The translations under genes and the position numbers were made by a program. Source: a bacterium (GTDB lineage Bacteria > Electryoneota > Electryoneia > Electryoneales > Electryoneaceae). From it: a DNA stretch of 64,000 bases. Location: NCBI GenBank assembly GCA_963675295.2, contig CAXXKJ010000002.1:1792001-1856000 (forward strand), in the 5' to 3' direction. The notes below the pieces were generated by a model. That model saw only the letters and a list, made by a program, of their open reading frames with translations, was not told the DNA's origin and ran no database searches. Shown here one piece after another: positions 1 through 64,000 of this stretch (its first letter is position 1; each line of letters opens with the position of its first letter).

Positions 1-1
1 T

Positions 2-925
2 GCTGAAGAAATGGCTGTTCCCGAGGAACAGGCGTCCCGGGACTTCCGGCACCGCGCACAGCTGTGTCCAATAGGTATCGGGCAAGCCCTGCGAATAGAC
101 CCAGCTCCAGGTTTGCCCGTCATCCTCCGACACCAGAAATTGTGGGGCATCGAGTGCCGAACCGTAGGTGTTAACCAGCAGCATCCAGTTGCCATTGTCG
201 AGGATCTGGAAATCATAGACTCGAACGGAACTGATTCCCGGTGGGACGAGGTTCTCCAGCTCCGTCAGTCGCGTCCATGAGCCATTCTCGCCGCCCTGAT
301 GGGAAACGGAGAGCCCGCCGAAGACCGGCGTATCATCGTGCCAGGAACCCCATATGAAGACGGTGTTGACATCGTCTGGATCGACATAGATACCGTTTGC
401 GTTGGTGCCAACGTACGGCATGATGTTGACTTCAGTCCACGTCGAACCGTTATCGTCGCTATAGAAGAATCCCGGTGCCTGAGCGCAGTAGATCCGTCCA
501 CCGGGTTGTCGTTGCATCGACATGTACCATTGGTTGGACTGCCAGTCGTCAATGTCGAGGCTGGTCCACGTGTGCCCGCCATCCTGACTCATCCAACCGA
601 AATGGTCGAGATAGCGTGCGGTTCCGGTGACGAACAATGTGTCCGCCGCCGGATCGACCGCGGTCACCCATTGCGGGTAGTAGAAGAAATAATCGGGTTC
701 AAGCAGCTCGTCGATCGGTGTCCACGTGGCACCGCCATCGTTGGTCAGCCAGTAGCCGCCAGGCCTGTAGGCCGCGAGGATACGCTGGCCGGTTTCGTCG
801 ACCGCGAAGCTTTGCGGATATCCGTGGCTGGTTGTGGTGTAGTTCCAGGTTTGTGCGAGGGAAGTGCTGGCGCAGAGAAGCAGGACCAGCAGCGCAGTGA
901 GTACAAACACGCGAGTGCGGTTCAT
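2..925 (-). CDS. Secreted BNR/Asp-box repeat (beta-propeller) protein, 5' part only; runs off the window edge
   Basis: Not in the ORF track; translated by hand from ATG at 925: MNRTRVFVLTALLVLLLCASTSLAQ signal peptide, repeated S/TxDGGxTW motifs (TNDGGATW, SQDGGHTW, SDDNGSTW, SEDDGQTW); shares DPAADTL with the 41434..43800 protein. Confidence 0.8.
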   Translation of the reverse strand, partial: MNRTRVFVLTALLVLLLCASTSLAQTWNYTTTSHGYPQSFAVDETGQRILAAYRPGGYWLTNDGGATWTPIDELLEPDYFFYYPQWVTAVDPAADTLFVTGTARYLDHFGWMSQDGGHTWTSLDIDDWQSNQWYMSMQRQPGGRIYCAQAPGFFYSDDNGSTWTEVNIMPYVGTNANGIYVDPDDVNTVFIWGSWHDDTPVFGGLSVSHQGGENGSWTRLTELENLVPPGISSVRVYDFQILDNGNWMLLVNTYGSALDAPQFLVSEDDGQTWSWVYSQGLPDTYWTQLCAVPEVPGRLFLGNSHFFS

Positions 926-1168
926 GACGGCCCCCCTAGTGGTAGGATTGATAGACTGGGATCACATACCCGACAGGAAAGCTACAGTCAAGAAACTGAC
1001 AATGCCAGTAAAAACGGTGGATTTGTAAAGTATTGCCGAGGATGGGTGGGGATGAAATACGAAAAGTACAGACAATCCTGAAGCTGGCAATCGGAAGGAG
1101 TTGAATGAAAAAGGGGGCACATTACATTCAACATGCCCCCAGTGAATACAGCCTATATAGCTTGCAGA

Positions 1169-4100
1169 TTACCGTCCCGGTGTCTCGTAGTTGAGCTTGC
1201 CGCGCACATCGCCGGGCTTCGGCTTCTGCGCTTCGGTGTCCGCCGCTTCGATCATCAGTTCGATGGCCTTGTCGAGCTGCGGGTCACGGTCGGCGATACG
1301 GTCAGCCGGTGTGTACGGAACCGGGAAATCCGGCACAGCGCCGCTGTTCATGCCGGGCGCTTCCTGGTTCTTGTTGTTGCGGGACGGATCGTTCTCGTCG
1401 CCCCATACATACCAGCCGCGGAATGGCATCCGGATCCAGCCGCCGTCCATCGTGGTCCAGCCGCCGGTGGAGATGACGTTGCCGCCGGTTTCCTCGCCGA
1501 CAACCGGCCCGCGGTCGATGGTCTTGATCGCGTGGCTGAAGATCTCGGCGTTGGAGTAGGAACCGGCGTTGCACAGCACCGCGATCGGTTTTTCCCAACG
1601 GTACATCGGGTAGCGCGGCTGCGGATAGCCGACCTCGCCGTTCCGGCCGATGGTGTAGGCGTGCACAGGCTGCGTCAGGATGGTCAGCAGCATGTCAGTG
1701 GTCCAACCGCCGCCGTTGTTGCGCACGTCGATGATGAGCGCATCCTTGTCGTCCGCGACGGCATACAGGTCACGTTCGAACAGCTCGACCTCAGCCCAGC
1801 CCATGCCTTCGATGTGAACATAACCGACGCGATCATCGGACATCTCTTCAGTGTGCTCCCGGAGAGTTTTCTCCATGTTCTCGTAGACCAGCGAGTGCAT
1901 CGCACGCCAGCCGATCGGGACGATCATGCCATCCATGTCGTCACCGTCACGCGTCCACGTGATCGAAGTCGGTACGCCTTCCTGATCCTCGAGCGCCATG
2001 AAGATGTTGGCGTCGCGGCCGACGTCCATGCCGTTGACCGTTTCGACGATGTCGCCGGGGAGCAGGGTCATGTCCGTTTCGTCCGCCGGACCTGCAGGCA
2101 ACACCCAGTTCACGCGGAGACCGTTGCCAGTATACCTCTTATCGAAATCAACGCCGATGAATCCGTCATCCGGGCCCTCGCCCTGCGGATCCCAGTCCGG
2201 GTAGTAGCCCATATGGGACGCGTTGAGTTCACCGAGCATGATGTTGACGACGTCCGCAAAGTCGTAATCGTGCACGACCTTGCCAGCCCACTCTTCGTAC
2301 TTCTCGCCCAGCTTGTCCCAATCAAGGCCGTGCATGTCTGGATCGTAGAACCAGTCACGGAGGATGCGGTTGCCTTCGTCCAGAACCTGCTCGCGCATGG
2401 CGACCTTGTCGATCTTGAGGCGGGCGTTGAAGTCGGTCGATTCGACCTTGCCGCCACCCATACCGACGTAGCTCGGCTTGCCGTTCTGCAGGAAGTAGAA
2501 GGTTTCATCGACGACGTTGAGGCTACTCGGCCGACCGCTGAAGACTTCCTCTTCCTCTTCGCCGAAACGGTTGACCGAATAGACGCTGCCATCACGCAGG
2601 TAGAAGATCTTATCGCCCTTTGGGTGCAATGCGACGGCGAACTCATCCAACGCGTCATTGGTCACACGGCGGGCACGCAGGTAGATGTCCTCGAGGTCGA
2701 TGTTGACGACGAATTCGGGCTCTTCGTCTTCCGCGTCTTCGTCATCCTCCTCGTCGTCGTCGTCCTTCTTTGCAGGCTTTTCGTCGCGCGTTTTCTCCCA
2801 GATTTCCCACTCTTCGCGGGTGCGTTCCGAGAGTTCCTCGGTCAGGTAGACGAAATAGACGTCGTACTGGTTGTCGTGACGGCGGGTGGTCCAGCTCAAC
2901 ATCGAACCATCATCCGACCAACCTGGGTCCATGTCGTTGTCCGGGTGCATCGAGACGTTAACCGCTTCGCCGCCCTTGGCCGGAATAATCCAGACGTCAG
3001 AGTTGAAGTTGCGATCTTCACGCGAATACGCGATCCAGTTGCCGTCCGGCGCCCAGGAATAAATCGGGGTGGACCAGCCTTCGAGCAGCGTGCGCTTGCC
3101 ACCGCCGTCATGATCCATGATCTTCAGGTCGGCGTTTCCGTGCGTGAAGGCGATCTCACTGCCGTCCGGCGACCACACCGGGTTCGACGCCGGGGTTTTG
3201 CCATCGGTCAGCTTGACGATCTTGTGCTTCTTCGCCTTGCGCAGGTTTGTCTCGTCTGGATCGTCGGAGATCAGCAGGCAGACGGTCTTCTCGCCAAATC
3301 GGTCGGTGACGAAGGCCAGCGTGTCGGCGCTGCCGTTGGGACGGAACGCCAGTTCTTCTTCACGGGACGGTCCCGGAATCGGCACCACCGCACGTCCGCC
3401 GAGATCCTTGTTGACGAGCACGATGTCGCCTTCGATCAACAGGGCGAATTCCTTGCCGTCGCTGGTGACGGTAAGGTCGTCCGCGCCACCGGTGAAGGTT
3501 TCGGTGGTGACGAGATTTTCGATCATGTCGGCGGCGACGTCGATTTCGAGCTCAAACGGTTCGCCGTCGGGGATGTTCATCACGTACAGGCCGGTGCCGA
3601 CTTCCATCACAAGGCGGGAACCGTTTCCGGCGAGGCTCGCCCAGCGGACACCGTCTTCCTTGAACTTGGTGATCGCCTGCTTGTGGGATCCATCCGGAGC
3701 CATCCGCCAAACATTACGGGTCTGGTTCTTGTCGGCGTCGCTGATCCAGTAGATCGATCCGTCCGGGGACACCATCGGACGGGTGTCGACACCGTCATGG
3801 GTGGTCAGCTGCACCGGGTCCGAGCCCGGCGCGTAGTTCCACAAGTCGCGCTGGTACGTTCCGCGATACCGCAGCCGGCCGAACTTCTCACGGCCTTCCG
3901 CGATGACGAAACCACCGTCGGGGCGCACGGCGATCTGGTTACCGAACATGTCCTCGAGCCGGAACGGTGTGCCACCGGTAGCCGGCATCATCTGAATCTG
4001 ACGGCCCATCGGGTAGTCGAACAGGCGGCTGGAGGCGAAGTACAGCGTCTTGCCATCGTTACTGAACGCGAACGGCTCGTCCGTGGTCGCGGCGAAGGTG

Positions 4101-4414
4101 AGCCGTGTCGGCACGCCGCCGGTCGCGGGCATGGTGTAGATGTCAAAGTCGCCGTGCCGGTCGGACATGAAGGCGATGGTGGTTCCGTCCGGGCTGAACA
4201 CCGGCTCCCGGTCGTAGGCCGGGTGGACGGTCAGGCGTGTCGCCATGCCGCCGTTCGAAGCCACACTCCACAGGTCGCCCTGGAATGAAAACACCACGGT
4301 GCTGCCGTCCGGACTGATGGCGGGGTACCGTGGCATGAAAGGTGCTGTGGCAAATGCCGATGTGGCGAAAACGATGAGTAACGTGAGGACAAGCCAGTTT
4401 CGTGTGCGTGTCAT
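1169..4414 (-). CDS. Tricorn-like S41 family peptidase (PD40 repeats, PDZ, S41 domain)
   Basis: Signal peptide, SPDG PD40 repeats, IIDVRNNGGG, SYSNAEIF catalytic region, DPQLDKAI C-terminus. Confidence 0.92.
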   Translation of the reverse strand: MTRTRNWLVLTLLIVFATSAFATAPFMPRYPAISPDGSTVVFSFQGDLWSVASNGGMATRLTVHPAYDREPVFSPDGTTIAFMSDRHGDFDIYTMPATGGVPTRLTFAATTDEPFAFSNDGKTLYFASSRLFDYPMGRQIQMMPATGGTPFRLEDMFGNQIAVRPDGGFVIAEGREKFGRLRYRGTYQRDLWNYAPGSDPVQLTTHDGVDTRPMVSPDGSIYWISDADKNQTRNVWRMAPDGSHKQAITKFKEDGVRWASLAGNGSRLVMEVGTGLYVMNIPDGEPFELEIDVAADMIENLVTTETFTGGADDLTVTSDGKEFALLIEGDIVLVNKDLGGRAVVPIPGPSREEELAFRPNGSADTLAFVTDRFGEKTVCLLISDDPDETNLRKAKKHKIVKLTDGKTPASNPVWSPDGSEIAFTHGNADLKIMDHDGGGKRTLLEGWSTPIYSWAPDGNWIAYSREDRNFNSDVWIIPAKGGEAVNVSMHPDNDMDPGWSDDGSMLSWTTRRHDNQYDVYFVYLTEELSERTREEWEIWEKTRDEKPAKKDDDDEEDDEDAEDEEPEFVVNIDLEDIYLRARRVTNDALDEFAVALHPKGDKIFYLRDGSVYSVNRFGEEEEEVFSGRPSSLNVVDETFYFLQNGKPSYVGMGGGKVESTDFNARLKIDKVAMREQVLDEGNRILRDWFYDPDMHGLDWDKLGEKYEEWAGKVVHDYDFADVVNIMLGELNASHMGYYPDWDPQGEGPDDGFIGVDFDKRYTGNGLRVNWVLPAGPADETDMTLLPGDIVETVNGMDVGRDANIFMALEDQEGVPTSITWTRDGDDMDGMIVPIGWRAMHSLVYENMEKTLREHTEEMSDDRVGYVHIEGMGWAEVELFERDLYAVADDKDALIIDVRNNGGGWTTDMLLTILTQPVHAYTIGRNGEVGYPQPRYPMYRWEKPIAVLCNAGSYSNAEIFSHAIKTIDRGPVVGEETGGNVISTGGWTTMDGGWIRMPFRGWYVWGDENDPSRNNKNQEAPGMNSGAVPDFPVPYTPADRIADRDPQLDKAIELMIEAADTEAQKPKPGDVRGKLNYETPGR

Positions 4415-4640
4415 GAAGTCCGCTCCCTAGTAATCCATCTTTGGCAGGTATCAAGTGTGACGAAGTTAGCCCGCCCTCATACATCTCGCAAGCACTCCTT
4501 GGATGTGAAACAAGCTGCGGGTGTTGCTTGCGGGAGTCGGGCCTGTTGAGCCACATTCCCACCGTCGCTTCTCCGTTGAAAAAGCGGGTGGTTGACCGTC
4601 CAAACGTACGACAGACAAACCTGCAAGCAGGTTTCACGAT

Positions 4641-5366
4641 ATGGCTTTCACCCCAGAAACGCTGATTCCGTCCCTCCGAGAACGGATCCACGCACTGATC
4701 GACGCCGACTACGCAGCGTCCCTGCCAACGACCATGCCGGGGATGACGGTATACGACGGCGTCCGGGTTCCGGAACTGCGCGAGCTCGCCGGCAACGTGC
4801 GGCGGGAACAGGAACTGAAGATTCCCGACTGGATCCTGTACCTGAATCATGTCTTCCCGACCCACCACCGCGAGTTGATCCTGATCGGTTTGTATGGGCT
4901 CGACGGCCGCACCGGCGACCTCGACGACCTCTTCGGGGAGAAGTTGAGCGGCTGGGCGCGTCACCTCGACAACTGGGAGACGACGGACAACCTCGCCGTC
5001 GCGGCGGGACCGTGGGTGGCGGACGACCTCAGCCGGATCGGGTACCTTGAATCGTGGGCGGTGCGCGGCGAATCGTTGTGGAAGAAACGGCTCGCGGCGG
5101 CGTCAACGGTGTACCTCGCCCGGGCGGGGAAGGGAAACACGCATGCGTCGTTCAGGGTGCTGCGTCACCTGATGACCGCCGAGCAACCCGAGATCAAAAA
5201 GGCGGTGGGCTGGGCGATCCGTTCGCAGGAGGACGACGAGGCGGTCGAACGCTTCCTCGCGTGGTGGGCGCCACGGATTTCGCGCGGTCTGCTGACCGAT
5301 TGCGCGAAGAAGCTGTCCGAGGAAAGCCGGGAACGGTTGAAGCAGCTGGCGCACGAAGAAGCCTGA
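4641..5366 (+). CDS. DNA alkylation repair protein (AlkD-like HEAT repeat)
   Basis: GVRVPELR, LDNWETTD, W-x-K-R and IKKAVGWAIR motifs. Confidence 0.8.
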   Translation: MAFTPETLIPSLRERIHALIDADYAASLPTTMPGMTVYDGVRVPELRELAGNVRREQELKIPDWILYLNHVFPTHHRELILIGLYGLDGRTGDLDDLFGEKLSGWARHLDNWETTDNLAVAAGPWVADDLSRIGYLESWAVRGESLWKKRLAAASTVYLARAGKGNTHASFRVLRHLMTAEQPEIKKAVGWAIRSQEDDEAVERFLAWWAPRISRGLLTDCAKKLSEESRERLKQLAHEEA

Positions 5367-5390
5367 TAGTCTAAAGACGATAGAAAACCC

Positions 5391-6677
5391 ATGTCATCAT
5401 CACTGCTGATCACAGACGCAACGCTGAACGACCAGCGTGTCAACATCTACTGCGAGGACGGCGTTATCGCCGCGATCGACCCGGTGGCTGCGAGCGTGAC
5501 ACGGAGTGCCGACTCCACCCTCGACGCGCGCGGCATGATCGCGTACCCGCCGCTGATCAACAGCCACACGCACGCCTCGATGACACTCTTCCGTGGCAAC
5601 GGCGACGACCTGCCGTTGATGGAATGGCTGGCGCAGCGGGTGTGGCCGTACGAGCGCGGCATCACGGTGGATGAAATCTACTGGGGCGCGAAGCTGGCCA
5701 TTGTTGAGATGATCCGCAACGGAACCGTCTTCTTCAACGACATGTACTGGGATTTCCACGCCGTCGCCAAAGCGGTGGAGGAGATGGGCGTGCGGGCGAT
5801 GATTGCGAGCGTGATCATCGACGTCAACGACGAACCGGCGAAACGGCAGAAGCACTGGGACCGCATCGAGCGTCAACACCAGGAAGTGGAACAGTACAGC
5901 GACCGGGTGCAGTTTGCCGTCGCGCCGCACGCGGTCTACACCGTGTCCGAGGAGAGTTACCGCTGGGTGGTGGATTTCTGCAAACGGACAGGCACAGTGC
6001 TGCACACGCACCTCTCCGAAACAGAGGGCGAGGTCGAGGGCTGCATCAAGGATCACGGCGGCCGTCCCGTCGAATACCTGCACCGGATCGGTGCGCTCGA
6101 GACAAACCTCGTCGCCGCGCACACCGTCTGGTTGACCGAATCCGACATCGCGTTGCTGGGTGAATACGGTGTCGTCTGCTCGCACAACCCGGTCAGCAAC
6201 ATGAAGCTGGCGGTGAATGGGGTGTACCCGTACCGCAAGTTGCAGGCATCCGGCGCGATCACGGCCATCGCCACCGACGGCGCGGGCTCGAACAACAGCC
6301 TCGACATGTTCCAGGATATGAAGATCGCGGCGTTGCTGCAGAAACTGACGGACAACGACACAACGTCGTTGAGCGCGCATGAGGTGCTCGACATGGCGAC
6401 GGACAATCCGGCGACGTTCTTCAATCTCGGCGGCAAGGACCTGGTCGTGGGCCGGCAGGCGGATCTGATTCTGATTGACCACAATCGGCCGGAGTTGAAC
6501 CCGCCGCACAGCCTGGCGTCCCACCTGGTGTACAGCGCGACGGGCAATGTTGTCGATTCGGTCGTCTGTGACGGCAAGGTGTTGATGGAACACCGCCATA
6601 TCGAGGGCGAGGAAGAAATCATCGCCAAAGCGAATGAAGCGGCGCGGGCATTGTTCGCGCGTGTGGATGACGCTTGA
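5391..6677 (+). CDS. mtaD: Amidohydrolase, 5-methylthioadenosine/S-adenosylhomocysteine deaminase-like
   Basis: NSHTH, HTHLSET, AAHTVWL, HNPVSNMKLA, ATDGAGSNNSLD motifs. Confidence 0.8.
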   Translation: MSSSLLITDATLNDQRVNIYCEDGVIAAIDPVAASVTRSADSTLDARGMIAYPPLINSHTHASMTLFRGNGDDLPLMEWLAQRVWPYERGITVDEIYWGAKLAIVEMIRNGTVFFNDMYWDFHAVAKAVEEMGVRAMIASVIIDVNDEPAKRQKHWDRIERQHQEVEQYSDRVQFAVAPHAVYTVSEESYRWVVDFCKRTGTVLHTHLSETEGEVEGCIKDHGGRPVEYLHRIGALETNLVAAHTVWLTESDIALLGEYGVVCSHNPVSNMKLAVNGVYPYRKLQASGAITAIATDGAGSNNSLDMFQDMKIAALLQKLTDNDTTSLSAHEVLDMATDNPATFFNLGGKDLVVGRQADLILIDHNRPELNPPHSLASHLVYSATGNVVDSVVCDGKVLMEHRHIEGEEEIIAKANEAARALFARVDDA

Positions 6678-6745
6678 TGGGTTGATTCGGCCTGTTGCGG
6701 GATTCATATCGCGGAATCGGCGTTGTACCTTGCGGGGGGTGAAGG

Positions 6746-8089
6746 GTGGGATCGAAACCGGTCGCATCAAACGAAGACTCATCGCCGGAGGCGTCTACGA
6801 GTACATTCTGGTCAGATACGCGCCAGTTCCTGTTCCGCTTTCTCAAGGTGGTCTACCGGGAAAGCCTGCGTGACATGATCCCGATTCGCGCGGCGAGCCT
6901 GACGTACGCGACGATGCTCACCCTGATTCCCGTCCTGGTCATCCTCTTCAGCATTTTCCAGCTGTTTGGCGGTGCGGACTGGTTTGAAACGACCGTTCGT
7001 CCGTTCATCCTCGACAACCTCGCGCCCGGTACCGGCGAGGGAGTCGCCACGCGTCTCGAGGAAATCATCACCAACGCCGGCGGGTTCGCGTTGAACGGGA
7101 TCGGCGTGCTGGTGTTGGTCATCGCGGTGTGGTCGATTTTCAGCGGTGTCGAGGGCACGGTCAACGCGATCTGGGGCGCACGTTCCAGCGCGGGTTCATT
7201 GAAACGGTTGCCGCTGTATTGGGGATTGATCACGATTGTCCCGATCCTGATTGTCGGGTCGCTGGCGTTGACGACGTATGTGCAGGCGCTGCCGTTCATC
7301 AGCAAGACGGTTGAGAGTTTCGGCATCCTGGAAACACTGTTCAACCGGGCGGTGACGGCCGGGATGATCATCCTCGGACTGTTCCTGTTCTACCAGTTTG
7401 TCCCGGCGACACGGGTGCAACCGCGGTACGCGCTGGCGTCCGCGACCATCGCCGGCCTGCTGTACGAAATCCTCAAGTCCGGCTTTATTTTCTACACTAC
7501 CAACCTCGTCCAGTACAACCTGATCTACGGGTCGCTGGCGGCAATCCCGCTGCTGCTGATCTGGATCAATCTATCCTGGGTGCTTGTATTGGCTGGTGTC
7601 GAGATGACTTTTGTCCAGCAGCATTACCAGACCCTCGCGAACAAGTCGAAGGGGTTGCGGCTGTCAAAACCACAACGGAATGTGCTCGGGTATCTGCTGC
7701 TGTTCGAGGCGACAAAGGTGTTCCGTGGCGAACGGGGCGAGAGTTCACGGTTCAACCCGGTGCTGTGGGGGGATGACTACGGTCTGCCGCCGGGCCTGAT
7801 TGACGCGACGGTAGACAAGCTGCAGGAAGGCGGGCTGGTCGAACGTGTCGGTTCGCCGCCGGACGACATCATGCTCGCGCGCAGCCCGAAACAGATCCCG
7901 GTGGAAGAGGTGGACGCGTTGCTGATGTCCGTGAAGCGGTCGGAGTTCGACTGGCCCGACCACCCGGCGTGGCAGTGGATGAAGGGCTGGATGAACTCGC
8001 GGCAGGATGCGTCGCTGCGTGCGGTCGAGTCGCGTACGCTGGATGAACTGGTGCAGGAATTCGAGGCTCGTCAGAGTGGGGAACGGTAG
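6746..8089 (+). CDS. YihY/BrkB family membrane protein with C-terminal winged-helix extension
   Basis: RAASLTYATMLTLIP, NAIWG, YNLIYGSLAAIPLLLIWI motifs; multiple TM helices; start codon uncertain. Confidence 0.85.
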   Translation: MGSKPVASNEDSSPEASTSTFWSDTRQFLFRFLKVVYRESLRDMIPIRAASLTYATMLTLIPVLVILFSIFQLFGGADWFETTVRPFILDNLAPGTGEGVATRLEEIITNAGGFALNGIGVLVLVIAVWSIFSGVEGTVNAIWGARSSAGSLKRLPLYWGLITIVPILIVGSLALTTYVQALPFISKTVESFGILETLFNRAVTAGMIILGLFLFYQFVPATRVQPRYALASATIAGLLYEILKSGFIFYTTNLVQYNLIYGSLAAIPLLLIWINLSWVLVLAGVEMTFVQQHYQTLANKSKGLRLSKPQRNVLGYLLLFEATKVFRGERGESSRFNPVLWGDDYGLPPGLIDATVDKLQEGGLVERVGSPPDDIMLARSPKQIPVEEVDALLMSVKRSEFDWPDHPAWQWMKGWMNSRQDASLRAVESRTLDELVQEFEARQSGER

Positions 8090-8138
8090 GTGGTAGGCGG
8101 TAGATCGGTGATCGGTGGGCGGTAGATCGGTGATCGGA
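8085..8138. repeat. Degenerate heptamer tandem repeat
   Basis: ggtaggt ggtaggc ggtagat cggtgat ... directly after the yihY stop. Confidence 0.6.
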
Positions 8139-8179
8139 AAATGACAATCTGCCCTCGGTGGCCGGTTGGTAGTGCAAGG

Positions 8180-8328
8180 GTGTCATTCTGAATGGAACGA
8201 AGTGGAATGAAGAATCTCCAGCTTTGATCACCGTAAATTAACCCCGATCTTCTTCACTTCGTTCAGAATGACGTTGCTTTTGAAGGCGGATAATATGGAG
8301 ATCCTTCACTTCGTTCAGGATGACACAC
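8180..8328. repeat. REP-like family C element (GTCATTCTGAA...GAAGAATCT and inverted GATCCTTC...CAGGATGAC halves)
   Basis: One forward and two inverted half-copies; homologous copies at 15264-15366 and 43887-43925. Confidence 0.8.
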
Positions 8329-8330
8329 CG

Positions 8331-8358
8331 ATTACCACGGACTGAAGTCCGTGGTAAT
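8331..8358. repeat. REP-like family B palindrome ATTACCACGGACTnnAGTCCGTGGTAAT
   Basis: 13-bp arms; other copies at 47352, 49095, 59322. Confidence 0.9.
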
Positions 8359-8428
8359 GTTTATACCATTGCGCATCGCCTACGCCCATAACCCACAGCC
8401 CATAGCCTATTGACTGGAATCTGAACAC

Positions 8429-8460
8429 AAAAACGCCGCCTCCGGTTGGAGGCGGCGTTT
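8429..8460 (-). terminator. Intrinsic terminator after flavodoxin
   Basis: aaaaacgccgcctcc-gg-ttggaggcggcgttt hairpin with T-tract on the minus strand. Confidence 0.7.
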
Positions 8461-8513
8461 GACGTTGCAGCGAAACGAATCACCCAGGCGGGTGATCGGT
8501 CAACAGATCGTTC

Positions 8514-9020
8514 TTATTCGAAGAACTCCTTGATGTCGTCGCACCAGTCTTCGACACGTTCTTCAGTCATGTCGTCCTGGTTGTCTTCGTCGATCGCGAG
8601 GCCGACGAAGTTGCCATCGACTACGGCCTTGGAGGTATCGAACTCGTAGCCGTCGGTCGGCCAGGAGCCCACGACCTTGCCGCCGTCGCCGGTGACCTTG
8701 TCGTACACAGCGCGCATGGCATCGAGGAAGAATTCCGGGTAGCCTTCCTGGTCGCCAAGGCCGAAGATCGCAACGGTCTTGCCGCTGAAGTTGACGTCAT
8801 CCATCTCATCTTCGAAGAAGGTTTCCCAGTCTTCCTGGAGCTCGCCGTCGTTCCAGGTCGGGATTCCGAGGATCAGCTTGTCGTAGCCGTTCATGTCGTC
8901 CGCGCTGACTTCACTGATCTCTTTGATGTCATCAATCAGATCACCGAGTTCGTCCTTGATCATCTCAGCGACTTTTTCGGTGTTCCCGGTAGACGATCCG
9001 TAGATAATCGCCGTGGCCAT
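8514..9020 (-). CDS. fldA: Long-chain flavodoxin
   Basis: IYGSSTGNTE, GIPTWNDGEL, FGLGDQ, FVGLAIDEDNQ; ATG at 9020 follows a GAGG RBS. Confidence 0.93.
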   Translation of the reverse strand: MATAIIYGSSTGNTEKVAEMIKDELGDLIDDIKEISEVSADDMNGYDKLILGIPTWNDGELQEDWETFFEDEMDDVNFSGKTVAIFGLGDQEGYPEFFLDAMRAVYDKVTGDGGKVVGSWPTDGYEFDTSKAVVDGNFVGLAIDEDNQDDMTEERVEDWCDDIKEFFE

Positions 9021-9251
9021 GCTTGCCTCCCTTAGCGGGGTGTTGAACGTAGTCCTGTTGTTTTGCAAGCCGAAAGGTAGGGTGCTGTTTTGCGAGACGC
9101 AACGAACGCTCTCGCCTCAAACCGGAGGCAGGGGAGAGCCCCGTAACACCTTTCCCTCAGGCTGGTTTCGCAGATTAAAGATGGTTGAATCAAACAGAAA
9201 CACCCTCCGTACGGCGGAGGGTGGGGGGATCTGTGGTAATGGTCCAGTTTT

Positions 9252-9812
9252 TCAGATCTCGAGGATTTCCTCTTCCTTGTCCTTCATGACCTCGTCGATA
9301 CGCTTGATGTGTTCATCGGTCAACTTCTGGATATCATTGAGCGCATCGTGCATGTTGTCTTCCGAGATCTCGTGCGCCTTCTCCAACTTCTTCGCGGCAT
9401 CGTTGGCATCACGTCTCACCTGCCGCACCGCCTGCCGTGCTTCTTCGGCGTGCTTGTGCACCAGCTTAACGATGTCCTTGCGCCGTTCCTCGGTAAGCGC
9501 CGGGATGTTGATTCGGACCACGGTCCCGTCATTAATCGGGTTGAGGTCGAGGTCGGAGATGCGAATCGCTTTTTCGATCGCCGGGATCAGGTTCTTGTCG
9601 TACGGCTGGATGGCAATGGTCCTCATATCCGGAGTGAGCAGGTTGGAGATCTGCTGTAGCGGCACTTCGGTTCCGTATGCGTTCGCCGTGATTCCGTCCA
9701 GCAGACCCACGGAGGCTTTCCCCGTCCGAATGCGGGAATAAGTGTCCTGCAAGAATCGGACAGTTTTGTCCATCCGGTCTTCAGCGTCAAGCATGATCTC
9801 GTCAATATCCAT
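9252..9812 (-). CDS. frr: Ribosome recycling factor
   Basis: IRTGKAS, LNPINDG, IPALTEERRK motifs; synteny with pyrH and tsf. Confidence 0.97.
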   Translation of the reverse strand: MDIDEIMLDAEDRMDKTVRFLQDTYSRIRTGKASVGLLDGITANAYGTEVPLQQISNLLTPDMRTIAIQPYDKNLIPAIEKAIRISDLDLNPINDGTVVRINIPALTEERRKDIVKLVHKHAEEARQAVRQVRRDANDAAKKLEKAHEISEDNMHDALNDIQKLTDEHIKRIDEVMKDKEEEILEI

Positions 9813-9907
9813 CGGAAACTCCACTCCTGAGTGGTTCAAAAACCGGCACGTCTTAAAGATCGCACAATTTCAGCATCAGAAGACGCAGGGTCAAGCTCTG
9901 AGCGAGA

Positions 9908-9945
9908 AAGGTCCAACTCCACCGGTTCCGGTGGAGTTGGACCTT
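9908..9945. other. Perfect 18-bp-arm hairpin between pyrH and frr
   Basis: aaggtccaactccaccgg-tt-ccggtggagttggacctt. Confidence 0.75.
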
Positions 9946-9969
9946 GAAAGTATAAAAATGTTCGGTGAA

Positions 9970-10685
9970 TCAGTCGGACACGAGCGTCCCGATGTCTTCA
10001 CCACGCAGCAGGCGGATCAGGCGTCCACGTTCCGTCATGTCGAAGACACGCACCGGGACATTGTTGTCCTGGCAGAAGGTGAACGCGGTCAGATCCATCA
10101 CCCGCAGCTGCTTCTTGATCACTTCGGTGAAGGTCAGCTTGTCGAACTTCTTCGCATCCGGGAACTTCTCCGGATCCTTGTCAAACACGCCGTCCACCCG
10201 TGTGCCCTTCAGCAGCACATCCGCACCGATCTCGGACGCACGCAGCGCGGCGGCGGTGTCGGTGGTGAAGTACGGGTTGCCGGTTCCGGCGGCGAAAATG
10301 ACCATGCGGCCCTTTTCAAGGTGCCGGATCGCACGGCGGCGGATGTACGGTTCCGCGACTTCGTCGACGCCGATCGCCGACTGGACGCGGGTCTGCAATC
10401 CAACACGTTCCGCGAAGTCCTGCAACGCGATGGCGTTGATCACGGTTGCCATCATGCCCATGTGATCGGCGGGGACACGTTCCATACCCTTACCGACGGT
10501 GGACAGGCCGCGGAAGATGTTGCCCGCGCCAACCACGATGGCGAGCTCGACGCCAAGATCGCTGATCTCTTTCAGATCAAGCGAGATATTGTGCATCATC
10601 TCTTCGTCGAGGCCGTACTTCTTTTCACGGCGAGCATTTCACCGGAGAGCTTCAGCAAGACTCGTTTGTACGGAAGGTTGCTCAC
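9970..10685 (-). CDS. pyrH: UMP kinase; 1-nt frameshift near 10625-10630 in this sequence
   Basis: GTG at 10685 gives [19 protein letters not shown], which then stops; the rest ([18 protein letters not shown]) is in another frame. Confidence 0.93.
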
Positions 10686-11560
10686 TCTTCGCCGCCTTCT
10701 TCGTCCGACTGCGTGTCGCCAACCTTGAAGCGCAGGAAGGCATCCACCTTGATTTCGCCACCGGCATCCTTGACAGCCTGCGCGACGACATCCTTGACCT
10801 TCATCTTGGAATCCTTGACGAAGATCTGGTTCAGCAGGCAGATTTCCTCGAAGAACTTGTTCAGCTTACCGGTCGCGATCTTGTCCAGCATCTCTTCCGG
10901 CTTGCCTTCGTTCCGCATCTGGGTCTTGTAGATTTCCTTTTCGGCCTCGATCACGTTCTCCGGGACCTGGTCCTGGGAAACGTACTGCGGGCCGGCAGCG
11001 GCGATCTGCAAAGTCAGTTCGTGCGCGAGGTTCTTCGCGACGTCGCTGGTTGCGGCAGCACCGGTCAAGCCGATGATCACGCCGAGCATATCGCCGGGGT
11101 GAGTGTACTTGTCCACGAACCCGTCGCACTGGATGTACCCTGCGCGCGCGATCTGCATTTTTTCACCCAGCTTGCCGGACAGTTCCTGCAAGTCGGTGGT
11201 ATCGAACTCGTCCACCGGGATCAGGTTGTCGTCACCGGTTTTGCTGGCGAAGGTCATCGCGACATCACCGAACGCTTCGGCGGTCTTGACAAACTCTTCG
11301 TTGCGTGCGACGAAATCGGTTTCGCTGTTGACTTCAACGATGGCGCCGGCGGTGTTGTCATCATTGACCCGCACGACGATGCGGCCTTCGTTGGCCGAAC
11401 GGCCGGCACGCTTGGCCGCGCTGGCGATACCTTTTTCACGGAGGTACTTCACCGCGGCGTCGAAGTCGCCGTTGGTCTCGTTCAGCGCCTTCTTGCAATC
11501 CATCATTCCCGCGCCGGTCTGCTGGCGCAGCTTCATCACATCTTTCGCGGCTATCGACAT
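10682..11560 (-). CDS. tsf: Elongation factor Ts
   Basis: LRQQTGAGMMDCKKAL, EVNSETDFVARN. Confidence 0.98.
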   Translation of the reverse strand: MSIAAKDVMKLRQQTGAGMMDCKKALNETNGDFDAAVKYLREKGIASAAKRAGRSANEGRIVVRVNDDNTAGAIVEVNSETDFVARNEEFVKTAEAFGDVAMTFASKTGDDNLIPVDEFDTTDLQELSGKLGEKMQIARAGYIQCDGFVDKYTHPGDMLGVIIGLTGAAATSDVAKNLAHELTLQIAAAGPQYVSQDQVPENVIEAEKEIYKTQMRNEGKPEEMLDKIATGKLNKFFEEICLLNQIFVKDSKMKVKDVVAQAVKDAGGEIKVDAFLRFKVGDTQSDEEGGEE

Positions 11561-11680
11561 GGGTCGACCTTTCTCGAATTCTAGTTCGAACGTTACTCGT
11601 GAATGCACATGGGGTGGCAGCGAATGTGCCGGAACCCGCCCTCCCGGAGTCTGAACTCCGGAAGCTGACGCAAGTTTCAG

Positions 11681-11708
11681 AAAAAAGGGCGGGAAACGAT
11701 ACCCGCCC
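11681..11708 (-). terminator. Intrinsic terminator between rpsB and tsf
   Basis: Minus strand gggcgggt-atcgtt-tcccgccc followed by T6. Confidence 0.65.
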
Positions 11709-11715
11709 AGTGAGC

Positions 11716-12504
11716 TTACTTGCTGCGCTTGGCGGCAGCGCCACGACGGCGCCGGGGGCCCTGCTTCCGCTGCTTATCGTCCTGCGGTTCCTCGTCCTTC
11801 TTTTCCTGCTTGTGGGCTTCGTAAACCGCAAGGCCTTCGATGACGGCGTCCGTGAAGGTCTTGGTAATCAGACCGATGGACTTGTACGCGTCATCATTGG
11901 CGGGAATCGGATAATCGATCGGGTCCGGATCAGAGTTTGTGTCCACGATGGCGAAGATCGGCAAGCCGAGCTTTTTCGCTTCGCGGACAGCAATGTCCTC
12001 CTGCACGGTGTCGACGATGAACAGCGCGCCGGGCAGTCGCTTCATGTTGCGGATACCGCCGAGGTTCAGCTCGAGCTTGCTGCGCTCGGCATCCATCGAC
12101 AGGCGCTCCTTCTTGGTGACGCTGTCATACGTGCCGTCGACCACCTTCTTTTCCAGCGCTTCCAGCTTCTTGATCGATTTCCGGATGGTGGCGAAGTTGG
12201 TCAACATGCCGCCGAGCCAGCGTTCGCTGACGTAGGGCATGTTGGCGCGGGTGGCTTCTGCCTTGATGATGTCACGCGCCTGCTTCTTCGTCCCGACGTA
12301 GAGGATGCCATCACCACGCGCTGCGATACGCGACGCGACGGCGTCAGCAGTTTCCATCAACTTGAGGGTCTTGTTCAGGTCGATGATGTAGATGCCGTTC
12401 TTCTCCATGAAGATGTACGGCTTCATCTTCGGATTCCACCGGCGTGTCAGGTGGCCGAAATGGGATCCGGCGAGGATCAACTGCTGAACGTTAACGCGTG
12501 CCAT
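11716..12504 (-). CDS. rpsB: 30S ribosomal protein S2
   Basis: GSHFGHLTRRWNPKM, RWLGGMLTNF, IPANDDA. Confidence 0.98.
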   Translation of the reverse strand: MARVNVQQLILAGSHFGHLTRRWNPKMKPYIFMEKNGIYIIDLNKTLKLMETADAVASRIAARGDGILYVGTKKQARDIIKAEATRANMPYVSERWLGGMLTNFATIRKSIKKLEALEKKVVDGTYDSVTKKERLSMDAERSKLELNLGGIRNMKRLPGALFIVDTVQEDIAVREAKKLGLPIFAIVDTNSDPDPIDYPIPANDDAYKSIGLITKTFTDAVIEGLAVYEAHKQEKKDEEPQDDKQRKQGPRRRRGAAAKRSK

Positions 12505-12738
12505 CGTACTATCCTTTCCTGGTGCCCTCACCGACTCGAAGCAGGGACGGCTCGTCCGCACCCTTGGCCGGTTTGTTGAGCGGCTTTTGGCGACAAAAGG
12601 GTCGCCATGACTTATCGTACTGCCGGCAGGACCATCCCACCAGCAGGTAACAAAAGATCGAAGGGAGTTTCCCTTCGATCCGGAAAGTAGCTTGCCAGAT
12701 TGCCGGATGATGAGGTCCGGCGTGGTCTCCGGTTCCCG

Positions 12739-13143
12739 TTAACGCTTGGAGAACTGGTACTTCTTACGGGCGCCGGGCTGACCGTACTTCTTACGTTCCT
12801 TCTCACGCGGGTCGCGGGTCATGAACCCGGCACGCCGCATGATGGTCTTGTAATCTTCGTTGGTCTTGACGAGGCAGCGGCTGATGCCCAAACGCATCGC
12901 GCCGGCCTGGCCGGACAGACCGCCACCGTGGCAGACGGCGTAGATGTCGTACTTGCCGACACCTTCGACCGCTGCGAGCGGCTGCTCGATGATCTGCTGC
13001 AGGATTTCGCGCTTGAAATGCCCGAGCAGGTCCTTGCCGTTCACGACCACGTTCCCCGTACCCGGGGCGAGCCACACCTTGGCAACCGAGGTCTTACGGC
13101 GTCCGGTAGAATACACGGAATTCGCTGGAATCTTTGCCATCAT
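12739..13143 (-). CDS. rpsI: 30S ribosomal protein S9
   Basis: TGRRKTSVA, GGGLSGQAGA, ERKKYGQPGARKKYQFSKR. Confidence 0.98.
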   Translation of the reverse strand: MMAKIPANSVYSTGRRKTSVAKVWLAPGTGNVVVNGKDLLGHFKREILQQIIEQPLAAVEGVGKYDIYAVCHGGGLSGQAGAMRLGISRCLVKTNEDYKTIMRRAGFMTRDPREKERKKYGQPGARKKYQFSKR

Positions 13144-13148
13144 TTACC

Positions 13149-13577
13149 TCAGAGCGGGAACGGTTGTGGTTTCTGCGCGTCGTGCGGGTGCGTCTCCGAA
13201 GCATACACCTTCAGCTTCTTGATCTGACGGCGCCCCAGCGGCCCCTTCGGCAGCATGCCCCAGACGGCCTTGCGCAGCACACGGTCCGGATGTTTCTCTA
13301 GCATTTCCGACAACAGCTTGGTACGGAAACCGCCCGGATGTCCGGTGTGGTGCCAGTAGACCTTCTTATCGAGCTTGCGGCCGGTGAACTCCAGCTTGTC
13401 CGCGTTGGTCACGACGACAAAGTCGCCGCCGTCCACATGCGGGCTGAAGGTTGGCTTGTGCTTACCACGAAGCACGGTCGCGATGCGCGTGGCCAAACGT
13501 CCGAGGACTTCGCCCTCAGCGTCGATCACGTACCAGTTCCGCTCGACCGTATCCTTGTTCAAGTGATGGGTTTTCAC
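13149..13577 (-). CDS. rplM: 50S ribosomal protein L13
   Basis: [29 protein letters not shown]; GTG start at 13577. Confidence 0.98.
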
Positions 13578-13882
13578 GCTTCCCACCCTACGTTTACACA
13601 GAGAAAAAAGGGACGCATCCGCCGAAACCGCAGGCTGCCGGTTACGGACACGCACCCGGTGTTCTAGCTATAGAGCAGCCGAGATGATACAGCTCAAACT
13701 GCCTGAACGCAATACACTGCGGGCCTCCGGGAGGGTTTTCCCGGGGCGAGGCAAGATAAGCAGGGAGGGACGGTCACGCTAGCTCTGAATGTGCCTCGGA
13801 GACCGGGAGAGACAGGGGCGGTGTGGCGCACGGGACGGCGTGTTTGGGTTGTTCGTGTTGTTTGGTTCGCTCGCGAGGTCTC

Positions 13883-13914
13883 TTGACTTGAATCCCGTCT
13901 TGAACGTATGTTCA
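13883..13914 (+). promoter_or_regulatory. Candidate sigma70 promoter with a GAAC-N4-GTTC (LexA-like) operator over the -10
   Basis: TTGACT (13883-88), 18 nt, TATGTT (13907-12); palindrome TGAAC-gtat-GTTCA at 13901-13914. Confidence 0.45.
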
Positions 13915-13946
13915 GCTCCGCTGGCTTCTGTCCAGCCACCACGCTG

Positions 13947-14372
13947 CTAATACCAGCTTTTCTTCTTCTGCTTTTTTATCCAAGGATGCAGTAGACTGTG
14001 ACAAGGCTCGCAAAGACTAATAAGGTTTCGCATGTCATTTCCTCCACCATGATCTACTGGTTTGATGTGATGAACATGCAGAGCCACACCTGTTTTTTGA
14101 CATCGTTGATTTTGACAAGTGTAGTTATCCCGCTTAAGTACAGCTTTTCTTACCGGTTCCCAAACTTCTGGTGCCCTTAAATCAGTAAGATTATCCTCAC
14201 AAATTCTGTCAAATCGCCAATTCCAGAACCATCTTATAAGAAATCTAACGAAAACGTTTTGTTTATAGTATTGTTCGTCCATCTTCTGGATTTTTGGATG
14301 CATTACACCCTTATAATCCACTTTGTTACCAGGAGGATATACAACTTTCAGACGACTTTGATCCCATGACAT
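13947..14372 (-). CDS. HNH endonuclease (Zn-binding), low GC
   Basis: VLKRDNYTCQ..C, LHVHHI..GGGNDMRNLISLCEPCH. Confidence 0.88.
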   Translation of the reverse strand: MSWDQSRLKVVYPPGNKVDYKGVMHPKIQKMDEQYYKQNVFVRFLIRWFWNWRFDRICEDNLTDLRAPEVWEPVRKAVLKRDNYTCQNQRCQKTGVALHVHHIKPVDHGGGNDMRNLISLCEPCHSLLHPWIKKQKKKSWY

Positions 14373-14470
14373 TTCTCACCCCCAGTGGATCGATAATCCG
14401 CAAATAGTCCGGATCAATATACAAACAACATTAGATCCCATCACACCCACCTCGTTCGGAGACCTTCCTC

Positions 14471-16408
14471 ATGCACCTCGACCGTCTGTTCAATCTCCAC
14501 GTCCACCTGTCCCGCGAAGGGTACAAGCCCACACCAGTCCGTGATAAACGTTTCGCCTGTTCCTGCCCGTTGCCCGGTCATGGCAAGGGACGCGGCGACC
14601 GCAACCCCTCGCTGTCAGTCTTCGAGTCCGACGACGGCATCGTGCATTTCAAGTGTCATGCCGGTTGCGACCCGTTGCAGATCACAGAGTACCTCGGCCT
14701 CAAGCCCATCGATCTGGGCTATGGCGCTGACACCAGCCAGAACATCGTCTACGATTACCACAGCCCGGAAGGGACGTTGCTCTACCAGGTGGTGCGCAAG
14801 CCGGGGAAGGAATTCCGGCAACGCCGCCCCGATCCGGACACTCCGGACGGCGGCTGGATCTGGAATCTGAAGGGCACCGAGCCAGTCCCGTTCAACCTGC
14901 GCGGCATCCTGCGCGGGGACGACCCGATCCTGATCGTCGAAGGGGAGAAGGACGCGAACACGTTGATCGACCGTGGCTATGTCGCGACCACCAACTCCGG
15001 TGGCGCGGGCAAGTGGCCGGACGTGTTAAACAAGTACTTCCGTGACCGGCTTGTGTACGTGCTCTGCGACAACGACGAACCGGGCATGCGTCACCAGCAG
15101 CAGGTCGCCTCGGCGTTGGTGACGGTGGCGGAGAAGGTGGTGGTCGTGCCGCCGTTCGAGGACGCCAAGGACGTGACCGCATGGTTCCTGCAGGGCCACA
15201 CCGACCGCGAGTTCGCCGCCTGGCTGAACCGTGGCGAGGAACGGTCGTCTGGCGACAGCGCGCGTGTCATTCTGAACGGAGCGCAGCGACGTGAAGAATC
15301 TCCAGCATCGCACACGGCGGTTAAGTCGGAGATCCTTCTCGTGCCTACGGCACGTCAGGATGACACACAGACCACCCGTCACGGCGATGACCCGGGCCAC
15401 ACATCCACCGACACCACATCCTCATCCCCCGCGCCGTCGGTGCTTGATTTCGACCGGGACCGTGGTGACCTGCTGCTGGTGGAGGAGTTGCCGGAACCTC
15501 GCTGGGTTGTGCCCGGATTGTTGTGCGAGGGGCTGGCGATTTTCGCGGGCAATCCGAAGACAGGCAAGTCGTGGATCGCGTTGCAGGTGGCGATGGCGGT
15601 ATCGGCTGGGGGTCCTGTCCTCGGGCTCGAGGCGTGCGAGCCGGGATGGGTGCTGTACCTCGCGTTGGAGGACCATAAGCGGCGGATTCAGTATCGCATG
15701 CGTGAAATCGGCGGTGACGGTCTCGACGGCAGCGCCCTGTGCCGGCTGGATGTGCGTGTCGGCAGGAGCCTTTCCCTCGCCCAGATCGACTGGTGGCTGC
15801 ACAACCACCGGGACGCGCGGCTGGTGATCATCGACACCCTCGGCCGCTGGCGTGACCCGCAGGACAACAACAGCAACCTCTACGATCACGACACGCAAAC
15901 CATGGCGAAACTGCAACAGCTCGCGTTGAAGCATCACATCTGCCTGCTGCTGATCCATCACAAGCGGAAAGCTGCGGATGACACGGATATCCTTGGCGAA
16001 ATCAGCGGCAGCTACGGCCTCGCCGGCGCGGCAGATACCATCCTCGTGATGCGTCGCAAACGCGGGCGCGATCTCGCCGAACTGTTCGTGACCGGGCGGG
16101 ATATTGATGAGGCCCAGCACCGGATGGAGTTCAAACGTGACCCCGAATCCGACAGCCCCCTGCGTCACACCGGCTGGCAAATCACCGGCGAAATCGAGGA
16201 GGACGAACGCGACATGCTCGAAGGCAAACGGCGGCGGATTATCGAAGTGCTGGAAATGGAAGGCAAGGCGATGACCAACGCCGACATCGCCGCGTCGGTG
16301 GGGATCAACAAGTCGTACCTGAGCCAGTTGCTTCCCAAGATGCAACGGGAAGGGTTGGTGGTGAATGTCGAACGCGGTGTGTGGGGGCTGCCAAAGCAGC
16401 TAAACTAA
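14471..16408 (+). CDS. Primase-helicase fusion: Zn-binding domain, TOPRIM, RepA/AAA_25-like helicase, C-terminal wHTH
   Basis: CPxPGH..DRNPSLS..FKCHAGC; VEGEKDA and DND (TOPRIM); GNPKTGKS Walker A, LVIIDT Walker B, LIHHKRK; MTNADIAASVGINKSYLSQ HTH. Confidence 0.85.
   Translation: MHLDRLFNLHVHLSREGYKPTPVRDKRFACSCPLPGHGKGRGDRNPSLSVFESDDGIVHFKCHAGCDPLQITEYLGLKPIDLGYGADTSQNIVYDYHSPEGTLLYQVVRKPGKEFRQRRPDPDTPDGGWIWNLKGTEPVPFNLRGILRGDDPILIVEGEKDANTLIDRGYVATTNSGGAGKWPDVLNKYFRDRLVYVLCDNDEPGMRHQQQVASALVTVAEKVVVVPPFEDAKDVTAWFLQGHTDREFAAWLNRGEERSSGDSARVILNGAQRREESPASHTAVKSEILLVPTARQDDTQTTRHGDDPGHTSTDTTSSSPAPSVLDFDRDRGDLLLVEELPEPRWVVPGLLCEGLAIFAGNPKTGKSWIALQVAMAVSAGGPVLGLEACEPGWVLYLALEDHKRRIQYRMREIGGDGLDGSALCRLDVRVGRSLSLAQIDWWLHNHRDARLVIIDTLGRWRDPQDNNSNLYDHDTQTMAKLQQLALKHHICLLLIHHKRKAADDTDILGEISGSYGLAGAADTILVMRRKRGRDLAELFVTGRDIDEAQHRMEFKRDPESDSPLRHTGWQITGEIEEDERDMLEGKRRRIIEVLEMEGKAMTNADIAASVGINKSYLSQLLPKMQREGLVVNVERGVWGLPKQLN
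15264..15366. repeat. REP-like family C element inside the primase-helicase ORF (in frame)
   Basis: gtgtcattctgaacggagcgcagcgacgtgaagaatctccagc...ggagatccttc...tcaggatgacac, matching the intergenic 8180-8328 element. Confidence 0.85.
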
Positions 16409-16512
16409 CTAAAGAAGCTAAAGACGACAGGTACCCAAACAAACAGACTAAAGAGTAAATACTCTCTAAGTACAGGCTATACCTGCTTGTTTGGGTACTA
16501 TAGTTAGTTTAG
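16400..16512. other. AT-rich origin-like region: CTAAA repeats and nested inverted repeats
   Basis: CTAAA at 16400/16409/16418/16448; CTAAACTAACTA vs TAGTTAGTTTAG; GTACCCAAACAAACAG vs CTGCTTGTTTGGGTAC. Confidence 0.6.
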
Positions 16513-16568
16513 GTGGCATACAGCCCGGCGGAAGAGTCGTCGGTTTACTCTTGCTATCGTTGAACAGA

Positions 16569-17372
16569 TCAATCGCCTAATGGACCAAGTGCGACTTCCA
16601 AATCGAATCTCGCGTCATCGTTCCAGAAGTCGAAATCCGTGTCCTCCCAACCTTTGTCGGTATTATCTACGACGATGACCACCATGGTTTCGGCAGCAAT
16701 CAAGTTAGGTGCAACACGAACATGCTGTCCCTGAGTTGAAATGGTTTCGTGCCAGTAGACTGAAAAGTTTTCGCCATCCGCGTAGTCGTCATACTCGGCA
16801 GGTGACATGACAAATAATTCAAGTCCATAGTCGCCTGGCCAATCATTTAAGTCCATGTTCATTGCCAGAATACCCTCATATGGGATTTCAACCGGACTAC
16901 TGTATCTCCAGTGATTTTCATCCAAGGTCACGTTCTCCCAATGCACGAGTATGACAGGGTCAGGGGCGGGAACTGTCATAGCAACGCCAACATTCCAAAT
17001 CTGGTCGTCTGTCGTGGTCAAGGTGATGGTTCCTGAGTGATTACCATGAATCATATCGGTTCTATCAACCGTCACAGTCACGGCGTCTTCTTCATCCCTT
17101 GTTACACCTGATGCTGGGAAAACAGAAAGCCAATCGACGTCGGTTGTGATGGTCCATTCTAATTCTTGACCGCCATCATTACTCACCACAAACTGCAAAG
17201 TGTTGTCATCCTCTTCGAACACAAGCGAACTAACAGATACGCTAAGGATCGGATCTTCTTCATTTTCGTTCGGTGACGTTGGACCGGAATCATCACTGTC
17301 TGAACAGCCTGAAAAGGCAAGTAGCGCGATCAGAATTGGGACAAGAAACACGGATAACAACGCGGACTTCAT
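16569..17372 (-). CDS. Lipoprotein with BACON-like Ig domain, lower GC
   Basis: Lipobox LAFSGC; SNDGGQELEWTITTDVDWLSVFPASG..VTVTVDR. Confidence 0.75.
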   Translation of the reverse strand: MKSALLSVFLVPILIALLAFSGCSDSDDSGPTSPNENEEDPILSVSVSSLVFEEDDNTLQFVVSNDGGQELEWTITTDVDWLSVFPASGVTRDEEDAVTVTVDRTDMIHGNHSGTITLTTTDDQIWNVGVAMTVPAPDPVILVHWENVTLDENHWRYSSPVEIPYEGILAMNMDLNDWPGDYGLELFVMSPAEYDDYADGENFSVYWHETISTQGQHVRVAPNLIAAETMVVIVVDNTDKGWEDTDFDFWNDDARFDLEVALGPLGD

Positions 17373-17463
17373 GATCACCCCCTGTAAACATGCCATGTGT
17401 AGACAAGTTACATAATATACGACATTGATAAGCAGCGAGTGCGACTGTAGAGTCGCTTGCCGC

Positions 17464-18081
17464 CTACCAAAACAACCCGAACAGTTCCCGCATTTTCTGG
17501 ACGGCGGAGTCGGCGACCATCTCGGGGGAGTTCGAGCCGGATGCGTCGATGGTGAGGACGTGCATTTTCTTGCGTGCGCGTTTCGCCCAGGATTCGTAGG
17601 CGTTGTTCAGCTCGTGCATGTAGCCCGGGTCGATGCCCTGTTCGGAGGCACGGCCGCGTTCGGTGATCCTGCGGAGTAGCGTGTCGACGTCGGACTTGAG
17701 GTACAGGATGACGTCCGGCGTGCGCAGGTGGTTGACCATCTGTTCGAACAGCGAGCTGTAGTTTTCGTAATCGCGCTTGTCCATGAAGCCCTGCTTGTGC
17801 AGCGTGCGCGCGAAGATCTCGACGTCTTCGTAGATGCTGCGGTCCTGCACGCAGGATTGGTCGGCGGTGCTGATTTCGGCTTGTGCTTCGAAGCGTTTCG
17901 AGAGAAAGTAGACCTGCAGGTGGAAGGACCAGGTCTTCATGTCGGCGTAGAAGTCGTCGAGGTACGGATTGTTGATGACGGGTTCGTAGTACGGTTTCCA
18001 GCCGAGTTGGTCGGCGAGGGCCTGGGTGACCGTCGATTTGCCGACTCCGATATTTCCCGCGATGGCGACGAAGAGGTTCAT
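17464..18081 (-). CDS. Deoxynucleoside kinase
   Basis: IAGNIGVGKST, YEPV, DRSIYED, RITERGR. Confidence 0.92.
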   Translation of the reverse strand: MNLFVAIAGNIGVGKSTVTQALADQLGWKPYYEPVINNPYLDDFYADMKTWSFHLQVYFLSKRFEAQAEISTADQSCVQDRSIYEDVEIFARTLHKQGFMDKRDYENYSSLFEQMVNHLRTPDVILYLKSDVDTLLRRITERGRASEQGIDPGYMHELNNAYESWAKRARKKMHVLTIDASGSNSPEMVADSAVQKMRELFGLFW

Positions 18082-18161
18082 GGTATCCTTCCGTTTGCTG
18101 CCGTGAATATAACGGACATACCTTCGCCTCGTCAGCTCAGCTTACTCTCTGGAGAACTTTC

Positions 18162-19889
18162 ATGCGATCCGCATCCGTGCTGCTCCCGATTCTGCTGCTC
18201 GCCCTGTTGCTTGTCCCGTTCAGCTCCAACGCCGCCGCTCCGCCACCCGAATGGGGCACCGGCGGAATGATCGCCACTGCACACCCGCTCGCGACCGAAG
18301 CCGGCTGGGAGGTCTTGAACGACGGCGGGACCGCAATCGACGCCGCCCTCGCCGCGATTTACACGCTGGACGTGGTCTGCGGCTACAGCGAGGGGCTCGG
18401 CGGCGGTGAGTTCTGGGTGATCCGTGACGGTAAGACGGGCGAGGTGGTGTGCATCGACGGCCGTGAGGTCGCCCCGGCGGCAGCGCATCGCGACATGTAC
18501 ATCGGTCCCGACAGCCTCGTTGTCCCCGGCATGTCGGAGATCGGCATCCTCGCGGGTGGTGTACCGGGTTCGGTTGCCGCACGCGAACAGGCACTCGAGA
18601 TGTTCGGCACGATGAAGCGGTCGCGGATCATGAAACGCGCGATCCAGCACGCGGACGAGGGGTACGTTATCAGCCCCCGTGAGGCGGCGGTGTATGAGGG
18701 CGCGTTGCCGTACTTCAAGATGTTTCCGAGCACGGCGCGGGTGATGCTGGACGAGGATTCGATGACGGTCGGTGTGGGCGAGCTGCACATCCAGAAGGAT
18801 CTCGCGCGGTCGTTGAAGAAGATTGCGGACCATGGCGGCGACGAATTCTACCAGGGCAGCATTGCCGAAGAAATCGTGCGCTTCATGGAGGAGAACGGCG
18901 GTCTGATCACCGCGGACGATCTCGCGAACTATCACGCGACGGTGCGTGAGCCGATCCACGGAACCTACCGCGGGTACGATGTCTATTCGATGCCGCCGCC
19001 GAGTTCGGGCGGTGTCCACCTGGTGCAGATGCTGAACATCCTCGAGGGCTGGAATCTGCCGCAGTTCGGTGTCCGCTCGGTCAACTGGTACCATCATCTC
19101 GCGGAAACGATGGACTTGGCGTTCGCCGACCGTGCCGAGTTCCTTGGCGACCCGGAGTTTGTCAATGTGCCGGTCGAGGGGCTGATCTCGAAAGCGTACG
19201 CGGATTCGCTAAGAGGCCGGATCATCAACATCTACGACCGTCACCCACGCGGCCCGGGCAACCCGATGCAGTACATGGACAGCCCGCCGGACTCGTTGCT
19301 CAAGGACGGCCACACCTCGCACCTCAGCGTGGTCGATCAGTGGGGCAACATGGTCGCGTTGACGACGACGGTGAACACGCACTTTGGGTCCAAGGTCATC
19401 CTTGGGAATACGGGCATCTTCCTGAACAACGAGATGGACGACTTCTCCGCGCAGCCGGGTGTGCCGAACTACTTCGGGCTGGTTGGCACCGAAGCGAACT
19501 CGATCCGTCCCGGCAAGCGTCCGTTGTCAAGCATGACGCCGACGATCATCGTCAAGGACGGGCAGCCGTTCATGGCGGTCGGCGCGGCGGGCGGGCCGAA
19601 GATTATCACCGGCACATTGCAGACGATCCTCAACGTGATCGATTTCGGGATGGATGTTCAGGACGCCGTCTCCGAGCCGCGCATCCACCACCAGTGGTCG
19701 CCGGACTATCTGTACGTCAGCGAAGATATCTCGCCGGACGTCGTTCATCTGCTGCGTCTGCAGGGCCACAGCGCGGTGCATTACACACCGGGCAGCGTGG
19801 TGCAGGCGGTGCTGCTCGATCCGGAGACGGGTCTGTATTTCGGCGCTGCCGATCCACGGTCGGTCGGCACGGCGAGAGGAGTGAGGTGA
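18162..19889 (+). CDS. ggt: Gamma-glutamyltransferase
   Basis: GLGGG, IDGREVAP, HTSHLSVVD, NNEMDDF, PGKRPLSSM. Confidence 0.95.
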   Translation: MRSASVLLPILLLALLLVPFSSNAAAPPPEWGTGGMIATAHPLATEAGWEVLNDGGTAIDAALAAIYTLDVVCGYSEGLGGGEFWVIRDGKTGEVVCIDGREVAPAAAHRDMYIGPDSLVVPGMSEIGILAGGVPGSVAAREQALEMFGTMKRSRIMKRAIQHADEGYVISPREAAVYEGALPYFKMFPSTARVMLDEDSMTVGVGELHIQKDLARSLKKIADHGGDEFYQGSIAEEIVRFMEENGGLITADDLANYHATVREPIHGTYRGYDVYSMPPPSSGGVHLVQMLNILEGWNLPQFGVRSVNWYHHLAETMDLAFADRAEFLGDPEFVNVPVEGLISKAYADSLRGRIINIYDRHPRGPGNPMQYMDSPPDSLLKDGHTSHLSVVDQWGNMVALTTTVNTHFGSKVILGNTGIFLNNEMDDFSAQPGVPNYFGLVGTEANSIRPGKRPLSSMTPTIIVKDGQPFMAVGAAGGPKIITGTLQTILNVIDFGMDVQDAVSEPRIHHQWSPDYLYVSEDISPDVVHLLRLQGHSAVHYTPGSVVQAVLLDPETGLYFGAADPRSVGTARGVR

Positions 19890-19933
19890 AGCAGTTGCGA
19901 GTGCCGAGTTGTAAGTATCGAGTTAAACCACAC

Positions 19934-20012
19934 GGGGACACGTTGAGGACAAAGTGTCCCCGTTTTTGTGTGGTGTTGTTTTTCCTCACACCTCATACCT
20001 CATAGCTCACAC
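19934..20012. repeat. REP-like family A hairpin (GGGGACAC..GTGTCCCC) followed by a CCTCANA heptamer tail
   Basis: Hairpin 19934-19961; tail tggtgttgtttttcctcacacctcatacctca... recurs at 26536-26578. Confidence 0.85.
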
Positions 20013-20033
20013 CTGTCTTTCGTACCTTCCCCC

Positions 20034-22451
20034 ATGTCTGTCCGTTACGATCAAGCCTCGGATACCCTGAGAGTTTCGGTCACGAATCTTGTCCGTGAAC
20101 GCCGGGCGGCGTCTGCCGCGCTGGCTGGTCCGCAACGCGCCGAACTCGGCCGCAACGCGCACATCCTCCACGCGGAGAAACGTGCGTCTGCGGAGGAAAC
20201 CTACCTTCCGGAACAGCCGGTAGCGTTGGAGCTGACGGTGGACGGCGGCCGTGTGTTGCTGACCGGACGGATCGACGGTGTCTGGACAGAAGCCGGCCAG
20301 ACGATCCTCGAAGAGGTGAAGCTGCGGCCGCTTGGATCAGCCGAGCTGCCGTTGCCCGGCGACATGAAGCAGCTGCTGCTGTACCTCTGGATCTGGCGCA
20401 CGACGCACGCCAACGAACCCGCCCCAGCCGGACGATTGACCTACCTCGATCCGCTTAGAGGATCCATTGACGAACACGTGGTCGAGCGCTCGATCCACCT
20501 GCTGGACGAACTGCATGTCGAGGTCCACCAGCGACTGACTCTGATCTTGCGGTATGAGCGCGCCGAGGCGGCGCGGTTGGCCGAACGCAGGCGGCATGCC
20601 GGCGCGATTGTGTGGCCGTGGCCGGATAAGCGTCCGTTGCAGACGGAGATGGAAGAGGTGGTTGCGGAGGCGGTGCGTGGCAAACGTCACCTGCTGCTGG
20701 AAGCGCCGACCGGTTCCGGCAAGACGGGGCCAATCCTGTTGACGGCCTACCGGGAGTGTTTGCGTCATGGTTGGCGGCTGGCGTACGCGACTTCGCGCAC
20801 TTCGCAGCAGGCTGACCGGCTGGCGTTGATTGACGCGGCGACGGGTGGTGACCCGGAAGCGGATGACAATGCTGGGGACACTTTGAGGACAAAGTGTCCC
20901 CAGCAGATCGCCCGCGGTCGGGTGCTGTTGTTGGGCTCGCAGGCACGGCTGGGCGCGGCGTCGCCGAACGAGCGCGAGGACGATCCGATTGACCGGTACG
21001 ACGCGCCTCAGTGGCTGGTTGAACGATTGAACCATCCCGACGCGATCACACCGGACGAGGTCAAGTCGCTGGGCGAGGAACACGGGATCGATCCGGGTAT
21101 CGTGCAGAGCGCGTTCGCGCGGGAGGCGGACGTGTTGATCGGGGACGTCAACCTGTTTGTCCGTCGCGGTGGACGGTACAGCGGCTGGTTCGACCCGGGC
21201 CGGTTCGCGCGTCCGACGGTGTTGCTGGTCGACGAAGCGCACGGTGTGGTCGATCGGGTGCGGGATCAGCATGCCGGGCGGGTGCGGATGAAGGACATCG
21301 CCCGGATCGCGGACGAGGCCGACTTTCACAACGCGCCGTGGGGGGATGAGGTGCTGGGCGTGCTCGATACGTTGGCCGAACGGCTGGACACCCGCCTGCG
21401 TGATCTCGATGATCGGATGATATCCCACGAGCGCATCGACCCGGACGATCCCGATTTCGCGCAGCCGCTCGAACGGTTGGCGTTGCTGTCGCCGGCGTTG
21501 TTCGCCGCCGGGGTGACGGGTGAAACGCGGGAGCTGCTGCGTCACCTGCTCAACGCGGCTGCGGCGGCGCGTGAACCGCATGCGTTTTCCGCCTACATCG
21601 AGACGAAATCCGCCGGTGTGTTCTGGGAGCTGATGGATTCGGCGCATGTGCTGCGTCCGGTGTGGGAGTCGACACGCTCAACCATCCTGTTTTCGGCGAC
21701 TCTCGCGCCGCTGGACCTGACCGCGCACCAGCTCGGCTTGCCGACACGGGATTGCGAACGATTGAGCCTCGTGCCGCCGGTGGACAGTTCCGCGCGCACC
21801 GTGATCCGGTATGTCGGGCTGTCAACAACATGGCGCAGGCGCGAGGAAACGCTCGGCGAGTTGTGCGAGCTGCTGGTAAATGCGGCTCAGGCGACGGACG
21901 GCGCATGGCTGGTATTCTTCCCGTCGCGGTCATACCTCGAGCAGGCGCGGACGGCGTTGGTGTACCATCCGGTGTCGGTGACCGAATTGCAGGCCGGGCT
22001 GACTGTGGCGATGCTCAAGTTCCTCGACCGGGAAGCGGGACCGAGGCTGCACCTCGCGGTGCTGGGTGGCAAGTACGCCGAGGGATTTGATCCGCCGACC
22101 GGGTTGTACACCGGCGCGGCGGTGGTCTCGTTGGGCATTCCGCCGCCGAACGCACGCGACGAACTGCTCAGTCTGTACGAGGGGCAGGACGAGGAGGCGA
22201 CGGTGTCGCCCTACCTGGTGCAGGGGATACGGCGGATCCGTCAGGCGGGGGGACGCCTGTTCCGTTCGCCGGATCAGGCGGGGGTGTTGCTGCTGATCGA
22301 TCACCGTTACCAGGAGCCGCAGGTGGAGGCGTTACTCGGCGAGGAATGGGCGGCAAGTGACCTGGTGGACGATGCGGCAGTGCTGCACGACTTCCTCACC
22401 GACTGGAAAAGCGATCATCCGTCTCAGGCTGGAGCGGGCGGTGATGGCTGA
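20034..22451 (+). CDS. PD-(D/E)XK nuclease fused to a DinG/XPD-family helicase
   Basis: GRIDG..EEVK..QLLLY; APTGSGKT; VDEAH; FSATL; FFPS; AEGFD; QAGGRLFRS. Confidence 0.85.
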   Translation: MSVRYDQASDTLRVSVTNLVRERRAASAALAGPQRAELGRNAHILHAEKRASAEETYLPEQPVALELTVDGGRVLLTGRIDGVWTEAGQTILEEVKLRPLGSAELPLPGDMKQLLLYLWIWRTTHANEPAPAGRLTYLDPLRGSIDEHVVERSIHLLDELHVEVHQRLTLILRYERAEAARLAERRRHAGAIVWPWPDKRPLQTEMEEVVAEAVRGKRHLLLEAPTGSGKTGPILLTAYRECLRHGWRLAYATSRTSQQADRLALIDAATGGDPEADDNAGDTLRTKCPQQIARGRVLLLGSQARLGAASPNEREDDPIDRYDAPQWLVERLNHPDAITPDEVKSLGEEHGIDPGIVQSAFAREADVLIGDVNLFVRRGGRYSGWFDPGRFARPTVLLVDEAHGVVDRVRDQHAGRVRMKDIARIADEADFHNAPWGDEVLGVLDTLAERLDTRLRDLDDRMISHERIDPDDPDFAQPLERLALLSPALFAAGVTGETRELLRHLLNAAAAAREPHAFSAYIETKSAGVFWELMDSAHVLRPVWESTRSTILFSATLAPLDLTAHQLGLPTRDCERLSLVPPVDSSARTVIRYVGLSTTWRRREETLGELCELLVNAAQATDGAWLVFFPSRSYLEQARTALVYHPVSVTELQAGLTVAMLKFLDREAGPRLHLAVLGGKYAEGFDPPTGLYTGAAVVSLGIPPPNARDELLSLYEGQDEEATVSPYLVQGIRRIRQAGGRLFRSPDQAGVLLLIDHRYQEPQVEALLGEEWAASDLVDDAAVLHDFLTDWKSDHPSQAGAGGDG
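20870..20905. repeat. Family A hairpin inside the helicase ORF (36 bp, frame-preserving)
   Basis: tgctggggacactttg-agga-caaagtgtccccagca, perfect 16-bp arms. Confidence 0.9.
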
Positions 22452-22558
22452 ACCTGAGCGCAAACGTGGCGAGCGGCGGTGCTGGAGTGTACCTTGCAGG
22501 ATACAGTGAAAATGCACCGGCACGGGGAAGGCGCAAGGTGGATAAGGATTCGACTGTA

Positions 22559-23008
22559 ATGGATGAGACGGAGAAAAGGCCGGACGATCCGCTGCACGTG
22601 GACGCGGACTCCGAGTTGCTGGACGACGAAACCGCCAGTTCGGAAGACGCGGAAGGCGGTAAGATCGGCGGCAAGGTGAAGCGCACCGCCAGCCGTGTCG
22701 CGGGCAGTGTGTCCAGCGTGGTCAAGCAGGCGCTGGTCTCGCGGGATCATGTGCTGATGGTTCGGGTCAACGACGAAGCGTTGAACCGGATCAACGACCT
22801 GAAGGACGCCGGATTGTTCCGCAGCCGCAGTGAGGCGGCGGCGTACCTGATCGCCGAGGGGATCGAGGCGAAACAGGATTTGTTTGAACGGATCGGAGAA
22901 CGGATCCGTCAGATTCAGGACATCAAGCAGGAGTTGCGTTCGCTCGCGGGTGAGACGGGTGTAACTCCGGTTGAGGACGAGGATGAACGCCCGGGGGAAG
23001 GCGCATAG
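22559..23008 (+). CDS. Hypothetical protein with a ribbon-helix-helix-like motif
   Basis: VLMVRVNDEALNRINDLKDAGLFRSRSEAAAYLIAEGI resembles CopG/RHH. Confidence 0.6.
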   Translation: MDETEKRPDDPLHVDADSELLDDETASSEDAEGGKIGGKVKRTASRVAGSVSSVVKQALVSRDHVLMVRVNDEALNRINDLKDAGLFRSRSEAAAYLIAEGIEAKQDLFERIGERIRQIQDIKQELRSLAGETGVTPVEDEDERPGEGA

Positions 23009-23023
23009 CAGAGGTGGTGGACG

Positions 23024-24025
23024 ATGCAACGTGTGATTTTGACGACGGCTGTGGCGGGACTGTTGTTGCTGGTGGCGCTGCTTTCGGCGTGCTCGATCAA
23101 CGAAAGCGAGATGGAAGAACTGGGTGCGCTCAAGGTTTCCGCGATGGATACGACCCAGGGTATTACGCTACAATCGGGCCAGGTGCTGGTTGATAATGTG
23201 CCGAGCTCAACCCGGCTGCCGGTCGAGGTCGGTAGCTTGCCCTCGGGGCAGTATGAGGTCACGATTAAACCGGGCCTGCTGTATCCGCCGGCAACAAAAA
23301 CGGTGACCGTCGATCCGCCGGAAACGACGTTCGTCGACTTTCTCTTTTCCGCGGACACTCCGCCGTCCACGCTGACACTCGAGTCGAACACGCCGGACGC
23401 GATGATCGTGATCGATGAGCAGTTCCAGCCGACGGTTGAGATCGGGGTGCCGTTCCTGATCGCAGCCGGTGAACACAGCATTTCCCTGTTCAAGGAAGGC
23501 CATCTCACCAACTCGGCACGGTTGGACCTGACCCTGCTCGAAGAAGAGGAATACACGTACACGATCGACCTGACCGCAGCGGAATACGGCAACCAGACCG
23601 GCGCCCTTTTCCCCGATTTCACCTTCCCCGACGATTGGGGTGGCGAACAGACCCTGGGCCAGTATCGTGGTGATGTCATCCTGATCACGTTCTGGTTTTA
23701 CAACTGCGGACCGTGCCGGGAAGAGTTCCCGACGATTGAAACGGTGTTCCAGGAACGTGCCGCTGATGGGTTCCGCGTGTTGGGCATTAACGTCGGCTGG
23801 TATAACGACGACCAAGCCAAGTTCGAGGCGATCCGCGACGAGCTGAACCTGAGCTTCCCGCTGCTGTTCAACACGAACGGGATCAGTTGGACCACGGATG
23901 ACCTGTTAATCGGCACCGCGCCGACGAATTTCATCATCGCGCCGAGCGGTGAGATTCATGCGCGCCGCGGGCAGTTGACTTACGAAAGCCTGAACGATCT
24001 GATCGACGAAGCGTTGGGGGAGTAA
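23024..24025 (+). CDS. Lipoprotein with PEGA-like domains and a TlpA-family redoxin
   Basis: Lipobox LSAC; FWFYNCGPCREEFP CxxC motif; APTNFII. Confidence 0.85.
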   Translation: MQRVILTTAVAGLLLLVALLSACSINESEMEELGALKVSAMDTTQGITLQSGQVLVDNVPSSTRLPVEVGSLPSGQYEVTIKPGLLYPPATKTVTVDPPETTFVDFLFSADTPPSTLTLESNTPDAMIVIDEQFQPTVEIGVPFLIAAGEHSISLFKEGHLTNSARLDLTLLEEEEYTYTIDLTAAEYGNQTGALFPDFTFPDDWGGEQTLGQYRGDVILITFWFYNCGPCREEFPTIETVFQERAADGFRVLGINVGWYNDDQAKFEAIRDELNLSFPLLFNTNGISWTTDDLLIGTAPTNFIIAPSGEIHARRGQLTYESLNDLIDEALGE

Positions 24026-24032
24026 CGAATAC

Positions 24033-24119
24033 TCGGGGACACTTTCTCCGAAAGTGTCCCCGAATTGCATTTGATTGCATACCTGCCAAAGGGACACTTT
24101 GAGGACAAAGTGTCCCTTT
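24033..24119. repeat. Two tandem family A hairpins
   Basis: 24033-24063 and 24088-24119. Confidence 0.9.
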
Positions 24120-24162
24120 ATTTCAGATCGCAGCAGCCACCTACGTTTCGTAGAGGAATCAA

Positions 24163-25482
24163 GTGCTGAAAACCCGCCGGGCGAGTGGCCGGGAAGTGTT
24201 TTCGTGGTCGTTGTACGACTTCGCGAACTCGGCCTTTGCGACAACCATTCTCGCGGTGATCTTCAACCGGTATTACGCCGGTGTGGTCGCTGGTGGGGAG
24301 TCGGGTGTCGCGGTGCCCTGGTTCGGCGAGACGCTCCAGGTTCCCGGCGCGACGATGTTCACATACGCCGTGACCATCTCGATGCTGCTGGTGGCGGTCA
24401 GCGCGCCGATCCTCGGGGCGTGGTCGGATGCCCGCGCGGCGAAGAAGCGGTTCCTCGCAGTGTATGTCACCCTCGGCGTGCTCGCTACGGCGATGCTCGG
24501 CACCGCCGGTGAAGGCGAGTGGCTCGGCACGGGGTTGTGGTTCGTGCTCGCGAACTTTGCGTTCGCCGGAGGCAACGTCTTCTACAATGCGTTTCTCCCC
24601 GAACTGGCGGACCCGGACGAGATGGGGCGGGTGTCCGGTTTCGGCTGGGGCTTCGGCTACCTCGGCGGCGGGGTGCTGCTCGCGATCAACTTGTTGATGC
24701 TCGAGATGCCCGGGCTGTTCGGCTTCGAGGAAGGCGAGCTGACGGTGCAGCACACGTTCATCTCGGTCGCGATCTGGTGGGCGGTGTTCTCGTTCCCGTT
24801 TTTCATGAACGTGCGCGAACGGGCGGTGCCGGTATCGCAGACGTTCCTCGATGGTGCGAAAGCATCGCTGCAGCGGTTGCGGACGACACTCGGGCGGGTG
24901 CGTGAACACAAGCAGCTGTGGCGTTTCCTGCTCGCCTACCTGTTCTTCAACGACGGGATCGAGACGGTCATCCTGATGGCCGCGATCTACGGCGATCAGG
25001 AGTTGGGGATGGGGCAGGGGCTGCTGGTCGCGTTCTTCCTTCTGATCCAGTTCACGGCGTTCGGCGGCTCATTGCTGTTCGGGCGAATTTCGACGAAGAT
25101 CGGCGTCAAGCCGGCGTTGATGCTCTCGCTCGGGATCTGGTGCCTGGTGGTGATCGACGCGTTTTTCATCGGCTGGACCGGCTATCCGATCACCGAGTAT
25201 TTCGTGCTGGGTGTGGTCGCCGGGCTGGTGATGGGAGCATCCCAGATGCTCGCCCGCACGATGCAGGGCCTGTTCACGCCGCCGGAACGGGAGGCCGAAT
25301 TCTTTGGCTTCTTCGCGGTGTCGGGACGGTTCGCGTCAGTGCTGGGCCCGTTGACCTTCGGCGTCATGGTCGCGATCACCGGCTCGCTGCGGTACGCTAT
25401 ACTGAGTGTAATCGGCTTCTTTCTCCTCGGGCTGCTTTTGCTCAGCTGGGTACGTGCGCCGCGCACCCGTTTAAGCCGATAA
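24163..25482 (+). CDS. MFS transporter (UMF1/Atg22-like)
   Basis: WSLYDFANSAF, FYNAFLP, GWGFGYLGG, FFNDGIET. Confidence 0.9.
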   Translation: MLKTRRASGREVFSWSLYDFANSAFATTILAVIFNRYYAGVVAGGESGVAVPWFGETLQVPGATMFTYAVTISMLLVAVSAPILGAWSDARAAKKRFLAVYVTLGVLATAMLGTAGEGEWLGTGLWFVLANFAFAGGNVFYNAFLPELADPDEMGRVSGFGWGFGYLGGGVLLAINLLMLEMPGLFGFEEGELTVQHTFISVAIWWAVFSFPFFMNVRERAVPVSQTFLDGAKASLQRLRTTLGRVREHKQLWRFLLAYLFFNDGIETVILMAAIYGDQELGMGQGLLVAFFLLIQFTAFGGSLLFGRISTKIGVKPALMLSLGIWCLVVIDAFFIGWTGYPITEYFVLGVVAGLVMGASQMLARTMQGLFTPPEREAEFFGFFAVSGRFASVLGPLTFGVMVAITGSLRYAILSVIGFFLLGLLLLSWVRAPRTRLSR

Positions 25483-25651
25483 TAGATGCGGGGACGATCG
25501 CCGGAAGCTGACAGGCTTTCCCGCTGCTCGGAGGGTTTCGGAGGGTGTGTGGTCTCGGTGTTGCCCGGATTGCGGGTCTGAACATGCGGCCCCTATATTG
25601 GCCGGTACGTTTCAAGAAACAATGAACTAGACTGCAGGACGGATCCCAGCG

Positions 25652-26044
25652 TTGAAAAAGGACAATTCAAGTTCAGCCGGTCGGATCATGATCGTGGATG
25701 ACGAATCGGACATCAGCGATTTCCTCTCCACGTTCTTCCAGATGAAGGGCTACGAGACCTTTGTCGCGAATAGTGGGAAGAAAGCGATTGAAGGACTGCC
25801 CTCGTTTAATCCGCATGTGATTCTGCTCGATGTGCGCATGCCGGACATGGACGGTCTGGAAACCTTGAAGATGATCCGTGAGATGGACGACAAGGTCGGC
25901 GTGATCATGGTGACCGCGGTTCACGAGATGAACATCGGCCGGGAAGCTCTTTCACTCGGTGCGGCGGATTTCGTGACAAAGCCGGTAGATCTTGAGTATC
26001 TTGAGACGACAGTGATGGTCAAGCTGGTGAGCTTGATCCAATAG
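25652..26044 (+). CDS. Single-domain response regulator
   Basis: IVDDE, LLDVRMP, MVTA, FVTKP. Confidence 0.92.
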   Translation: MKKDNSSSAGRIMIVDDESDISDFLSTFFQMKGYETFVANSGKKAIEGLPSFNPHVILLDVRMPDMDGLETLKMIREMDDKVGVIMVTAVHEMNIGREALSLGAADFVTKPVDLEYLETTVMVKLVSLIQ

Positions 26045-26081
26045 CAGGTTTCGGGACGGTTGACGTTCCGGGGAGACATCC

Positions 26082-26279
26082 ATGTTCGTACCCATGTACA
26101 TCCCGGGCCACTGGGAAATCATGATCATCGTGTTCGCCATCCTGGTGTTGTTCGGCGGACGCAAGATCCCGGAGATGATGAAGGGCATCGGCACCGGCAT
26201 CAAGGAATTCAAGAAAGGTGTCCGTGACGACGAACCGGAGAAAGAGATCACGGACGATTCCGCGAAGGAGAAGAACTGA
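26082..26279 (+). CDS. tatA: Twin-arginine translocase subunit TatA
   Basis: LFGGRKIPE..GIGTGIKEFKKG. Confidence 0.93.
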   Translation: MFVPMYIPGHWEIMIIVFAILVLFGGRKIPEMMKGIGTGIKEFKKGVRDDEPEKEITDDSAKEKN

Positions 26280-26318
26280 CGCGGATACCGGGGCCGGTTG
26301 TTTACAGGTTTACCACGC

Positions 26319-26350
26319 AAAGGATGGTTGAGCGATCAACCATCCTTTTT
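26319..26350 (+). terminator. Intrinsic terminator after tatA
   Basis: aaaggatggttga-gcga-tcaaccatccttttt. Confidence 0.8.
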
Positions 26351-26399
26351 CTGTGTTGGGTTGGGTCGGGGGGAAACTGTGACCTCGGCGGGAGGTTGC

Positions 26400-26578
26400 G
26401 GGGACATCTTGGGCACAGCTCGTTCTGGTTGTCGTTGTCGGGTACGAGGTCGCTGCTGTGGGATATCACATCGGGAACCGGCGGCTTGTGCCCCAGATGT
26501 CCCCTGTTGTGTTCTCAGGACTCAAGACTCAATCTGGTGTTGTTTTTCCTCGCACCTCACACCTCATACCTCACACCT
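26400..26578. repeat. Long-loop family A variant plus heptamer tail
   Basis: ggggacatcttgggcaca...tgtgccccagatgtcccc (26400-26504), then ctcagga/ctcaaga and cctcaca repeats. Confidence 0.75.
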
Positions 26579-26582
26579 GCCC

Positions 26583-28136
26583 TTACTGATGTTCATCCCG
26601 CAGCAGATCGTTTACCGTTTTCACCGGATTGAAGGTGCGTGCGGGCACTTCGACGAAGACGGTCAGCCAGTCCGCCATCGACCCGTTCCACAGGCCGGGC
26701 AGCTCCAGCGCTTTGAGGTCACGTCCATCCTTGGATTTCTGTGAGATGAAGGCGGTTGACGGATCGACGTACGTGTCCAGATCGTAGCTGTTGCCGTGAT
26801 GGTCACGCAGGCAACAGACGAGATCGACGGGATTGAAGTGCGTTGACGATTCGAGGATCGCCTTCTGCTGATCGTCGGATGTGTCGATCTGAACGGTTTC
26901 CACGATCTGCCGGTCGATACTGCCGTCCGAGCGCTTCACCCAGAACGGTCCCCCGCCCGGCTCGCCTTCGTTGATCACCATCCCGCAGACACGGAATGGC
27001 CGGTTAAGCGTGCTATGCAGCACCTGCACGCGGTCCTCAGTGCTCAGGTTTTCCCAGTTCGCCAGTTGAACGTCGAGTTCGTCCATCACGAACCGTCCGA
27101 TCTCGTCGAGGCGTGACGGTTCCGGGCATTCCTGCTCGAGGTCACGCAGCGCCTGGTCACGATTGGCCAGCAACTGCGCGGCGTAGCCGCCGAGTTCGCG
27201 TTTCTCGGTGAGGGTGGTCTGCACCTGCGCAGGCGGGACGACGTTGTCGACGTTCTTGATGTAGACGATGTCGGCGTCGAGGTCATTCAAGTTCTTCAGC
27301 AGCGCGCCGTGCCCGCCGGGCCGGAAGAGCAGGCGGCCGTCGTTGTCACGGAACGGCTGGTTCTCGAGGTCGGCGGCGATGGTGTCGGTGGACGGCGACT
27401 GCACGCTGAAGGAGACGTCGAAACGGGTGGTTCCGTAGCGCGCGCCCACGGTTTCGGCTTCCGCTTGAAAGCCGTCCCGGTGTTCCGGTGAAACGGTGAA
27501 GTGCAGTGCGGCGGCGCTATTGCCGGATTTAACCGTTTCATGCGCTTCGAGGAAATGTTCGGCGAGCGGTGTGCGCAGGTCATCTCCCACCCGGTGAAAC
27601 GCGATCAATCCCTTCGGCAACTGGGCAAGGTTCAAGCCATCGTCGGTCAGCAACGCGGCGAGGATAGCTCGGTAGTCACCCGAATCGTAGACCTCTTCAA
27701 GATCCTGTCCACGTTGGGCGAAAACATCCGCCAGTTGCGGGTAGAACGCGAACTTGTCGAGGTTGCCGAAAAAGGTGAGGCCGAACTCGGCGTCTTTGTC
27801 ACCAACTTTAGCGCGGGACTTGAGAGCGTTGTCGTTGAGCTCACGGTCGTCACCGAGCAGCGCGAGTAACGCCTTGAACATCCGCGATGCGGCCCCGGAG
27901 GCCGGGACGAACTTGCTGAACCGTCCCGCGGCAGCGGCTGCTTCGTGCGCACGTATCGCGGCGGCACGTTCGCCATCGTCCAGCCGCTTGATGCCGTCGC
28001 CGACGGTGCACGCTCGGTCGAGCACGGTGAACGGGACACCGTCCGCGAAGCGCTGCAATTGCTGGCGGATGGCGTCTTCGGTCAGCCCGTGGTCACGGAG
28101 TTGCTGTTTGTCCTGTTCGCTCAGGTTCAGGTTCAT
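26583..28136 (-). CDS. DUF4301 family protein (nucleotidyltransferase-like)
   Basis: KFVPASGAASRMFK, FRPGGHGAL, GEPGGGPFWV, THFNPVD, LELPGLWNG. Confidence 0.9.
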   Translation of the reverse strand: MNLNLSEQDKQQLRDHGLTEDAIRQQLQRFADGVPFTVLDRACTVGDGIKRLDDGERAAAIRAHEAAAAAGRFSKFVPASGAASRMFKALLALLGDDRELNDNALKSRAKVGDKDAEFGLTFFGNLDKFAFYPQLADVFAQRGQDLEEVYDSGDYRAILAALLTDDGLNLAQLPKGLIAFHRVGDDLRTPLAEHFLEAHETVKSGNSAAALHFTVSPEHRDGFQAEAETVGARYGTTRFDVSFSVQSPSTDTIAADLENQPFRDNDGRLLFRPGGHGALLKNLNDLDADIVYIKNVDNVVPPAQVQTTLTEKRELGGYAAQLLANRDQALRDLEQECPEPSRLDEIGRFVMDELDVQLANWENLSTEDRVQVLHSTLNRPFRVCGMVINEGEPGGGPFWVKRSDGSIDRQIVETVQIDTSDDQQKAILESSTHFNPVDLVCCLRDHHGNSYDLDTYVDPSTAFISQKSKDGRDLKALELPGLWNGSMADWLTVFVEVPARTFNPVKTVNDLLRDEHQ

Positions 28137-28421
28137 GGTGATCGCCGTAAGGAATCTGGTTGCTGGTTGTCTCGAATGTCGAGGCGAAGATAGAACGCCG
28201 TTCGGGTGGCAAGAGAGGTGTGGAAATGTTTGTGGCGTGTTCGAGAGACGCGGTCCTCTCCGAGGCGGAAACCGCGAAAACGTTACGGACGCCAGGATTC
28301 ACGGGTCGGTAATCGTTGCTTTATTCACCGGGGATTCTGTACCTTTCTTCACAAAGTTTTTTGGGATTATGCTCGGATGGGGTGTAAGGCTGCCTCTCCG
28401 ATGGGCGGAAGGACCCGGTGC

Positions 28422-30971
28422 ATGAACTGGATCCAGAACCTGCTGCGTGGTGATCGGGATGAAGGCGATCCAGCCGGAAATCTCGAGGATTTACGCCGTC
28501 GTTTCGACAGTTTCCGTGAGCTGGTCGAGAAGAACAACGAAGTGCTTGGCCTGATCGGCGACATGGAAGAGAAGGCGCAGGGCGAATTTCTCTTCGACAT
28601 CGCGTATGTGCGCGGCTGTGTTGACCGTGTTGAGGCGGCGGTGGGAACGGTCATTGATCTGATCATCGAGATCGGCGGCCTGGAATACGAAACATTGCGC
28701 GCCCGTTACGCCGCCATCCTTGGCCAGATCCACAATCTCCTGCCCGGGTCGGATTTCCACCACGGCGGCCCGCTGATTCTCGACTTCGAACGCATCAACC
28801 GGATTCACAGCTCCAGTGTCGGCGGCAAGAACGCACAGCTCGGTGAAATGCGAGAGCTCGGGCTGCGCGTTCCGGACGGATTCGCGATCACCGCCGCTGG
28901 GTTCCGGCTGTTCCTCAAGGACAACAAGCTCAACGAGTTGATCCAGGATACGCTGAAGCAGCTCGATATCAAGTGCCAGCAGGATCTGGTCAACGCCAGT
29001 GGCTTGCTGCGTGCGATGATTCTCGCGGCACCGATTCCGGCAGAGCTTGCGGACTCGATCAAGACGTCGTATGAGGAGCTGACGAAACGGACGGGCGAGG
29101 AGTTGATCGCCCTGCGTTCCAGCGCGGTCGGCGAGGACACGCTCTACAGTTTCGCGGGGCAGTACTCGAGCTTCCTCAACGTGAGCAAGGATCAACTGCT
29201 GCTGAAGTATCGCGAAATTCTCTCCAGCAAATACAGCCCGCGTGCGATCTACTACTTCCTCAGCCATTCGCTGGAAGAGGCCGGCCTGTCGATGAGTGTC
29301 GGTTGTACACGGATGGTGGACGCGGCCAGCAGTGGAGTGATCTACACCCGCGATCCGCTCGATCCGGACAGCGAGTGCATTCATGTGCACGCGATTTACG
29401 GGCTAGGCCCGTACCTCGTCGGCGGTACGTTGACGCCGGATGTCTTCACCATCCACCGCGACGGATTCAAGGTAGAGAGCCGCACGATCCGTGACAAACC
29501 GGTGCAACTTCGCCCGGCGGCGAAGGGCGGAACGGAAGAACACCCGGTTGAGGAAGGCCGTCGCAGCGAACCGTGCCTGAACGATGAACAGTTGGCCGAA
29601 CTCGGTGAGCTGGCAGTGAAGCTGGAAGAGCATTACGACCATCCGCAGGACATCGAGTTCGCGTACGATCAGGATGGCAAGCTGTTCCTGTTGCAGTCGC
29701 GTCCGCTACGGACCATCTGCACGCAGCCGTCGTTTGAACTGCCTGATATGAGCGGACATATCAAGATTGCATGCGGCGGAACGACGGTCTGCCCCGGCGC
29801 GGGGCTGGGTCGCGTGGTCCACGTTTCGAGCAAGGAATCGCTGGAGGACGTGGAACAGGGCGACGTGGTGGTCGCGGCGAATCCGATGCCGTCGATTGGG
29901 CTGGTGCTGGACAAGGTGTCGGCGGTGGTGACCGAGGTAGGCTCTTCCGCCAGCCACTTGGCGGCGCTGGTGCGTGAACGGCGCATCCCGACGATTGTTG
30001 GCGTTGCCCAGGCACGCAGCCGTCTGCCCCGGGGCGAGGTGGTGACCGTGGATGCGACCGGAACCTGCATCTACTCCGGCGAACATCAGAAGCTGGTGCA
30101 GGCGCGTCTTCCGGAATATGACCTTTTCCAGGACACGGCGATTTTCGACATGTTACGGCGGTTGTTAAAGATGATCAGCCCGCTGAACATGGTCAATCCG
30201 GGCGATCCGGAATTCCGCGCGGAACGTTGCCTGACACTGCATGATATTGTCCGTTATTCCCACCAACGCGGGATCGAGGAAATCTTCTCACACGCCCGCA
30301 GCCTCGGCAAACGCAAGGAATTTGGCGCTCAACTGAAGTCGGTGCTGCCGTTGCCGGTCCATGTGCTCAACCTGGAAGAGCCGGAAGTTCCGGGCCGGAA
30401 GCAGGTGTACGACGACAACTCGCTGCCCTCGGAACCGATGCAAATGTTCTGGAACGGGATGCTGCAGGAAAAGTGGCCGTTCGCATATCCCGATCCGACA
30501 CGGTTGCAGGTTGCGCGTGACAAGGACGCCGGACTGCCGGTTGAGGAACAATTTACTGAACACAGTTTCGCGGTGATCCGCAAAGAATACATGCTCGCCA
30601 GTCTGCGTCTCGGCTATCACTTCACCAGCGTCGAGGCGGAACTGTGCGACGACCCGAACCGCAACTTCATCCGCGTGCATTACAAGGGTGGCGGTGCGGC
30701 CGATGAACGCCGCCGTCGGCGAATTTCGCTGCTTGAGGAACTGCTCGACCGGATGGGCTTCGAGCACACGGTCAAGTCCGACTTCATTGATTGCCGTGCG
30801 CAGTTCCTGCCCCGTGACCAGGCGGAGTTGAACCTTCAGCGGGTTGGACGCCTGGTGATGCTGACGAAGCAGCTGGACATGGCGTTGTCCAACGAACGGA
30901 TCACCCGCTGGTACATTGAAGATTTTGCGCGCAAATTGGATCTCGAACACAAGCAGGCTTTCCCGCTATGA
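28422..30971 (+). CDS. PEP-synthase-like dikinase (ATP-grasp and His swivel) with a non-canonical C-terminal domain
   Basis: VGGKNAQLGE, RSSAVGED..SFAGQY, QDIEFA, LQSRPL; TEVGSSASHLAA His motif; no PEP-binding barrel motifs seen. Confidence 0.85.
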   Translation: MNWIQNLLRGDRDEGDPAGNLEDLRRRFDSFRELVEKNNEVLGLIGDMEEKAQGEFLFDIAYVRGCVDRVEAAVGTVIDLIIEIGGLEYETLRARYAAILGQIHNLLPGSDFHHGGPLILDFERINRIHSSSVGGKNAQLGEMRELGLRVPDGFAITAAGFRLFLKDNKLNELIQDTLKQLDIKCQQDLVNASGLLRAMILAAPIPAELADSIKTSYEELTKRTGEELIALRSSAVGEDTLYSFAGQYSSFLNVSKDQLLLKYREILSSKYSPRAIYYFLSHSLEEAGLSMSVGCTRMVDAASSGVIYTRDPLDPDSECIHVHAIYGLGPYLVGGTLTPDVFTIHRDGFKVESRTIRDKPVQLRPAAKGGTEEHPVEEGRRSEPCLNDEQLAELGELAVKLEEHYDHPQDIEFAYDQDGKLFLLQSRPLRTICTQPSFELPDMSGHIKIACGGTTVCPGAGLGRVVHVSSKESLEDVEQGDVVVAANPMPSIGLVLDKVSAVVTEVGSSASHLAALVRERRIPTIVGVAQARSRLPRGEVVTVDATGTCIYSGEHQKLVQARLPEYDLFQDTAIFDMLRRLLKMISPLNMVNPGDPEFRAERCLTLHDIVRYSHQRGIEEIFSHARSLGKRKEFGAQLKSVLPLPVHVLNLEEPEVPGRKQVYDDNSLPSEPMQMFWNGMLQEKWPFAYPDPTRLQVARDKDAGLPVEEQFTEHSFAVIRKEYMLASLRLGYHFTSVEAELCDDPNRNFIRVHYKGGGAADERRRRRISLLEELLDRMGFEHTVKSDFIDCRAQFLPRDQAELNLQRVGRLVMLTKQLDMALSNERITRWYIEDFARKLDLEHKQAFPL

Positions 30972-32338
30972 AGAATCCAATTGCACGTGTGCGCCGACTC
31001 TGGGTCCGGCTGGTCCAGTCAAGGTACTTGATCCCGGCGACAGCGATCATGTTCGTGATCGTGTTTGCCGGGTCGACCTACCTGCTGTTCCGTTCCGCGC
31101 AGAGCACGGGCTTCCTGCGGCATCAGATTGCGCTACTTGCCGGCCTGGTGTTCATCATGTTTCTCTTCGGCCTGATGATCGCGGCGTACCAGCAGCGACT
31201 AAGTAAGAAACTGCGGCTGGTGATCGGTGAACAGGACCAGATTCTCGCCAGCGTGCTGACCAACAGCGTCGACGCGATTATCGTCTTTGACAATGAGGAA
31301 CGCATCCAGATGTGGAACCGGGGTGCGCAGCTCATCTTCGGTTTTTCGCCGGAGGAGATGCTCGGGCAATCGTTCCGCGTCCTGATTCCTCCAGACATCA
31401 ACCCCGAGGAAGAAATCAAGCGGCTGGACAGCATGGTCGCAAAGTACGGGTATGTACAGAATTACGTGACTCATCGAATGACGAAGGATGGCAGGCGGAT
31501 CACGGTCGATATCTCGCGCACCCCCTACCGAAACGAAAACGGGGAGTACGAGGGCTGCACTTCGGTGGTCAAGGATGTGACCGAGAAGCTGGAGTTCGAT
31601 CAGAAGATGTACAACGCCGAAAAGCTGGCGTCGATTGGTTTGCTGGCGTCCGGTGTCGCGCATGAGATCAACAACCCGTTATCGATTGTGCTCGGGTTTA
31701 CCGATTTGCTGAAGGAACGCTTCCCCGAAGACAGTTCCGAATGGCAGGACCTGGACAAGATCGAAAGCAACGCCGTCCAGGCGAAGAAAATCGTCGAGGA
31801 TCTGCTCGGCTTCAGCCGCACCAAGCAGGGCGTCGACAAGGCAGCGAACCTGGCTGAAAGCGTCGAATCGCTGACCGGGTTCATCCGGCAGACACGGATT
31901 GTGAAGAAGGTCGAGCTGGAGGTAGACCTGACGAACAGTTTGCCATTGGTCAACGGCGATCCACGTGAAATTCAACAGGTGCTGCTGAACCTGGTCAACA
32001 ACGCTGTCGCGGCGATGGATGGCAAGGAAGGCCTTGTTCGCATTCATGCCAAACAGTTGGATGAAGACTGGGTCGAGCTGCAGGTTGAAGACAACGGCAA
32101 AGGCATTTCGGCTGACGACAAGCAGCGCGTGTTTGACCCGTTCTTCACAACCAAGGAATTCGGTGAGGGGACGGGTTTGGGCTTGTCACTGTGTTACGGG
32201 CTGGTGAAAAAGTGGGGTGGATCGATCGAGTTCACCAGTTTGACCTCGGAGGAAAGCCCGGACGGCAGCAGCGGCACGACATTCACGATACGAATTCCGG
32301 TTTATGACGCCGAATTCAACCCGGAGGCGGCCTCATGA
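30968..32338 (+). CDS. Membrane PAS sensor histidine kinase
   Basis: Two TM helices, PAS (WNRGAQLIFG), AHEINNPL, NLVNNA, DNGKG, FFTTK, GTGLGL; 4-bp overlap with the upstream gene. Confidence 0.93.
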   Translation: MKNPIARVRRLWVRLVQSRYLIPATAIMFVIVFAGSTYLLFRSAQSTGFLRHQIALLAGLVFIMFLFGLMIAAYQQRLSKKLRLVIGEQDQILASVLTNSVDAIIVFDNEERIQMWNRGAQLIFGFSPEEMLGQSFRVLIPPDINPEEEIKRLDSMVAKYGYVQNYVTHRMTKDGRRITVDISRTPYRNENGEYEGCTSVVKDVTEKLEFDQKMYNAEKLASIGLLASGVAHEINNPLSIVLGFTDLLKERFPEDSSEWQDLDKIESNAVQAKKIVEDLLGFSRTKQGVDKAANLAESVESLTGFIRQTRIVKKVELEVDLTNSLPLVNGDPREIQQVLLNLVNNAVAAMDGKEGLVRIHAKQLDEDWVELQVEDNGKGISADDKQRVFDPFFTTKEFGEGTGLGLSLCYGLVKKWGGSIEFTSLTSEESPDGSSGTTFTIRIPVYDAEFNPEAAS

Positions 32339-32724
32339 AACAGCGCATACTCGCCGTCGATGACGAACCCGACATGCTGATCCTGTTGCAGCGGATCATC
32401 ATGGAGAAGACGGCTTACGAGATTGTGACGACAAATTCGGCGCTGGAGGTGCCGGGTTTGCTCGACACGCAACAGTTTGACGTCGTGATCACCGACCTCA
32501 GCATGCCGAAGCTGGATGGGTTGGATATCCTGAAGCTGGTGCGTGACCGGGACAAGGGCGAGCTTGTTATCCTGATCACGGCCTTCGGAGATTATGAAAC
32601 GTCCGAGAAAGCCCGTGAACTAGGGGTTCATGATTATATTCACAAACCATTTCGCAAAGAGCAGATTCTGACAACGGTCGAGCAAGCGATGGAAATCCAG
32701 CGTGCTCGCAAAGCAGAATCGTAA
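32335..32724 (+). CDS. Single-domain response regulator
   Basis: AVDDE, ITDLSMP, ITAFG, HKPF; 4-bp overlap with the kinase. Confidence 0.92.
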   Translation: MKQRILAVDDEPDMLILLQRIIMEKTAYEIVTTNSALEVPGLLDTQQFDVVITDLSMPKLDGLDILKLVRDRDKGELVILITAFGDYETSEKARELGVHDYIHKPFRKEQILTTVEQAMEIQRARKAES

Positions 32725-32761
32725 CATAACCATGTGGCTGTTCACCTGAGGAGCGAACTAC

Positions 32762-33283
32762 ATGGAGCACCTTCACGCCGGGGACATCATGGTCCCCCTC
32801 GACCTTTACCCCCACATCCCCTATTGGTTTACCATCCGTCAGGCGATCGCCGAGATGGAATCGGCGGAGATCGAGACCAATGGGCGGCGTTCCATTCCGC
32901 GCGTGGTCCTGGTTTTCGACGAAACGTACCGTCTGATGGGCTTCATCCGTCGCCGTGACGTGTTGCACGGTCTGCTTCCCGGCTACCTGCTGGAGGACAC
33001 GGACAAGGAAATCCGTGAGGCGTACGACATCCACGTCGATCCGCATCTGAGCGAAGTGTTTGAAACGCAGGGCGAGGATATCAAGGAATTGTCCTCGCGT
33101 CCCGTGAGTTCGGTGATGCACCCGATTGTGCACAGCGTCCAGCATGACGACACACTGCTGAAGGTTGTCCAGGAGTTGGTCGTGAACAACGTGTACATGC
33201 TTCCCGTGATGAAGGAAGGGAAGATTGTCGGTGTTGTCCGGACACTGGATGTTTTGCACGCCGTGGCCAAGCTGGTTTTGTAA
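32762..33283 (+). CDS. CBS domain pair protein
   Basis: AGDIMVP..YP, VSSVMHP, LPVMKEGKIVGVVR. Confidence 0.85.
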   Translation: MEHLHAGDIMVPLDLYPHIPYWFTIRQAIAEMESAEIETNGRRSIPRVVLVFDETYRLMGFIRRRDVLHGLLPGYLLEDTDKEIREAYDIHVDPHLSEVFETQGEDIKELSSRPVSSVMHPIVHSVQHDDTLLKVVQELVVNNVYMLPVMKEGKIVGVVRTLDVLHAVAKLVL

Positions 33284-33365
33284 TCGAGAGAGAGTCGTGA
33301 TCTGAGTTCATTCCGCCGCCGCCAGCAGGGGGGCGAGTGTGGCGAAGCTAGCGAAGGACGTGCGG

Positions 33366-34919
33366 ATGGCTGAGCATAAACATGACCTGAAAAAGGGTGT
33401 GCCGCTCCACGACGAACAACATCACCCGGGGGGGCTGCCGCGGAAACCCCAGGATATTACTCTTGCTGAACCGCGCGATAAGCTGGACCTCAAGCGAATT
33501 ACGCTGATTGTTGTCGGTCTTCTGATGTTTACAGCGGTCTACATGTCGCCATCGTGGGGCGACGCTGTCGACCCGGTGGGGGATACGTTTGCGCTCTCAC
33601 GTGAGGGCAAGGCGGCGATCGGGCTGTTCCTGCTCGCGGCGACGTGGTGGGTGTTTGAGGTCATACCAATTGGCGTTACCTCCATCGCCATCGGTGTGTT
33701 CCAGGCGATGTTCCTGATCCGTGATCCACGGGTCGCGTTCACCGATTTCTTCGATCCATCCGTGTGGTTCATCTTCGGTTCGCTGGTGATCGGCAAGGTC
33801 TTCTCCAAGACCGGGCTGACGCAGCGGATGGCGTACCGCATGCTGGTGATCGTAGGGGAGAAGACGGCGCTGATTCTGCTCGGTGTGTTCCTGATGACGT
33901 CCGCGATGACGCTCATCATGGCGCACACGGCCGTCGCGGCAGCGATGTATCCGCTGTTGCGCGCGATCTACTCGATGTATTCGACGTCCTCTACGCCGAC
34001 GAAATTCGGGAAGGGGATGTTCATCGGAATGGCGTTCGTTGCCGGCGCGGGATCGATCATCACGTTGCTCGGCGCGGCACGTGGCGCGGTCGGCATCGGG
34101 TTCTTCAAGGACATTGTCGGACGGGAAATCTCGTTCTTCGAGTACTCGTACTACATGTTCCCGGTCGGCATGTTGATGACGATCCTTCTCTGGGTCTACA
34201 TCTGGTTCATCTTCAAACCGGAGAAAGCGCGCATTCCCGGCCTGCGGGCAAGAGCGAAAGATCTGTACCACCGTCTTGGCCCGATGAAGCGCAGCGAGTG
34301 GATCGCAATCATCCTGGTCGTCGGCGTGATCTTGTTCCTCAGCGCGCGGTCGTTTGTCCCGCTGCTGGAACCGTTCAGCAAGTCGGCGATCATCCTGATC
34401 ACGACGATCCTGTTCTTCATGTTTAAAATCCTCAACCTGAAGGATCTGGAAGAGATTCCGTGGAACATCATCCTGCTCTTCGGCGGAGCGATGAGCATCG
34501 GCTTCTGCCTCTGGCAGACCGGCGCGGCAACGTGGATGGCGGTACAGTTCATCATGCTGCTGCAGAATGCGAACTGGTTCGTGTTCGTGCTTGGGATTAC
34601 GGCGTTCGTGCTGATCATGACGAATCTGATCATGAACGTGGCGGCGATCGCGATTTCGTTGCCGGTGGCGCTGGTGATCGCGCAGTACCTGCATGTGGCA
34701 CCGGAAGTGATTTTCTTTGGCAGCCTGGTTGCGGCGGGGATGCCGTTCCTGTTCCTCGTCGGCGCGGCACCGAACGCTATCGCCTACGAGTCGAATCAGT
34801 TCACGTCAGGTGAGTTCTTCCGTGCGGGGATTCCGGCCAGTGTGCTGTTACTGGTTGTGGTCGGGTTGTTTGTCGCGTTCATCTGGCCGATGATGGGCAT
34901 GCCGATTTTGTTGCAGTGA
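33366..34919 (+). CDS. SLC13/DASS family anion (sulfate/dicarboxylate) transporter
   Basis: WWVFEVIPIGVT, IPWNIILLFGGAM, GAAPNAIAY; many TM helices; alternative GTG start at 33339. Confidence 0.9.
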   Translation: MAEHKHDLKKGVPLHDEQHHPGGLPRKPQDITLAEPRDKLDLKRITLIVVGLLMFTAVYMSPSWGDAVDPVGDTFALSREGKAAIGLFLLAATWWVFEVIPIGVTSIAIGVFQAMFLIRDPRVAFTDFFDPSVWFIFGSLVIGKVFSKTGLTQRMAYRMLVIVGEKTALILLGVFLMTSAMTLIMAHTAVAAAMYPLLRAIYSMYSTSSTPTKFGKGMFIGMAFVAGAGSIITLLGAARGAVGIGFFKDIVGREISFFEYSYYMFPVGMLMTILLWVYIWFIFKPEKARIPGLRARAKDLYHRLGPMKRSEWIAIILVVGVILFLSARSFVPLLEPFSKSAIILITTILFFMFKILNLKDLEEIPWNIILLFGGAMSIGFCLWQTGAATWMAVQFIMLLQNANWFVFVLGITAFVLIMTNLIMNVAAIAISLPVALVIAQYLHVAPEVIFFGSLVAAGMPFLFLVGAAPNAIAYESNQFTSGEFFRAGIPASVLLLVVVGLFVAFIWPMMGMPILLQ

Positions 34920-34931
34920 CTTGCAGCAAAG

Positions 34932-34973
34932 GACGCAACAGACGCAACAGACGCAACAGACGCAACAGACGCA
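34932..34973. repeat. Nonamer tandem repeat (GACGCAACA)x4.7
   Basis: Read directly. Confidence 0.9.
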
Positions 34974-35006
34974 GAAGAAAAACTGACAGTTCAGGTAGAA
35001 ACACTT

Positions 35007-35197
35007 GGGACACGTTCTCCGCAACGTGTCCCTGGTTCATTGCTTCTGGAGCAACAAGGCCGCGTCTGAAGACAGACACGGCCAAGTATTTTTCAGGTCT
35101 CAGGTCTCAGGTCTCAGGTCTCAGGTCAGGCCCTGGATACTCGACTTTCGACTTGGTTTTCAGTTACCGACCACCGAGAACCGAGTACCGAGTACCG
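35007..35197. repeat. Family A hairpin, (TCAGGTC)x5 and ACCGAGN heptamers
   Basis: 35007-35032 hairpin; 35093-35127 perfect heptamers; about 35166-35197 degenerate heptamers. Confidence 0.85.
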
Positions 35198-35199
35198 TT

Positions 35200-36177
35200 T
35201 CACCGGCTATCGCTGGCACCGAAGCTGCGCGGCATTGCGATTTCGCCTTTCAGCGCCCGGTCGAAGTAGCTGATCGTCTGCTGCAGCCCTTCCTTGAGCT
35301 GCACCTTCGGTTCCCAGCCGAGCACGTCCTTCGCGCGGGTGATGTCCGGCTTACGCTGCTTCGGATCGTCCTGCGGAAGGTCCTCGAAGCGGATCTCCAC
35401 CGAGCTGCCGATCTGCGAGCGGATCTCCTCCGCCAGTTCGAGGATGGTGAACTCGTTCGGGTTGCCGATGTTGACCGGCAGGTGGTAATCGTCCGTGTTC
35501 ATCAACCGCATCAGCCCGTCGATCAGGTCCGAAACGTAGCAGAAGCTGCGTGTCTGGGATCCGTCGCCGTACACGGTCAGCGGGTTTCCTTCCAGCGCCT
35601 GCACGACGAAATTGGAGACTACGCGTCCGTCGTTGGCGGCCATGCGCGGGCCGTACGTATTGAAGATGCGGGCGATGCGCGTGTCAACGTTGTTCTGGCG
35701 ATGGTAGTCCATGATCAACGTTTCGGCGGCACGCTTGCCCTCATCGTAGCAGCTGCGCACGCCGATCGGATTGACATGTCCCCAGTAGTCTTCCTGCTGC
35801 GGGTGGACCTGCGGATCGCCGTACACCTCAGACGTTGACGCCTGCAGGATTCTCGCCTTTACACGTTTCGCCATGCCGAGCATGTTGATCACGCCCATCA
35901 CGGACGTTTTGATCGTTTTGACGGAGTTGTACTGATAGTGCACCGGGCTGGCGGGGCAGGCGAGGTTGTAGATGGTGTCGACCTCGAGCAGAATCGGCTC
36001 AACAACATCGTGGCGCACGAGTTCGAAATGGTCGTGCTTGAGCACGTGACGGATATTTTCACGTGATCCGGTGAAGAAATTGTCCAGGCAGAGGACTTCG
36101 TGGCCCTGGTCCAACAGGCGGTCGATCAGGTGGCTGCCGAGGAACCCGGCGCCGCCGGTGACGAGCACACGTTTCAC
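35200..36177 (-). CDS. UDP-glucuronate decarboxylase (UDP-xylose synthase)-like SDR
   Basis: [41 protein letters not shown]. Confidence 0.93.
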
Positions 36178-36297
36178 ACGTTCCCCCTTGCGGAAACAGG
36201 TACGGATGTTGATGTCAAACGGTCAGGCGGAAAACTGATAAGCGGCGGCTCCCAACGCAAGCAGGAACCGCCGCTTTTTTCCGTGGAGGTATCCACG

Positions 36298-38028
36298 TCA
36301 GGCGTGGATGCTGTCCTCACCGATGTAGCCCTGGTTCGCAAGGTACAGCAGCACCTTGTGCACTGCTTCCTCGGGACTGAGCTCGGTGGTATCGATCACG
36401 ATCTCGGCGTTCTCCGGCACATCGTACGGATCGGAGATGCCTGTGAACTCCTTGATGATGCCCGCGCGCGCCTTGGCGTACAAGCCCTTGCGGTCACGCT
36501 GCTCGCAGACTTCGAGCGGCGTGTTAACGTGCACCAGGATGAAGCCGCCGAGCGGCTCGATCATTTCGCGGACGGCGGACCGGGTCGACTCATACGGCGC
36601 AATCGGCGCGCAGATGGCGATACCACGGTTCTTCGTGATTTCGCTGGCGACGAAGCCGATACGCAGGATGTTGATGTCGCGGTGTTCTTTCGAGAAGCCC
36701 AGCTCGCTGGACAGGTTCTTGCGGACGATGTCACCGTCCAGCAGCGTCACCGGACGTCCACCGATCTGCAGCAGCTTCGGCAGCAGCGCGTTGGCGACCG
36801 TCGACTTGCCGGAACCGGAAAGGCCGGTGAAGAAGACAGTGAAGCCCTGGCGGCTGCGTGGCGGGTAGGTCTTGCTGAGTTCGTTGACCACTTCCGGGTA
36901 CGAGAACCAGCTCGGAATTTCACGGCCATCGTGCAGACGGTTGCGGACTTCGCTTTCCTTCAACCGCCGGGTGCTGCGGCCGTTGTCAACCTCGGACTCG
37001 CGGGCGTAGGCGTCCCGTTCCGGCATGTACACCAGCTCTTCGTAAGGCCGGAGTTCGACGCCGAGGTCTTCCTTGTGCTCCTCGAACGCCTTGATGATGT
37101 CTTCCTGCGGCGGGGTCAGTTCCGGACCGTTGCCATTATCGGCTGAAAGGGTTGGACGGAACATGAAGATCGAAGAACCGTAGTTCTTGCGGATCAACGC
37201 TTGCAGCATCACTTCGCGCACGCCGGCCATCTTGAACGGCGAGGGCAGCAGACCGAGGATCGTCGTCTGCTGGGGGAAGTGCTTGATCACTTCGCGGTAG
37301 CAACGAATCCGCGTGTAATGGTCGATATCCTCACGCAGGATTTCGCCGACGGTCGGCTGAATGATCAGGTTGGCGTCGGTTTCCTTGGCGGCGAGACGGG
37401 TCGCTTCCACGTCCGGCCGGTGAATCGGATAGCGAGTGTCGAAGGACAGCATCTTGCGCCAACCGCGGCGACCGATTCGAGCGCGTACGTCACGCGGGGT
37501 CGCGCGCAGGTCCGGGAAGTCGTAGTGCAGCGGATACTGCACGCCTTCCACGCGTCCGCCGACATACACCGGGTTGGTCTTGCTCAGGTAGCTGGCGACG
37601 TAGCGGTTGGTCGGATCTTTAGTGCCGAACAGTGCCATCAATTCGGCGTCCTGGTCCGGGGTCCACTTGTCTTCCACATGCAGCACGGCGAGCATCACGC
37701 CTTCCTGGTCACGCAGGGTGATCTTGTCGCCGGCGTTGACGCCTTCTGCAAACTGCTCAGATATATCGAGCACGAAAGGCATCGGCCAGAAGACTCCATC
37801 CGGCAGACGCATTTCGCGCAGGACTCGGTCGTACTCGGAGCTGGTCATGTAGCCACGCAGCGGGGAGTAAGCGCCGCTGGTGAGGAGTTCGAGCTCGAGG
37901 GTCTGACGCGGGGTCAAGTCCCATGAAGCCCAATCTCGGGATTCCACACGGATTTCGTCATGTCGCTTCTCGTCGACCATCAGATCGACCAACGTGCCGC
38001 CGTGCGGACGGATCAAATGCTGTTCCAT
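36298..38028 (-). CDS. cysC: ATP-sulfurylase-like domain (degenerate) fused to adenylyl-sulfate kinase
   Basis: C-terminal TGLSGSGKST, LDGD, RDRKGLY, FTGISDPY intact; N-terminal Sat fold with altered catalytic motifs. Confidence 0.88.
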   Translation of the reverse strand: MEQHLIRPHGGTLVDLMVDEKRHDEIRVESRDWASWDLTPRQTLELELLTSGAYSPLRGYMTSSEYDRVLREMRLPDGVFWPMPFVLDISEQFAEGVNAGDKITLRDQEGVMLAVLHVEDKWTPDQDAELMALFGTKDPTNRYVASYLSKTNPVYVGGRVEGVQYPLHYDFPDLRATPRDVRARIGRRGWRKMLSFDTRYPIHRPDVEATRLAAKETDANLIIQPTVGEILREDIDHYTRIRCYREVIKHFPQQTTILGLLPSPFKMAGVREVMLQALIRKNYGSSIFMFRPTLSADNGNGPELTPPQEDIIKAFEEHKEDLGVELRPYEELVYMPERDAYARESEVDNGRSTRRLKESEVRNRLHDGREIPSWFSYPEVVNELSKTYPPRSRQGFTVFFTGLSGSGKSTVANALLPKLLQIGGRPVTLLDGDIVRKNLSSELGFSKEHRDINILRIGFVASEITKNRGIAICAPIAPYESTRSAVREMIEPLGGFILVHVNTPLEVCEQRDRKGLYAKARAGIIKEFTGISDPYDVPENAEIVIDTTELSPEEAVHKVLLYLANQGYIGEDSIHA

Positions 38029-38290
38029 GGTATTCCTGTTTTGTTAGGGCAAAACTGTTGACAGATTCGAGCTTCCTCACTCCGCGTACCAGTCCTCTGT
38101 CGGGGCGGGAATTTAGGTCAGCCTCACTCTTGGATCAACTGCTATTCCGGCTCTGTGGGTCGTTGTGTGAACCAGGTCACACGGGTTCTTGAGTTCCCGC
38201 CGGGCCAAAACTCGGTGTTCAGGTAGGAAAATTGTCCCTCATGCCCTTGCCCGTCAGGCACTTGGGATGTAAACTCCAGTCGCATGATGG

Positions 38291-38854
38291 GTGAGAAGGC
38301 AATCGTGTGACGACATCAACCTATGCAGACTGGAGGATTCCATTTTCTTCCGCAAGAAGCCCAATGATTTCGTAATTCTCGTTGTCTGCACGGCCAACAT
38401 CACGCGCAGTCCGTATATCGCGGCATTGTTGCGCAAAACGCTGGTCGAAAGCGGACTGCGGTTCCGGCGCCGGATTGTGGTGAAATCCGCCGGGACCAAC
38501 GCGACCGCGAATCAACAGGCGCTGCCGACCATCGCAACCATCGCCTACACACGTGGAATCGACCTACAGGAGCACCGCTCAACCCTGCTTACGGGTGAAC
38601 TGATCAGCGAGGCGTCGCTGGTCCTGACAGCGGAAATGCAGCACAAGGACTCGATTCTCAAGCGTTTCCCCGAAGCGTACGACAAGGTCTACCAGATCAC
38701 TGAATATGGCAGGCTGGGCAACGATCCTGGAATCCGGGATGTGATCGATCCGACCGGTCGTGATCTGGAGGAGTTCCAGGAGTTCGTCGGGATTGCACAC
38801 GAAGAAGTGAAGCGAGTGCTTGAACACATGGTTCGAATCGGAGCGATCGAATAG
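38291..38854 (+). CDS. Low-molecular-weight protein tyrosine/arginine phosphatase
   Basis: VCTANITRSP (CX5R), SAGT, DVIDP; start uncertain. Confidence 0.85.
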   Translation: MRRQSCDDINLCRLEDSIFFRKKPNDFVILVVCTANITRSPYIAALLRKTLVESGLRFRRRIVVKSAGTNATANQQALPTIATIAYTRGIDLQEHRSTLLTGELISEASLVLTAEMQHKDSILKRFPEAYDKVYQITEYGRLGNDPGIRDVIDPTGRDLEEFQEFVGIAHEEVKRVLEHMVRIGAIE

Positions 38855-39008
38855 CGGAGTCGTTGCTGGTATTTGGAGTTGCGGTGCTGGGATCTGCTCG
38901 CGAGGCAGGTTCAACCTCACGCGCCGGAACATTCCTACCTTTCAGCCATGCCTTACACGAAGTGCCCCCCCTTGGTAAACAGCTTGATATGCTTGGAGTT
39001 TGACGGCC

Positions 39009-39410
39009 ATGATGAAGAAGATCAGCCACATTGGCATTGCAGTGCAGAATCTTGATGAGAATGTCCATCTGTACCGGGATGTGCTCGGGATGGAATTCCT
39101 CGGCACAGAGGAAGTCGAGGAACAGAAAGTGAAGGTCGCGATGTTCAAGATCGGCGAATCGCGCATCGAGTTGCTTGAACCGACCGCGGACGATTCCCCT
39201 ATCGCCAAATTCCTCGCCAGCCGTGGCCAGGGCATGCACCACATCTGCTACGAAGTTGACGATGTGGACGATTCGTTGCAGCAGGTCGCGGACAGCGGCG
39301 TCATGTTGATCGACAAGGAAAGCCGCCGCGGCGCGGGCAACGCCAAGGTTGGTTTCCTGCACCCGAAGAGTACCGGCGGCGTGCTGGTCGAGTTGAATTC
39401 GCAGGATTGA
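39009..39410 (+). CDS. mce: Methylmalonyl-CoA epimerase
   Basis: HIGIAV, IELLEP, GMHHICYEV, FLHPKSTGGVLVEL. Confidence 0.93.
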   Translation: MMKKISHIGIAVQNLDENVHLYRDVLGMEFLGTEEVEEQKVKVAMFKIGESRIELLEPTADDSPIAKFLASRGQGMHHICYEVDDVDDSLQQVADSGVMLIDKESRRGAGNAKVGFLHPKSTGGVLVELNSQD

Positions 39411-39474
39411 GTGACACCATGCTGCGAACTGGAAACACGAAAGACCTTACCATCAACGATACAGGGAGTGAACC

Positions 39475-40671
39475 ATGGGGGAAGTGAATCCGAAGTGGGG
39501 CATTGCGACCAAGGCGATCCACGGGTTTGGTGCGTCCGATGAACGAACCGGCGCGGTGAGTGTGCCGATTTACCAGACGTCCACGTTTTCGTTCAAGAAC
39601 GCGCAGCACGGCGCGGACCTGTTCCAGGGCGAAGCTGAAGGCTACATCTATTCGCGCCTCTCGAATCCCACGGTTGACACGTTCCAGAAGGAAATCGCCT
39701 GCCTCGAGGGCGGAGAAGCGGGCAAAGGGTTCGCGTCTGGCATGGCCGCCACCTTCAACGCGATCATGACCGAGTGCCGCTCGGGCGACAGCTACATCAG
39801 CAGCCAGACGGTCTACGGCGGTACGCACGCGCTCAACGCGCACGTCATTCCGCGTTTCGGCGTCACCGCACACGAAGTCGACGCGACCGACCTGAACGTC
39901 GTCGAAGACACGATCAAGAAGGCGAAGAACTGCAAGCTGTTGATGTTCGAGACCCCGGCGAATCCGAATCTCGCCGTGCTTGACATTGAAGCGCTGGTCA
40001 ATCTCGGGCATCAGTACGGGCTGACAGTGATGGTCGACAACACGTTCGCGACGCCGATCCTGCAGCGTCCGATGGAATACGGCGCGGACATCGTGATGCA
40101 CTCCGCGACGAAGTACATCAGCGGTCACGGTGATGTGGTCGCCGGCTGCCTCGTCTCGAGTCAGGAATTCATCGACCGGATGATGGAAGATGTCTTCATC
40201 GATACCGGCGGCTGCATGGCGCCGTTCTCCGCGTGGCTGCTGCTGCGTGGCCTGAAGACCATCCCGGTTCGAATGCGGGCGCACTGCGAAAATGCTACTC
40301 GCGTCGCGAAATTCCTCGCCTTCCATCCGAAAATCGAAACCGTCTCCTACCCCGGCCTTGCCTCCCATCCCCAGCATGACATTGCGAAGAAGCAGATGAG
40401 CGCGTTCGGCGGGATGGTCACGTTCACCATCGCCGGTGGCTTCGAGGAAGGCAAGAAGCTGATGGACGCGGTCAAGCTGGCGAAGGTCGCAGTCAGCCTC
40501 GGCGACTGTGACACGTTGATCTGCCACCCGGCATCGACCACGCACTCGACCTACAGCCCGGAACAACGGGACGAAGCCGGTGTGTACGACAACCTGATCC
40601 GCATCAGCGTCGGCATCGAAGACATCGCCGACATCCTCGACGACCTGAACCAGGCGCTGCGGGTGTTGTAA
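39475..40671 (+). CDS. Methionine gamma-lyase / trans-sulfuration PLP enzyme
   Basis: PIYQTSTF, YSRLSNPT, SATKYISGHGD, AVSLG, HPASTTHS. Confidence 0.88.
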   Translation: MGEVNPKWGIATKAIHGFGASDERTGAVSVPIYQTSTFSFKNAQHGADLFQGEAEGYIYSRLSNPTVDTFQKEIACLEGGEAGKGFASGMAATFNAIMTECRSGDSYISSQTVYGGTHALNAHVIPRFGVTAHEVDATDLNVVEDTIKKAKNCKLLMFETPANPNLAVLDIEALVNLGHQYGLTVMVDNTFATPILQRPMEYGADIVMHSATKYISGHGDVVAGCLVSSQEFIDRMMEDVFIDTGGCMAPFSAWLLLRGLKTIPVRMRAHCENATRVAKFLAFHPKIETVSYPGLASHPQHDIAKKQMSAFGGMVTFTIAGGFEEGKKLMDAVKLAKVAVSLGDCDTLICHPASTTHSTYSPEQRDEAGVYDNLIRISVGIEDIADILDDLNQALRVL

Positions 40672-40948
40672 CTGGTGTGGAGAGTAGTGAAGTGTCTTTT
40701 GGATAGTTTGGATTAGTGGACACAGGCACGGTGATTTTATGCCGTGCCTGCTTCTTTTGTAACAAGTACATAGCGATTTGCCTCTCTTAACAATCCTGAA
40801 TGTGAATAGAAATTGTTAGTTTGAGCTTGACATTCCCGAAATGGGGGGGGGTAGGTTACACGTCGAGCGTCTCCGGATTTGTGTCCACGGCGCCAGACGC
40901 AATCAGGCGAGACGTACCAATCTGCTGTAACTTGCTTAAGGGGGAAGT

Positions 40949-41377
40949 ATGAAGACGCGACTTGCAGTTCTCTGTGGTACGATCGCGATTTTGTTAGTGG
41001 CGATTTCTTTGTCCGCAATCGGGAGCGAGTACCCGTCCGCAACTTTGCCATTTGAAGTTGTTGTGGATCTCGATTTCTATGAGTCGTCCGATTGGGAGTA
41101 CATCCCGCAGTTCGGTGGATATGCAATCTTCGATTGTGCTTTCAATGTCGGCCCGACGGACAACGGCGAATGGACTCGTGTTCGCGCTGAAATCACCACA
41201 AACAATCATGATTTTAATATTGTTCAGTACAGCTACAACACGCCCTACTTTTGGGATTTCAACGATAGCGGTACTGTTCATGGCTATGCTACCTTGACAT
41301 GGGATGATATGTCAGGAGGGGCAACGTTCGGGGGTGCCCGTTTGGAATTGGATGCTTCACTTCATCCAGGTGAGTAA
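40949..41377 (+). CDS. Small secreted hypothetical protein
   Basis: Signal peptide MKTRLAVLCGTIAILLVAISLSA; beta-rich mature part. Confidence 0.65.
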   Translation: MKTRLAVLCGTIAILLVAISLSAIGSEYPSATLPFEVVVDLDFYESSDWEYIPQFGGYAIFDCAFNVGPTDNGEWTRVRAEITTNNHDFNIVQYSYNTPYFWDFNDSGTVHGYATLTWDDMSGGATFGGARLELDASLHPGE

Positions 41378-41384
41378 CATTGAT

Positions 41385-41412
41385 GGACGGTGGCCAATAT
41401 TGGCCACCGTCC
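41385..41412. other. Perfect 28-bp palindrome between two co-oriented genes
   Basis: ggacggtggccaat-attggccaccgtcc. Confidence 0.75.
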
Positions 41413-41433
41413 TTGCTATAAAGGTGAGCGATT

Positions 41434-43800
41434 ATGAACAGACTAACAACCATGATGATTATGCTGCTAGGTTGTGCTGTATCTGCAGGCGCTGATCTAG
41501 TATCTGCTCCTCATGGACAGCTAACTGCAGCTGCGGTGGTGGCAGACTCCTCAGGTAACAAGATCTTGTTTTGTTCGCCAGGAAATGGTTATTGGATGAC
41601 GCTGGATAGAGGACAATCGTGGGAACATATTAATGATAAGATAATCAACTCAGAGCTACTGTACAGTGGAGCGCATGGATATGCAGTTTCCATCGATCCA
41701 GCTGCGGATACACTAATTATCAATGCACAACAGGTGTCGCCAAATTTACCGTTACGTGAATTTCATAGCTATGATGGAGGTGAAACCTGGTCCAGCTATA
41801 ATATTGATGTTTTTTGGCCAGACTCATTACTACTAATTCATGGCTGGGGTGATTATATAGGAATAACAAGGTCTGAGCCATCAAGAACATTTTATTCTAA
41901 AACATCAGGATTTGGAATTAGTTATGGTGGTGATGTATGGAATATAATCGATATAAGTAACTATAGTCAAGGTATTGAGGGAATGTATCACCGACAAACT
42001 GATGTAGATACGATTTATTTATATGGAACGTTTGGTAAAAATGGTAATAATCAAGGAGGAATTCTGGTATCCTATGATGGGGGTATAAGTTGGGGACGTT
42101 TGGTTCCAATGCAAGATCTTGTTCCCGGACATGGAGGAATACATGGTCTAGTAAAAATCGGCCCATCTACCTTAATGGCATTACTTGAATCGTATGAGCT
42201 GGAACAACACCCGGATTTTATTCGATCCGATGATAATGGTGAAACGTGGTACACAGTAGCTGGGGAAGGTTTTCCGGAAACGATGGGTTGGAAAACAGAT
42301 CTCTGCGCAATAGAAGAAGTTCCAGGAAAATTGTTGGTTGGGGGACGAGATTTCATGGGTCTATGGGAATCCGACGATTACGGGGAAACCTGGAATCGAG
42401 TGCTTAGAGGTCTTCCAATTAATGGTATGCCAGTATTTCGTATCTATAGAAATGAATATAGCGGCCATCTTTATGTCTGTCTTCAGGGACAGGGGGTGTA
42501 TCAATCCACAGATTTGGGTATGTCGTGGCAGTTGATCCCTGGACCACCCTGCGGTGTCGTAGGTAATGATTGGCAGGGAACATTGGCCTTTACGGGTGGG
42601 GTGATGCGTTCTTCAGAATCGGGTGAACTCTGGGTGGCGCGCGGAACATCCACCACATTTGAACCCTTGGATACCCCAGTTTTCGAGGATTCTCATTGTT
42701 ACGTCCAAACATGTAGCTATGAGAACGATGATATTATTTATTCCCACAAAAGAGGTCTATTCTGGGAAAATGGAAATGGAGAACGAGAACAACGGCTGCA
42801 AATTCGTGTTCAGGCACAATCTGGTGAAGATCGTGAGATTACACCAGAATTAGTATCAATAACCGTTCCAGCGCATGTAATAATGAAGGATAATGGAGAA
42901 GATACTTTATATATAGCAACTAATGTAGTCCAAGATAGGATCTATACATATAATAGTGGTTCAATTGAATGGATAGAAAAGGAATTAGGTTTTATCGGAT
43001 ATTATATATTGGAACATGATAATAAATTATATTCTTATGCCGATACAGGAAGTGAATGGAAAATAGCAGTGAGCAGCAACTATGGTGATGATTGGCAATA
43101 TATGGAATTACCAGTACCACTTAACAATGGTTTTCAGGATATACAGGCAAAAATGTTGTTTGATACGAATGATATTTACGTCAGAATTGAAGAAAATGTA
43201 TGGGTGTATGACGGTGAATATTGGGAACAACGTGGTCAGATTGCCGGGGATATTAGTTCTGTAGTTCGATTGAACTGGGAGATAATAAATTTGGAAAACA
43301 ACATAATTCTCTTTGCTGGTACGGTTTTAAGCAGGAATCTATGGGTCTCTTATGATGCCGGATGGACATGGGAATCCCAGGCCATTGAACTACCTGATCC
43401 GTTTCTTGCGGAGACCACATGGCAATTGGAATACGACCCGTGGCGTGACCGGTTGTGGTTGGATACGGGTGTCGGGCTGGCGTATCTGGACGATCCGACC
43501 TCCTCGGTGGGGGAGGACGTGTGGGTGTTTCAGCCCGCGAACTATGTCACCCTGGACGCCTACCCGAACCCGTTCAACGCGTCGACGACAGTCCGGTACA
43601 CGGTAACCCGTCCCGGCGACGTCAAGGTGACCGTGTTCGACCTGCTCGGCCGGCGGGTGGCGGAGTTGTACGACGGCGTCGCGCGTCCGGGTGAACACAC
43701 CGTCTCGTTCGATGGGTCCGGGTTGTCGTCCGGGACCTATTTCCTGCACCTCGACACGCCGGAGCGGACGCTCAATCGTAAGCTGACTCTTGTCAAGTAA
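41434..43800 (+). CDS. BNR-repeat protein with T9SS C-terminal sorting domain
   Basis: Signal peptide, SYDGGETW/SDDNGETW repeats, AYPNPFN...LSSGTYF..KLTLVK. Confidence 0.88.
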   Translation: MNRLTTMMIMLLGCAVSAGADLVSAPHGQLTAAAVVADSSGNKILFCSPGNGYWMTLDRGQSWEHINDKIINSELLYSGAHGYAVSIDPAADTLIINAQQVSPNLPLREFHSYDGGETWSSYNIDVFWPDSLLLIHGWGDYIGITRSEPSRTFYSKTSGFGISYGGDVWNIIDISNYSQGIEGMYHRQTDVDTIYLYGTFGKNGNNQGGILVSYDGGISWGRLVPMQDLVPGHGGIHGLVKIGPSTLMALLESYELEQHPDFIRSDDNGETWYTVAGEGFPETMGWKTDLCAIEEVPGKLLVGGRDFMGLWESDDYGETWNRVLRGLPINGMPVFRIYRNEYSGHLYVCLQGQGVYQSTDLGMSWQLIPGPPCGVVGNDWQGTLAFTGGVMRSSESGELWVARGTSTTFEPLDTPVFEDSHCYVQTCSYENDDIIYSHKRGLFWENGNGEREQRLQIRVQAQSGEDREITPELVSITVPAHVIMKDNGEDTLYIATNVVQDRIYTYNSGSIEWIEKELGFIGYYILEHDNKLYSYADTGSEWKIAVSSNYGDDWQYMELPVPLNNGFQDIQAKMLFDTNDIYVRIEENVWVYDGEYWEQRGQIAGDISSVVRLNWEIINLENNIILFAGTVLSRNLWVSYDAGWTWESQAIELPDPFLAETTWQLEYDPWRDRLWLDTGVGLAYLDDPTSSVGEDVWVFQPANYVTLDAYPNPFNASTTVRYTVTRPGDVKVTVFDLLGRRVAELYDGVARPGEHTVSFDGSGLSSGTYFLHLDTPERTLNRKLTLVK

Positions 43801-43886
43801 AAGACAGGAAAAAGACAGGTACAACACTTTCCAAACTTTCCATAGCCCGCGATTCGCGACTCCAACTCGCAGATCATTTGGAACCC

Positions 43887-43925
43887 AGATCCTTCATCCG
43901 ATACGGCCGGATTCAGGATGACACC
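43887..43925. repeat. Family C half element
   Basis: agatccttcatccgatacggccggattcaggatgacac. Confidence 0.75.
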
Positions 43926-44025
43926 CTTTCCAGTAGCCTACAGCCATAGAACGCAGCCCGTCACGCCTCCACCCGAGCAGGCTCTCAAGGTACCTGTTGC
44001 ACCACGAGTCAATTTGCCTATTTAT

Positions 44026-44040
44026 TAGGAACAATTCCTG
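44026..44040. promoter_or_regulatory. Candidate Fur/PerR-type operator upstream of the fur-family gene
   Basis: TAGGAA-CAA-TTCCTG dyad in AT-rich context. Confidence 0.4.
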
Positions 44041-44184
44041 TTAGCAGTACGTGCAAGGATCGAAACGGGGCGTTGAGCAGTTGGTAGTCTGGGACAGGAA
44101 GTACCAGCTATCAAGCATTTCACTGGCAAGGCGGCGCCCCAACGGACGGTACATGAACGAGAAACCGAGGTCAGGCAGAACTCG

Positions 44185-44610
44185 ATGGCGCAGCAGTCCT
44201 TACAGAAAACGCAGCATCCGGAGGCGACTCCGCACCGGATGACCTCACAACGGCGGGCGGTGCTCGAGGTGTTGAACGACACTCTCGACCATCCGACGGC
44301 GGACGAGGTGTATCTGCGCGTGCGGGACAAATTGCCGCGTGTCAGCCTGGCGACGGTGTACCGCAACCTGGATGTGCTGGCGGAACTGGGACAGGTCAAG
44401 GTGATTGAATTCCCGGGCCGTCCGCGCCGGTATGACGCGATGACCGATCCGCATTACCACATCGTGTGTGTTGAGTGTGGCAAGGTGGAGGACGTGCATC
44501 TCAGCCAGTTACCCGACCTTGGCGCGATGGTGGCAAAGACCGGCGCGTACGAGGTACTGGCAGCACGGTTGGAGTTCGAGGGCCGGTGCTCCGAGTGCCG
44601 CAAGAGTTGA
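44185..44610 (+). CDS. Fur-family regulator, PerR-like
   Basis: HPTADEVY, SLATVYRNL, RYD..HYHIVCVECGKVED, CSEC. Confidence 0.9.
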   Translation: MAQQSLQKTQHPEATPHRMTSQRRAVLEVLNDTLDHPTADEVYLRVRDKLPRVSLATVYRNLDVLAELGQVKVIEFPGRPRRYDAMTDPHYHIVCVECGKVEDVHLSQLPDLGAMVAKTGAYEVLAARLEFEGRCSECRKS

Positions 44611-44804
44611 AAGTTAGTTTGAATAGTTGACCGGCGAACTTAAGATCATACGGTCGATGATTGTTCTTTGACAGGCGTGTGAGTGCGAACGATGGTGCTT
44701 TGCGTGGAATTGGTACAGACAATCTCCTGAGAAAGTTTGCAATTTCACAATCTCTCGTTCTACATTGGCGTGTCGGAATGTTGATCCGTAGGAATATGAA
44801 CGGG

Positions 44805-44818
44805 TTAGGCGTTCCTAA
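44805..44818. promoter_or_regulatory. Candidate DtxR/MntR-family operator TTAGG-N4-CCTAA
   Basis: TTAGGCGTTCCTAA upstream of the ferritin-like gene; near-identical site at 48867-48880. Confidence 0.5.
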
Positions 44819-44930
44819 GGGGGAATCCTGCCGCAAGTTGTTCATTTTGCTTCATGGACACGATTCCCGCACCGCAATGTAGACAGATCCATGTGGACGA
44901 CAGGATATACACCGAACGAGAGAGGGCATC

Positions 44931-45371
44931 ATGACGCAGAAAGAAGCGCAGGAAAAGCTCATTGAGAACATGAAGAAGTGGCAGAAGGTCGAGAACGGTG
45001 CGATCGCGATCTGCAGCCGGATGTTGGAGAAGACCGACCACCCGATTCTGCGGATGGTGATGGAGACGATCATCCGTGACTCCCAGAACCACTACAATGT
45101 TCAGGGCCTGATCGTGGACAGCATGACGGCGAAGCCGATGACGCTATCGCCTGAAGATGTCAAGGCGATCTGGGAAGAAGTTGAAAAGCACAATGAGCTG
45201 GAGAAAGAGACCGTTCGACTGGCAAAAGAAGCGATCGAGGTCTTGAAAAAGTCGAAGTATCTCTCTGCTCAGAACTATCTGCTTGAGTATTTGCTGGCGG
45301 ATGAAGAGAAGCATGTGATGCTGCTCGATAACCTTGAGAAGGTGAAGGATAGCCTGTATCCGTACAACTGA
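44931..45371 (+). CDS. Ferritin-like four-helix protein
   Basis: E..DSxxH and E..DEEKH diiron-type motifs. Confidence 0.7.
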   Translation: MTQKEAQEKLIENMKKWQKVENGAIAICSRMLEKTDHPILRMVMETIIRDSQNHYNVQGLIVDSMTAKPMTLSPEDVKAIWEEVEKHNELEKETVRLAKEAIEVLKKSKYLSAQNYLLEYLLADEEKHVMLLDNLEKVKDSLYPYN

Positions 45372-45398
45372 TCGTCGGATTGCAGTTTCACCGGTCTT

Positions 45399-45426
45399 AA
45401 GGGCAGCGCTTGGCGCTGCCCTTTTT
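45399..45426 (+). terminator. Intrinsic terminator
   Basis: aagggcagcgc-ttg-gcgctgcccttttt. Confidence 0.8.
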
Positions 45427-45546
45427 CAATGCGTCAGTGGAAACACTCACATGGCTGTAGCGTGGCAACAGCAACAAGCAAACGATAACAGCGCGATTGT
45501 TTTGGCAATGGCGCGCGAAGTCACACAGCAACGGAGGAGGTTTACG

Positions 45547-46050
45547 ATGGTCCTGTCAGCCAAGATGCGCGATGCGCTCAACGCTCAGATGACATTCGAG
45601 CTGCAGTCGGCGTACGAATATTTTGCGATGTCGGCGTGGTACAAGGCTCAGAACCTGGAAGGGTTCGCGTCGTTCATGAAGATGCACGGCATCGAAGAGA
45701 TGCAGCATGCGCAGAAGTTCTACGATTACGTGTTTGAGCGCATGTCGGAAGCGGAATTCGGCGCGTTGAAGAAGCCGAAGGCGAAGTATGACTCCGCGCT
45801 GGACGCGATGGAAACCGCGTTCAAGCATGAATTGGCCGTCACCAAGCGGATTCATGACCTGGTCGACCTCGCCGGCAAGGAAAAGGACAAGGCGACGGAA
45901 GCGTTCCTGCAGTGGTTCGTCACCGAGCAGGTGGAAGAAGAAGCGCTGGTCGATGAGTTCGTGCAGCGTCTGAAGCAGGTTGGCGACTTCACGCCGGGTC
46001 TGTTCTTCCTCGACCGTGAAATTGCGGGCCGCGCCCAGTCAGGTCACTAA
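45547..46050 (+). CDS. ftnA: Non-heme ferritin
   Basis: ELQSAYEY, EEMQHA, HELAVT, FLQWFVTEQVEEE; GGAGG RBS. Confidence 0.92.
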   Translation: MVLSAKMRDALNAQMTFELQSAYEYFAMSAWYKAQNLEGFASFMKMHGIEEMQHAQKFYDYVFERMSEAEFGALKKPKAKYDSALDAMETAFKHELAVTKRIHDLVDLAGKEKDKATEAFLQWFVTEQVEEEALVDEFVQRLKQVGDFTPGLFFLDREIAGRAQSGH

Positions 46051-46217
46051 GATTCTCCGATTGATGATTCAGCGGGGTCGGGAGGAATTCCCGTCCCCGT
46101 TTTCGTACGCAGATGGAGAGCGCGTGGTGCACTGACTTTCGTTGCACGACTGGCCTCTGTATCTTGCATTCTCAGACAAAGATTTCGGATCACATCAACG
46201 GCAAAGGGAGCTGGACC

Positions 46218-46727
46218 ATGCCCACCGTGGAAGAAGCCATCCTCACGGCGATTGAATTCGAGAATCGTGTGCGCGACACCTATCGCGGCGCGGAGCAGGC
46301 GGCGAAGGATGATATTGGCAAGCGTGTGTTCAAGCTGCTCGCGGATGAAGAACAAGGCCATATCGATTATCTCAACAGCCGGCTGGAGCTGTGGCGCAAG
46401 GACGGCGTTTTGAAGGTTGAGAAGATGGAATCCATCGTTCCGCCGATGGATGTGATCGAGGAACGGCAGAAGGATCTGCAGAGCCGTCTCGCCGGCGAGG
46501 ATCGCGGCGAAGAGATCAAGATGCTGCAAAAGGCGCATGAGCTGGAGCAGCAGACGAGCGAATTCTACCAGAAGATGGTCAGCGAGATGGATTCCGAAGC
46601 GCAGAAGATGTTCGAGCGCTTTGTCGAGATCGAGGAAGGTCATGTCGCGGTCGTGCGTGCCGAAATTGACGCTCTGTCGGGCTCGGGCTACTTCTTCGAT
46701 TTCGCTGAATTCAACATGGAAGGCTGA
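46218..46727 (+). CDS. Rubrerythrin-like (erythrin) ferritin-family protein
   Basis: AIEFE, LADEEQGH, IEEGH; no rubredoxin CxxC. Confidence 0.8.
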   Translation: MPTVEEAILTAIEFENRVRDTYRGAEQAAKDDIGKRVFKLLADEEQGHIDYLNSRLELWRKDGVLKVEKMESIVPPMDVIEERQKDLQSRLAGEDRGEEIKMLQKAHELEQQTSEFYQKMVSEMDSEAQKMFERFVEIEEGHVAVVRAEIDALSGSGYFFDFAEFNMEG

Positions 46728-46764
46728 GCGAATCAGCCAGTGACTCGAACCCGGGAGTGTTTCG

Positions 46765-47277
46765 ATGGATCCCGTGCTGCAGAAGATCACGGACGGCCTG
46801 CGGAAGGCCATCGAGTTCGAAGGGGACGGCCACAATTTCTACATGATGGCCGCCGGCAACACGCAGGATGACAAGGGCAAGGAAGTGCTGTCAATGCTGG
46901 CGCGCGAGGAGCTGCAGCATGTCAAGTTCCTCCGTCACCAGTACAAGCATTTCATGGATACCGGGCGTCCCGACATGACGCTTAAGCTGCCGCATCACGA
47001 CGTGCTCAAGGGCGACCACCCGATCTTCTCGCCAAGTTTGAAGGAACGGGTGCATCAGGCGCACATGGAAATGAGCGCGCTGGCGATCGGGATTCAACTC
47101 GAACTCAGTTCGCAGCAATATTACCGTTCCCAGTCGGAAGAACACGACGGCAGCCGGGTTGGTGAATTCTATGCCGACCTCGCGGCGTGGGAGAAGGAAC
47201 ACTACGACGCGCTGTTACGTCAGCAGCAGAACCTGAAGGAAGACTACTGGTCGCAGGGCGGGTTTGCACCGTTTTGA
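46765..47277 (+). CDS. Rubrerythrin-like (erythrin) ferritin-family protein
   Basis: AIEFE..FY, LAREELQH, LAAWEKEH, C-terminal W..GFAPF. Confidence 0.8.
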   Translation: MDPVLQKITDGLRKAIEFEGDGHNFYMMAAGNTQDDKGKEVLSMLAREELQHVKFLRHQYKHFMDTGRPDMTLKLPHHDVLKGDHPIFSPSLKERVHQAHMEMSALAIGIQLELSSQQYYRSQSEEHDGSRVGEFYADLAAWEKEHYDALLRQQQNLKEDYWSQGGFAPF

Positions 47278-47351
47278 TTGATGACGCTGGCAATGGTCCA
47301 GCGATCAGCCTTGTTGCGGGTTTTCATCACCGATAGAGAATATGGTTATCG

Positions 47352-47630
47352 ATTACCACGGACTTAAGTCCGTGGTAATTTTGTTTTTACCTTCTCTGCC
47401 TGAGCCCTGAGCCCTGAGCCCTGAGCCCTGAGCCCTGAGCCCTGAGCCCTGAGCCCTGAGCCCTGAGCCCTGAGCCCTGAGCCCTGAGCCCGACGAAGCG
47501 GCCGCGTCTGTGCATCTCTAAACATGGCCACGTTCTTGCGGATCCGATGAGAAGGGGACAGCCGGCTTTGCTCGACTGTCCCCAAAGTTTTTTCTCAAGA
47601 CTCAAGACTCAGGACTCAGGACTCAGGACT
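47352..47630. repeat. Composite repeat block: family B palindrome, (CCTGAGC)x13, family A variant, CTCARGA x5
   Basis: 47352-47379; 47399-47489; 47554-47583; about 47595-47629. Confidence 0.9.
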
Positions 47631-47640
47631 TCTGTTTTAC

Positions 47641-48183
47641 TCCAGTGCGGTTGATGCCCCGAAGCTTGCTTCGGCCAGCTGCAGTTGGTTTCTTGTGGAA
47701 TGTCTGAGCTGATCCGAAAACAACACAACGTATCGATATTGCTATACCATCTTGTATGTGTAGCGAAATACCGTCGTGTTGTATTTGATGAACCTGAGAT
47801 AGATTTAACATTAAAGGATATCTGCTTTGAAATCCAAAAACGTTATGAAATAGAATTTATAGAAATTGGAATAGATAGAGATCATGTGCATTTCTTAGTG
47901 CAATCCGTGCCAACCATGAGTGCTACAAAATTAGTACGAACTATAAAGAGCATAACAGCACGAGAGATGTTTATCCGACAACCCAAAGTTAAAAAGCAGC
48001 TCTGGGGTGGGGAATTTTGGACAAAAGGTTATTATATATCCACCGTAGGTCCGCACGGTGACGAAAATACAATCAGAAAATACGTTATGAACCAAGGTAC
48101 AGAAGCTAACTACCAGCCGCTACATCAAAGTCGACTTGAGCTGTGAGTAGTCGATACCCCGTAGCTTGCTGCGGGGTAGTTTA
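47641..48183 (+). mobile_element. IS200/IS605-family insertion sequence (TnpA only); ends approximate
   Basis: Low-GC tnpA flanked by related subterminal hairpins gatgccccgaagcttgcttcgg and gataccccgtagcttgctgcgggg. Confidence 0.8.
47700..48146 (+). CDS. tnpA: Y1 HUH transposase
   Basis: YHLVCVAKYRR, DHVHFL (HUH), FWTKGYY, IRKYVMNQ. Confidence 0.93.
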   Translation: MSELIRKQHNVSILLYHLVCVAKYRRVVFDEPEIDLTLKDICFEIQKRYEIEFIEIGIDRDHVHFLVQSVPTMSATKLVRTIKSITAREMFIRQPKVKKQLWGGEFWTKGYYISTVGPHGDENTIRKYVMNQGTEANYQPLHQSRLEL

Positions 48184-48777
48184 TTTCGCATTCGCGAAGC
48201 GCTGTGCGACATCATCCCAGTTGACGAGATGGTCCATGAACGCGGCAGTCCAGTCGGGGCGTACATTCTTGTACTTCAGGTAGTACGCGTGTTCCCAGAC
48301 GTCGCAGACCAGCAGCGGAACCATGCCCTGCAGCGTCAGGTCCATGTGGATTTCGCTCCCGACGACGAACAGTTTCTCCAGCGTCTTGTCCCATCCGAGA
48401 ATGCCCCAGCCGCTGCCCATGACAGTATTTGTCGCGGCGAGGAACTGTTTTCTGAATCCATCGAACGAGCCGAAATCCTTGACGATCTGCTCCATCAACT
48501 CACCGACCGGTTCACCGCCGCCATTCGGCTTCATGTTGGTCCAGAAGACGCTGTGCAACGTGTGACCGGATCCGTTGAACGCCAAGGCTTTGGACAGCGC
48601 GTTCGCGGCCGCCATGTCGCCGGCTTCACGCGCGGCGGCGAGTTTGTCGAGCGTCGTGTTCAGCGCGGTGACGTAACCGTTGTGGTGTTTGTCGTGGTGC
48701 AGGGTGACGGTTTCCTTGTCGTACCACGGTTCGAGTGCGTCGTATTCGTAGGGCAGGTCGGGAAGTGTGTAGGCCAT
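48181..48777 (-). CDS. sod: Fe/Mn superoxide dismutase
   Basis: LHHDKHH, GSGW, DVWEHAYY. Confidence 0.96.
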   Translation of the reverse strand: MAYTLPDLPYEYDALEPWYDKETVTLHHDKHHNGYVTALNTTLDKLAAAREAGDMAAANALSKALAFNGSGHTLHSVFWTNMKPNGGGEPVGELMEQIVKDFGSFDGFRKQFLAATNTVMGSGWGILGWDKTLEKLFVVGSEIHMDLTLQGMVPLLVCDVWEHAYYLKYKNVRPDWTAAFMDHLVNWDDVAQRFANAK

Positions 48778-48866
48778 GGTGTCCTCCGATCTTTTGCTTC
48801 AGTATGTGCGCTCTTGCGCGTGTGCGGAGGGGTAAGGAGACGGAACGGGCAGAGTTAGTCAAGTGT

Positions 48867-48880
48867 CTAGGATCGCCTAA
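48867..48880. promoter_or_regulatory. Candidate DtxR/MntR-family operator upstream of sod
   Basis: Minus strand TTAGGCGATCCTAG, 4 nt upstream of a TTGACT -35-like hexamer (48857-62). Confidence 0.5.
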
Positions 48881-48906
48881 CTCGGCTTTTGGTGGCTCAG
48901 TACGTA

Positions 48907-49124
48907 TGAGGTATGAGGAGTGAGGTCTGAGGCTTGAGGCTTGAGGCTTGAGGCTACTGAAACTGGGGACATTTTGTCCTCAAAGTGTCCCCAGCGGCAC
49001 GAAAAGAAGACGAGGACACGTAGCGGAGTAAGTGTCCCCAGCGATAGGAAAAAAACGGGGACACTTGACGGAGCAAGTGTCCCCAGTTCTTGCTATTACC
49101 ACGGACTTCAGTCCGTGGTAATAG
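48907..49124. repeat. Composite repeat block: TGAGGNN heptamers, three family A hairpins, family B palindrome
   Basis: 48963-48994, 49014-49037, 49057-49084, 49095-49122. Confidence 0.9.
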
Positions 49125-49170
49125 AATTGATTCACACCAGACACTGAGCGCTGATGGCTCATAACTGCCA

Positions 49171-49860
49171 TCAGTCGTCGATCATCCCACGCAGCAGGAG
49201 TAGCCGCACGAGGTTCAGGATCGCGGCGGTGGCGGCGGCGACATAGGTCCACGCCGCAGCGTCCAGCACCTTCTTCGCGCCGGTGGCTTCCTGCGGTGCG
49301 ACGTAACCGTCGGTGCGCAGAATTGCCATCGCCCGGCGGGAGGCGTCAAACTCGACCGGAAGCGTGACCAGGTGGAACAGCACCACGAGGCTGAACAGGA
49401 CAATGCCGGCGTCCAGCATCATCGGGCTCGCCATGAAGATGCCGATCAGGATCAGCGGGAACGACATCCACGATCCGACCTGTACCGGCATCGCCAGGGT
49501 ATGACGGAAGCGCAGCATCGAATAGTCCTGCTTGTGCTGAATCGCGTGGCCACACTCGTGCGCGGCGATCGCCAGCCCGGCGACGGAGGGCTCGTTGTAG
49601 TTGTGGGACGACAAAGCGACGACCTTCTTCATCGGGTCGTAGTGGTCACTCAGCACCCCGCGCGACTCAACAACCTCTACGTCCTGCAGACCGTGATTGT
49701 CGAGGATCCGGCGGGCGACCTGCTTGCCGGTCAGTCCCGCACCAGAGCGGATCTGGCTGAACTTGTTGTAGGCGCTTTTCACCTTGCTCTGCGCCCAGAC
49801 GGACAGGATAATCGCCGGGATGATCAGGACGATCGTCCAGTCGAAAATCGGTAGCATCAT
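49171..49860 (-). CDS. Membrane zinc metallopeptidase (YugP-like)
   Basis: LSDHYDP, AAHECGHAIQH, TLPVEFDAS, AAAWTYVA. Confidence 0.92.
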   Translation of the reverse strand: MMLPIFDWTIVLIIPAIILSVWAQSKVKSAYNKFSQIRSGAGLTGKQVARRILDNHGLQDVEVVESRGVLSDHYDPMKKVVALSSHNYNEPSVAGLAIAAHECGHAIQHKQDYSMLRFRHTLAMPVQVGSWMSFPLILIGIFMASPMMLDAGIVLFSLVVLFHLVTLPVEFDASRRAMAILRTDGYVAPQEATGAKKVLDAAAWTYVAAATAAILNLVRLLLLRGMIDD

Positions 49861-50082
49861 CGTGTATTCTCCATGGGGTGCCTGTCGATCTGGCACCAGT
49901 GAACCTGTCAAGTTGAACGTCACAAAAGATACCACGCATCGGCATTCGCGGTTCCGTGTTTCCGGGCAACCGGGAGACGGCCCGGGAACGCAAGCGGGGC
50001 AGGTCTCGGGCCGTTGCGGGAGGAGGGGGCGAACGCTACCTTACCCGGCACGCAGGCACAGCCACGACGATTGAAAGCAACG

Positions 50083-50727
50083 ATGCTGAACTACCATCTC
50101 GCACGTGAGGAAATGGTCGAACTTCTCGAGGAGAAGGGGATCAAGGACCAGCTTGTCCTCGCGGCGATGCGTGAGATTAAACGGCACCTGTTCGTGCCGG
50201 CGAATCTGCGCGCGCGGGCGTACGAGAACAACGCGCTCAGCATCGGGCACGGGCAGACGATTTCGCAACCGTATATCGTCGCCCAGATGACGGAGCTGTT
50301 GCAGCTGACCGGCGAGGAATCGGTGCTCGAGATCGGCACCGGGACAGGGTATCAGACATTCGTGCTTGCCAAGTTGGCGAAGCGGATTTATACCATCGAA
50401 CGTGTCAAGGCGCTGGCGTTGGAAGCGGAAATGCGATTCCAGGAAAATGCCATCGCGAACGTTGTGCAGAAGCTCGGGGACGGGTCACTCGGGTGGGAAC
50501 GGTTCGCGCCGTTTGACCGTATCATCGTCACCGCCGGCGCGCCGGAAATTCCGTCACGGCTGATCGATCAGCTGGCCGAGGGCGGACGGATGGTTCTGCC
50601 CACCGGACCGCGACGGGTGCAGGATCTCAAGGTTGTGATCAAACGGGAAGGCCAGGCGTACGCCAGCAGTCATGGCGGATGCGTCTTTGTCCCGCTGATA
50701 GGCAGCGGCGGCTGGGAGGATGGATAA
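50083..50727 (+). CDS. pcm: Protein-L-isoaspartate O-methyltransferase
   Basis: IGHGQTISQPY, VLEIGTGTGY, APFDRIIVTAG, FVPLIG. Confidence 0.95.
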   Translation: MLNYHLAREEMVELLEEKGIKDQLVLAAMREIKRHLFVPANLRARAYENNALSIGHGQTISQPYIVAQMTELLQLTGEESVLEIGTGTGYQTFVLAKLAKRIYTIERVKALALEAEMRFQENAIANVVQKLGDGSLGWERFAPFDRIIVTAGAPEIPSRLIDQLAEGGRMVLPTGPRRVQDLKVVIKREGQAYASSHGGCVFVPLIGSGGWEDG

Positions 50728-50729
50728 GA

Positions 50730-51359
50730 GTGAGAGTCGAGGGCCTCGCGGCCGATTTGCGTGCGTTGCTTGAGAACAGAACCGGCGATGTGATCACCCT
50801 CGGCACGATCATCCAGTCGTTGGGGACACGTGGCTTCGGCGTGCTGCTGTTCATCCTCAGCCTGCCGAGCGCGTTACCGGTGCCCGCACCGGGCTACAGC
50901 ACCCCGTTTGGCCTGCTCATCTCCGGTCTCGCGATCCAGATGATGATCGGCCGTCAGACTCCAGTCCTGCCGCAATGGGCGTTAAAACGTTCGATCAGTT
51001 ACGACGCCGCGGAGAAGATCTTCGGCGCGGGCATCAAGTTCCTGCATAAGACCGAGGCGCTGGTCCGTCCCCGCATGGGGTGGATGGGCAGCAGGTTCGG
51101 CAAGGCGGCGATCAGCATCCTGGTGCTGGTGATGGCGGTGCTGATGATTCTGCCGATTCCGTTGACGAACACGATTCCCGCAGCGGTGATCTTCATGATC
51201 GGGATCGGGCTGACCGAACGGGACGGCCTGATCATCATCCTCAGCGCGATCGGTGGTTGGATCGCAGTGGCACTGTATGCGGCGGTGATATACCTGGTCT
51301 ACGTGCTAGGCACCACGTCCTTCGATCAGATCAAGGACGTGATCACATTCTGGAATTGA
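50730..51359 (+). CDS. ExoD family exopolysaccharide synthesis membrane protein
   Basis: RGFGVLLFILSLPSALPVP, LPIPLTNTIPA, ERDG; GTG start 10 nt after GGAGG. Confidence 0.85.
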   Translation: MRVEGLAADLRALLENRTGDVITLGTIIQSLGTRGFGVLLFILSLPSALPVPAPGYSTPFGLLISGLAIQMMIGRQTPVLPQWALKRSISYDAAEKIFGAGIKFLHKTEALVRPRMGWMGSRFGKAAISILVLVMAVLMILPIPLTNTIPAAVIFMIGIGLTERDGLIIILSAIGGWIAVALYAAVIYLVYVLGTTSFDQIKDVITFWN

Positions 51360-53354
51360 TCACGACGCTACCAGCTGCTCGCGTTTGACGTGTACCAGTT
51401 TCCGCGTCACGCGTTCTGTTCCCGCACGCAACACAACGACATACACGCCGGCGTCCACCTGCGGTTGCCACGCGAAGCTGTGCTCACCGGCTTCAAGCTG
51501 CCCACTCTGCACCGTCGACACCACTTCACCGGCCAAGTTGACCACCTCGATACTCACCGTTTCCGGCCTCGGGATCGCCGCAACAATCCGCACCATCTCC
51601 TCACACGGGTTCGGGTAGAGCTGACTGATCTGCAGTTCGGCGGGTGAATCTTCACCGTCCGGCTGGGCGGTGTCGGTCAGCATCAACGCCCGCGTCTCAG
51701 ACGAAGCCTGCAAACCGAAAATGTCCTCGACCGCGACCCGCCAGCGGTAGACGGTTTCCCAGTCAAGGCCGCTGACGGTGGCGGAGGTGTCCGTTCCGGC
51801 GGACCATGTCAACGGGTTCGTGAACGACGCATCCCGCGACAGCTCGAGCGTATAGCGCAACGTATCGATCGGAGTGGCGTCTTCGGCGGCCCGCCAGGTG
51901 AAGGTGAGGCTGCTGTCGGCGCTGAACACGCCGTCGCCTGGCGTGCACAATGCGAACGGTTCCGGAGCCCGCAGCCAGCGGTTGGTGAAGGGTTCGGTCG
52001 CGAACGGTTCGACTTCAACCTCGGCCATCACCGCGTCGCCCAGCCCTTCCGGATTGGCGGTCTCGTGCTTTGGGCCGGACGGGTCGCCCCAGTAATTGTT
52101 GCTTACAGTCAGTTGGCCCTGTAGCTCGGGATTCAATCCAGCGGCGTATGGTGTGTTCCCGTAAAAGTCGTTTTCGTAGGCAGTCAGTAAGCCTTCGTTG
52201 CAGGCGGAAATCGCACCGTAGCTGTAATCCACACCGGGTGTGTATTCGGAATTCTCGTAGAACAGGTTGCGGTAAATACGGGCGTGCATACCCTGGTTCG
52301 CGTTGGCGTATTGCGTCGCGAGGGCGTAATGCACATTGCCCTGGTTGCGCAGCAGGAGGTTGTCATGGAAGTCAACGTCCGACGAAAACACCGCGACACC
52401 GCCCTTGTTCATCGCGAGATTGTGGTGAAATTCGTTGCCGGAGATGTCCACCGACTCGCTTTCCGGCCCAATGTACAATGCGCCAGCCATTGGTAGTTGG
52501 GTCTCGTCCAGCGCCGCCATGTTGTGCCGGAACAGGTTCCCAGTGATCCTGAGCGTGTCAATGCCGAGCGTGTAGATCGCGCCGCCGATCAGGGACACAT
52601 TGTCAACGAATGCGTTGTGGTCAAGGTGCAGTGATTCGACGCTGCCCTCCGTGGTTCCGGCGTAGATCGCGCCCGCGCCGGACATGGCGTAGTTGCCCAG
52701 GAAGATATTGTTGCGTGCAATCCCCGAGCACTGGGACAATACCAGCGCGCCGGCGTAGTAGTCGGACAGGTTGCGCACAAAACGATTGTGCGACACGTCG
52801 AGGTCAATGTTGTAGAACGTAACCGCGCCGCCAAAAACCTCGCAGCTGTTGTCGCTGAAGGTGTTGGCGTGCAGCCTGGCGTGACCGTCCTTGACGAACA
52901 GGCAGGATCCGTACGGCGCGTGATTGCCGCTGAAGGTGCAGTGTTCGACGGTCAGGTCGAGGTTCTCTCCGTACACGATGCCGCCGTTGTCCACGCCGCT
53001 GCTGTCGGTCAGGTTCACGTCCTGGAAGGTCAAGCCAATGAGGGTGAACGTGACCTGTTCCGTGTTTTCGAACGTGAACAGCCGAGCGCCTTCCTCTGGC
53101 AGCAGGATGGTGCTCTGGACAAACGCGCTGTCCGGGTCGAACAGGTATTCGCTGGCGATCGTCAGGTCCTTGTCGCCGAGGGTGAGCGACGTCTGGTACA
53201 CGCCGTCGTACAGCAGCAGCGTGTCACCGGATTCGCATTGCTGATACGCATGGTCCAACGTCGGCGCATCACCTGGAATGGAGAAGATTCCACAAAAAGC
53301 GATCGTGGGAAGAGACAAGGTCAGTAGCAGAAGCAGCAGGCGTACGGTTTTCAC
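51360..53354 (-). CDS. Secreted parallel beta-helix protein with Fn3-like and T9SS C-terminal domains
   Basis: Signal peptide, repeated FxxN...GGA motifs, NNYWGDPSGP, LYPNP...GVY..RKLV. Confidence 0.82.
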   Translation of the reverse strand: MKTVRLLLLLLTLSLPTIAFCGIFSIPGDAPTLDHAYQQCESGDTLLLYDGVYQTSLTLGDKDLTIASEYLFDPDSAFVQSTILLPEEGARLFTFENTEQVTFTLIGLTFQDVNLTDSSGVDNGGIVYGENLDLTVEHCTFSGNHAPYGSCLFVKDGHARLHANTFSDNSCEVFGGAVTFYNIDLDVSHNRFVRNLSDYYAGALVLSQCSGIARNNIFLGNYAMSGAGAIYAGTTEGSVESLHLDHNAFVDNVSLIGGAIYTLGIDTLRITGNLFRHNMAALDETQLPMAGALYIGPESESVDISGNEFHHNLAMNKGGVAVFSSDVDFHDNLLLRNQGNVHYALATQYANANQGMHARIYRNLFYENSEYTPGVDYSYGAISACNEGLLTAYENDFYGNTPYAAGLNPELQGQLTVSNNYWGDPSGPKHETANPEGLGDAVMAEVEVEPFATEPFTNRWLRAPEPFALCTPGDGVFSADSSLTFTWRAAEDATPIDTLRYTLELSRDASFTNPLTWSAGTDTSATVSGLDWETVYRWRVAVEDIFGLQASSETRALMLTDTAQPDGEDSPAELQISQLYPNPCEEMVRIVAAIPRPETVSIEVVNLAGEVVSTVQSGQLEAGEHSFAWQPQVDAGVYVVVLRAGTERVTRKLVHVKREQLVAS

Positions 53355-53463
53355 AGTCGATCTCACAGGTGTCAGGGACAGTCCACGAGTCTTCGAATGA
53401 TGCAAGGAACAACCGACGGGCCAGGCGAACGCCTGGCCCATCGGCAATACTTATACCAGCACC

Positions 53464-53832
53464 TTACCACGCAAACACAAAGTCCGAATAGCCGGTTGGC
53501 GTGAATGAATTGCCGAGCGACCAGTGCAACGTGGCGGTGTTGAGCAGGATGACACCGCGCTGGTCACTGCGCTGGCCATAGCTGAGATCCGCCGCGTGAT
53601 AGTAGTAGCTGGCGTTGTTGTACGTAACCAGCGTCGTGTGCGGAATCGGCACAATCACCGGCACCCAGCACAGCATCTTCGACTGGCAGTTTCCATCCGG
53701 ACCGAGGTTCATGATCGGCTGACGGACGTAGTCACCCGGTTGCAACTGGCCTTCCCAGACCGTGGCAACAGCGAGGCCGGTCATCGACACAACCACCAGA
53801 ACAATGAGACCCAGCAGCAGAGTGCGTTTCAT
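53464..53832 (-). CDS. Small secreted hypothetical protein (paralog of 53947..54309)
   Basis: Signal peptide, GGAG RBS; ATVWEGQLQPGDYV..C.SKM.C..ADL.Y.Q..TATLHW..GYS.FVF.W. Confidence 0.75.
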   Translation of the reverse strand: MKRTLLLGLIVLVVVSMTGLAVATVWEGQLQPGDYVRQPIMNLGPDGNCQSKMLCWVPVIVPIPHTTLVTYNNASYYYHAADLSYGQRSDQRGVILLNTATLHWSLGNSFTPTGYSDFVFAW

Positions 53833-53946
53833 GCTTCTTCTCCCTTTGTAAATGGGGTACCCGCCACAGTGAAGCGGGTGTTGGAAAAATCCGGACGGCG
53901 GGCGACGAAACGGTCGTGCCGCCTTCCGGGCGAACAACTGCGAGGA

Positions 53947-54309
53947 TTACCAGACAAACACGAACACCGAGTACCCGTTGGTGACCGCAGTGCCGACACG
54001 CCAGTGCAGGGTGGCGGTGCCGTAGTTGATACTGCCGCTCGAGTACGAGGTCTGGTTGTACATCAGGTCAGCGGAGTGGAGATACTCCAGCGACATACCA
54101 TGGGTGACCCAGGTCTGGTGCGGAATCGGGTTCATTGTCGGGATCATGCAGGTCATCTTCGACTTGCACTGAACATCGTTGACGTTGGAGATCGGTGTGG
54201 TGACATAGTCACCCGGATCCAGAATCCCCTGCCACACGGTGGCCGATGCGATGCCGGACATGGCCAGCAACAACAGGCCAACCATCCCCCATACCAAATA
54301 GCGCTTCAT
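53947..54309 (-). CDS. Small secreted hypothetical protein (paralog of 53464..53832)
   Basis: Signal peptide, GGAGG RBS; same motif set. Confidence 0.75.
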   Translation of the reverse strand: MKRYLVWGMVGLLLLAMSGIASATVWQGILDPGDYVTTPISNVNDVQCKSKMTCMIPTMNPIPHQTWVTHGMSLEYLHSADLMYNQTSYSSGSINYGTATLHWRVGTAVTNGYSVFVFVW

Positions 54310-54878
54310 CTCTGTTCCTCCTTTGTGCGTACATGTCCCGCCTCCCCCGGCGGAACGATCATGAACGAGCACTTATAAAAGTGTAAATAAGCATAAAAGA
54401 GTGATTAACTTTTATTTTTAAAGAATCTGCAATCTGGAACCTGTTGGAAAGCTGTGCGAGGGAGAGGTGCTGGAAGAAACGTGTTTTAGAAAATTTAGTA
54501 TGCGCTAACCCCAAAAGCTGAGCGTTTCCTAAAAACACAAATATTTGTCTATCACAGTATACTACGACTGCGGTTAACTGTCAACACTAGTGTTGTATGA
54601 GTGGCCAAATCGGTTGAATTTTTTGGGGTTCGACTTTCTACTGATAATAACAGTATCATTGTCTTCTCCGCTGACAATGCGGCTTTCAAATCAACAATAT
54701 GGAATCAATATTTACAGATTTACGATATTTAGTAAGCTCTCAGAGGTAAAACGTCGGCTTTTTTGGTAGTCAGTTCATCCGGTTGGTAAGAAACAGGTTA
54801 GACTTCACGACTAACATTTTGTAAATAGAATAGACAAAAAAGACAAATGGTTGTTGTGAAGCTGGTGTTTCGGGGCAG

Positions 54879-54916
54879 AAAAAAACCGGGACAGCTCGAT
54901 TGAGCTATCCCGGTTT
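54879..54916 (-). terminator. Intrinsic terminator after the T9SS gene
   Basis: aaaaaaaccgggacagctc-gatt-gagctatcccggttt. Confidence 0.7.
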
Positions 54917-54969
54917 GGGTTGTGTTTCTGTGATCCGAAACCGGTTGGGTTTCGGATTTTTTGTACGGT

Positions 54970-57300
54970 TTACTTCATCAGGGTGACCTTCTGGATCGCA
55001 TTCATCTGACCCGGAACCTGCGCCTGGATGAAGTACACACCGCTGGACAGGTTGGCACCGTTGAAGGTGAAGTTGTGCACGCCTGCGCTGGTGCGGTTGT
55101 TCGCCAGCTCAGCAACCTGCTGACCCATCACGTTGAACACGCGGACGTTCAGGTCGGCCGCTTCCGGCAGCGAGACGCTGAAGTTGGCGGTCGGGTTGAA
55201 CGGGTTCGGATAGGCTTGGCCGAGTTCGAACTCGGTCGGAACGACAGACGCTTCCGCGTCGTCAGCCGCGATCGCGGTACCGACGAGAACCGGCTTGCTG
55301 CCTGTCAGGTTCGCATTACCCGTCGAAGCGACGCCAGCGGCGGCCTTGTTGAACGGCTCACTGTCGTTGAACAGCGAGAAGTTCGGGAACACGCCGAGGT
55401 TAATGGTCAGCATGTAATCGCCGGCCGGAGCGAACGCCGGAACGTCAACAACCATGCCTTCACCAACCGCGTAACCCGGCAGGAAGGTGTAGTTGTAGTT
55501 CCAGATGTTGTAGTTGGAACTGTTCGGCAGCGTGGCAGACAACCACAGGCTGGCGGTCCGGACCATGCCGGTGTTGTTCTCTAGGAACAGGTTGTAGACA
55601 ATCTGGCCACCTTCAGCCGGCACGTCAGCGCCGCTGATGATGGTGATGTCGGTCGAAGCCTGCGGCGGAGCGACAGCCGTCACATCCCAGCCCTGCACAT
55701 AGTCGAAGCAGACGCCGTAGTAGCTGACGACGGTCGAGGCGATGTGCTGGAAACCAAACACGACGGTTTCGTTCGCGTACGCGCTCAGGTCATACGTAAC
55801 CTGCGCCCACTCTTCCTGACCCGGTGTCGGCGGAGTTTCGTCGTTATAGAACACTTCCTGATCGGTGAAGCCGGTGTAGGTGCAGAAACCGGAATAGCCG
55901 ATGTCCGGCTGCAGGGTGGTCCAGGTATCGCCACCGTCGAGGGAGATGTTGAAGTTGTAGCCGTCGTAGTCATCGTTGTAGTCGAACCAGTGATAGTAGC
56001 TGATCACCGGCGAGTCACCCAGCTCAAAGTAGCCGGAGGTGAGCCAACGGTTGCCACCGGTATCGGTGTGAATACCGTCGAGGTTGGTCGCCCAGGCGTT
56101 GGTACCTTCAAACGCGGCACCCGGACCTTCGTGAGCACCACCGTAGTTGACCGGTTCGCCCCATTCCCATTCGCCGTTACCATCATCGAAGAACGGATCG
56201 CCGTTGACTTCAAAGCTGTTGAGGTAGTCCGGCGGCGGAATCATCTCAAGCGTGACGTCCTGCGTGTTGGCGCCAACCGCGAGGGTCACGTCGCCACTGT
56301 ACGGGAAGTATCCCAGCAAGCTGACTTCCAGCGTGTTGGTCGTGCCGCTGTACAGGTTGTCAAACGAGTAGTAACCGAAGTCGTCGGTAGTCGTGGAGTA
56401 GATACCGTAGGTCACGTCCGCACCAACGATCGGGTCGCCGGAACCGAGTTCGGTGACCGTACCGTCAAGGCTCGCATCCGGGGTCAACTGCTCGAACTGA
56501 ATCGCGAGCTGGTTGAACGGATAGTCAGCCGGATCGGCGTTGTAGCTGGCCTGGAGCGCGACCACGTTGGGGTCGCCACCGTCGAGGTTCTGGATACCGA
56601 TGGTTTCGCCAGCGATATCAAGGCCGGCATCGATGTCGTCGTACTGAATTTTGATCGTACCATCTTCGAACAGGATGACGTTGACGTCGAGCTGATCGTA
56701 GTCGGTGCCGTATTCTGCGAAGTCATCGCAGTGCAACACGAGCGCCTGCTGCAGACCGATGGTCATCGTTTCGTAGTAGTTGCGGTTCACGTGGCCACCC
56801 TGCGGGTCGCCTGGATCCATGTCGTCCCAGAAGAAGCAAACGGTCGGACCGTGAACGTTGGTGGACGGCAACGCACCGTTGCTGAGGCCGATGGCGGACG
56901 GATAATCGACGAAAGCGATCGCGCCGTCAGAGTGCACCCAGAATTCGGTGTAGGTGTTTCCGTAGAACGGGAAGCTGAAGCCGATCGGGTACGGACCAAC
57001 GTAGTTGGTGTCCCACAGGCTGTCGATCACGGTGCCGGTCGCTGTCAAATCGATCCAGTCAAAGGTTGGACCGCCGGCTTCCTGGCTGTCCATAAAGACA
57101 TAGCCAGCAGCATCCGGACCGCCAAAGTGGTCAATCTGATTCTGACCAGATTCCCACTGGGAATACGCTTCCAGCAGTTGACGCTGGGCATCGGTGGGGT
57201 TGTCAGTATTTTGCGCCCGTTCCAACGCCACTTCGTTAAAAGCGAAGCCGGTAGCCGCAAAAAGTAATACCAGTCCGAAGACCAAAAATGCACGCTTCAT
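54970..57300 (-). CDS. Secreted multidomain T9SS cargo protein (GGPD..GY N-terminal domain, carboxypeptidase-regulatory-like domain)
   Basis: Signal peptide, GGPDAAGY, IGFSFPFYG, GTVTE..GDPIVGA, AYPNPFNP..LSSGVYF..KVTLMK. Confidence 0.85.
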   Translation of the reverse strand: MKRAFLVFGLVLLFAATGFAFNEVALERAQNTDNPTDAQRQLLEAYSQWESGQNQIDHFGGPDAAGYVFMDSQEAGGPTFDWIDLTATGTVIDSLWDTNYVGPYPIGFSFPFYGNTYTEFWVHSDGAIAFVDYPSAIGLSNGALPSTNVHGPTVCFFWDDMDPGDPQGGHVNRNYYETMTIGLQQALVLHCDDFAEYGTDYDQLDVNVILFEDGTIKIQYDDIDAGLDIAGETIGIQNLDGGDPNVVALQASYNADPADYPFNQLAIQFEQLTPDASLDGTVTELGSGDPIVGADVTYGIYSTTTDDFGYYSFDNLYSGTTNTLEVSLLGYFPYSGDVTLAVGANTQDVTLEMIPPPDYLNSFEVNGDPFFDDGNGEWEWGEPVNYGGAHEGPGAAFEGTNAWATNLDGIHTDTGGNRWLTSGYFELGDSPVISYYHWFDYNDDYDGYNFNISLDGGDTWTTLQPDIGYSGFCTYTGFTDQEVFYNDETPPTPGQEEWAQVTYDLSAYANETVVFGFQHIASTVVSYYGVCFDYVQGWDVTAVAPPQASTDITIISGADVPAEGGQIVYNLFLENNTGMVRTASLWLSATLPNSSNYNIWNYNYTFLPGYAVGEGMVVDVPAFAPAGDYMLTINLGVFPNFSLFNDSEPFNKAAAGVASTGNANLTGSKPVLVGTAIAADDAEASVVPTEFELGQAYPNPFNPTANFSVSLPEAADLNVRVFNVMGQQVAELANNRTSAGVHNFTFNGANLSSGVYFIQAQVPGQMNAIQKVTLMK

Positions 57301-58024
57301 GTGTGACCTCCATAAATGTTTGCGCGCTGTTCTCTTGCCTTCCTGATGGAAAACAAGCCCTGGGATTCAAATGAACGGGTGTCCCGTTCGGTGAAGTTGT
57401 ACACGGGAACCGTCACGCAAGCAGTCTTGTTTTGTGAAGAGTTATCAATGTGCCTGTGTTTTTTGGGGATGAGTCGTGCACAGGCGGGGGTTCGGCTTGA
57501 TATCGAAGCAGTGCATGTAGATCGTGCTGGCAACCGAATATGCTCCTCCAACTCAATTTGAACCAAGCATATGAGTTCAAGGACTGAGTATAAGGGAATC
57601 GGAATAGAAATACCAGTATTTTCATAAAATTGCGAAATTTCTCTTCCGAGCTCCGGAGCCAAATGCTCGTCGCTAATCATCGCATTTCGCGTTTTGTCTA
57701 TTTCAAGTAAGGGAGTGGAGATCGCCCGGTTCAGGTGAGCCAGTCGAGCAATGTGCAATAAATACAACAGTTTAGAACGTAAATAATGTATAAATTCTTG
57801 TGAAAATGCAAGCTGCCATCCGTCATGGTTTCGCTGGGCGATCATTCCACGAAAAAAGTTTAATAAATCGAGCGAGTTACCGAAAATATCTTGAAGATTC
57901 CTATCAGTATTTGCTTTATTACGACAAAAATACCGGAAACACCCAAAGTGCTTCCGGTTGGTCGATTTGCGCCGCAGGGGCGGCCAGTCAGTCTTTCTCG
58001 TCTTCGCTGGACTGCTCGAGAATG

Positions 58025-59155
58025 TCAGGCAGTGTTCCGGCGTTCGAGCAACGTGACCAACTCGGCGTGCGGGGTTTGCGGGAACATGTCGTATGCCTCT
58101 GCTTCTTTGAGTTCATAGCCTTCGAATTGCTCAAGGTCGGCGGTGAAGGTTTTCGGATTGCAGGATACGTACACAATCCGTTTCGCCTCAAGGCGGTTCA
58201 GCTTCCGGATCAGTTTTGGCGCGAGTCCGGAACGGGGGGGATCGATGATAACGGTGTCTGGCGTGGGTCCATCGTAGTGGGCGAGGAAATGGTTGGCGTT
58301 GTCGAGCACGAACTCGACGTTGTCAACGCTGTTGCGTTCGAGGTTCCGCTTCGCCAGCTCAATGTTCTCCGGGACGACTTCCACGCCGAGCACCTTCTCC
58401 GCTTCACGTGAGGCATAGATGCCGATGGTGCCGGTGCCGCAGAAGAGGTCAAAGGTGAAGCCGCGGACGTACGATGCCGCACGCTGATACATCCGGTCGA
58501 CCAGCAGCAGGTTGTTCTGGAAGAAGCAGCCGGGGCTGATTTCGAAGGTGAAATCGCCGATCGCCTGATCGAGGGTTTCCCGTCCCCAGATCTTCTGTAC
58601 CTCGCCATGCGAATCGTCGCCTACCCGTTCCTGCACCGACCACACGACCGATTCCACATGTTCGGCCAGCCGTTCGGCCAATGCCTCGACGCCGGATTCA
58701 CGGCGGAAGGTGACGAGAATGATCATCAGTTGATCGGATGAAAACGCATGCCGGAAGGTGATGTAGCGCAGATCACCACGCTTGGTGACAAGGTTCCAGC
58801 CGCGGATGTTGAGCTCGTCCAGCCACGTGTGCAGATCGGGGAGCAGGTCGCTGACCCGTTGCGGCACGATGTGGCATTCGTTGAGGTCGATGACCGATTT
58901 GCCGTCGCCACGCTTTCGCAGGCCGATCTTGCCGAAGGCGGTGACGTAATCCATCCGGTGACGGTAGCCCCACGGGTCCGGACTCGGCACGATCTCGACC
59001 GTCCGGCCGAGATGCTCTTCGATGACAGATCGTTTCGCGGCAAGCTGTGCCTCGTAGGGAACGTCCTGGAACGAGCACCCGCCACACTCGCCAAAGTGGG
59101 CGCAGCGCGGGGTCGCGGTGCGCGGGAGCAGGTCGTCTGGAATGGATAAGGCCAT
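58025..59155 (-). CDS. RlmD/TrmA-family RNA (uracil-5)-methyltransferase
   Basis: CAHFGECGGC Fe-S motif, FFQNN, DLFCGTG, DPPRSG, YVSCNP, DMFPQT; no TRAM domain seen. Confidence 0.9.
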   Translation of the reverse strand: MALSIPDDLLPRTATPRCAHFGECGGCSFQDVPYEAQLAAKRSVIEEHLGRTVEIVPSPDPWGYRHRMDYVTAFGKIGLRKRGDGKSVIDLNECHIVPQRVSDLLPDLHTWLDELNIRGWNLVTKRGDLRYITFRHAFSSDQLMIILVTFRRESGVEALAERLAEHVESVVWSVQERVGDDSHGEVQKIWGRETLDQAIGDFTFEISPGCFFQNNLLLVDRMYQRAASYVRGFTFDLFCGTGTIGIYASREAEKVLGVEVVPENIELAKRNLERNSVDNVEFVLDNANHFLAHYDGPTPDTVIIDPPRSGLAPKLIRKLNRLEAKRIVYVSCNPKTFTADLEQFEGYELKEAEAYDMFPQTPHAELVTLLERRNTA

Positions 59156-59278
59156 GTGAACATCAGTTGTGAGTGATGAGTTACGAGTTATGAGTCAACC
59201 TGTGACAGTGACAAGATGCGGGAATGAACCCGCCTGATGCGAGTGATGGATCAAGCGGCTCTGATTTGGAGAAAATAA

Positions 59279-59430
59279 CCGGGGACACTTTCTACTGAAC
59301 GTGTCCCCGGCTGATGCCGGCTTACCACGGACTTAAGTCCTTGGTAATTCAGTTTTTACTCACAACTCACAACTCAAAACTCAAAACTCACAGCTCACAG
59401 CTCACAGCTCAGAGCTCAGAGCTCAGAGCT
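59279..59430. repeat. Composite repeat block: family A hairpin, family B palindrome, CTCANAN heptamers
   Basis: 59279-59310; 59322-59347; about 59358-59430. Confidence 0.88.
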
Positions 59431-59438
59431 GGTGTTGA

Positions 59439-61310
59439 TCATCCCGCCTGCTGCATGGAAGCCATCAGCATGCCAACGGTGCGCTTCGGGTTGATCAGCA
59501 GCACGAGACGGTCGCCGGCGTAGGTGGCGTCCGTACCCGCGAGAATCAGTCCGGCGAGTTGCTGCGAGGTGAGATCGGGCTTGATGACGAGCAGTTTCGC
59601 GGCGAGGTTGACCACGTTCGGGCTGGACATGGAGGTTCCGCTGAACGGAATCCGGTCACCGCCGGGCACGTAGCTCTCGACCTCGAAACCATTTGCGTAC
59701 ACATCCACCTTGCCGAAGCTGGTGAAATCGGTTTCATCCCCGGCCTGGTCCACCGCGCCGATGCTGATGATGTTCGGCAGACGGAACGAGCTCGGCAGGA
59801 ACTCCTCGAACTCGACGTCGTTGTCCGAGTTACCGGCGGAGGTGACGAAGAGGATGTCCGGCGCGTTACGGATCGCGTCGTACAGGCCCTGCTTGCCGAT
59901 TTCGAAAATCTGGCGCGCTAGTTCCTTGCGTTCTTCCGGTGTACCGCCGGCGTTGTTCTGCTCGAGGGCCGATTCGATCCCGGCGACGCTGCCACCCCAG
60001 CTCATGTTGACCACGCGGACATTGTTGTCCTTGAAGTACTGCACGACTTCCTGGTACATCACCGAGTCCTTGCGCGCCTGCTCGATCGTCGGCAGTTCGG
60101 GAATCATGGTGTGGCCGAACGACAGACGGGCGGCGAGCAGGCGGATGTACGGATTGCCCGCGGAGGCGATACCGGCAACGTGGGTACCGTGGCTGTAGTT
60201 ACCGTACTTGCTGATATCTTCGATGAACGGCTGCACCTCGGACTGCTCAAGCTCACTGATGTTGGCTTGCAGTTCCTGAGCTTCTTCGCTGTCGATGTTC
60301 GCCTGCAGGTCGAGCAGGCCCTTGGTCAGGCGCTGCAGACGCGGGCGATCAGCTTCGACATCACCGATCGGATACAGCAGGTCTGGGGTTTTGTTGGCGT
60401 GCAGATCGTATGCGATGCCGTGAGCGTCGTCAACGAATCCGTTGCCGTCGTCATCCTTGCCGTTGTCCGGGATTTCGTTTTCGTTGGTCCACATCTGGCC
60501 GGTGCGGACGAAGACGTCGGCGTCCACGCCGCTGTCCCAGATACCGATCACGACCGGGTCGGCGTCCTGGCCTTCCGGCAGTTCGACATCACGGTCCGCC
60601 CAGATGTCGTCCTTCTCGGTGGCGTTGGCGTCGAGGTAGGCGCTGTACACTTCGGTGACCACGCTCTTGTTCGGGATGTAATAGTGGACGGTCGTGTAAG
60701 CACCGAGCAGGCCGGTCGCGATGTCTTTGGAAACTTCACCGTCGGATCCGTCGATCACCGGCTGGACGGTCGCTTCGAGGCTACCCTTGAGCAGGTTGAC
60801 GGTGATGATCTGGGAGGTGCCCTTGGTCTGCTTGATCACGTCACCGACCACGTCGTACGGCAGTCCGCTGACACGCTGCGACAGTTCACGGCGCAAAACC
60901 GGGCCGATGTCATCGCCGGAACGGACGGCGGTGATGTACGATTCCATGAACAGGCCGGTGGTCAGCTTCGCGGCTTCCTTGTCCTCGAGGTCGCGGCGCA
61001 TCTGCAGATACTTGAGGTAGGTGTCCCAGTCCTTCTCGATCAGCGCGATGGTGCCGAGGTCGGCGTAGTAGTTCTTTAGAGTCGTCGGATCTTCGATCAG
61101 GTACGTGTCGAGATCGCTCTGCAGGTCCTTCTTGACATCTTTCGCCAGGTCGAGGATGGCGTCACGGTCCATCACAAACTCAGCGGCCTGCCCCTCGACG
61201 TCGTAGGTGTGACGGGGGAGATCATCCAGTTTCTCGATCCGGATCTTGTCCGCCGCGTACCCACTGACAGCGATCAGCAGCGCGATCATGACAAGCATAC
61301 TCTTCTTCAT
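59439..61310 (-). CDS. Secreted S8 (subtilisin-like) peptidase
   Basis: IWDSGVD, HGTHVAGI, SAGN, SGTSMSSP catalytic triad motifs. Confidence 0.93.
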   Translation of the reverse strand: MKKSMLVMIALLIAVSGYAADKIRIEKLDDLPRHTYDVEGQAAEFVMDRDAILDLAKDVKKDLQSDLDTYLIEDPTTLKNYYADLGTIALIEKDWDTYLKYLQMRRDLEDKEAAKLTTGLFMESYITAVRSGDDIGPVLRRELSQRVSGLPYDVVGDVIKQTKGTSQIITVNLLKGSLEATVQPVIDGSDGEVSKDIATGLLGAYTTVHYYIPNKSVVTEVYSAYLDANATEKDDIWADRDVELPEGQDADPVVIGIWDSGVDADVFVRTGQMWTNENEIPDNGKDDDGNGFVDDAHGIAYDLHANKTPDLLYPIGDVEADRPRLQRLTKGLLDLQANIDSEEAQELQANISELEQSEVQPFIEDISKYGNYSHGTHVAGIASAGNPYIRLLAARLSFGHTMIPELPTIEQARKDSVMYQEVVQYFKDNNVRVVNMSWGGSVAGIESALEQNNAGGTPEERKELARQIFEIGKQGLYDAIRNAPDILFVTSAGNSDNDVEFEEFLPSSFRLPNIISIGAVDQAGDETDFTSFGKVDVYANGFEVESYVPGGDRIPFSGTSMSSPNVVNLAAKLLVIKPDLTSQQLAGLILAGTDATYAGDRLVLLINPKRTVGMLMASMQQAG

Positions 61311-61551
61311 CGTTTGCTCCAGGTTGAATCTGTATCAGGTGTATCCAGTTGTTACAATCTTAGACGATGCAAACATGGTGCAGGTTGCAGGGCGGAGCAA
61401 CAGCAATCTTGCCTCAGGAGAGGGATCTCTCGGAAACCGGAAGAAACGAACACTCGCTCCGGAACGGGGTTTATTTACCATCCTTGGCTCGTATATTCGT
61501 GCCTGAGACAGATAGCCTCATTTCCAACTAGTCAAGTCTGGACGGTTACCC

Positions 61552-62226
61552 ATGTTGATGGATCAAGGCTACATGAAGTCGTTCCTCAAGTTCCTCGGGT
61601 ACACGCTGCTCGCGGTTGTGGTCTTTTTTGTGCTCCTGTTTACGACGCAGGATGAAGAAGAAATCGAGAATTTCTTCAGTATGACCAACTTTACCGAGCA
61701 GATCTACGATTACTGGGACTGGAAGCGGTACATCGAAGATTTCGATGACGTCAAGTTCACCGGGTACATGGACATCTATTTCACTGGTGACACGACCGGG
61801 TTGAACATCGACCAGCGCTACTACCAGTTCTTCATGGAGAACTCGTACAAAGAACACTTCGGCGACTTTACTCCCTTTATCAATTTCGACAACTTCGACC
61901 TGATGGAACGGGACGAGAGGGTCCGCGAGCTCTATGAGACCGCCCAGGATGAGCAGGTGATGATCAACCGGATCGAGGTCAATTGCAGATACTTTGGCTT
62001 CGGACCTGTGCTCTATAAGGTGATCATGCGTTCGGGCACAATTGGCGCGGAGGGCACGGTTGAGACGACTTACATCAACCTTGGCAGCGCGCAGATGCCT
62101 AAGTTCAGACGGTCACTGGAACACGGCATCGACCGTGAGCTGAAGAGTTGGGCGAAGCGGTTCTACAAGATCAAGGCCAACGACGAGCAGTTGAAGGAGC
62201 TCTACAAGAGCGTCTACCAGAAATAG
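61552..62226 (+). CDS. Hypothetical membrane-anchored protein
   Basis: N-terminal TM helix, host-like codon usage, downstream terminator. Confidence 0.7.
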   Translation: MLMDQGYMKSFLKFLGYTLLAVVVFFVLLFTTQDEEEIENFFSMTNFTEQIYDYWDWKRYIEDFDDVKFTGYMDIYFTGDTTGLNIDQRYYQFFMENSYKEHFGDFTPFINFDNFDLMERDERVRELYETAQDEQVMINRIEVNCRYFGFGPVLYKVIMRSGTIGAEGTVETTYINLGSAQMPKFRRSLEHGIDRELKSWAKRFYKIKANDEQLKELYKSVYQK

Positions 62227-62301
62227 TGGGGCGTCATCCCGAGTCTCAGGGTTTGGGACGGAGATGGCCCTTCCGGATGGTAAGCTATCGGATACAGAAG
62301 T

Positions 62302-62334
62302 GGGGCGTGTTCATCAGAACACGCCCCGTTTTTT
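62302..62334 (+). terminator. Intrinsic terminator
   Basis: ggggcgtgttc-atca-gaacacgccccgtttttt. Confidence 0.75.
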
Positions 62335-62375
62335 CTCAGACTAGCATCGCACTTGGATTGGTTTGTTCGTTCGCG

Positions 62376-63110
62376 CTAATCGTCCTCTTCGCTCACCCGG
62401 TCGAGCGGATTGACCTCATCGGCCAGTGCTAGGTTGACACGCTGTACCGCATCGTCCATCGATTCCGGATCGCTGAGACTCAGGGTGCTGAGCCCAACGA
62501 CAGCGCATTCCGGCTTCAGGTTCAACTGGACATTGTTGCCACGCAGGAACAGCAGCGCCTGGTTGAAGTTGAGCAGGATGCCGGTGATCCAGACGATCTC
62601 GGCTTCGGTGGCACCGAGCCGGTGCAGGTCACGGCGGACAAAATTGGTCCACGTGCGTGGGTCCTCGACATCACCCCCGGCGAGCAACGTTGCCAGCGCG
62701 GTCAGGGCCCAGCGGTTGAGACGTTGATCGACGACAACGTCATGCGTATCGCAAATCAGCTTGAAAACCCCATCGTCCAACCCATCGCGCCAGACTTCCT
62801 TGTGCACCTGCTCGACGGCACTAAGGCGGAACTCCCTCCGCACTGAATTTCCTGCCCAGCAGGGGATGAGTTCGTCCAGGATGCCGTGCGTGTTGAGCCA
62901 TCGCAAGCCGCGATCCCGTTCCGGTGTGGCGAGGATAGCCCACAGTTCCTCCCGAGCGGTGGCCGGATCGGCAAACAGCGGCCGGGGCTGGTCAGCAAGT
63001 GCCGTTTCGAGTTCATCCGGGATAGCGTCACCGGTTTCGGCCAGCTTCCTTGCGGCCTGCATGCAGCTCATCGGGTCAACCGTGGCGGTTGATTGTGTCG
63101 GTTCAGCCAT
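62376..63110 (-). CDS. Protein resembling the helical body of CCA-adding enzyme/poly(A) polymerase, without the catalytic head
   Basis: DPMSCMQAARKLA resembles DPLRxLRAARFA; AREELWAIL..GLRWL..GILDELIP resembles the PolyA_pol RNA-binding motif. Confidence 0.55.
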   Translation of the reverse strand: MAEPTQSTATVDPMSCMQAARKLAETGDAIPDELETALADQPRPLFADPATAREELWAILATPERDRGLRWLNTHGILDELIPCWAGNSVRREFRLSAVEQVHKEVWRDGLDDGVFKLICDTHDVVVDQRLNRWALTALATLLAGGDVEDPRTWTNFVRRDLHRLGATEAEIVWITGILLNFNQALLFLRGNNVQLNLKPECAVVGLSTLSLSDPESMDDAVQRVNLALADEVNPLDRVSEEDD

Positions 63111-63331
63111 GTGTAACTCTGCGTTTACCAGGGTGGCCGGGCCGGGAGAATCCGGTGGAAAGGACGTGCTTGCGGCAATCAGAAACCCAGATCGCTCCCC
63201 CCGCGCTTCTATCTAACTTAGACGGATGCATCGTGCCGCGAAAGCGTCAGGTCTAAATCGCGGAAAGATTTCCACGATCTCGTGGCTCAGGGAGCACGCC
63301 AAACCTTGGGTGCGGTTCCAGCCCTAGAGAC

Positions 63332-63362
63332 AAAAAAGCCGGGTGCGATTGCATCCGGCTTG
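63332..63362 (-). terminator. Intrinsic terminator
   Basis: aaaaaagccgggtgc-gatt-gcatccggctt. Confidence 0.7.
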
Positions 63363-63382
63363 ATGTAGACAACGATCAGAAC

Positions 63383-64000
63383 TTAGAACGGGTGTTCGGT
63401 TTCCCAGTTTTCGCTCTTCAGAGTGTAGTGACCGCTCATACCGCCATAGGACACGGAATCGACCACGAAGCGCACGTACTCTTCGCCTGCGATGTAGCCG
63501 GTACCGGTGCCGGTGCCATCCGAGTTGATGTCAAACATGGTTTCCAGCAGCACGAGCTGCGGCGTGGCGTTCTGGCCGAAAATCGGATAATACAGCTCAG
63601 ATTCGTAGTGACCGGAATAGTCACCTTCAACCATCGACACATCACTCCAGGACACGTTGTACGCGTATTCGTAGTTCACTTCCTGGCCCTGGATGTCGAG
63701 CACGTACTTGTAGCTGTAGCTCCACGCACCATCAAACATCGTGCGCGCAGCGTTCACCTCGCCCCAGTAGTCGTACATGATTTCGATCGTCGCGTATTCC
63801 GTGTACGTGGAGTACATCCGGTACTCGACCTTGGTTACGTCTTCGCCTTCGTGGGCGGGATCCCACACGTCCGGGGTCAGGCGGACCATGAAGTCACCAA
63901 AGCCCTGGTAGTCTTCGGAGGTGTACCAACCATCGTTATCCGGACCGGTGAATCCCTCTGGCGGATCGGCGACCATGAACATCTGCTTGAAGCCATCTGT
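63383..64000 (-). CDS. Hypothetical protein, 3' part (start outside the window)
   Basis: Frame open to the window edge; acidic, aromatic, beta-rich; followed by a terminator. Confidence 0.7.
   Translation of the reverse strand, partial: TDGFKQMFMVADPPEGFTGPDNDGWYTSEDYQGFGDFMVRLTPDVWDPAHEGEDVTKVEYRMYSTYTEYATIEIMYDYWGEVNAARTMFDGAWSYSYKYVLDIQGQEVNYEYAYNVSWSDVSMVEGDYSGHYESELYYPIFGQNATPQLVLLETMFDINSDGTGTGTGYIAGEEYVRFVVDSVSYGGMSGHYTLKSENWETEHPF

What the first reader, a model, noticed from the sequence alone, without database searches (positions are those of the whole stretch)
13883..16512. Lone primase-helicase unit: candidate SOS promoter, antisense HNH gene and its own origin-like sequence, with no integrase
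Seen: a full Zn-finger/TOPRIM/AAA/wHTH primase-helicase with host-like GC sits just upstream of rplM. It has a TTGACT-18-TATGTT promoter whose -10 is covered by TGAAC-gtat-GTTCA, a low-GC HNH gene on the opposite strand between that promoter and the ATG, and an iteron/inverted-repeat block at its stop codon. No integrase, capsid gene or att repeat was found. Known: fused primase-helicases with adjacent iteron origins drive phage satellites and plasmids (P4 alpha, SaPI); GAAC-N4-GTTC is the LexA box of Firmicutes and Actinobacteria. Inference: a minimal damage-inducible local replication module, either a domesticated satellite remnant or a self-copying element that could use the HNH nuclease for spread.
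Basis: partly seen in the sequence, partly recalled or inferred. Interest (0 to 1): 0.8.

Follow-up and report, generated by a model that had tools for sequence, protein, structure and literature searches.

The report
Integrase-less primase-helicase replication islet
A 3.6-kb foreign islet beside the ribosomal protein L13 gene carries little more than a phage/plasmid-type DNA primase-helicase with its own promoter and origin-like palindrome: a compact, probably DNA-damage-switched replication module that normally sits inside larger mobile elements.

Summary
The described features are all present. Window 13819-17462 is a variable islet between the conserved rplM leader and the dNK stop codon. 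It holds an intact 645-aa T7-gp4-like primase-helicase (Zn finger, TOPRIM, RepA-type helicase) with an extra C-terminal winged helix. It also holds a foreign low-GC HNH gene and a BACON lipoprotein gene.

The unit is not lone. The genome has two more paralogs of the same architecture. A sister species carries an 81%-identical copy at an unrelated site. DNA homology between those two copies covers only the gene plus the 107-nt AT-rich palindrome after the stop codon.

The promoter and its 5' hairpin recur directly upstream of a paralog's ATG, so the HNH gene is a secondary insertion into the leader. TGAAC-N4-GTTCA overlaps the -10 and is the operator type conserved in lexA promoters of this bacterial family. 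SOS control is therefore plausible, but it is specific to this copy.

No recombinase lies nearby, although 42 of 80 distant homologues have one within 8 kb. Domain dN/dS is 0.09-0.34.

Best reading: a conserved, once-mobile replication module of P4-alpha or pRN1 logic. Replication and induction are untested. This is a new variant of a known kind, of moderate interest.

The parts
13838..13873 (+). Three overlapping 9-nt-spaced direct repeats (TGTTTGGGTTGTT type) at the left edge of the islet. Candidate binding sites of the C-terminal winged helix.
   Evidence: the repeat finder family D2. A similar block lies upstream of the G001 copy. Not significant by the unbiased k-mer test.
13883..13912 (+). 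Sigma-70-type promoter TTGACT-18-TATGTT of the primase-helicase unit.
   Evidence: 9 of 12. TTGACA-17-TATCTT and TTGACA-17-TATACA lie upstream of paralog 2 and of the G001 copy.
13901..13914 (.). LexA-type operator TGAACGTATGTTCA overlapping the spacer and -10.
   Evidence: One of 12 exact sites in the genome. The same motif sits in the lexA promoter and is conserved in lexA promoters of the family.
13920..13936 (+). 5'-leader hairpin GCTGGCTTCTGTCCAGC, 7 nt after the -10.
   Evidence: Read. A near-identical hairpin (GCTGGCTCCCTGCCAGC) lies at the same distance from the -10 of paralog 2.
13947..14372 (-). Foreign HNH endonuclease gene (141 aa, GC 39%) inserted antisense in the 5' leader.
   Evidence: Pfam HNH E 2.8e-11. 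PHROG HNH families E 1e-17. Unique in the genome. No close relative in 79 genomes of the phylum.
14471..16408 (+). Primase-helicase, 645 aa. Domains: Zn finger (about res 30-66), TOPRIM (about res 150-235), disordered linker (res 259-327), RepA/SF4-type helicase (res 337-502+), winged helix (res 586-637).
   Evidence: dN/dS against the G001 copy.
15258..15370 (+). In-frame copy of a genome-wide small palindromic repeat (MITE/REP-like) inside the linker.
   Evidence: blastn gives 27 other places in G000 and copies in G001-G003. Present in the G001 copy and absent from paralogs. The region is disordered in the model.
16397..16515 (.). AT-rich (38% GC) nested palindrome starting at the stop codon. 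Candidate origin. Inner arms carry inverted TTGTTTGGGTAC.
   Evidence: About 87% identical to the G001 copy, with homology ending at 16514-16515.
16525..16552 (+). Terminator-like hairpin plus T-rich tail, separate from the palindrome.
16569..17396 (-). BACON-domain lipoprotein gene (275 aa, GC 47.5%). Cargo or hot-spot passenger, not part of the conserved unit.
   Evidence: BACON_2 E 2.9e-10. A 70% paralog at G000 C2:1514767-1515576 and weaker ones. Absent next to the G001 copy.
17470..17483 (-). Inverted copy of the left-edge 13-mer (TGTTCGGGTTGTT) inside the 3' end of dNK, at the right edge of the islet.
   Evidence: (I17, I24) and 57: 5 sites in the genome, 2 of which flank the islet. The same sequence is native to dNK in G002, which lacks the element.

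Best explanation
The islet is the replication module of a small mobile replicon. It sits in a variable hot spot between the rplM leader and dNK and no longer has (or never had) a recombinase of its own.

The conserved unit has three parts:
- a sigma-70-type promoter with a 5' hairpin;
- one gene for a T7-gp4-like primase-helicase that has gained a C-terminal winged-helix DNA-binding domain;
- an AT-rich palindrome directly after the stop codon.

Proposed working (inferred):
1. LexA sits on the operator over the -10.
2. DNA damage removes LexA, and a long leader plus the gene are transcribed.
3. The winged helix binds the TGTTTGGGT-type repeats at the left edge and in the palindrome arms.
4. 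The hexameric helicase is loaded on the easily melted palindrome.
5. The TOPRIM primase primes, and host polymerase then copies the region, either in situ or on an excised circle.

Two later invaders are tolerated: a foreign HNH gene in the leader and a genus-specific small repeat in frame in the disordered linker.

Shown: domain architecture, intact motifs, purifying selection, conservation and sharp limits of the unit, different chromosomal sites in sister genomes, operator type at lexA.
Inferred: DNA binding, origin function, induction, any present-day mobility.
For: Protein:
- AAA_25 E 7.8e-28 and wHTH hits. PHROG primase/helicase E 1e-31.
- PDB profile search: RSF1010 RepA E 4.6e-12, T7 gp4 E 2.2e-7.
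- The AF2 model (pLDDT 77) matches T7 gp4 over 591 columns, E 5.4e-17, and RepA with TM 0.68.
- Zn-ligand, TOPRIM (E157, D200, D202) and Walker A residues are invariant in 13 homologues.

Selection: dN/dS against the 81% copy is 0.13 (Zn finger), 0.09 (TOPRIM), 0.34 (helicase), 0.17 (wHTH) and 0.77 (linker), at dS 0.41.

Unit and mobility:
- DNA homology to the G001 copy runs only from 14458 to 16514 (83.7% over 2071 columns). Its flanks map elsewhere in G000.
- The paralog-2 islet (3.27 kb) is replaced by about 95 nt in G001.
- The rplM-dNK site is variable in 3 of 3 sister genomes. In G001 it holds a 121-aa wHTH remnant of a third lineage (48-51% identity) that still has its own palindrome.

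Cis sites:
- The palindrome folds at z -3.9, -2.3 and -3.0 in the three copies and z -7.1 in G011.
- In paralog 2, a 12-mer occurs 5 times in the islet out of 10 in the genome. A perfect 17-bp inverted repeat sits at both islet ends.

LexA:
- The operator lies between -35 and -10 of lexA: exact in 6 and near-exact in 6 of 16 family genomes.
- 7 of the 12 exact 14-mers lie outside my crude ORF calls.
- Other boxes precede an AlkZ-like glycosylase gene and an EEP-family nuclease gene.

Precedent: in pRN1 a roughly 100-nt stem-loop downstream of the rep gene is required for replication (PMC4234260; abstract and passages read).
Against: - No direct evidence of replication, induction or excision exists. 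Only assembled contigs of metagenome runs were available.
- Repeat enrichment in this copy is not significant by an unbiased test.
- A crude family-wide test for k-mers shared between upstream and downstream regions is weak: 27% against 13% with a shared 10-mer or longer.
- The LexA box is missing from the promoters of paralog 2 and of the G001 copy.
- recA has no exact box.
- Most genes behind the other boxes are not classic SOS genes.
- A 550-nt leader with an antisense gene may hinder expression.
- The palindrome could simply be a bidirectional terminator.
- 42 of 80 distant homologues have a tyrosine recombinase within 8 kb, so decay from such an element is a simple alternative.
Confidence: 0.55

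Rival explanations
1. Inert remnant. The islet is what is left of an ordinary integrase-bearing integrative element or satellite. The gene is intact only because decay is recent, the palindrome is a bidirectional terminator between convergent genes, and the LexA-like box is fortuitous.
For: - 42 of 80 related loci carry a tyrosine recombinase within 8 kb.
- Paralog 3 and the G011 copy have an upstream coding region overlapping the start, as in typical integrative elements. An integrase lies 13 kb from paralog 3 and next to the fourth primase.
- G001 shows outright decay of a relative at this very site.
- Low-GC passengers mark a high-turnover hot spot.
- The bare GAAC-N4-GTTC core is not enriched genome-wide.
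Against: - Domain dN/dS of 0.09-0.34 over dS 0.41 indicates long purifying selection.
- Two copies in different genomes share the same sharp limits, gene plus palindrome, with no other element genes beside either.
- The palindrome arms are better conserved than synonymous sites.
- A separate terminator-like hairpin follows the palindrome.
- The genus-specific repeat in the linker is shared by both copies. They therefore diverged and changed site within this genus.
Confidence: 0.25
2. Domesticated host function. The primase-helicase has been recruited by the cell as an SOS-induced factor, for example for replication restart, interference with incoming relatives or phages, or amplification of neighbouring genes such as dNK. 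It is no longer a selfish element.
For: - GC is host-like or higher (62.6%).
- The LexA-type operator occurs only in this copy.
- Purifying selection acts on the domains.
- It lies beside core genes.
Against: - It is not at a fixed locus: absent from this site in G002 and, as far as the contig reaches, G003, and only a remnant in G001.
- Related proteins were found in 8 of 41 genomes searched, G000 included.
- No match to any PADLOC defence model.
Confidence: 0.1

Closest known systems
Bacteriophage T7 gp4 / Twinkle bifunctional primase-helicase
   Same: Same order of Zn-binding domain, TOPRIM primase and RecA-type hexameric helicase in one chain. Best structural match (Foldseek E 5.4e-17 over 591 columns) and a sequence-profile match (E 2.2e-7).
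   Different: Has an extra C-terminal winged helix and a 70-residue disordered linker. Sits alone with its own cis sites instead of inside a phage replisome gene set. About 15% identity.
Phage P4 alpha protein with ori and crr (recalled from memory; only the titles of Yeo et al. 2002 and Ziegelin & Lanka 1995 were seen, in the reference list of PMC4234260)
   Same: One protein combines primase, helicase and a C-terminal winged-helix origin binder. Short repeats occur at two places flanking the gene.
   Different: The helicase here is RepA/SF4-type (AAA_25), not the helicase type I recall for P4 alpha. There is no integrase, no capsid-size or regulatory genes, and no att site. Repeat sequence is unrelated.
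pRN1 minimal replicon of Sulfolobus (PMC4234260; abstract and passages read)
   Same: About 3 kb: promoter, one multifunctional replication protein, and a roughly 100-nt stem-loop downstream of the gene that is needed for replication.
   Different: pRN1 uses a prim-pol domain and an SF3 helicase and is a free archaeal plasmid. Here the primase is TOPRIM/SF4-type, the host is bacterial, and the unit is chromosomally integrated.
RSF1010 RepA helicase and small-plasmid AAA_25 proteins
   Same: The helicase domain matches RepA (E 4.6e-12; TM 0.68). An AAA_25 + wHTH protein (31% identity over residues 339-643) is encoded on an 8.3-kb Caldicellulosiruptor bescii plasmid.
   Different: RSF1010 splits helicase, primase and iteron binder into three proteins. 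No plasmid or phage record covers 80% or more of this protein (0 of 57 and 0 of 47 records).
CTX-phi type LexA-controlled, integrase-less integrated elements (recalled, no call)
   Same: An integrated element without its own integrase, whose replication-initiator promoter is held by host LexA.
   Different: No filamentous-phage genes. Not at a dif-like single site (three different sites here). The initiator is of another class.
Phage satellites (P4-like, PICI/SaPI)
   Same: Replication module of primase/helicase plus an adjacent origin.
   Different: Integrase, repressor and packaging or capsid-redirection genes are all absent from the 3.6-kb islet.

Membership tests
T7 gp4-like bifunctional primase-helicase | N-terminal Zn-binding Cys/His motif | tested here: met
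   C32, C62 and C66 are invariant or nearly so in 13 homologues. CxC...H...CHxxC is read.
T7 gp4-like bifunctional primase-helicase | TOPRIM acidic residues (E, DxD) | tested here: met
   E157, D200 and D202 are invariant. PDB TOPRIM and gp4 matches.
T7 gp4-like bifunctional primase-helicase | RecA-fold SF4 helicase with Walker A/B | tested here: met
   AAA_25 E 7.8e-28. K363, G365, K366 and D455 are invariant. Matches to RepA, DnaB and gp4 folds.
T7 gp4-like bifunctional primase-helicase | Primase and helicase activity | not testable with these tools
   Needs enzyme assays.
P4-alpha-type origin-binding initiator | C-terminal winged-helix DNA-binding domain | tested here: met
   HTH_IclR, HTH_24 and Rrf2 at residues 586-637. 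An MCM winged-helix match. Helix-helix-helix-strand-strand in the model.
P4-alpha-type origin-binding initiator | Cognate short repeats at two sites flanking the gene | tested here: inconclusive
   Clear in paralog 2: 5 of the 10 genome copies of a 12-mer lie in its islet. In the window copy the repeats sit at the expected places but do not exceed shuffles.
P4-alpha-type origin-binding initiator | Helicase of the P4/D5 type (recalled) | tested here: not met
   The helicase is AAA_25/RepA-like. No D5-type family is listed.
Phage satellite / integrative element | Own integrase or recombinase | tested here: not met
   0 of 11 tyrosine recombinases lie in the window; the nearest is 120 kb away. 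No serine recombinase in the genome. The islet has only three ORFs.
Phage satellite / integrative element | Flanking direct att repeats, tRNA target | tested here: not met
   No tRNA. No flanking direct repeat. Only an inverted 13-mer pair.
LexA (SOS) regulon | Operator matching the organism's own LexA site, placed over the promoter | tested here: met
   TGAAC-N4-GTTCA lies over the -10. The same type sits in lexA promoters: exact in 6 and near-exact in 6 of 16 family genomes. B. subtilis and S. aureus boxes are CGAACN4GTTCG (PMC9578287 Table 1, passage read).
LexA (SOS) regulon | LexA binding and damage induction | not testable with these tools
   No RNA run is listed.
pRN1-type minimal replicon | Long stem-loop downstream of the rep gene, conserved among relatives | tested here: met
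   z below -2 in 10 of 29 wHTH-bearing homologues against 3 of 40 random segments.
pRN1-type minimal replicon | Prim-pol / SF3 replication protein | tested here: not met
   TOPRIM plus SF4 instead.
Homing HNH endonuclease | HNH catalytic motif | tested here: met
   Pfam HNH E 2.8e-11 at residues 89-129.
Homing HNH endonuclease | Repeated occurrence at the same site in related genes or elements | tested here: not met
   Unique in the genome and absent from all fetched primase loci. Only partial HNH-domain matches in 4 of 78 other genomes of the phylum.

The most novel reading that the evidence does not exclude
The genus harbours a previously undescribed class of 2.3-3.6-kb integrase-less mini-replicons. 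Each consists only of a promoter, a gp4-like primase-helicase with a winged-helix binder, and a palindromic origin.

The palindrome would be the head-to-tail joint of a circular form (inverted binding sites, arranged as <- ->). Integration near it, often as more than one unit length, would leave inverted terminal copies of the binding site. Such copies are seen as the perfect 17-bp pair around paralog 2 and the 13-mer pair around this islet.

Insertion may be steered to chromosomal look-alikes of the binding site, such as the 3' end of dNK. This copy would have placed the whole cycle under LexA.
Probability: 0.2. Interest if true: 0.8.

Novelty: new variant of a known kind. Interest (0 to 1): 0.5.

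Why it matters
Replication modules of satellites, integrative elements and small plasmids are usually described together with the recombinase that moves them.

Here the same compact unit (one gene plus cis sites) recurs at unrelated chromosomal sites in sister species of a little-known, uncultured phylum. It has no recombinase, it is under purifying selection, and it has limits that stop exactly at a conserved palindrome.

If it still fires, it would give three things. It would be a natural minimal replicon for a phylum without genetic tools. It would be an example of damage-inducible local DNA amplification next to core genes. It would offer a way to ask how recombinase-less elements change place.

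If it does not fire, it is a well-documented case of how such modules decay and are invaded, by an HNH gene in the leader and a small repeat in frame in a linker.

Tried and rejected
- Read evidence. Four runs from one study hold the stretch, all kept as assembled contigs of metagenomes. The islet lies in one contig. No RNA holder is listed, and no circular junction or depth signal can be read from contigs. The two listed 'joints' (14621>15542 and 15218>18230, with sides of 38 and 20 letters at 85% likeness) touch paralogous or repeated sequence and were not used.
- Rfam. Nothing reached gathering score in 12500-18500; two chance-level hits at E 0.33 and 0.79.
- PADLOC. No model for the primase-helicase or the BACON protein; only HNH-domain hits for the HNH.
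- Metagenome scan for close relatives. One distant relative (31%) and no close copy.
- Family-wide test for motifs shared between upstream and downstream regions. Weak: 27% against 13%.
- MAFFT alignment of the three upstream regions. It misaligned the promoters, so the promoter and hairpin comparison is by eye.
- A clean empty site for the G001 copy. G000 has 3.9 kb of other variable DNA there, so exact ends could not be defined.
- XerCD/dif-type integration. Considered and set aside, because three different sites are used. Not tested.
- HNH as a means of spread: rejected.
- Earlier notes of the scan: nothing bearing on this locus.
- Supplements of papers were not consulted.
Full report
WHAT IS THERE

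Window 13819-17462 is a 3,644-bp islet (GC 54.7% against 57.8% for the genome). It lies between rplM-rpsI (13149-13655 and 12739-13143, minus strand; L13 E 6.9e-46) and a deoxynucleoside kinase gene (17464-18081, minus strand; dNK E 1.1e-53). It holds three ORFs:
- an HNH gene, 13947-14372 (-), GC 39.0%;
- a 645-aa primase-helicase gene, 14471-16408 (+), GC 62.6%;
- a BACON-domain lipoprotein gene, 16569-17396 (-), GC 47.5%.

- TTGACT-18-TATGTT at 13883-13912;
- TGAACGTATGTTCA at 13901-13914;
- nested inverted repeats at 16397-16515, beginning at the stop codon.

THE PROTEIN

Pfam sees AAA_25 (E 7.8e-28, residues 337-502) and several winged-helix families at 586-637. PHROGs call residues 87-263 DNA primase/helicase (E 1e-31).

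A profile of five homologues hits RSF1010 RepA (E 4.6e-12), the T7 gp4 primase region (E 2.2e-7), small TOPRIM proteins and an MCM winged helix in the PDB.

An AlphaFold model built on 13 sequences has mean pLDDT 77.2, with residues 259-327 below 50. It matches T7 gp4 over about 590 columns (E 5.4e-17), Twinkle, and RepA with TM 0.68.

The Zn ligands, TOPRIM E157/D200/D202 and Walker A K363/G365/K366 are invariant in the 13 sequences.

It is therefore a gp4-like primase-helicase with an added C-terminal winged helix.

THE ISLET IS AN INSERTION IN A HOT SPOT

The flanks are core DNA in the three sister genomes of the genus:
- G001: 95% over window 11600-13818 and 92% over 17463-19890.
- G002: 80% and 83%.
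- G003: 76% on the left side.

Homology stops at 13760 (G002, G003) or 13818 (G001) and resumes exactly at 17463, the base before the dNK stop codon.

Between these points the sister genomes differ:
- G002 has 666 bp with a small low-GC ORF.
- G003 has a T9SS-tailed protein gene.
- G001 has 2.64 kb holding a heptamer tandem array, a 121-aa ORF and a low-GC P-loop ATPase gene. The C-terminal 69 residues of the 121-aa ORF are 51% identical to the winged helix of the window protein.

That G001 remnant is 48-51% identical to the window and G001-C49 lineage and 39% to paralog 2. It is still followed by its own 21-nt-arm palindrome directly after the stop codon. The site has therefore received members of this family more than once, or long ago.

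THE UNIT IS NOT LONE, AND IT HAS CHANGED PLACE

G000 has two more paralogs of the same length and architecture:
- C2:1711999-1713780, 52-58% identity;
- C2:2552016-2553764, 34-38% identity.
It also has a fourth primase next to an integrase.

Among 41 genomes searched (G000 included), 8 have a match. All 8 are in the same bacterial family: 7 of 15 other family members, against 0 of 25 genomes in other families of the phylum.

G001 has an 81%-identical copy on another contig. DNA homology runs only from window 14458, 13 nt before the ATG, to 16514, the end of the palindrome (83.7% over 2071 columns). The flanks of that copy map to G000 C2:1631811 and C2:1627934, where G000 has other variable DNA. 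Its neighbours are SnoaL and T9SS-tailed proteins, and no recombinase was seen.

The paralog-2 islet (L019 8656-11921, 3.27 kb) is replaced by about 95 nt in G001.

Both the window copy and the G001 copy carry, in frame in the linker, a copy of a small palindromic repeat. That repeat occurs at 27 other places in G000 and also in G001-G003. The paralogs lack it. The two copies therefore diverged, and came to lie at different sites, within this genus.

SELECTION

Against the G001 copy, dS is 0.41. dN/dS by region:
- Zn finger 0.13
- TOPRIM 0.09
- helicase 0.34
- winged helix 0.17
- linker 0.77

The flanking core DNA is 92-95% identical and the unit is 84% identical. The copies are therefore older than, or evolve faster than, the species split.

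CIS SEQUENCES

(a) Palindrome. It has 38% GC. It folds at -40.8 kcal/mol, z -3.9. The G001 copy folds at z -2.3 and paralog 2 at z -3.0. G011 folds at z -7.1 with ACGTGAGAT three times. The arms differ from G001 at about 8% of positions, against 32% at synonymous sites. A separate terminator-like hairpin follows at 16525-16552. Among 29 winged-helix-bearing homologues, 10 have a downstream z below -2, against 3 of 40 random segments.

(b) Promoter and leader. Paralog 2 has TTGACA-17-TATCTT followed after 8 nt by GCTGGCTCCCTGCCAGC, and its ATG lies about 45 nt further on. The window has TTGACT-18-TATGTT followed after 7 nt by GCTGGCTTCTGTCCAGC. Then comes the HNH gene on the other strand, and the ATG lies 550 nt away. 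The HNH gene thus sits inside the leader of the unit.

(c) Repeats.
- In paralog 2, TTGTTGTTGTTG occurs 5 times in the islet out of 10 in the genome.
- ATTGTTGTTGTTGC occurs 3 times in the genome, all in that islet.
- A perfect 17-bp inverted pair lies at the two ends of that islet. This is far beyond shuffles.
- In the window copy, TGTTTGGGT-type sequences lie at the left edge (three overlapping copies), in both palindrome arms, and inverted in the last codons of dNK.
- Exact k-mers in the window copy do not exceed shuffles, and my degenerate patterns were made after seeing the sites.
- The dNK 13-mer is native: G002, which lacks the element, has it too.

LEXA

The genome has one S24/LexA gene. 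Its promoter reads TTGATT-ct-GAACTCCTGTTC-...-TACCTT, followed by GTTCAGTGAAC.

In 16 genomes of the family, the GAAC-N4-GTTC between -35 and -10 is:
- exact in 6;
- present with one or two substitutions in 6;
- not seen in 4, one of which is a contig-end artefact.

TGAAC-N4-GTTCA occurs 12 times in the genome. Seven of these lie outside my crude ORF calls, most of them directly after -10-like hexamers.

Genes behind such boxes include lexA, an AlkZ-like DNA glycosylase and an EEP-family nuclease. They also include an AAA_15/AAA_21 ATPase, a Pirin fusion, a chemoreceptor and unknowns.

Against the box: recA has no exact site, the 8-nt core is not enriched (188 sites against 27-282 for other palindromes), and the promoters of paralog 2 and of the G001 copy lack it.

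The Firmicute box CGAACN4GTTCG is listed in PMC9578287 Table 1 (passage read).

SOS control of this copy is therefore plausible and specific to this copy.

FAMILY CONTEXT

The genome scan found 483 relatives in many phyla, of which the 80 best were kept. With an HMM built from the 11 G000 integrases and iterated once, 42 of the 80 loci have a tyrosine recombinase within the 8-kb flanks. Many of the other 38 are cut by contig ends.

No phage or plasmid record covers 80% or more of the protein (0 of 47 and 0 of 57). An 8.3-kb C. bescii plasmid encodes an AAA_25 + wHTH relative.

In G000 none of the 11 tyrosine recombinases lies in the window, and there is no serine recombinase.

READING

The best-supported explanation is a conserved, once-mobile replication module: promoter with hairpin, initiator/primase/helicase in one protein, palindromic origin. 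It has lodged in a hot spot and was later invaded by an HNH gene and a small repeat. This copy has LexA control.

It works like P4 alpha with ori/crr (recalled) and like the pRN1 minimal replicon, in which a roughly 100-nt stem-loop after the rep gene is required (PMC4234260; abstract and passages read). It is a member of neither: the helicase class differs from both, and the primase class differs from pRN1.

It fails the defining tests for a satellite or integrative element, having no recombinase, no att site and no packaging genes.

Rivals are an inert remnant with a terminator palindrome, and a domesticated SOS factor.

The boldest reading not excluded is a class of recombinase-less mini-replicons whose palindrome is the circle joint and whose integrated forms carry inverted terminal binding sites.

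Nothing here shows replication, induction or excision.

Noticed in passing
window 15258-15370 (inside the primase-helicase ORF): A 113-nt unit made of two inverted ~40-nt halves (GTCATTCTGA...GAAGAATCTCC type) matches 27 other places in G000 and copies in G001-G003. Here it is read in frame as part of the disordered linker (VILNGAQRREESPAS...ARQDDTQ). It is a small genome-wide repeat tolerated inside a coding gene.
   Followed up: partly
window 13656-13805 (minus strand, upstream of rplM): A block conserved in all four genomes of the genus, with a long invariant stretch (AGCAGCCGAGATGATACAGCT) and a TTGCGT-17-TATCAT promoter-like pair on the rplM strand. No Rfam family matches. It may be an undescribed L13 leader.
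   Followed up: partly
L019 8712-8728 and 11900-11916 (G000 C2:1710711-1713915): A perfect 17-bp inverted repeat AATTGTTGTTGTTGCGC bounds the 3.2-kb paralog-2 islet. Inside, after the palindrome, a second TTGACA promoter precedes a 115-aa ORF that resembles only the Zn-finger part of the primase-helicase. This looks like a decayed second unit in tandem.
   Followed up: partly
G000 C2:1377998, 2254728, 2626816, 3476990, 3857804 (outside the window; loci L024-L028): TGAACAT[CT][CT]GTTCA boxes sit directly after -10-like hexamers in front of an AAA_15/AAA_21 ATPase neighbour, a 625-aa Pirin fusion, a protoglobin chemoreceptor, an FG-GAP protein and a 615-aa unknown. If these are LexA sites, the SOS regulon is unusual.
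   Followed up: partly
L116-L130 (lexA promoters of the family): Besides GAAC-N4-GTTC between -35 and -10, a second conserved element TTTTGTTCAGTGAACA (GTTC-N3-GAAC) follows the -10 in several genomes.
   Followed up: no
L032 2790-2960 (G001, same rplM-dNK site): About 25 tandem copies of a heptamer (GGTTGCC/GGTTGCT) lie between the rplM leader and the winged-helix remnant.
   Followed up: no
L119 (G003 C3, upstream of lexA): The contig end reads as homopolymer runs followed by a sequencing-adapter-like string. This is an assembly artefact, so that promoter could not be scored.
   Followed up: no
L030 2738-3583 and about 5012-5194 (G000 C2:1512000-1520000): A 70% paralog of the BACON lipoprotein lies 1.4 kb from a 70-codon open frame with weak similarity (36%, E 4e-6) to the primase-helicase winged helix, next to a Cas4/RecB-like nuclease ORF. 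This may be another decayed element.
   Followed up: partly

Follow-up and report, generated by a model that had tools for sequence, protein, structure and literature searches.

The window analyzed here, a 64,000-nucleotide stretch of bacterial DNA, contains a five-gene cassette representing an uncharacterized module that we found almost only in dsrA-bearing microbes, and whose core is an atypical dikinase with a predicted novel domain in place of the PEP/pyruvate barrel. The cassette occupies positions 28422–34919 of the plus strand as five co-oriented open reading frames, which encode a His-swivel dikinase (P0001, 849 aa, 28422–30971), a membrane PAS histidine kinase (456 aa, 30968–32338), a REC-only response regulator (129 aa, 32335–32724), a CBS-pair protein (173 aa, 32762–33283), and a DASS/SLC13-family anion permease (526 aa, 33339–34919). 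As described in the initial annotation, 4-bp overlaps join the first three genes; both read ATGA in the sequence (30968–30971 between dikinase and kinase stop and start, 32335–32338 between kinase and regulator), and all five reading frames were found. An alternative GTG start at 28206 would lengthen the dikinase to 921 aa, and we placed its start at ATG 28422 because relatives measure about 850 aa. A convergent downstream gene on the minus strand (36298–38028), treated as context only, encodes a Sat-CysC fusion of ATP sulfurylase and APS kinase (Pfam PUA_2, ATP-sulfurylase, and APS_kinase) that lies beside the cassette within the genus only (L047 and L048). A literature search returned no paper describing the dikinase cassette.

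The host genome carries dsrA, aprA, and sat. Across samples of four phyla, the dikinase family occurred in 173 of 244 dsrA-positive vs. 7 of 438 dsrA-negative genomes, with corresponding values of 22/37 vs. 0/42 in the host's own phylum, 17/25 vs. 0/176 in the phylum of G082, 40/55 vs. 1/96 in that of G124, and 94/127 vs. 6/124 in that of G097; because related genomes are not independent, Fisher p-values overstate this association. Many of the 71 dsrA-positive genomes in which the family was not found, and of the seven dsrA-negative genomes possessing it, are incomplete MAGs. From the opposite direction, dsrA was present in 64 of the 72 genomes behind non-Calditrichota loci vs. none of 14 control genomes. 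The dsrA and dikinase genes share a contig, separated by 9–18 kb, in G020, in 8 of 17 dikinase-bearing genomes from G082's phylum, and in 4 of 41 from that of G124. The initial annotation mentioned similar clusters in sulfate-reducing Deltaproteobacteria; this holds insofar as the family tracks dsrA, but the family is spread more widely and includes the host phylum, which is labeled Calditrichota, not Deltaproteobacteria.

Pfam assigned only PPDK_N and PEP-utilizers domains to the dikinase. The ATP-grasp domain (residues 131–432, 28812–29717; PPDK_N, E 1.6e-86) contains K136, R232, E238, D239, D410, E412, Q425, and R427, all invariant in an alignment of 33 sequences, as are G507, A510, H512, A514, R518, and E519 of the swivel phospho-histidine domain (residues 478–546, 29853–30059; PEP-utilizers, E 2.5e-15; His512 codon at 29955–29957). 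The ATP-grasp and the swivel histidine are thus intact and of PEP-synthase type. The best NCBIfam model was PEP synthase NF005057, which scored 347 bits against a cut-off of 598 and aligned over model positions 6–472 of 798 only; a second model likewise fell below its curated cut-off (323 vs. 740). Sequence matches to the PDB, the best of them to PEP synthase, ended at residue 562, and Foldseek searches with the full-length model matched PEP synthase 2ols and rifampin phosphotransferase. Relatives are annotated in public records as "pyruvate, water dikinase." Residues 1–117 (28422–28772) had no Pfam or NCBIfam match and were predicted by AF2 to form three long helices (17–52, 60–85, and 87–106), with a conserved DMEEKAQGE-type motif and with D47, E50, K51, Q53, and D59 invariant across the 33 sequences; this bundle matched no Pfam family or solved fold. 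The atypical character of the enzyme, its retained catalytic motifs, and its additional N-terminal helical region were thus all as first described.

The C-terminal 285 residues (565–849, 30114–30968; P0122), which presumably serve as acceptor or effector, are predicted to form a novel alpha+beta domain, not a PEP/pyruvate barrel. Neither the window's protein nor any of 19 family members had a Pfam match in this region (PEP-utilizers_C, 0 of 19), and hhalign gave a probability of 0.5% against the barrel of a 912-aa PPDK-like protein encoded in the same genome. The AF2 model (pLDDT 75.5) consists of beta-meander sheets and helices; a Foldseek search with it returned nothing at E ≤ 0.001, and the best VIA-wide structure match reached Z 7.0 over 65 residues only. 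Structure prediction and fold search therefore agreed with the initial annotation that the barrel motifs are missing. About 29 columns are invariant among 19 sequences and are rich in Arg, His, Lys, Asp, Glu, and Cys (the set includes C603, H607, D608, R611, H614, H733, E738, R763, R764, R767, D787, K816, and D819), and the domain is present in 1386 clusters of the representative library. We regard as scarcely credible that the protein is an ordinary, divergent PEP synthase with a degenerate barrel: its best family match and the public annotations point that way, but both model scores lie below curated cut-offs, the alignment covers only the first 472 model positions, and the hhalign result, the predicted fold, and the missing PEP-utilizers_C matches all disfavor it, in a genome that already has a barrel-bearing protein.

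Gene linkage was strongly conserved, both in the host's phylum and across phyla. Among 20 loci of the host's phylum, six had all five genes, four had dikinase, kinase, and regulator, and five had other subsets with the regulator and/or the CBS protein. The cross-phylum set comprised the best 80 of 239 related loci, 75 with a full dikinase reading frame and 57 of those with at least 5 kb downstream; as these are the loci most similar to the query, the neighbor counts describe the closest subfamily. In the 57 informative loci of this best-80 set, which span more than ten phylum labels, the dikinase was followed by the regulator in 52, the CBS protein in 46, the kinase in 42, and the DASS permease in 33, with all four partners in 28 and at least one in 56. 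Thirteen of these 57 had the CBS protein without DASS and none the reverse, and in 10 the regulator lay beside the dikinase without an adjacent kinase. Because the arrangement recurs across phyla, it is not a matter of chance. With a predicted non-barrel C-terminal domain and conserved linkage, neither of the outcomes that the initial annotation had set against its own reading, a divergent barrel or unconserved linkage, was what we found. Paralogous dikinases (up to nine copies per genome in G097's phylum) have their own REC neighbors, among them REC-only proteins at L061, L075, and L083, a pattern that fits signaling better than a single metabolic step. Within the cassette loci there was no conserved downstream enzyme able to use a phosphorylated product. 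At single loci (L078, L090, and L094) the cassette is followed by aconitase B, a fumarase-class lyase, and an aldehyde dehydrogenase, and sulfatases neighbor it at L075.

The histidine kinase has two transmembrane helices separated by a loop of ∼11 residues, a cytoplasmic PAS domain (residues 94–207) left unmentioned in the earlier description, and HisKA and HATPase_c domains. Its reported near-lack of a periplasmic sensor is accurate for the window but not in general, as most orthologous kinases reach ∼730 aa and include a Cache-like periplasmic region (dCache_1, under the curated cut-off). The same applies to the regulator, which matches only Response_reg here and so has no output domain, whereas most orthologs carry an additional C-terminal tail of ∼55 residues with weak NtrC/Fis-HTH likeness; D9, D54, T82, and K104 are invariant in 35 orthologs. 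The missing Cache sensor and regulator tail are lineage-specific losses, so that the case for a regulator obliged to act post-translationally is weaker. Complex prediction for the dikinase–REC pair gave a median score of 0.54 (runs of 0.54, 0.65, and 0.44) against 0.00 for the best control, the runs sharing at least 64% of contacts with partner pLDDT of at least 82. Among test cases, 58 of 80 solved complexes and 2 of 110 mismatched pairs scored high enough to pass, and scores of 0.60 or under belonged to only seven of the 80 solved complexes plus both passing mismatched pairs, so that by the tool's own calibration the score lends weak support to a dikinase–regulator contact.

The window's permease passes TIGR00785 (202.7 bits vs. 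a cut-off of 198.6; also Pfam Na_sulph_symp), with altered substrate/Na+ motifs. In alignment with VcINDY, AHT and MNV take the place of the two SNT motifs, and SPPNA reads AARGA; these changes are conserved across the 40 cassette DASS sequences compared. The protein is equally distant from carboxylate and sulfate carriers of known structure and no closer to the sulfate carrier SLC13A1. A SulP permease stands in the DASS position at L120, L103, and L104, and TauE/SafE is the immediate upstream neighbor of the dikinase or a dikinase paralog at L043, L044, L046, L059, L063, L082, L092, L112, and L120. An adjoining DASS, SulP, or TauE permease was present in 34 of the 50 loci with enough flank and absent in the other 16. 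The CBS-pair protein has its Pfam CBS match at residues 115–169.

Among known systems, PEP synthase (PpsA) shares the order of ATP-grasp then swivel histidine, with about 30% identity there and with nucleotide- and His-site residues kept. It differs in having its own TIM barrel where the cassette dikinase has an unrelated predicted alpha+beta domain, in lacking the 117-residue N-terminal bundle, and in context, the cassette enzyme sharing its operon with genes for a two-component pair, a CBS protein, and an anion permease, almost only in dsrA-bearing genomes. PTS Enzyme I and PTS-Ntr have a homologous swivel His domain, and in them the state of a phospho-enzyme conveys metabolic status and, by way of partner proteins, gates transporters. 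Enzyme I, however, takes its phosphoryl group from PEP via a barrel and works with HPr/EIIA partners, whereas the cassette dikinase would use ATP via ATP-grasp, with putative REC and CBS partners. Schmeling and colleagues are reported to have found in 2004 that phenylphosphate synthase is stimulated by its CBS-containing protein 3, a likeness to the cassette's CBS protein. Rifampin phosphotransferase and HpeHI are described as reusing ATP-grasp and swivel histidine with another acceptor domain (PMC4844700, PMC12167813), but there (RPH/HpeH) the acceptor domain precedes a C-terminal swivel, while the cassette dikinase has a central swivel followed by its new C-terminal domain. The substrates of these two enzymes and of phenylphosphate synthase are aromatic or antibiotic hydroxyls, unrelated to an anion permease; none of the three was among the matches of the fold search with the C-terminal model, and NF041857 gave 243 bits against a cut-off of 999. 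VadK (Rv1127c) of Mycobacterium tuberculosis is described (PMC13400623) as a PPDK-derived protein that has lost its metabolic role, autophosphorylates on histidine, and regulates other proteins, a precedent for a signaling dikinase. By its description, it derives from PPDK, not PEP synthase, and the abstract mentions neither a C-terminal domain of this kind nor a setting with a two-component system, CBS protein, or permease. Closest in setting are Desulfobacteraceae clusters combining DASS-type sulfate transporters, Cache-domain histidine kinases, and CBS-domain proteins, proposed as sulfate-uptake regulators (PMC11887813); they differ in their reported WalR-type DNA-binding regulators, and the main text of that paper does not mention a dikinase, though the gene may be drawn unnamed in its figures or supplements.

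Our tentative reading, to which we assign somewhat less than an even chance, is of a signaling dikinase, modulated by the two-component system and the CBS protein, that controls sulfur-oxyanion uptake within a horizontally spread module of dissimilatory sulfur metabolizers with dsrAB/aprA/sat. The dikinase, derived from a PEP synthase, would use ATP at its ATP-grasp to yield phosphorylated His512, AMP, and Pi, so we propose that the phospho-enzyme level reflects the adenylate state. The swivel domain would pass the phosphoryl group to the domain that replaced the barrel, with its putative acceptor/effector site. The membrane kinase, through Cache and PAS domains in most lineages and PAS only here, may signal anion availability via the REC protein, which would touch the dikinase and whose small HTH-like tail, in most lineages, probably binds DNA as well. 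The CBS-pair protein would be an accessory subunit sensing an adenosyl ligand. The output would be control of uptake through the adjacent permease (DASS here, SulP/TauE elsewhere) of a sulfur oxyanion, most likely sulfate, the anion being inferred from transporter family names.

Several observations sit awkwardly with this signaling reading and lead to a metabolic one, its main rival, that we consider rather unlikely, though worth weighing: a small-molecule dikinase whose C-terminal catalytic site hands the phosphoryl group of His512 to a low-molecular-weight acceptor, or in reverse makes ATP from AMP, stimulated by the CBS protein and merely induced by the two-component system. The catalytic machinery is intact, and the ∼29 invariant, mostly charged C-terminal columns, dense in Cys, His, Asp, Arg, Lys, and Glu, are more reminiscent of an active site for small molecules than of a docking surface. 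Since most regulators have an HTH-like tail, the role of the two-component system could be limited to inducing the operon, leaving the dikinase untouched, and such tails together with Cache kinases are typical of substrate-induced operons. A single direct protein-protein gate is difficult to square with three unrelated permease folds, and the exchange of permeases while dikinase and CBS protein stay suggests that the solute, not the carrier, matters; candidate acceptors are the imported anion and sulfate-pathway metabolites such as a sulfur oxyanion, an adenylyl compound, or a 2-oxo or sulfonated acid. To our knowledge, however, no phosphorylated sulfur oxyanion occurs in metabolism, no conserved enzyme follows to use a product, up to nine paralogs with REC neighbors would be unusual for one pathway step, and the C-terminal fold gives no ligand hint. 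The loci without an adjoining permease count against both readings. Known relatives act in the metabolic manner, on the published accounts of rifampin phosphotransferase (PMC4844700) and HpeHI (PMC12167813).

It is quite improbable that the dikinase acts as a non-canonical histidine kinase, passing phosphate from His512 to Asp54 of the adjacent REC protein in an ATP-to-AMP-driven reaction parallel to, or replacing, the membrane kinase. The regulator's rank as the most constant neighbor (within the best 80 of 239 loci), its occurrence without an adjacent kinase, its invariant phospho-acceptor residues, the REC-only proteins adjoining paralogs, and the weakly supportive complex score are consistent with such a transfer, as are VadK's description as an autophosphorylating "histidine kinase" (PMC13400623) and a census mention of REC-PPDK fusions (PMC5847659), which does not imply family membership. 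Yet 42 of the 57 informative loci (best 80 of 239) have a cognate HisKA kinase, which here is coupled translationally, the conserved 285-residue domain would be left without a role, and the complex prediction reported no interface. Less probable still is an incidental sulfur link, with the module sensing and importing a di- or tricarboxylate or other anion and dsrAB co-occurring through ancestry, habitat, or co-transfer. Most DASS carriers with solved structures transport carboxylates, the window's protein is no nearer SLC13A1, single loci place aconitase B, the fumarase-class lyase, and the aldehyde dehydrogenase after the cassette, and dsrA-positive genomes within a phylum are akin, so their counts are not independent. 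Nevertheless, the strong contrast is repeated in four phylum samples, dikinase and dsrA genes are physically close in three phyla, SulP and TauE/SafE are the families from which the replacement permeases come, sulfatases and Sat-CysC occur as neighbors, and both carboxylate-binding SNT motifs are replaced. Because the module is almost confined to carriers of dissimilatory sulfite reductase, the cassette is probably part of the sulfate-respiration machinery or of its control.

The five co-oriented genes of the cassette lie where the initial annotation had placed them, as confirmed by open reading frame, Pfam and NCBIfam analysis. All are on the forward strand: an 849-aa atypical dikinase (28422–30971), a histidine kinase with HisKA and HATPase_c Pfam domains (30968–32338), a response regulator (32335–32724), a CBS protein (32762–33283) and a DASS (SLC13-family) permease (33339–34919). 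The described 4-bp overlaps were read directly in the sequence as ATGA at 30968–30971 and 32335–32338, the stop/start junctions being ...CTATGAAG... and ...TCATGAAA..., and simple promoter and terminator scans found sites in numbers not above those in shuffled sequence. Upstream are an Atg22-like MFS permease (24163–25482, forward), a second REC-only protein (25652–26044, forward) and a divergently transcribed gene for a 517-aa DUF4301 protein (26583–28136, reverse). Downstream are an NAD-dependent epimerase/dehydratase (35200–36177, reverse), an ATP sulfurylase/APS kinase fusion (Sat-CysC; 36298–38028, reverse) and a low-molecular-weight phosphatase-family protein (38291–38854, forward). Synteny with the cassette is confined to the genus for Sat-CysC and the epimerase, and to the genus plus one sister genus for the MFS permease, second REC protein and DUF4301 protein, and all five were therefore rejected as cassette parts. 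Because no PAPS reductase was found in the host genome (92.8% completeness), PAPS from the Sat-CysC fusion may serve sulfation instead of assimilation.

The dikinase contains an ATP-grasp domain (PF01326, PPDK_N; E 1.6e-86) and a swivel domain (PF00391; E 2.5e-15). Its residues 118–562 correspond to positions 1–472 of the PEP synthase models NF005057 and TIGR01418, with scores below the curated cut-offs (347 bits vs. 598, and 323 vs. 739.75), and the same stretch aligns with solved PEP synthases (8a8e, E 1.5e-69; 2ols, E 4e-59); no PDB sequence matched past residue 562. In an alignment of 33 full-length relatives (42–72% identity to the window protein), the nucleotide-site residues K136, R232, E238, D239, D410, E412, Q425 and R427 and the swivel-motif residues G507, A510, H512, A514, R518 and E519 are invariant. 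To judge from its sequence, the dikinase thus derives from a PEP synthase and keeps the ATP-to-His512 machinery intact. In the full-length AlphaFold2 model, three long helices are predicted for residues 1–117, and D47, E50, K51, Q53 and D59 of this bundle are invariant in the same 33 sequences. The rifampin phosphotransferase model NF041857 scored 243 bits vs. a cut-off of 999; in that enzyme the order is ATP-grasp, substrate-binding domain and C-terminal swivel, whereas the window dikinase has a central swivel followed by 285 residues.

The C-terminal region (residues 565–849) had been described as lacking the PEP/pyruvate barrel, and hhalign, Pfam and an AlphaFold2 model bear this out. Structure prediction and fold search, applied to the possibility that a divergent PEP-binding barrel had been overlooked, revealed no barrel: the model (pLDDT 75.5, pTM 0.72; 19-row alignment) consists of helices with beta-hairpin sheets packed against them, and the full-length model (pLDDT 80.3) agrees in C-terminal architecture. 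PF02896 (PEP-utilizers_C) was not matched, and hhalign against the PEP-utilizers_C barrel of the host's 912-aa PPDK-like protein gave a probability of 0.5%. An ordinary PEP synthase is therefore rejected on the sub-cut-off model scores, the missing PF02896 match, the hhalign result and the non-barrel model, and we give this reading almost no credence. PEP/pyruvate interconversion is also independent of the cassette dikinase, since the host genome (G000) encodes two genuine PEP-utilizers_C barrel proteins (G000:C2:622807-623664 and C2:1153437-1154486) in frames of 594 aa (Enzyme I-like) and 912 aa (PPDK-like).

Searches of the 19 C-terminal sequences against Pfam returned no family beyond single chance matches. 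Foldseek against the PDB gave nothing at E ≤ 0.001 (top match 2plg_A, E 0.014, TMq 0.21), the top match of the wide VIA-align search, to 65 residues of a ferredoxin-like design (Z 7.0), was within the stated background, and the ESM Atlas returned only clusters of the dikinase's own kind. No fold is accordingly assigned to the modeled domain, and these absent matches do not prove a novel fold. Across the 19 sequences, 29 columns are invariant, many of them charged or nucleophilic, including (full-length numbering) C603, H607, D608, R611, H614, H733, E738, R763, R764, R767, D787, K816 and D819. A new and strongly conserved domain thus occupies the position of the pyruvate barrel.

The candidates of a single search included 875 proteins with this domain at E ≤ 0.001, here called the dikinase family; almost all are ~850 aa long and have the same two Pfam domains. 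In a library of representatives at 50% identity, 1386 clusters contain the domain. Stand-alone or fused forms were considered and rejected, as most matches of 156–499 aa are partial genes from short contigs or split swivel-plus-C-terminal pieces; the sole long representative (P0308, 1078 aa) has no additional Pfam domain, and no REC fusion occurs among the forms listed. Family members are annotated merely as "pyruvate, water dikinase," and the window cassette is one instance of a large, uncharacterized and misannotated family.

Neighborhood analysis, which addressed the initial annotation's caveat that the gene linkage might not be conserved, showed that the cassette recurs across phyla. The C-terminal domain was present in 22 of 79 sampled genomes of the host's own phylum, Calditrichota, and 20 loci were examined. 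All five genes are present in six of these (three from the window's genus), and dikinase, kinase and regulator in four; dikinase and kinase followed by the contig end, dikinase–regulator–CBS–DASS, dikinase–regulator and dikinase–CBS–DASS were each found once, and dikinase–CBS twice. The remaining loci comprise one dikinase standing alone, two in which the contig ends right after the dikinase, and one distant paralogue with no downstream cassette gene. Among all species genomes, 260 pattern matches were obtained, 239 of which encode a relative, and the best 80 of the 239 were kept. These carry the labels Acidobacteriota, Zixibacteria, Planctomycetes, Ignavibacteria, Omnitrophota, Binatia, Thermodesulfobacteriota, Myxococcota, Latescibacterota, Poribacteria, Elusimicrobia and others. 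Neighbors were scored with purpose-built HMMs from the Calditrichota orthologues. A full dikinase open reading frame was present at 75 of the 80 loci, 57 of them with at least 5 kb downstream; in these 57, which describe the closest subfamily (the 80 loci most similar to the window), the regulator was found downstream of the dikinase in 52, the CBS protein in 46, the kinase in 42 and DASS in 33, with the complete set in 28 and one or more of the four in 56. The dikinase thus shows tight and ancient linkage to genes for the REC and CBS proteins, for a sensor kinase and for an anion permease of changeable family. At six loci with Ignavibacteria or Zixibacteria labels (L081, L088, L111, L119, L122, and L125), a convergent pair on the opposite strand follows the cassette, encoding a penicillin-amidase-family protein (~800–870 aa) and a 4Fe-4S protein (~355–380 aa; Pfam basis for L081 only), which is probably lineage synteny.

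The kinase and regulator carry the HisKA, HATPase_c and REC domains by which a two-component system is recognized in sequence. The scant periplasmic sensor noted initially is true of the window kinase but is not general, having been lost in the window's genus: most orthologous kinases outside it are ~730 aa long and have a periplasmic region whose dCache_1 match stays below the curated cut-off. Residues 94–207 form a cytoplasmic PAS domain that had been overlooked. All 35 regulator orthologues share D9 and D54 of the REC acidic pocket together with T82 and K104, and the REC domain is unusually conserved (45–60% identity to the window in the aligned non-Calditrichota rows). The absence of an output domain likewise holds for the window protein, which ends at residue 129 without a C-terminal tail, but reflects local loss. 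Orthologous regulators are mostly 181–198 aa and have a conserved tail after REC (...EPY..A..AF..EY.RRL..R.GGD....A.RSGL...), which is missing in the window, its genus and one sister genus and shortened in another sister genus. The tail profile weakly matched helix-turn-helix (HTH) chains of the NtrC family (5m7n, E 0.0013; 4fth, E 0.24). REC joined to a Fis-type (HTH_8-like) HTH is a PrrA/ActR-like architecture; the window regulator, ending before the tail, has no HTH_8-like DNA-binding domain. The CBS protein has one CBS motif in Pfam (115–169) and an N-terminal half of about the right length for another, without a Pfam match.

Contact between dikinase and regulator was modeled in one complex-prediction job with the full dikinase (33-row alignment) and the regulator (35-row alignment). 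Scores were 0.54, 0.65 and 0.44 (median 0.54), graded as weak support, with the best control at 0.00, at least 64% of contacts in common among runs and a partner pLDDT of at least 82. In calibration, 58 of the 80 solved complexes reached the pass mark, as did 2 of the 110 mismatched pairs, and scores of 0.60 or lower accounted for just 7 of the 80 solved complexes but for both passing mismatches. The predicted contact is thus a hint only.

The window permease passes TIGR00785 (202.7 bits vs. a cut-off of 198.6) and matches PF00939 (E 8.3e-49), and is no nearer in sequence to SLC13A1 than to carboxylate carriers. In VcINDY-type DASS proteins, Ser-Asn-Thr motifs at the hairpin tips bind Na+ and substrate. 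Aligned to VcINDY (4f35), the window protein has AHT and MNV in place of the two SNT motifs and AARGA in place of SPPNA, with Arg at the Pro-Asn position, and conservation of AHT, MNV and AARGA extends across the 40 cassette DASS proteins in the comparison; the altered motifs suggest another coupling ion or substrate. Two further Na_sulph_symp genes are present in the host genome. At locus L120 a SulP permease (Sulfate_transp plus STAS, by Pfam) follows the CBS gene, and a SulP identified by similarity occupies this position at L103 and L104 too (873 and 858 bits). TauE/SafE permeases, Pfam-verified at L059, L063 and L120 and identified by similarity at other loci, lie immediately upstream of the dikinase or a paralogous dikinase at L043, L044, L046, L059, L063, L082, L092, L112 and L120. 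Across the 50 loci whose flanks were long enough on either side, the adjoining permease was DASS in 29, SulP in three and TauE in two, and 16 had none.

Paralogous dikinases (~870–925 aa; C-terminal domain ~29–31% identical) belong to a module of their own, together with a hybrid kinase-REC, a REC-only protein, TauE/SafE and a conserved 236–267 aa protein without Pfam match (L059:224-7144, L063:139-6094, L046:3120-7879, L109:8710-12649, and L118:16919-18843). Genomes of the Thermodesulfobacteriota sample have up to nine dikinase-family matches each. Stacked copies were also observed: L083:7312-18861 has four dikinase genes in a row (850, 354 and 869 aa, plus a fourth truncated where the locus ends), interspersed with a REC-only gene, and L120:1821-18145 has three, between which lie SulP and TauE permeases and a CxxCxxCC-domain protein. 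At L075:152-2918, and at that locus only, two sulfatase genes are directly upstream of a paralogous dikinase.

Association with dissimilatory sulfur metabolism is the strongest new fact. Host dsrA, which adjoins a dsrB-like gene, scored 576.8 bits vs. a cut-off of 392.85, and aprA, which adjoins a stand-alone sat, 877 bits vs. 641.75 (G000:C2:1133752-1136027 and C2:4336250-4339507). Judged by these matches, the host carries dsrA, aprA and sat, the genes that mark dissimilatory sulfate reduction or the reverse process. Both dsrA and aprA occur in 37 of the 79 Calditrichota genomes, and since aprA tracks dsrA almost perfectly in the phylum, it cannot separate sulfate from sulfite reduction; a DsrD search gave zero matches in any genome, controls included. 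In Calditrichota the dikinase family was present in 22 of 37 genomes with dsrA and none of 42 without it. The corresponding counts were 17/25 and 0/176 in Acidobacteriota (201 genomes), 40/55 and 1/96 in Zixibacteria (151 genomes) and 94/127 and 6/124 in Thermodesulfobacteriota (251 genomes). Over the four samples, the center genome of each having been picked for its dikinase, this amounts to 173/244 (~71%) with dsrA and 7/438 (~1.6%) without. Within the four Calditrichota families containing dsrA, the dikinase is missing from all six dsrA-negative genomes. For the non-Calditrichota loci, dsrA (E ≤ 1e-60) was detected in 64 of 72 source genomes (60 above the cut-off), and in none of 14 control genomes. 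Closed genomes of the classical sulfate-reducer phylum carry dikinase-family genes.

On one contig of genome G020, dsrA and the dikinase are 9–18 kb apart, separated by carbonic anhydrase, sirohaem genes, a sigma-54 activator and DsrMK-like genes; this spacing recurs in 8 of 17 dikinase-bearing Acidobacteriota genomes and 4 of 41 in Zixibacteria. Fisher tests of the dsrA association gave very small p-values, which overstate it because related genomes are not independent and many are incomplete. The dikinase family is nearly restricted to dsrA-bearing genomes, and we regard an incidental sulfur link as improbable.

In a 2025 study of Desulfobacteraceae, clusters of DASS-type sulfate transporters are described that also contain Cache kinases, CBS proteins and WalR-type regulators, and sulfate uptake is proposed to be controlled at two levels; a dikinase is nowhere mentioned in the main text (PMC11887813). 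Four syntenic unknown genes, given no names, are contained in acidobacterial dsr clusters (PMC6018796), and the words histidine kinase, response regulator and dikinase are all absent from PMC5840216. Full-text literature searches yielded no paper in which the dikinase is connected with dsr genes or with DASS, CBS or two-component genes, though figures or supplements may depict it unnamed. Re-purposed dikinases for comparison are rifampin phosphotransferase, HpeHI and VadK. The last is reported to autophosphorylate on His and to regulate other proteins (PMC13400623); a dikinase of this type would have protein partners rather than a small-molecule acceptor.

Since the permeases come from three families, the dikinase is linked to Dsr, Sat-CysC and sulfatases occur as neighbors and the Desulfobacteraceae offer a precedent, we infer that the imported anion would be a sulfur oxyanion, most likely sulfate. 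Our tentatively favored reading is that the dikinase is a regulator coupling adenylate state and a two-component signal to uptake. It rests on the high copy number, the REC neighbors in both paralogue groups, retention of the regulator without the kinase, the weak complex score and the lack of any enzyme conserved downstream. In the main rival reading, the protein would be a true small-molecule dikinase whose substrate is the imported anion or a pathway metabolite. In its favor are the C-terminal domain, conserved in the manner of an active site, and the HTH-like tail in most regulators; we hold it to be somewhat less likely than the regulatory reading. A variant in which the dikinase is the phosphodonor of the regulator is a good deal more doubtful.

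A more specific form of the regulatory reading, itself unlikely as a whole, is an as yet unrecognized PTS-like regulatory phosphorelay common to sulfate respirers and other Dsr-bearing microbes of many phyla. In such a relay, the ATP-driven swivel-His dikinase would sense the adenylate state of the cell and swap phosphoryl groups or signals with the REC and CBS proteins by way of an acceptor domain of new fold, and sulfate (sulfur-oxyanion) permeases of three unrelated families would be gated after translation.

Dissimilatory sulfate reduction drives a large part of anaerobic carbon turnover, and to our knowledge the sensing of sulfate and the regulation of its costly uptake and activation are poorly understood. 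If the PTS-like phosphorelay is true, it would represent a new class of signaling kinase and account for the way in which cells adjust sulfate uptake to their energy status. If the cassette more broadly controls, or is an unknown step in, sulfur-oxyanion uptake, it would fill a gap in the regulation of the pathway, correct a widespread misannotation that inflates counts of gluconeogenic PEP synthases in anaerobes and provide a new genomic marker for Dsr-based metabolism, and the swivel-His dikinase superfamily would gain a new acceptor domain and a new set of partners.
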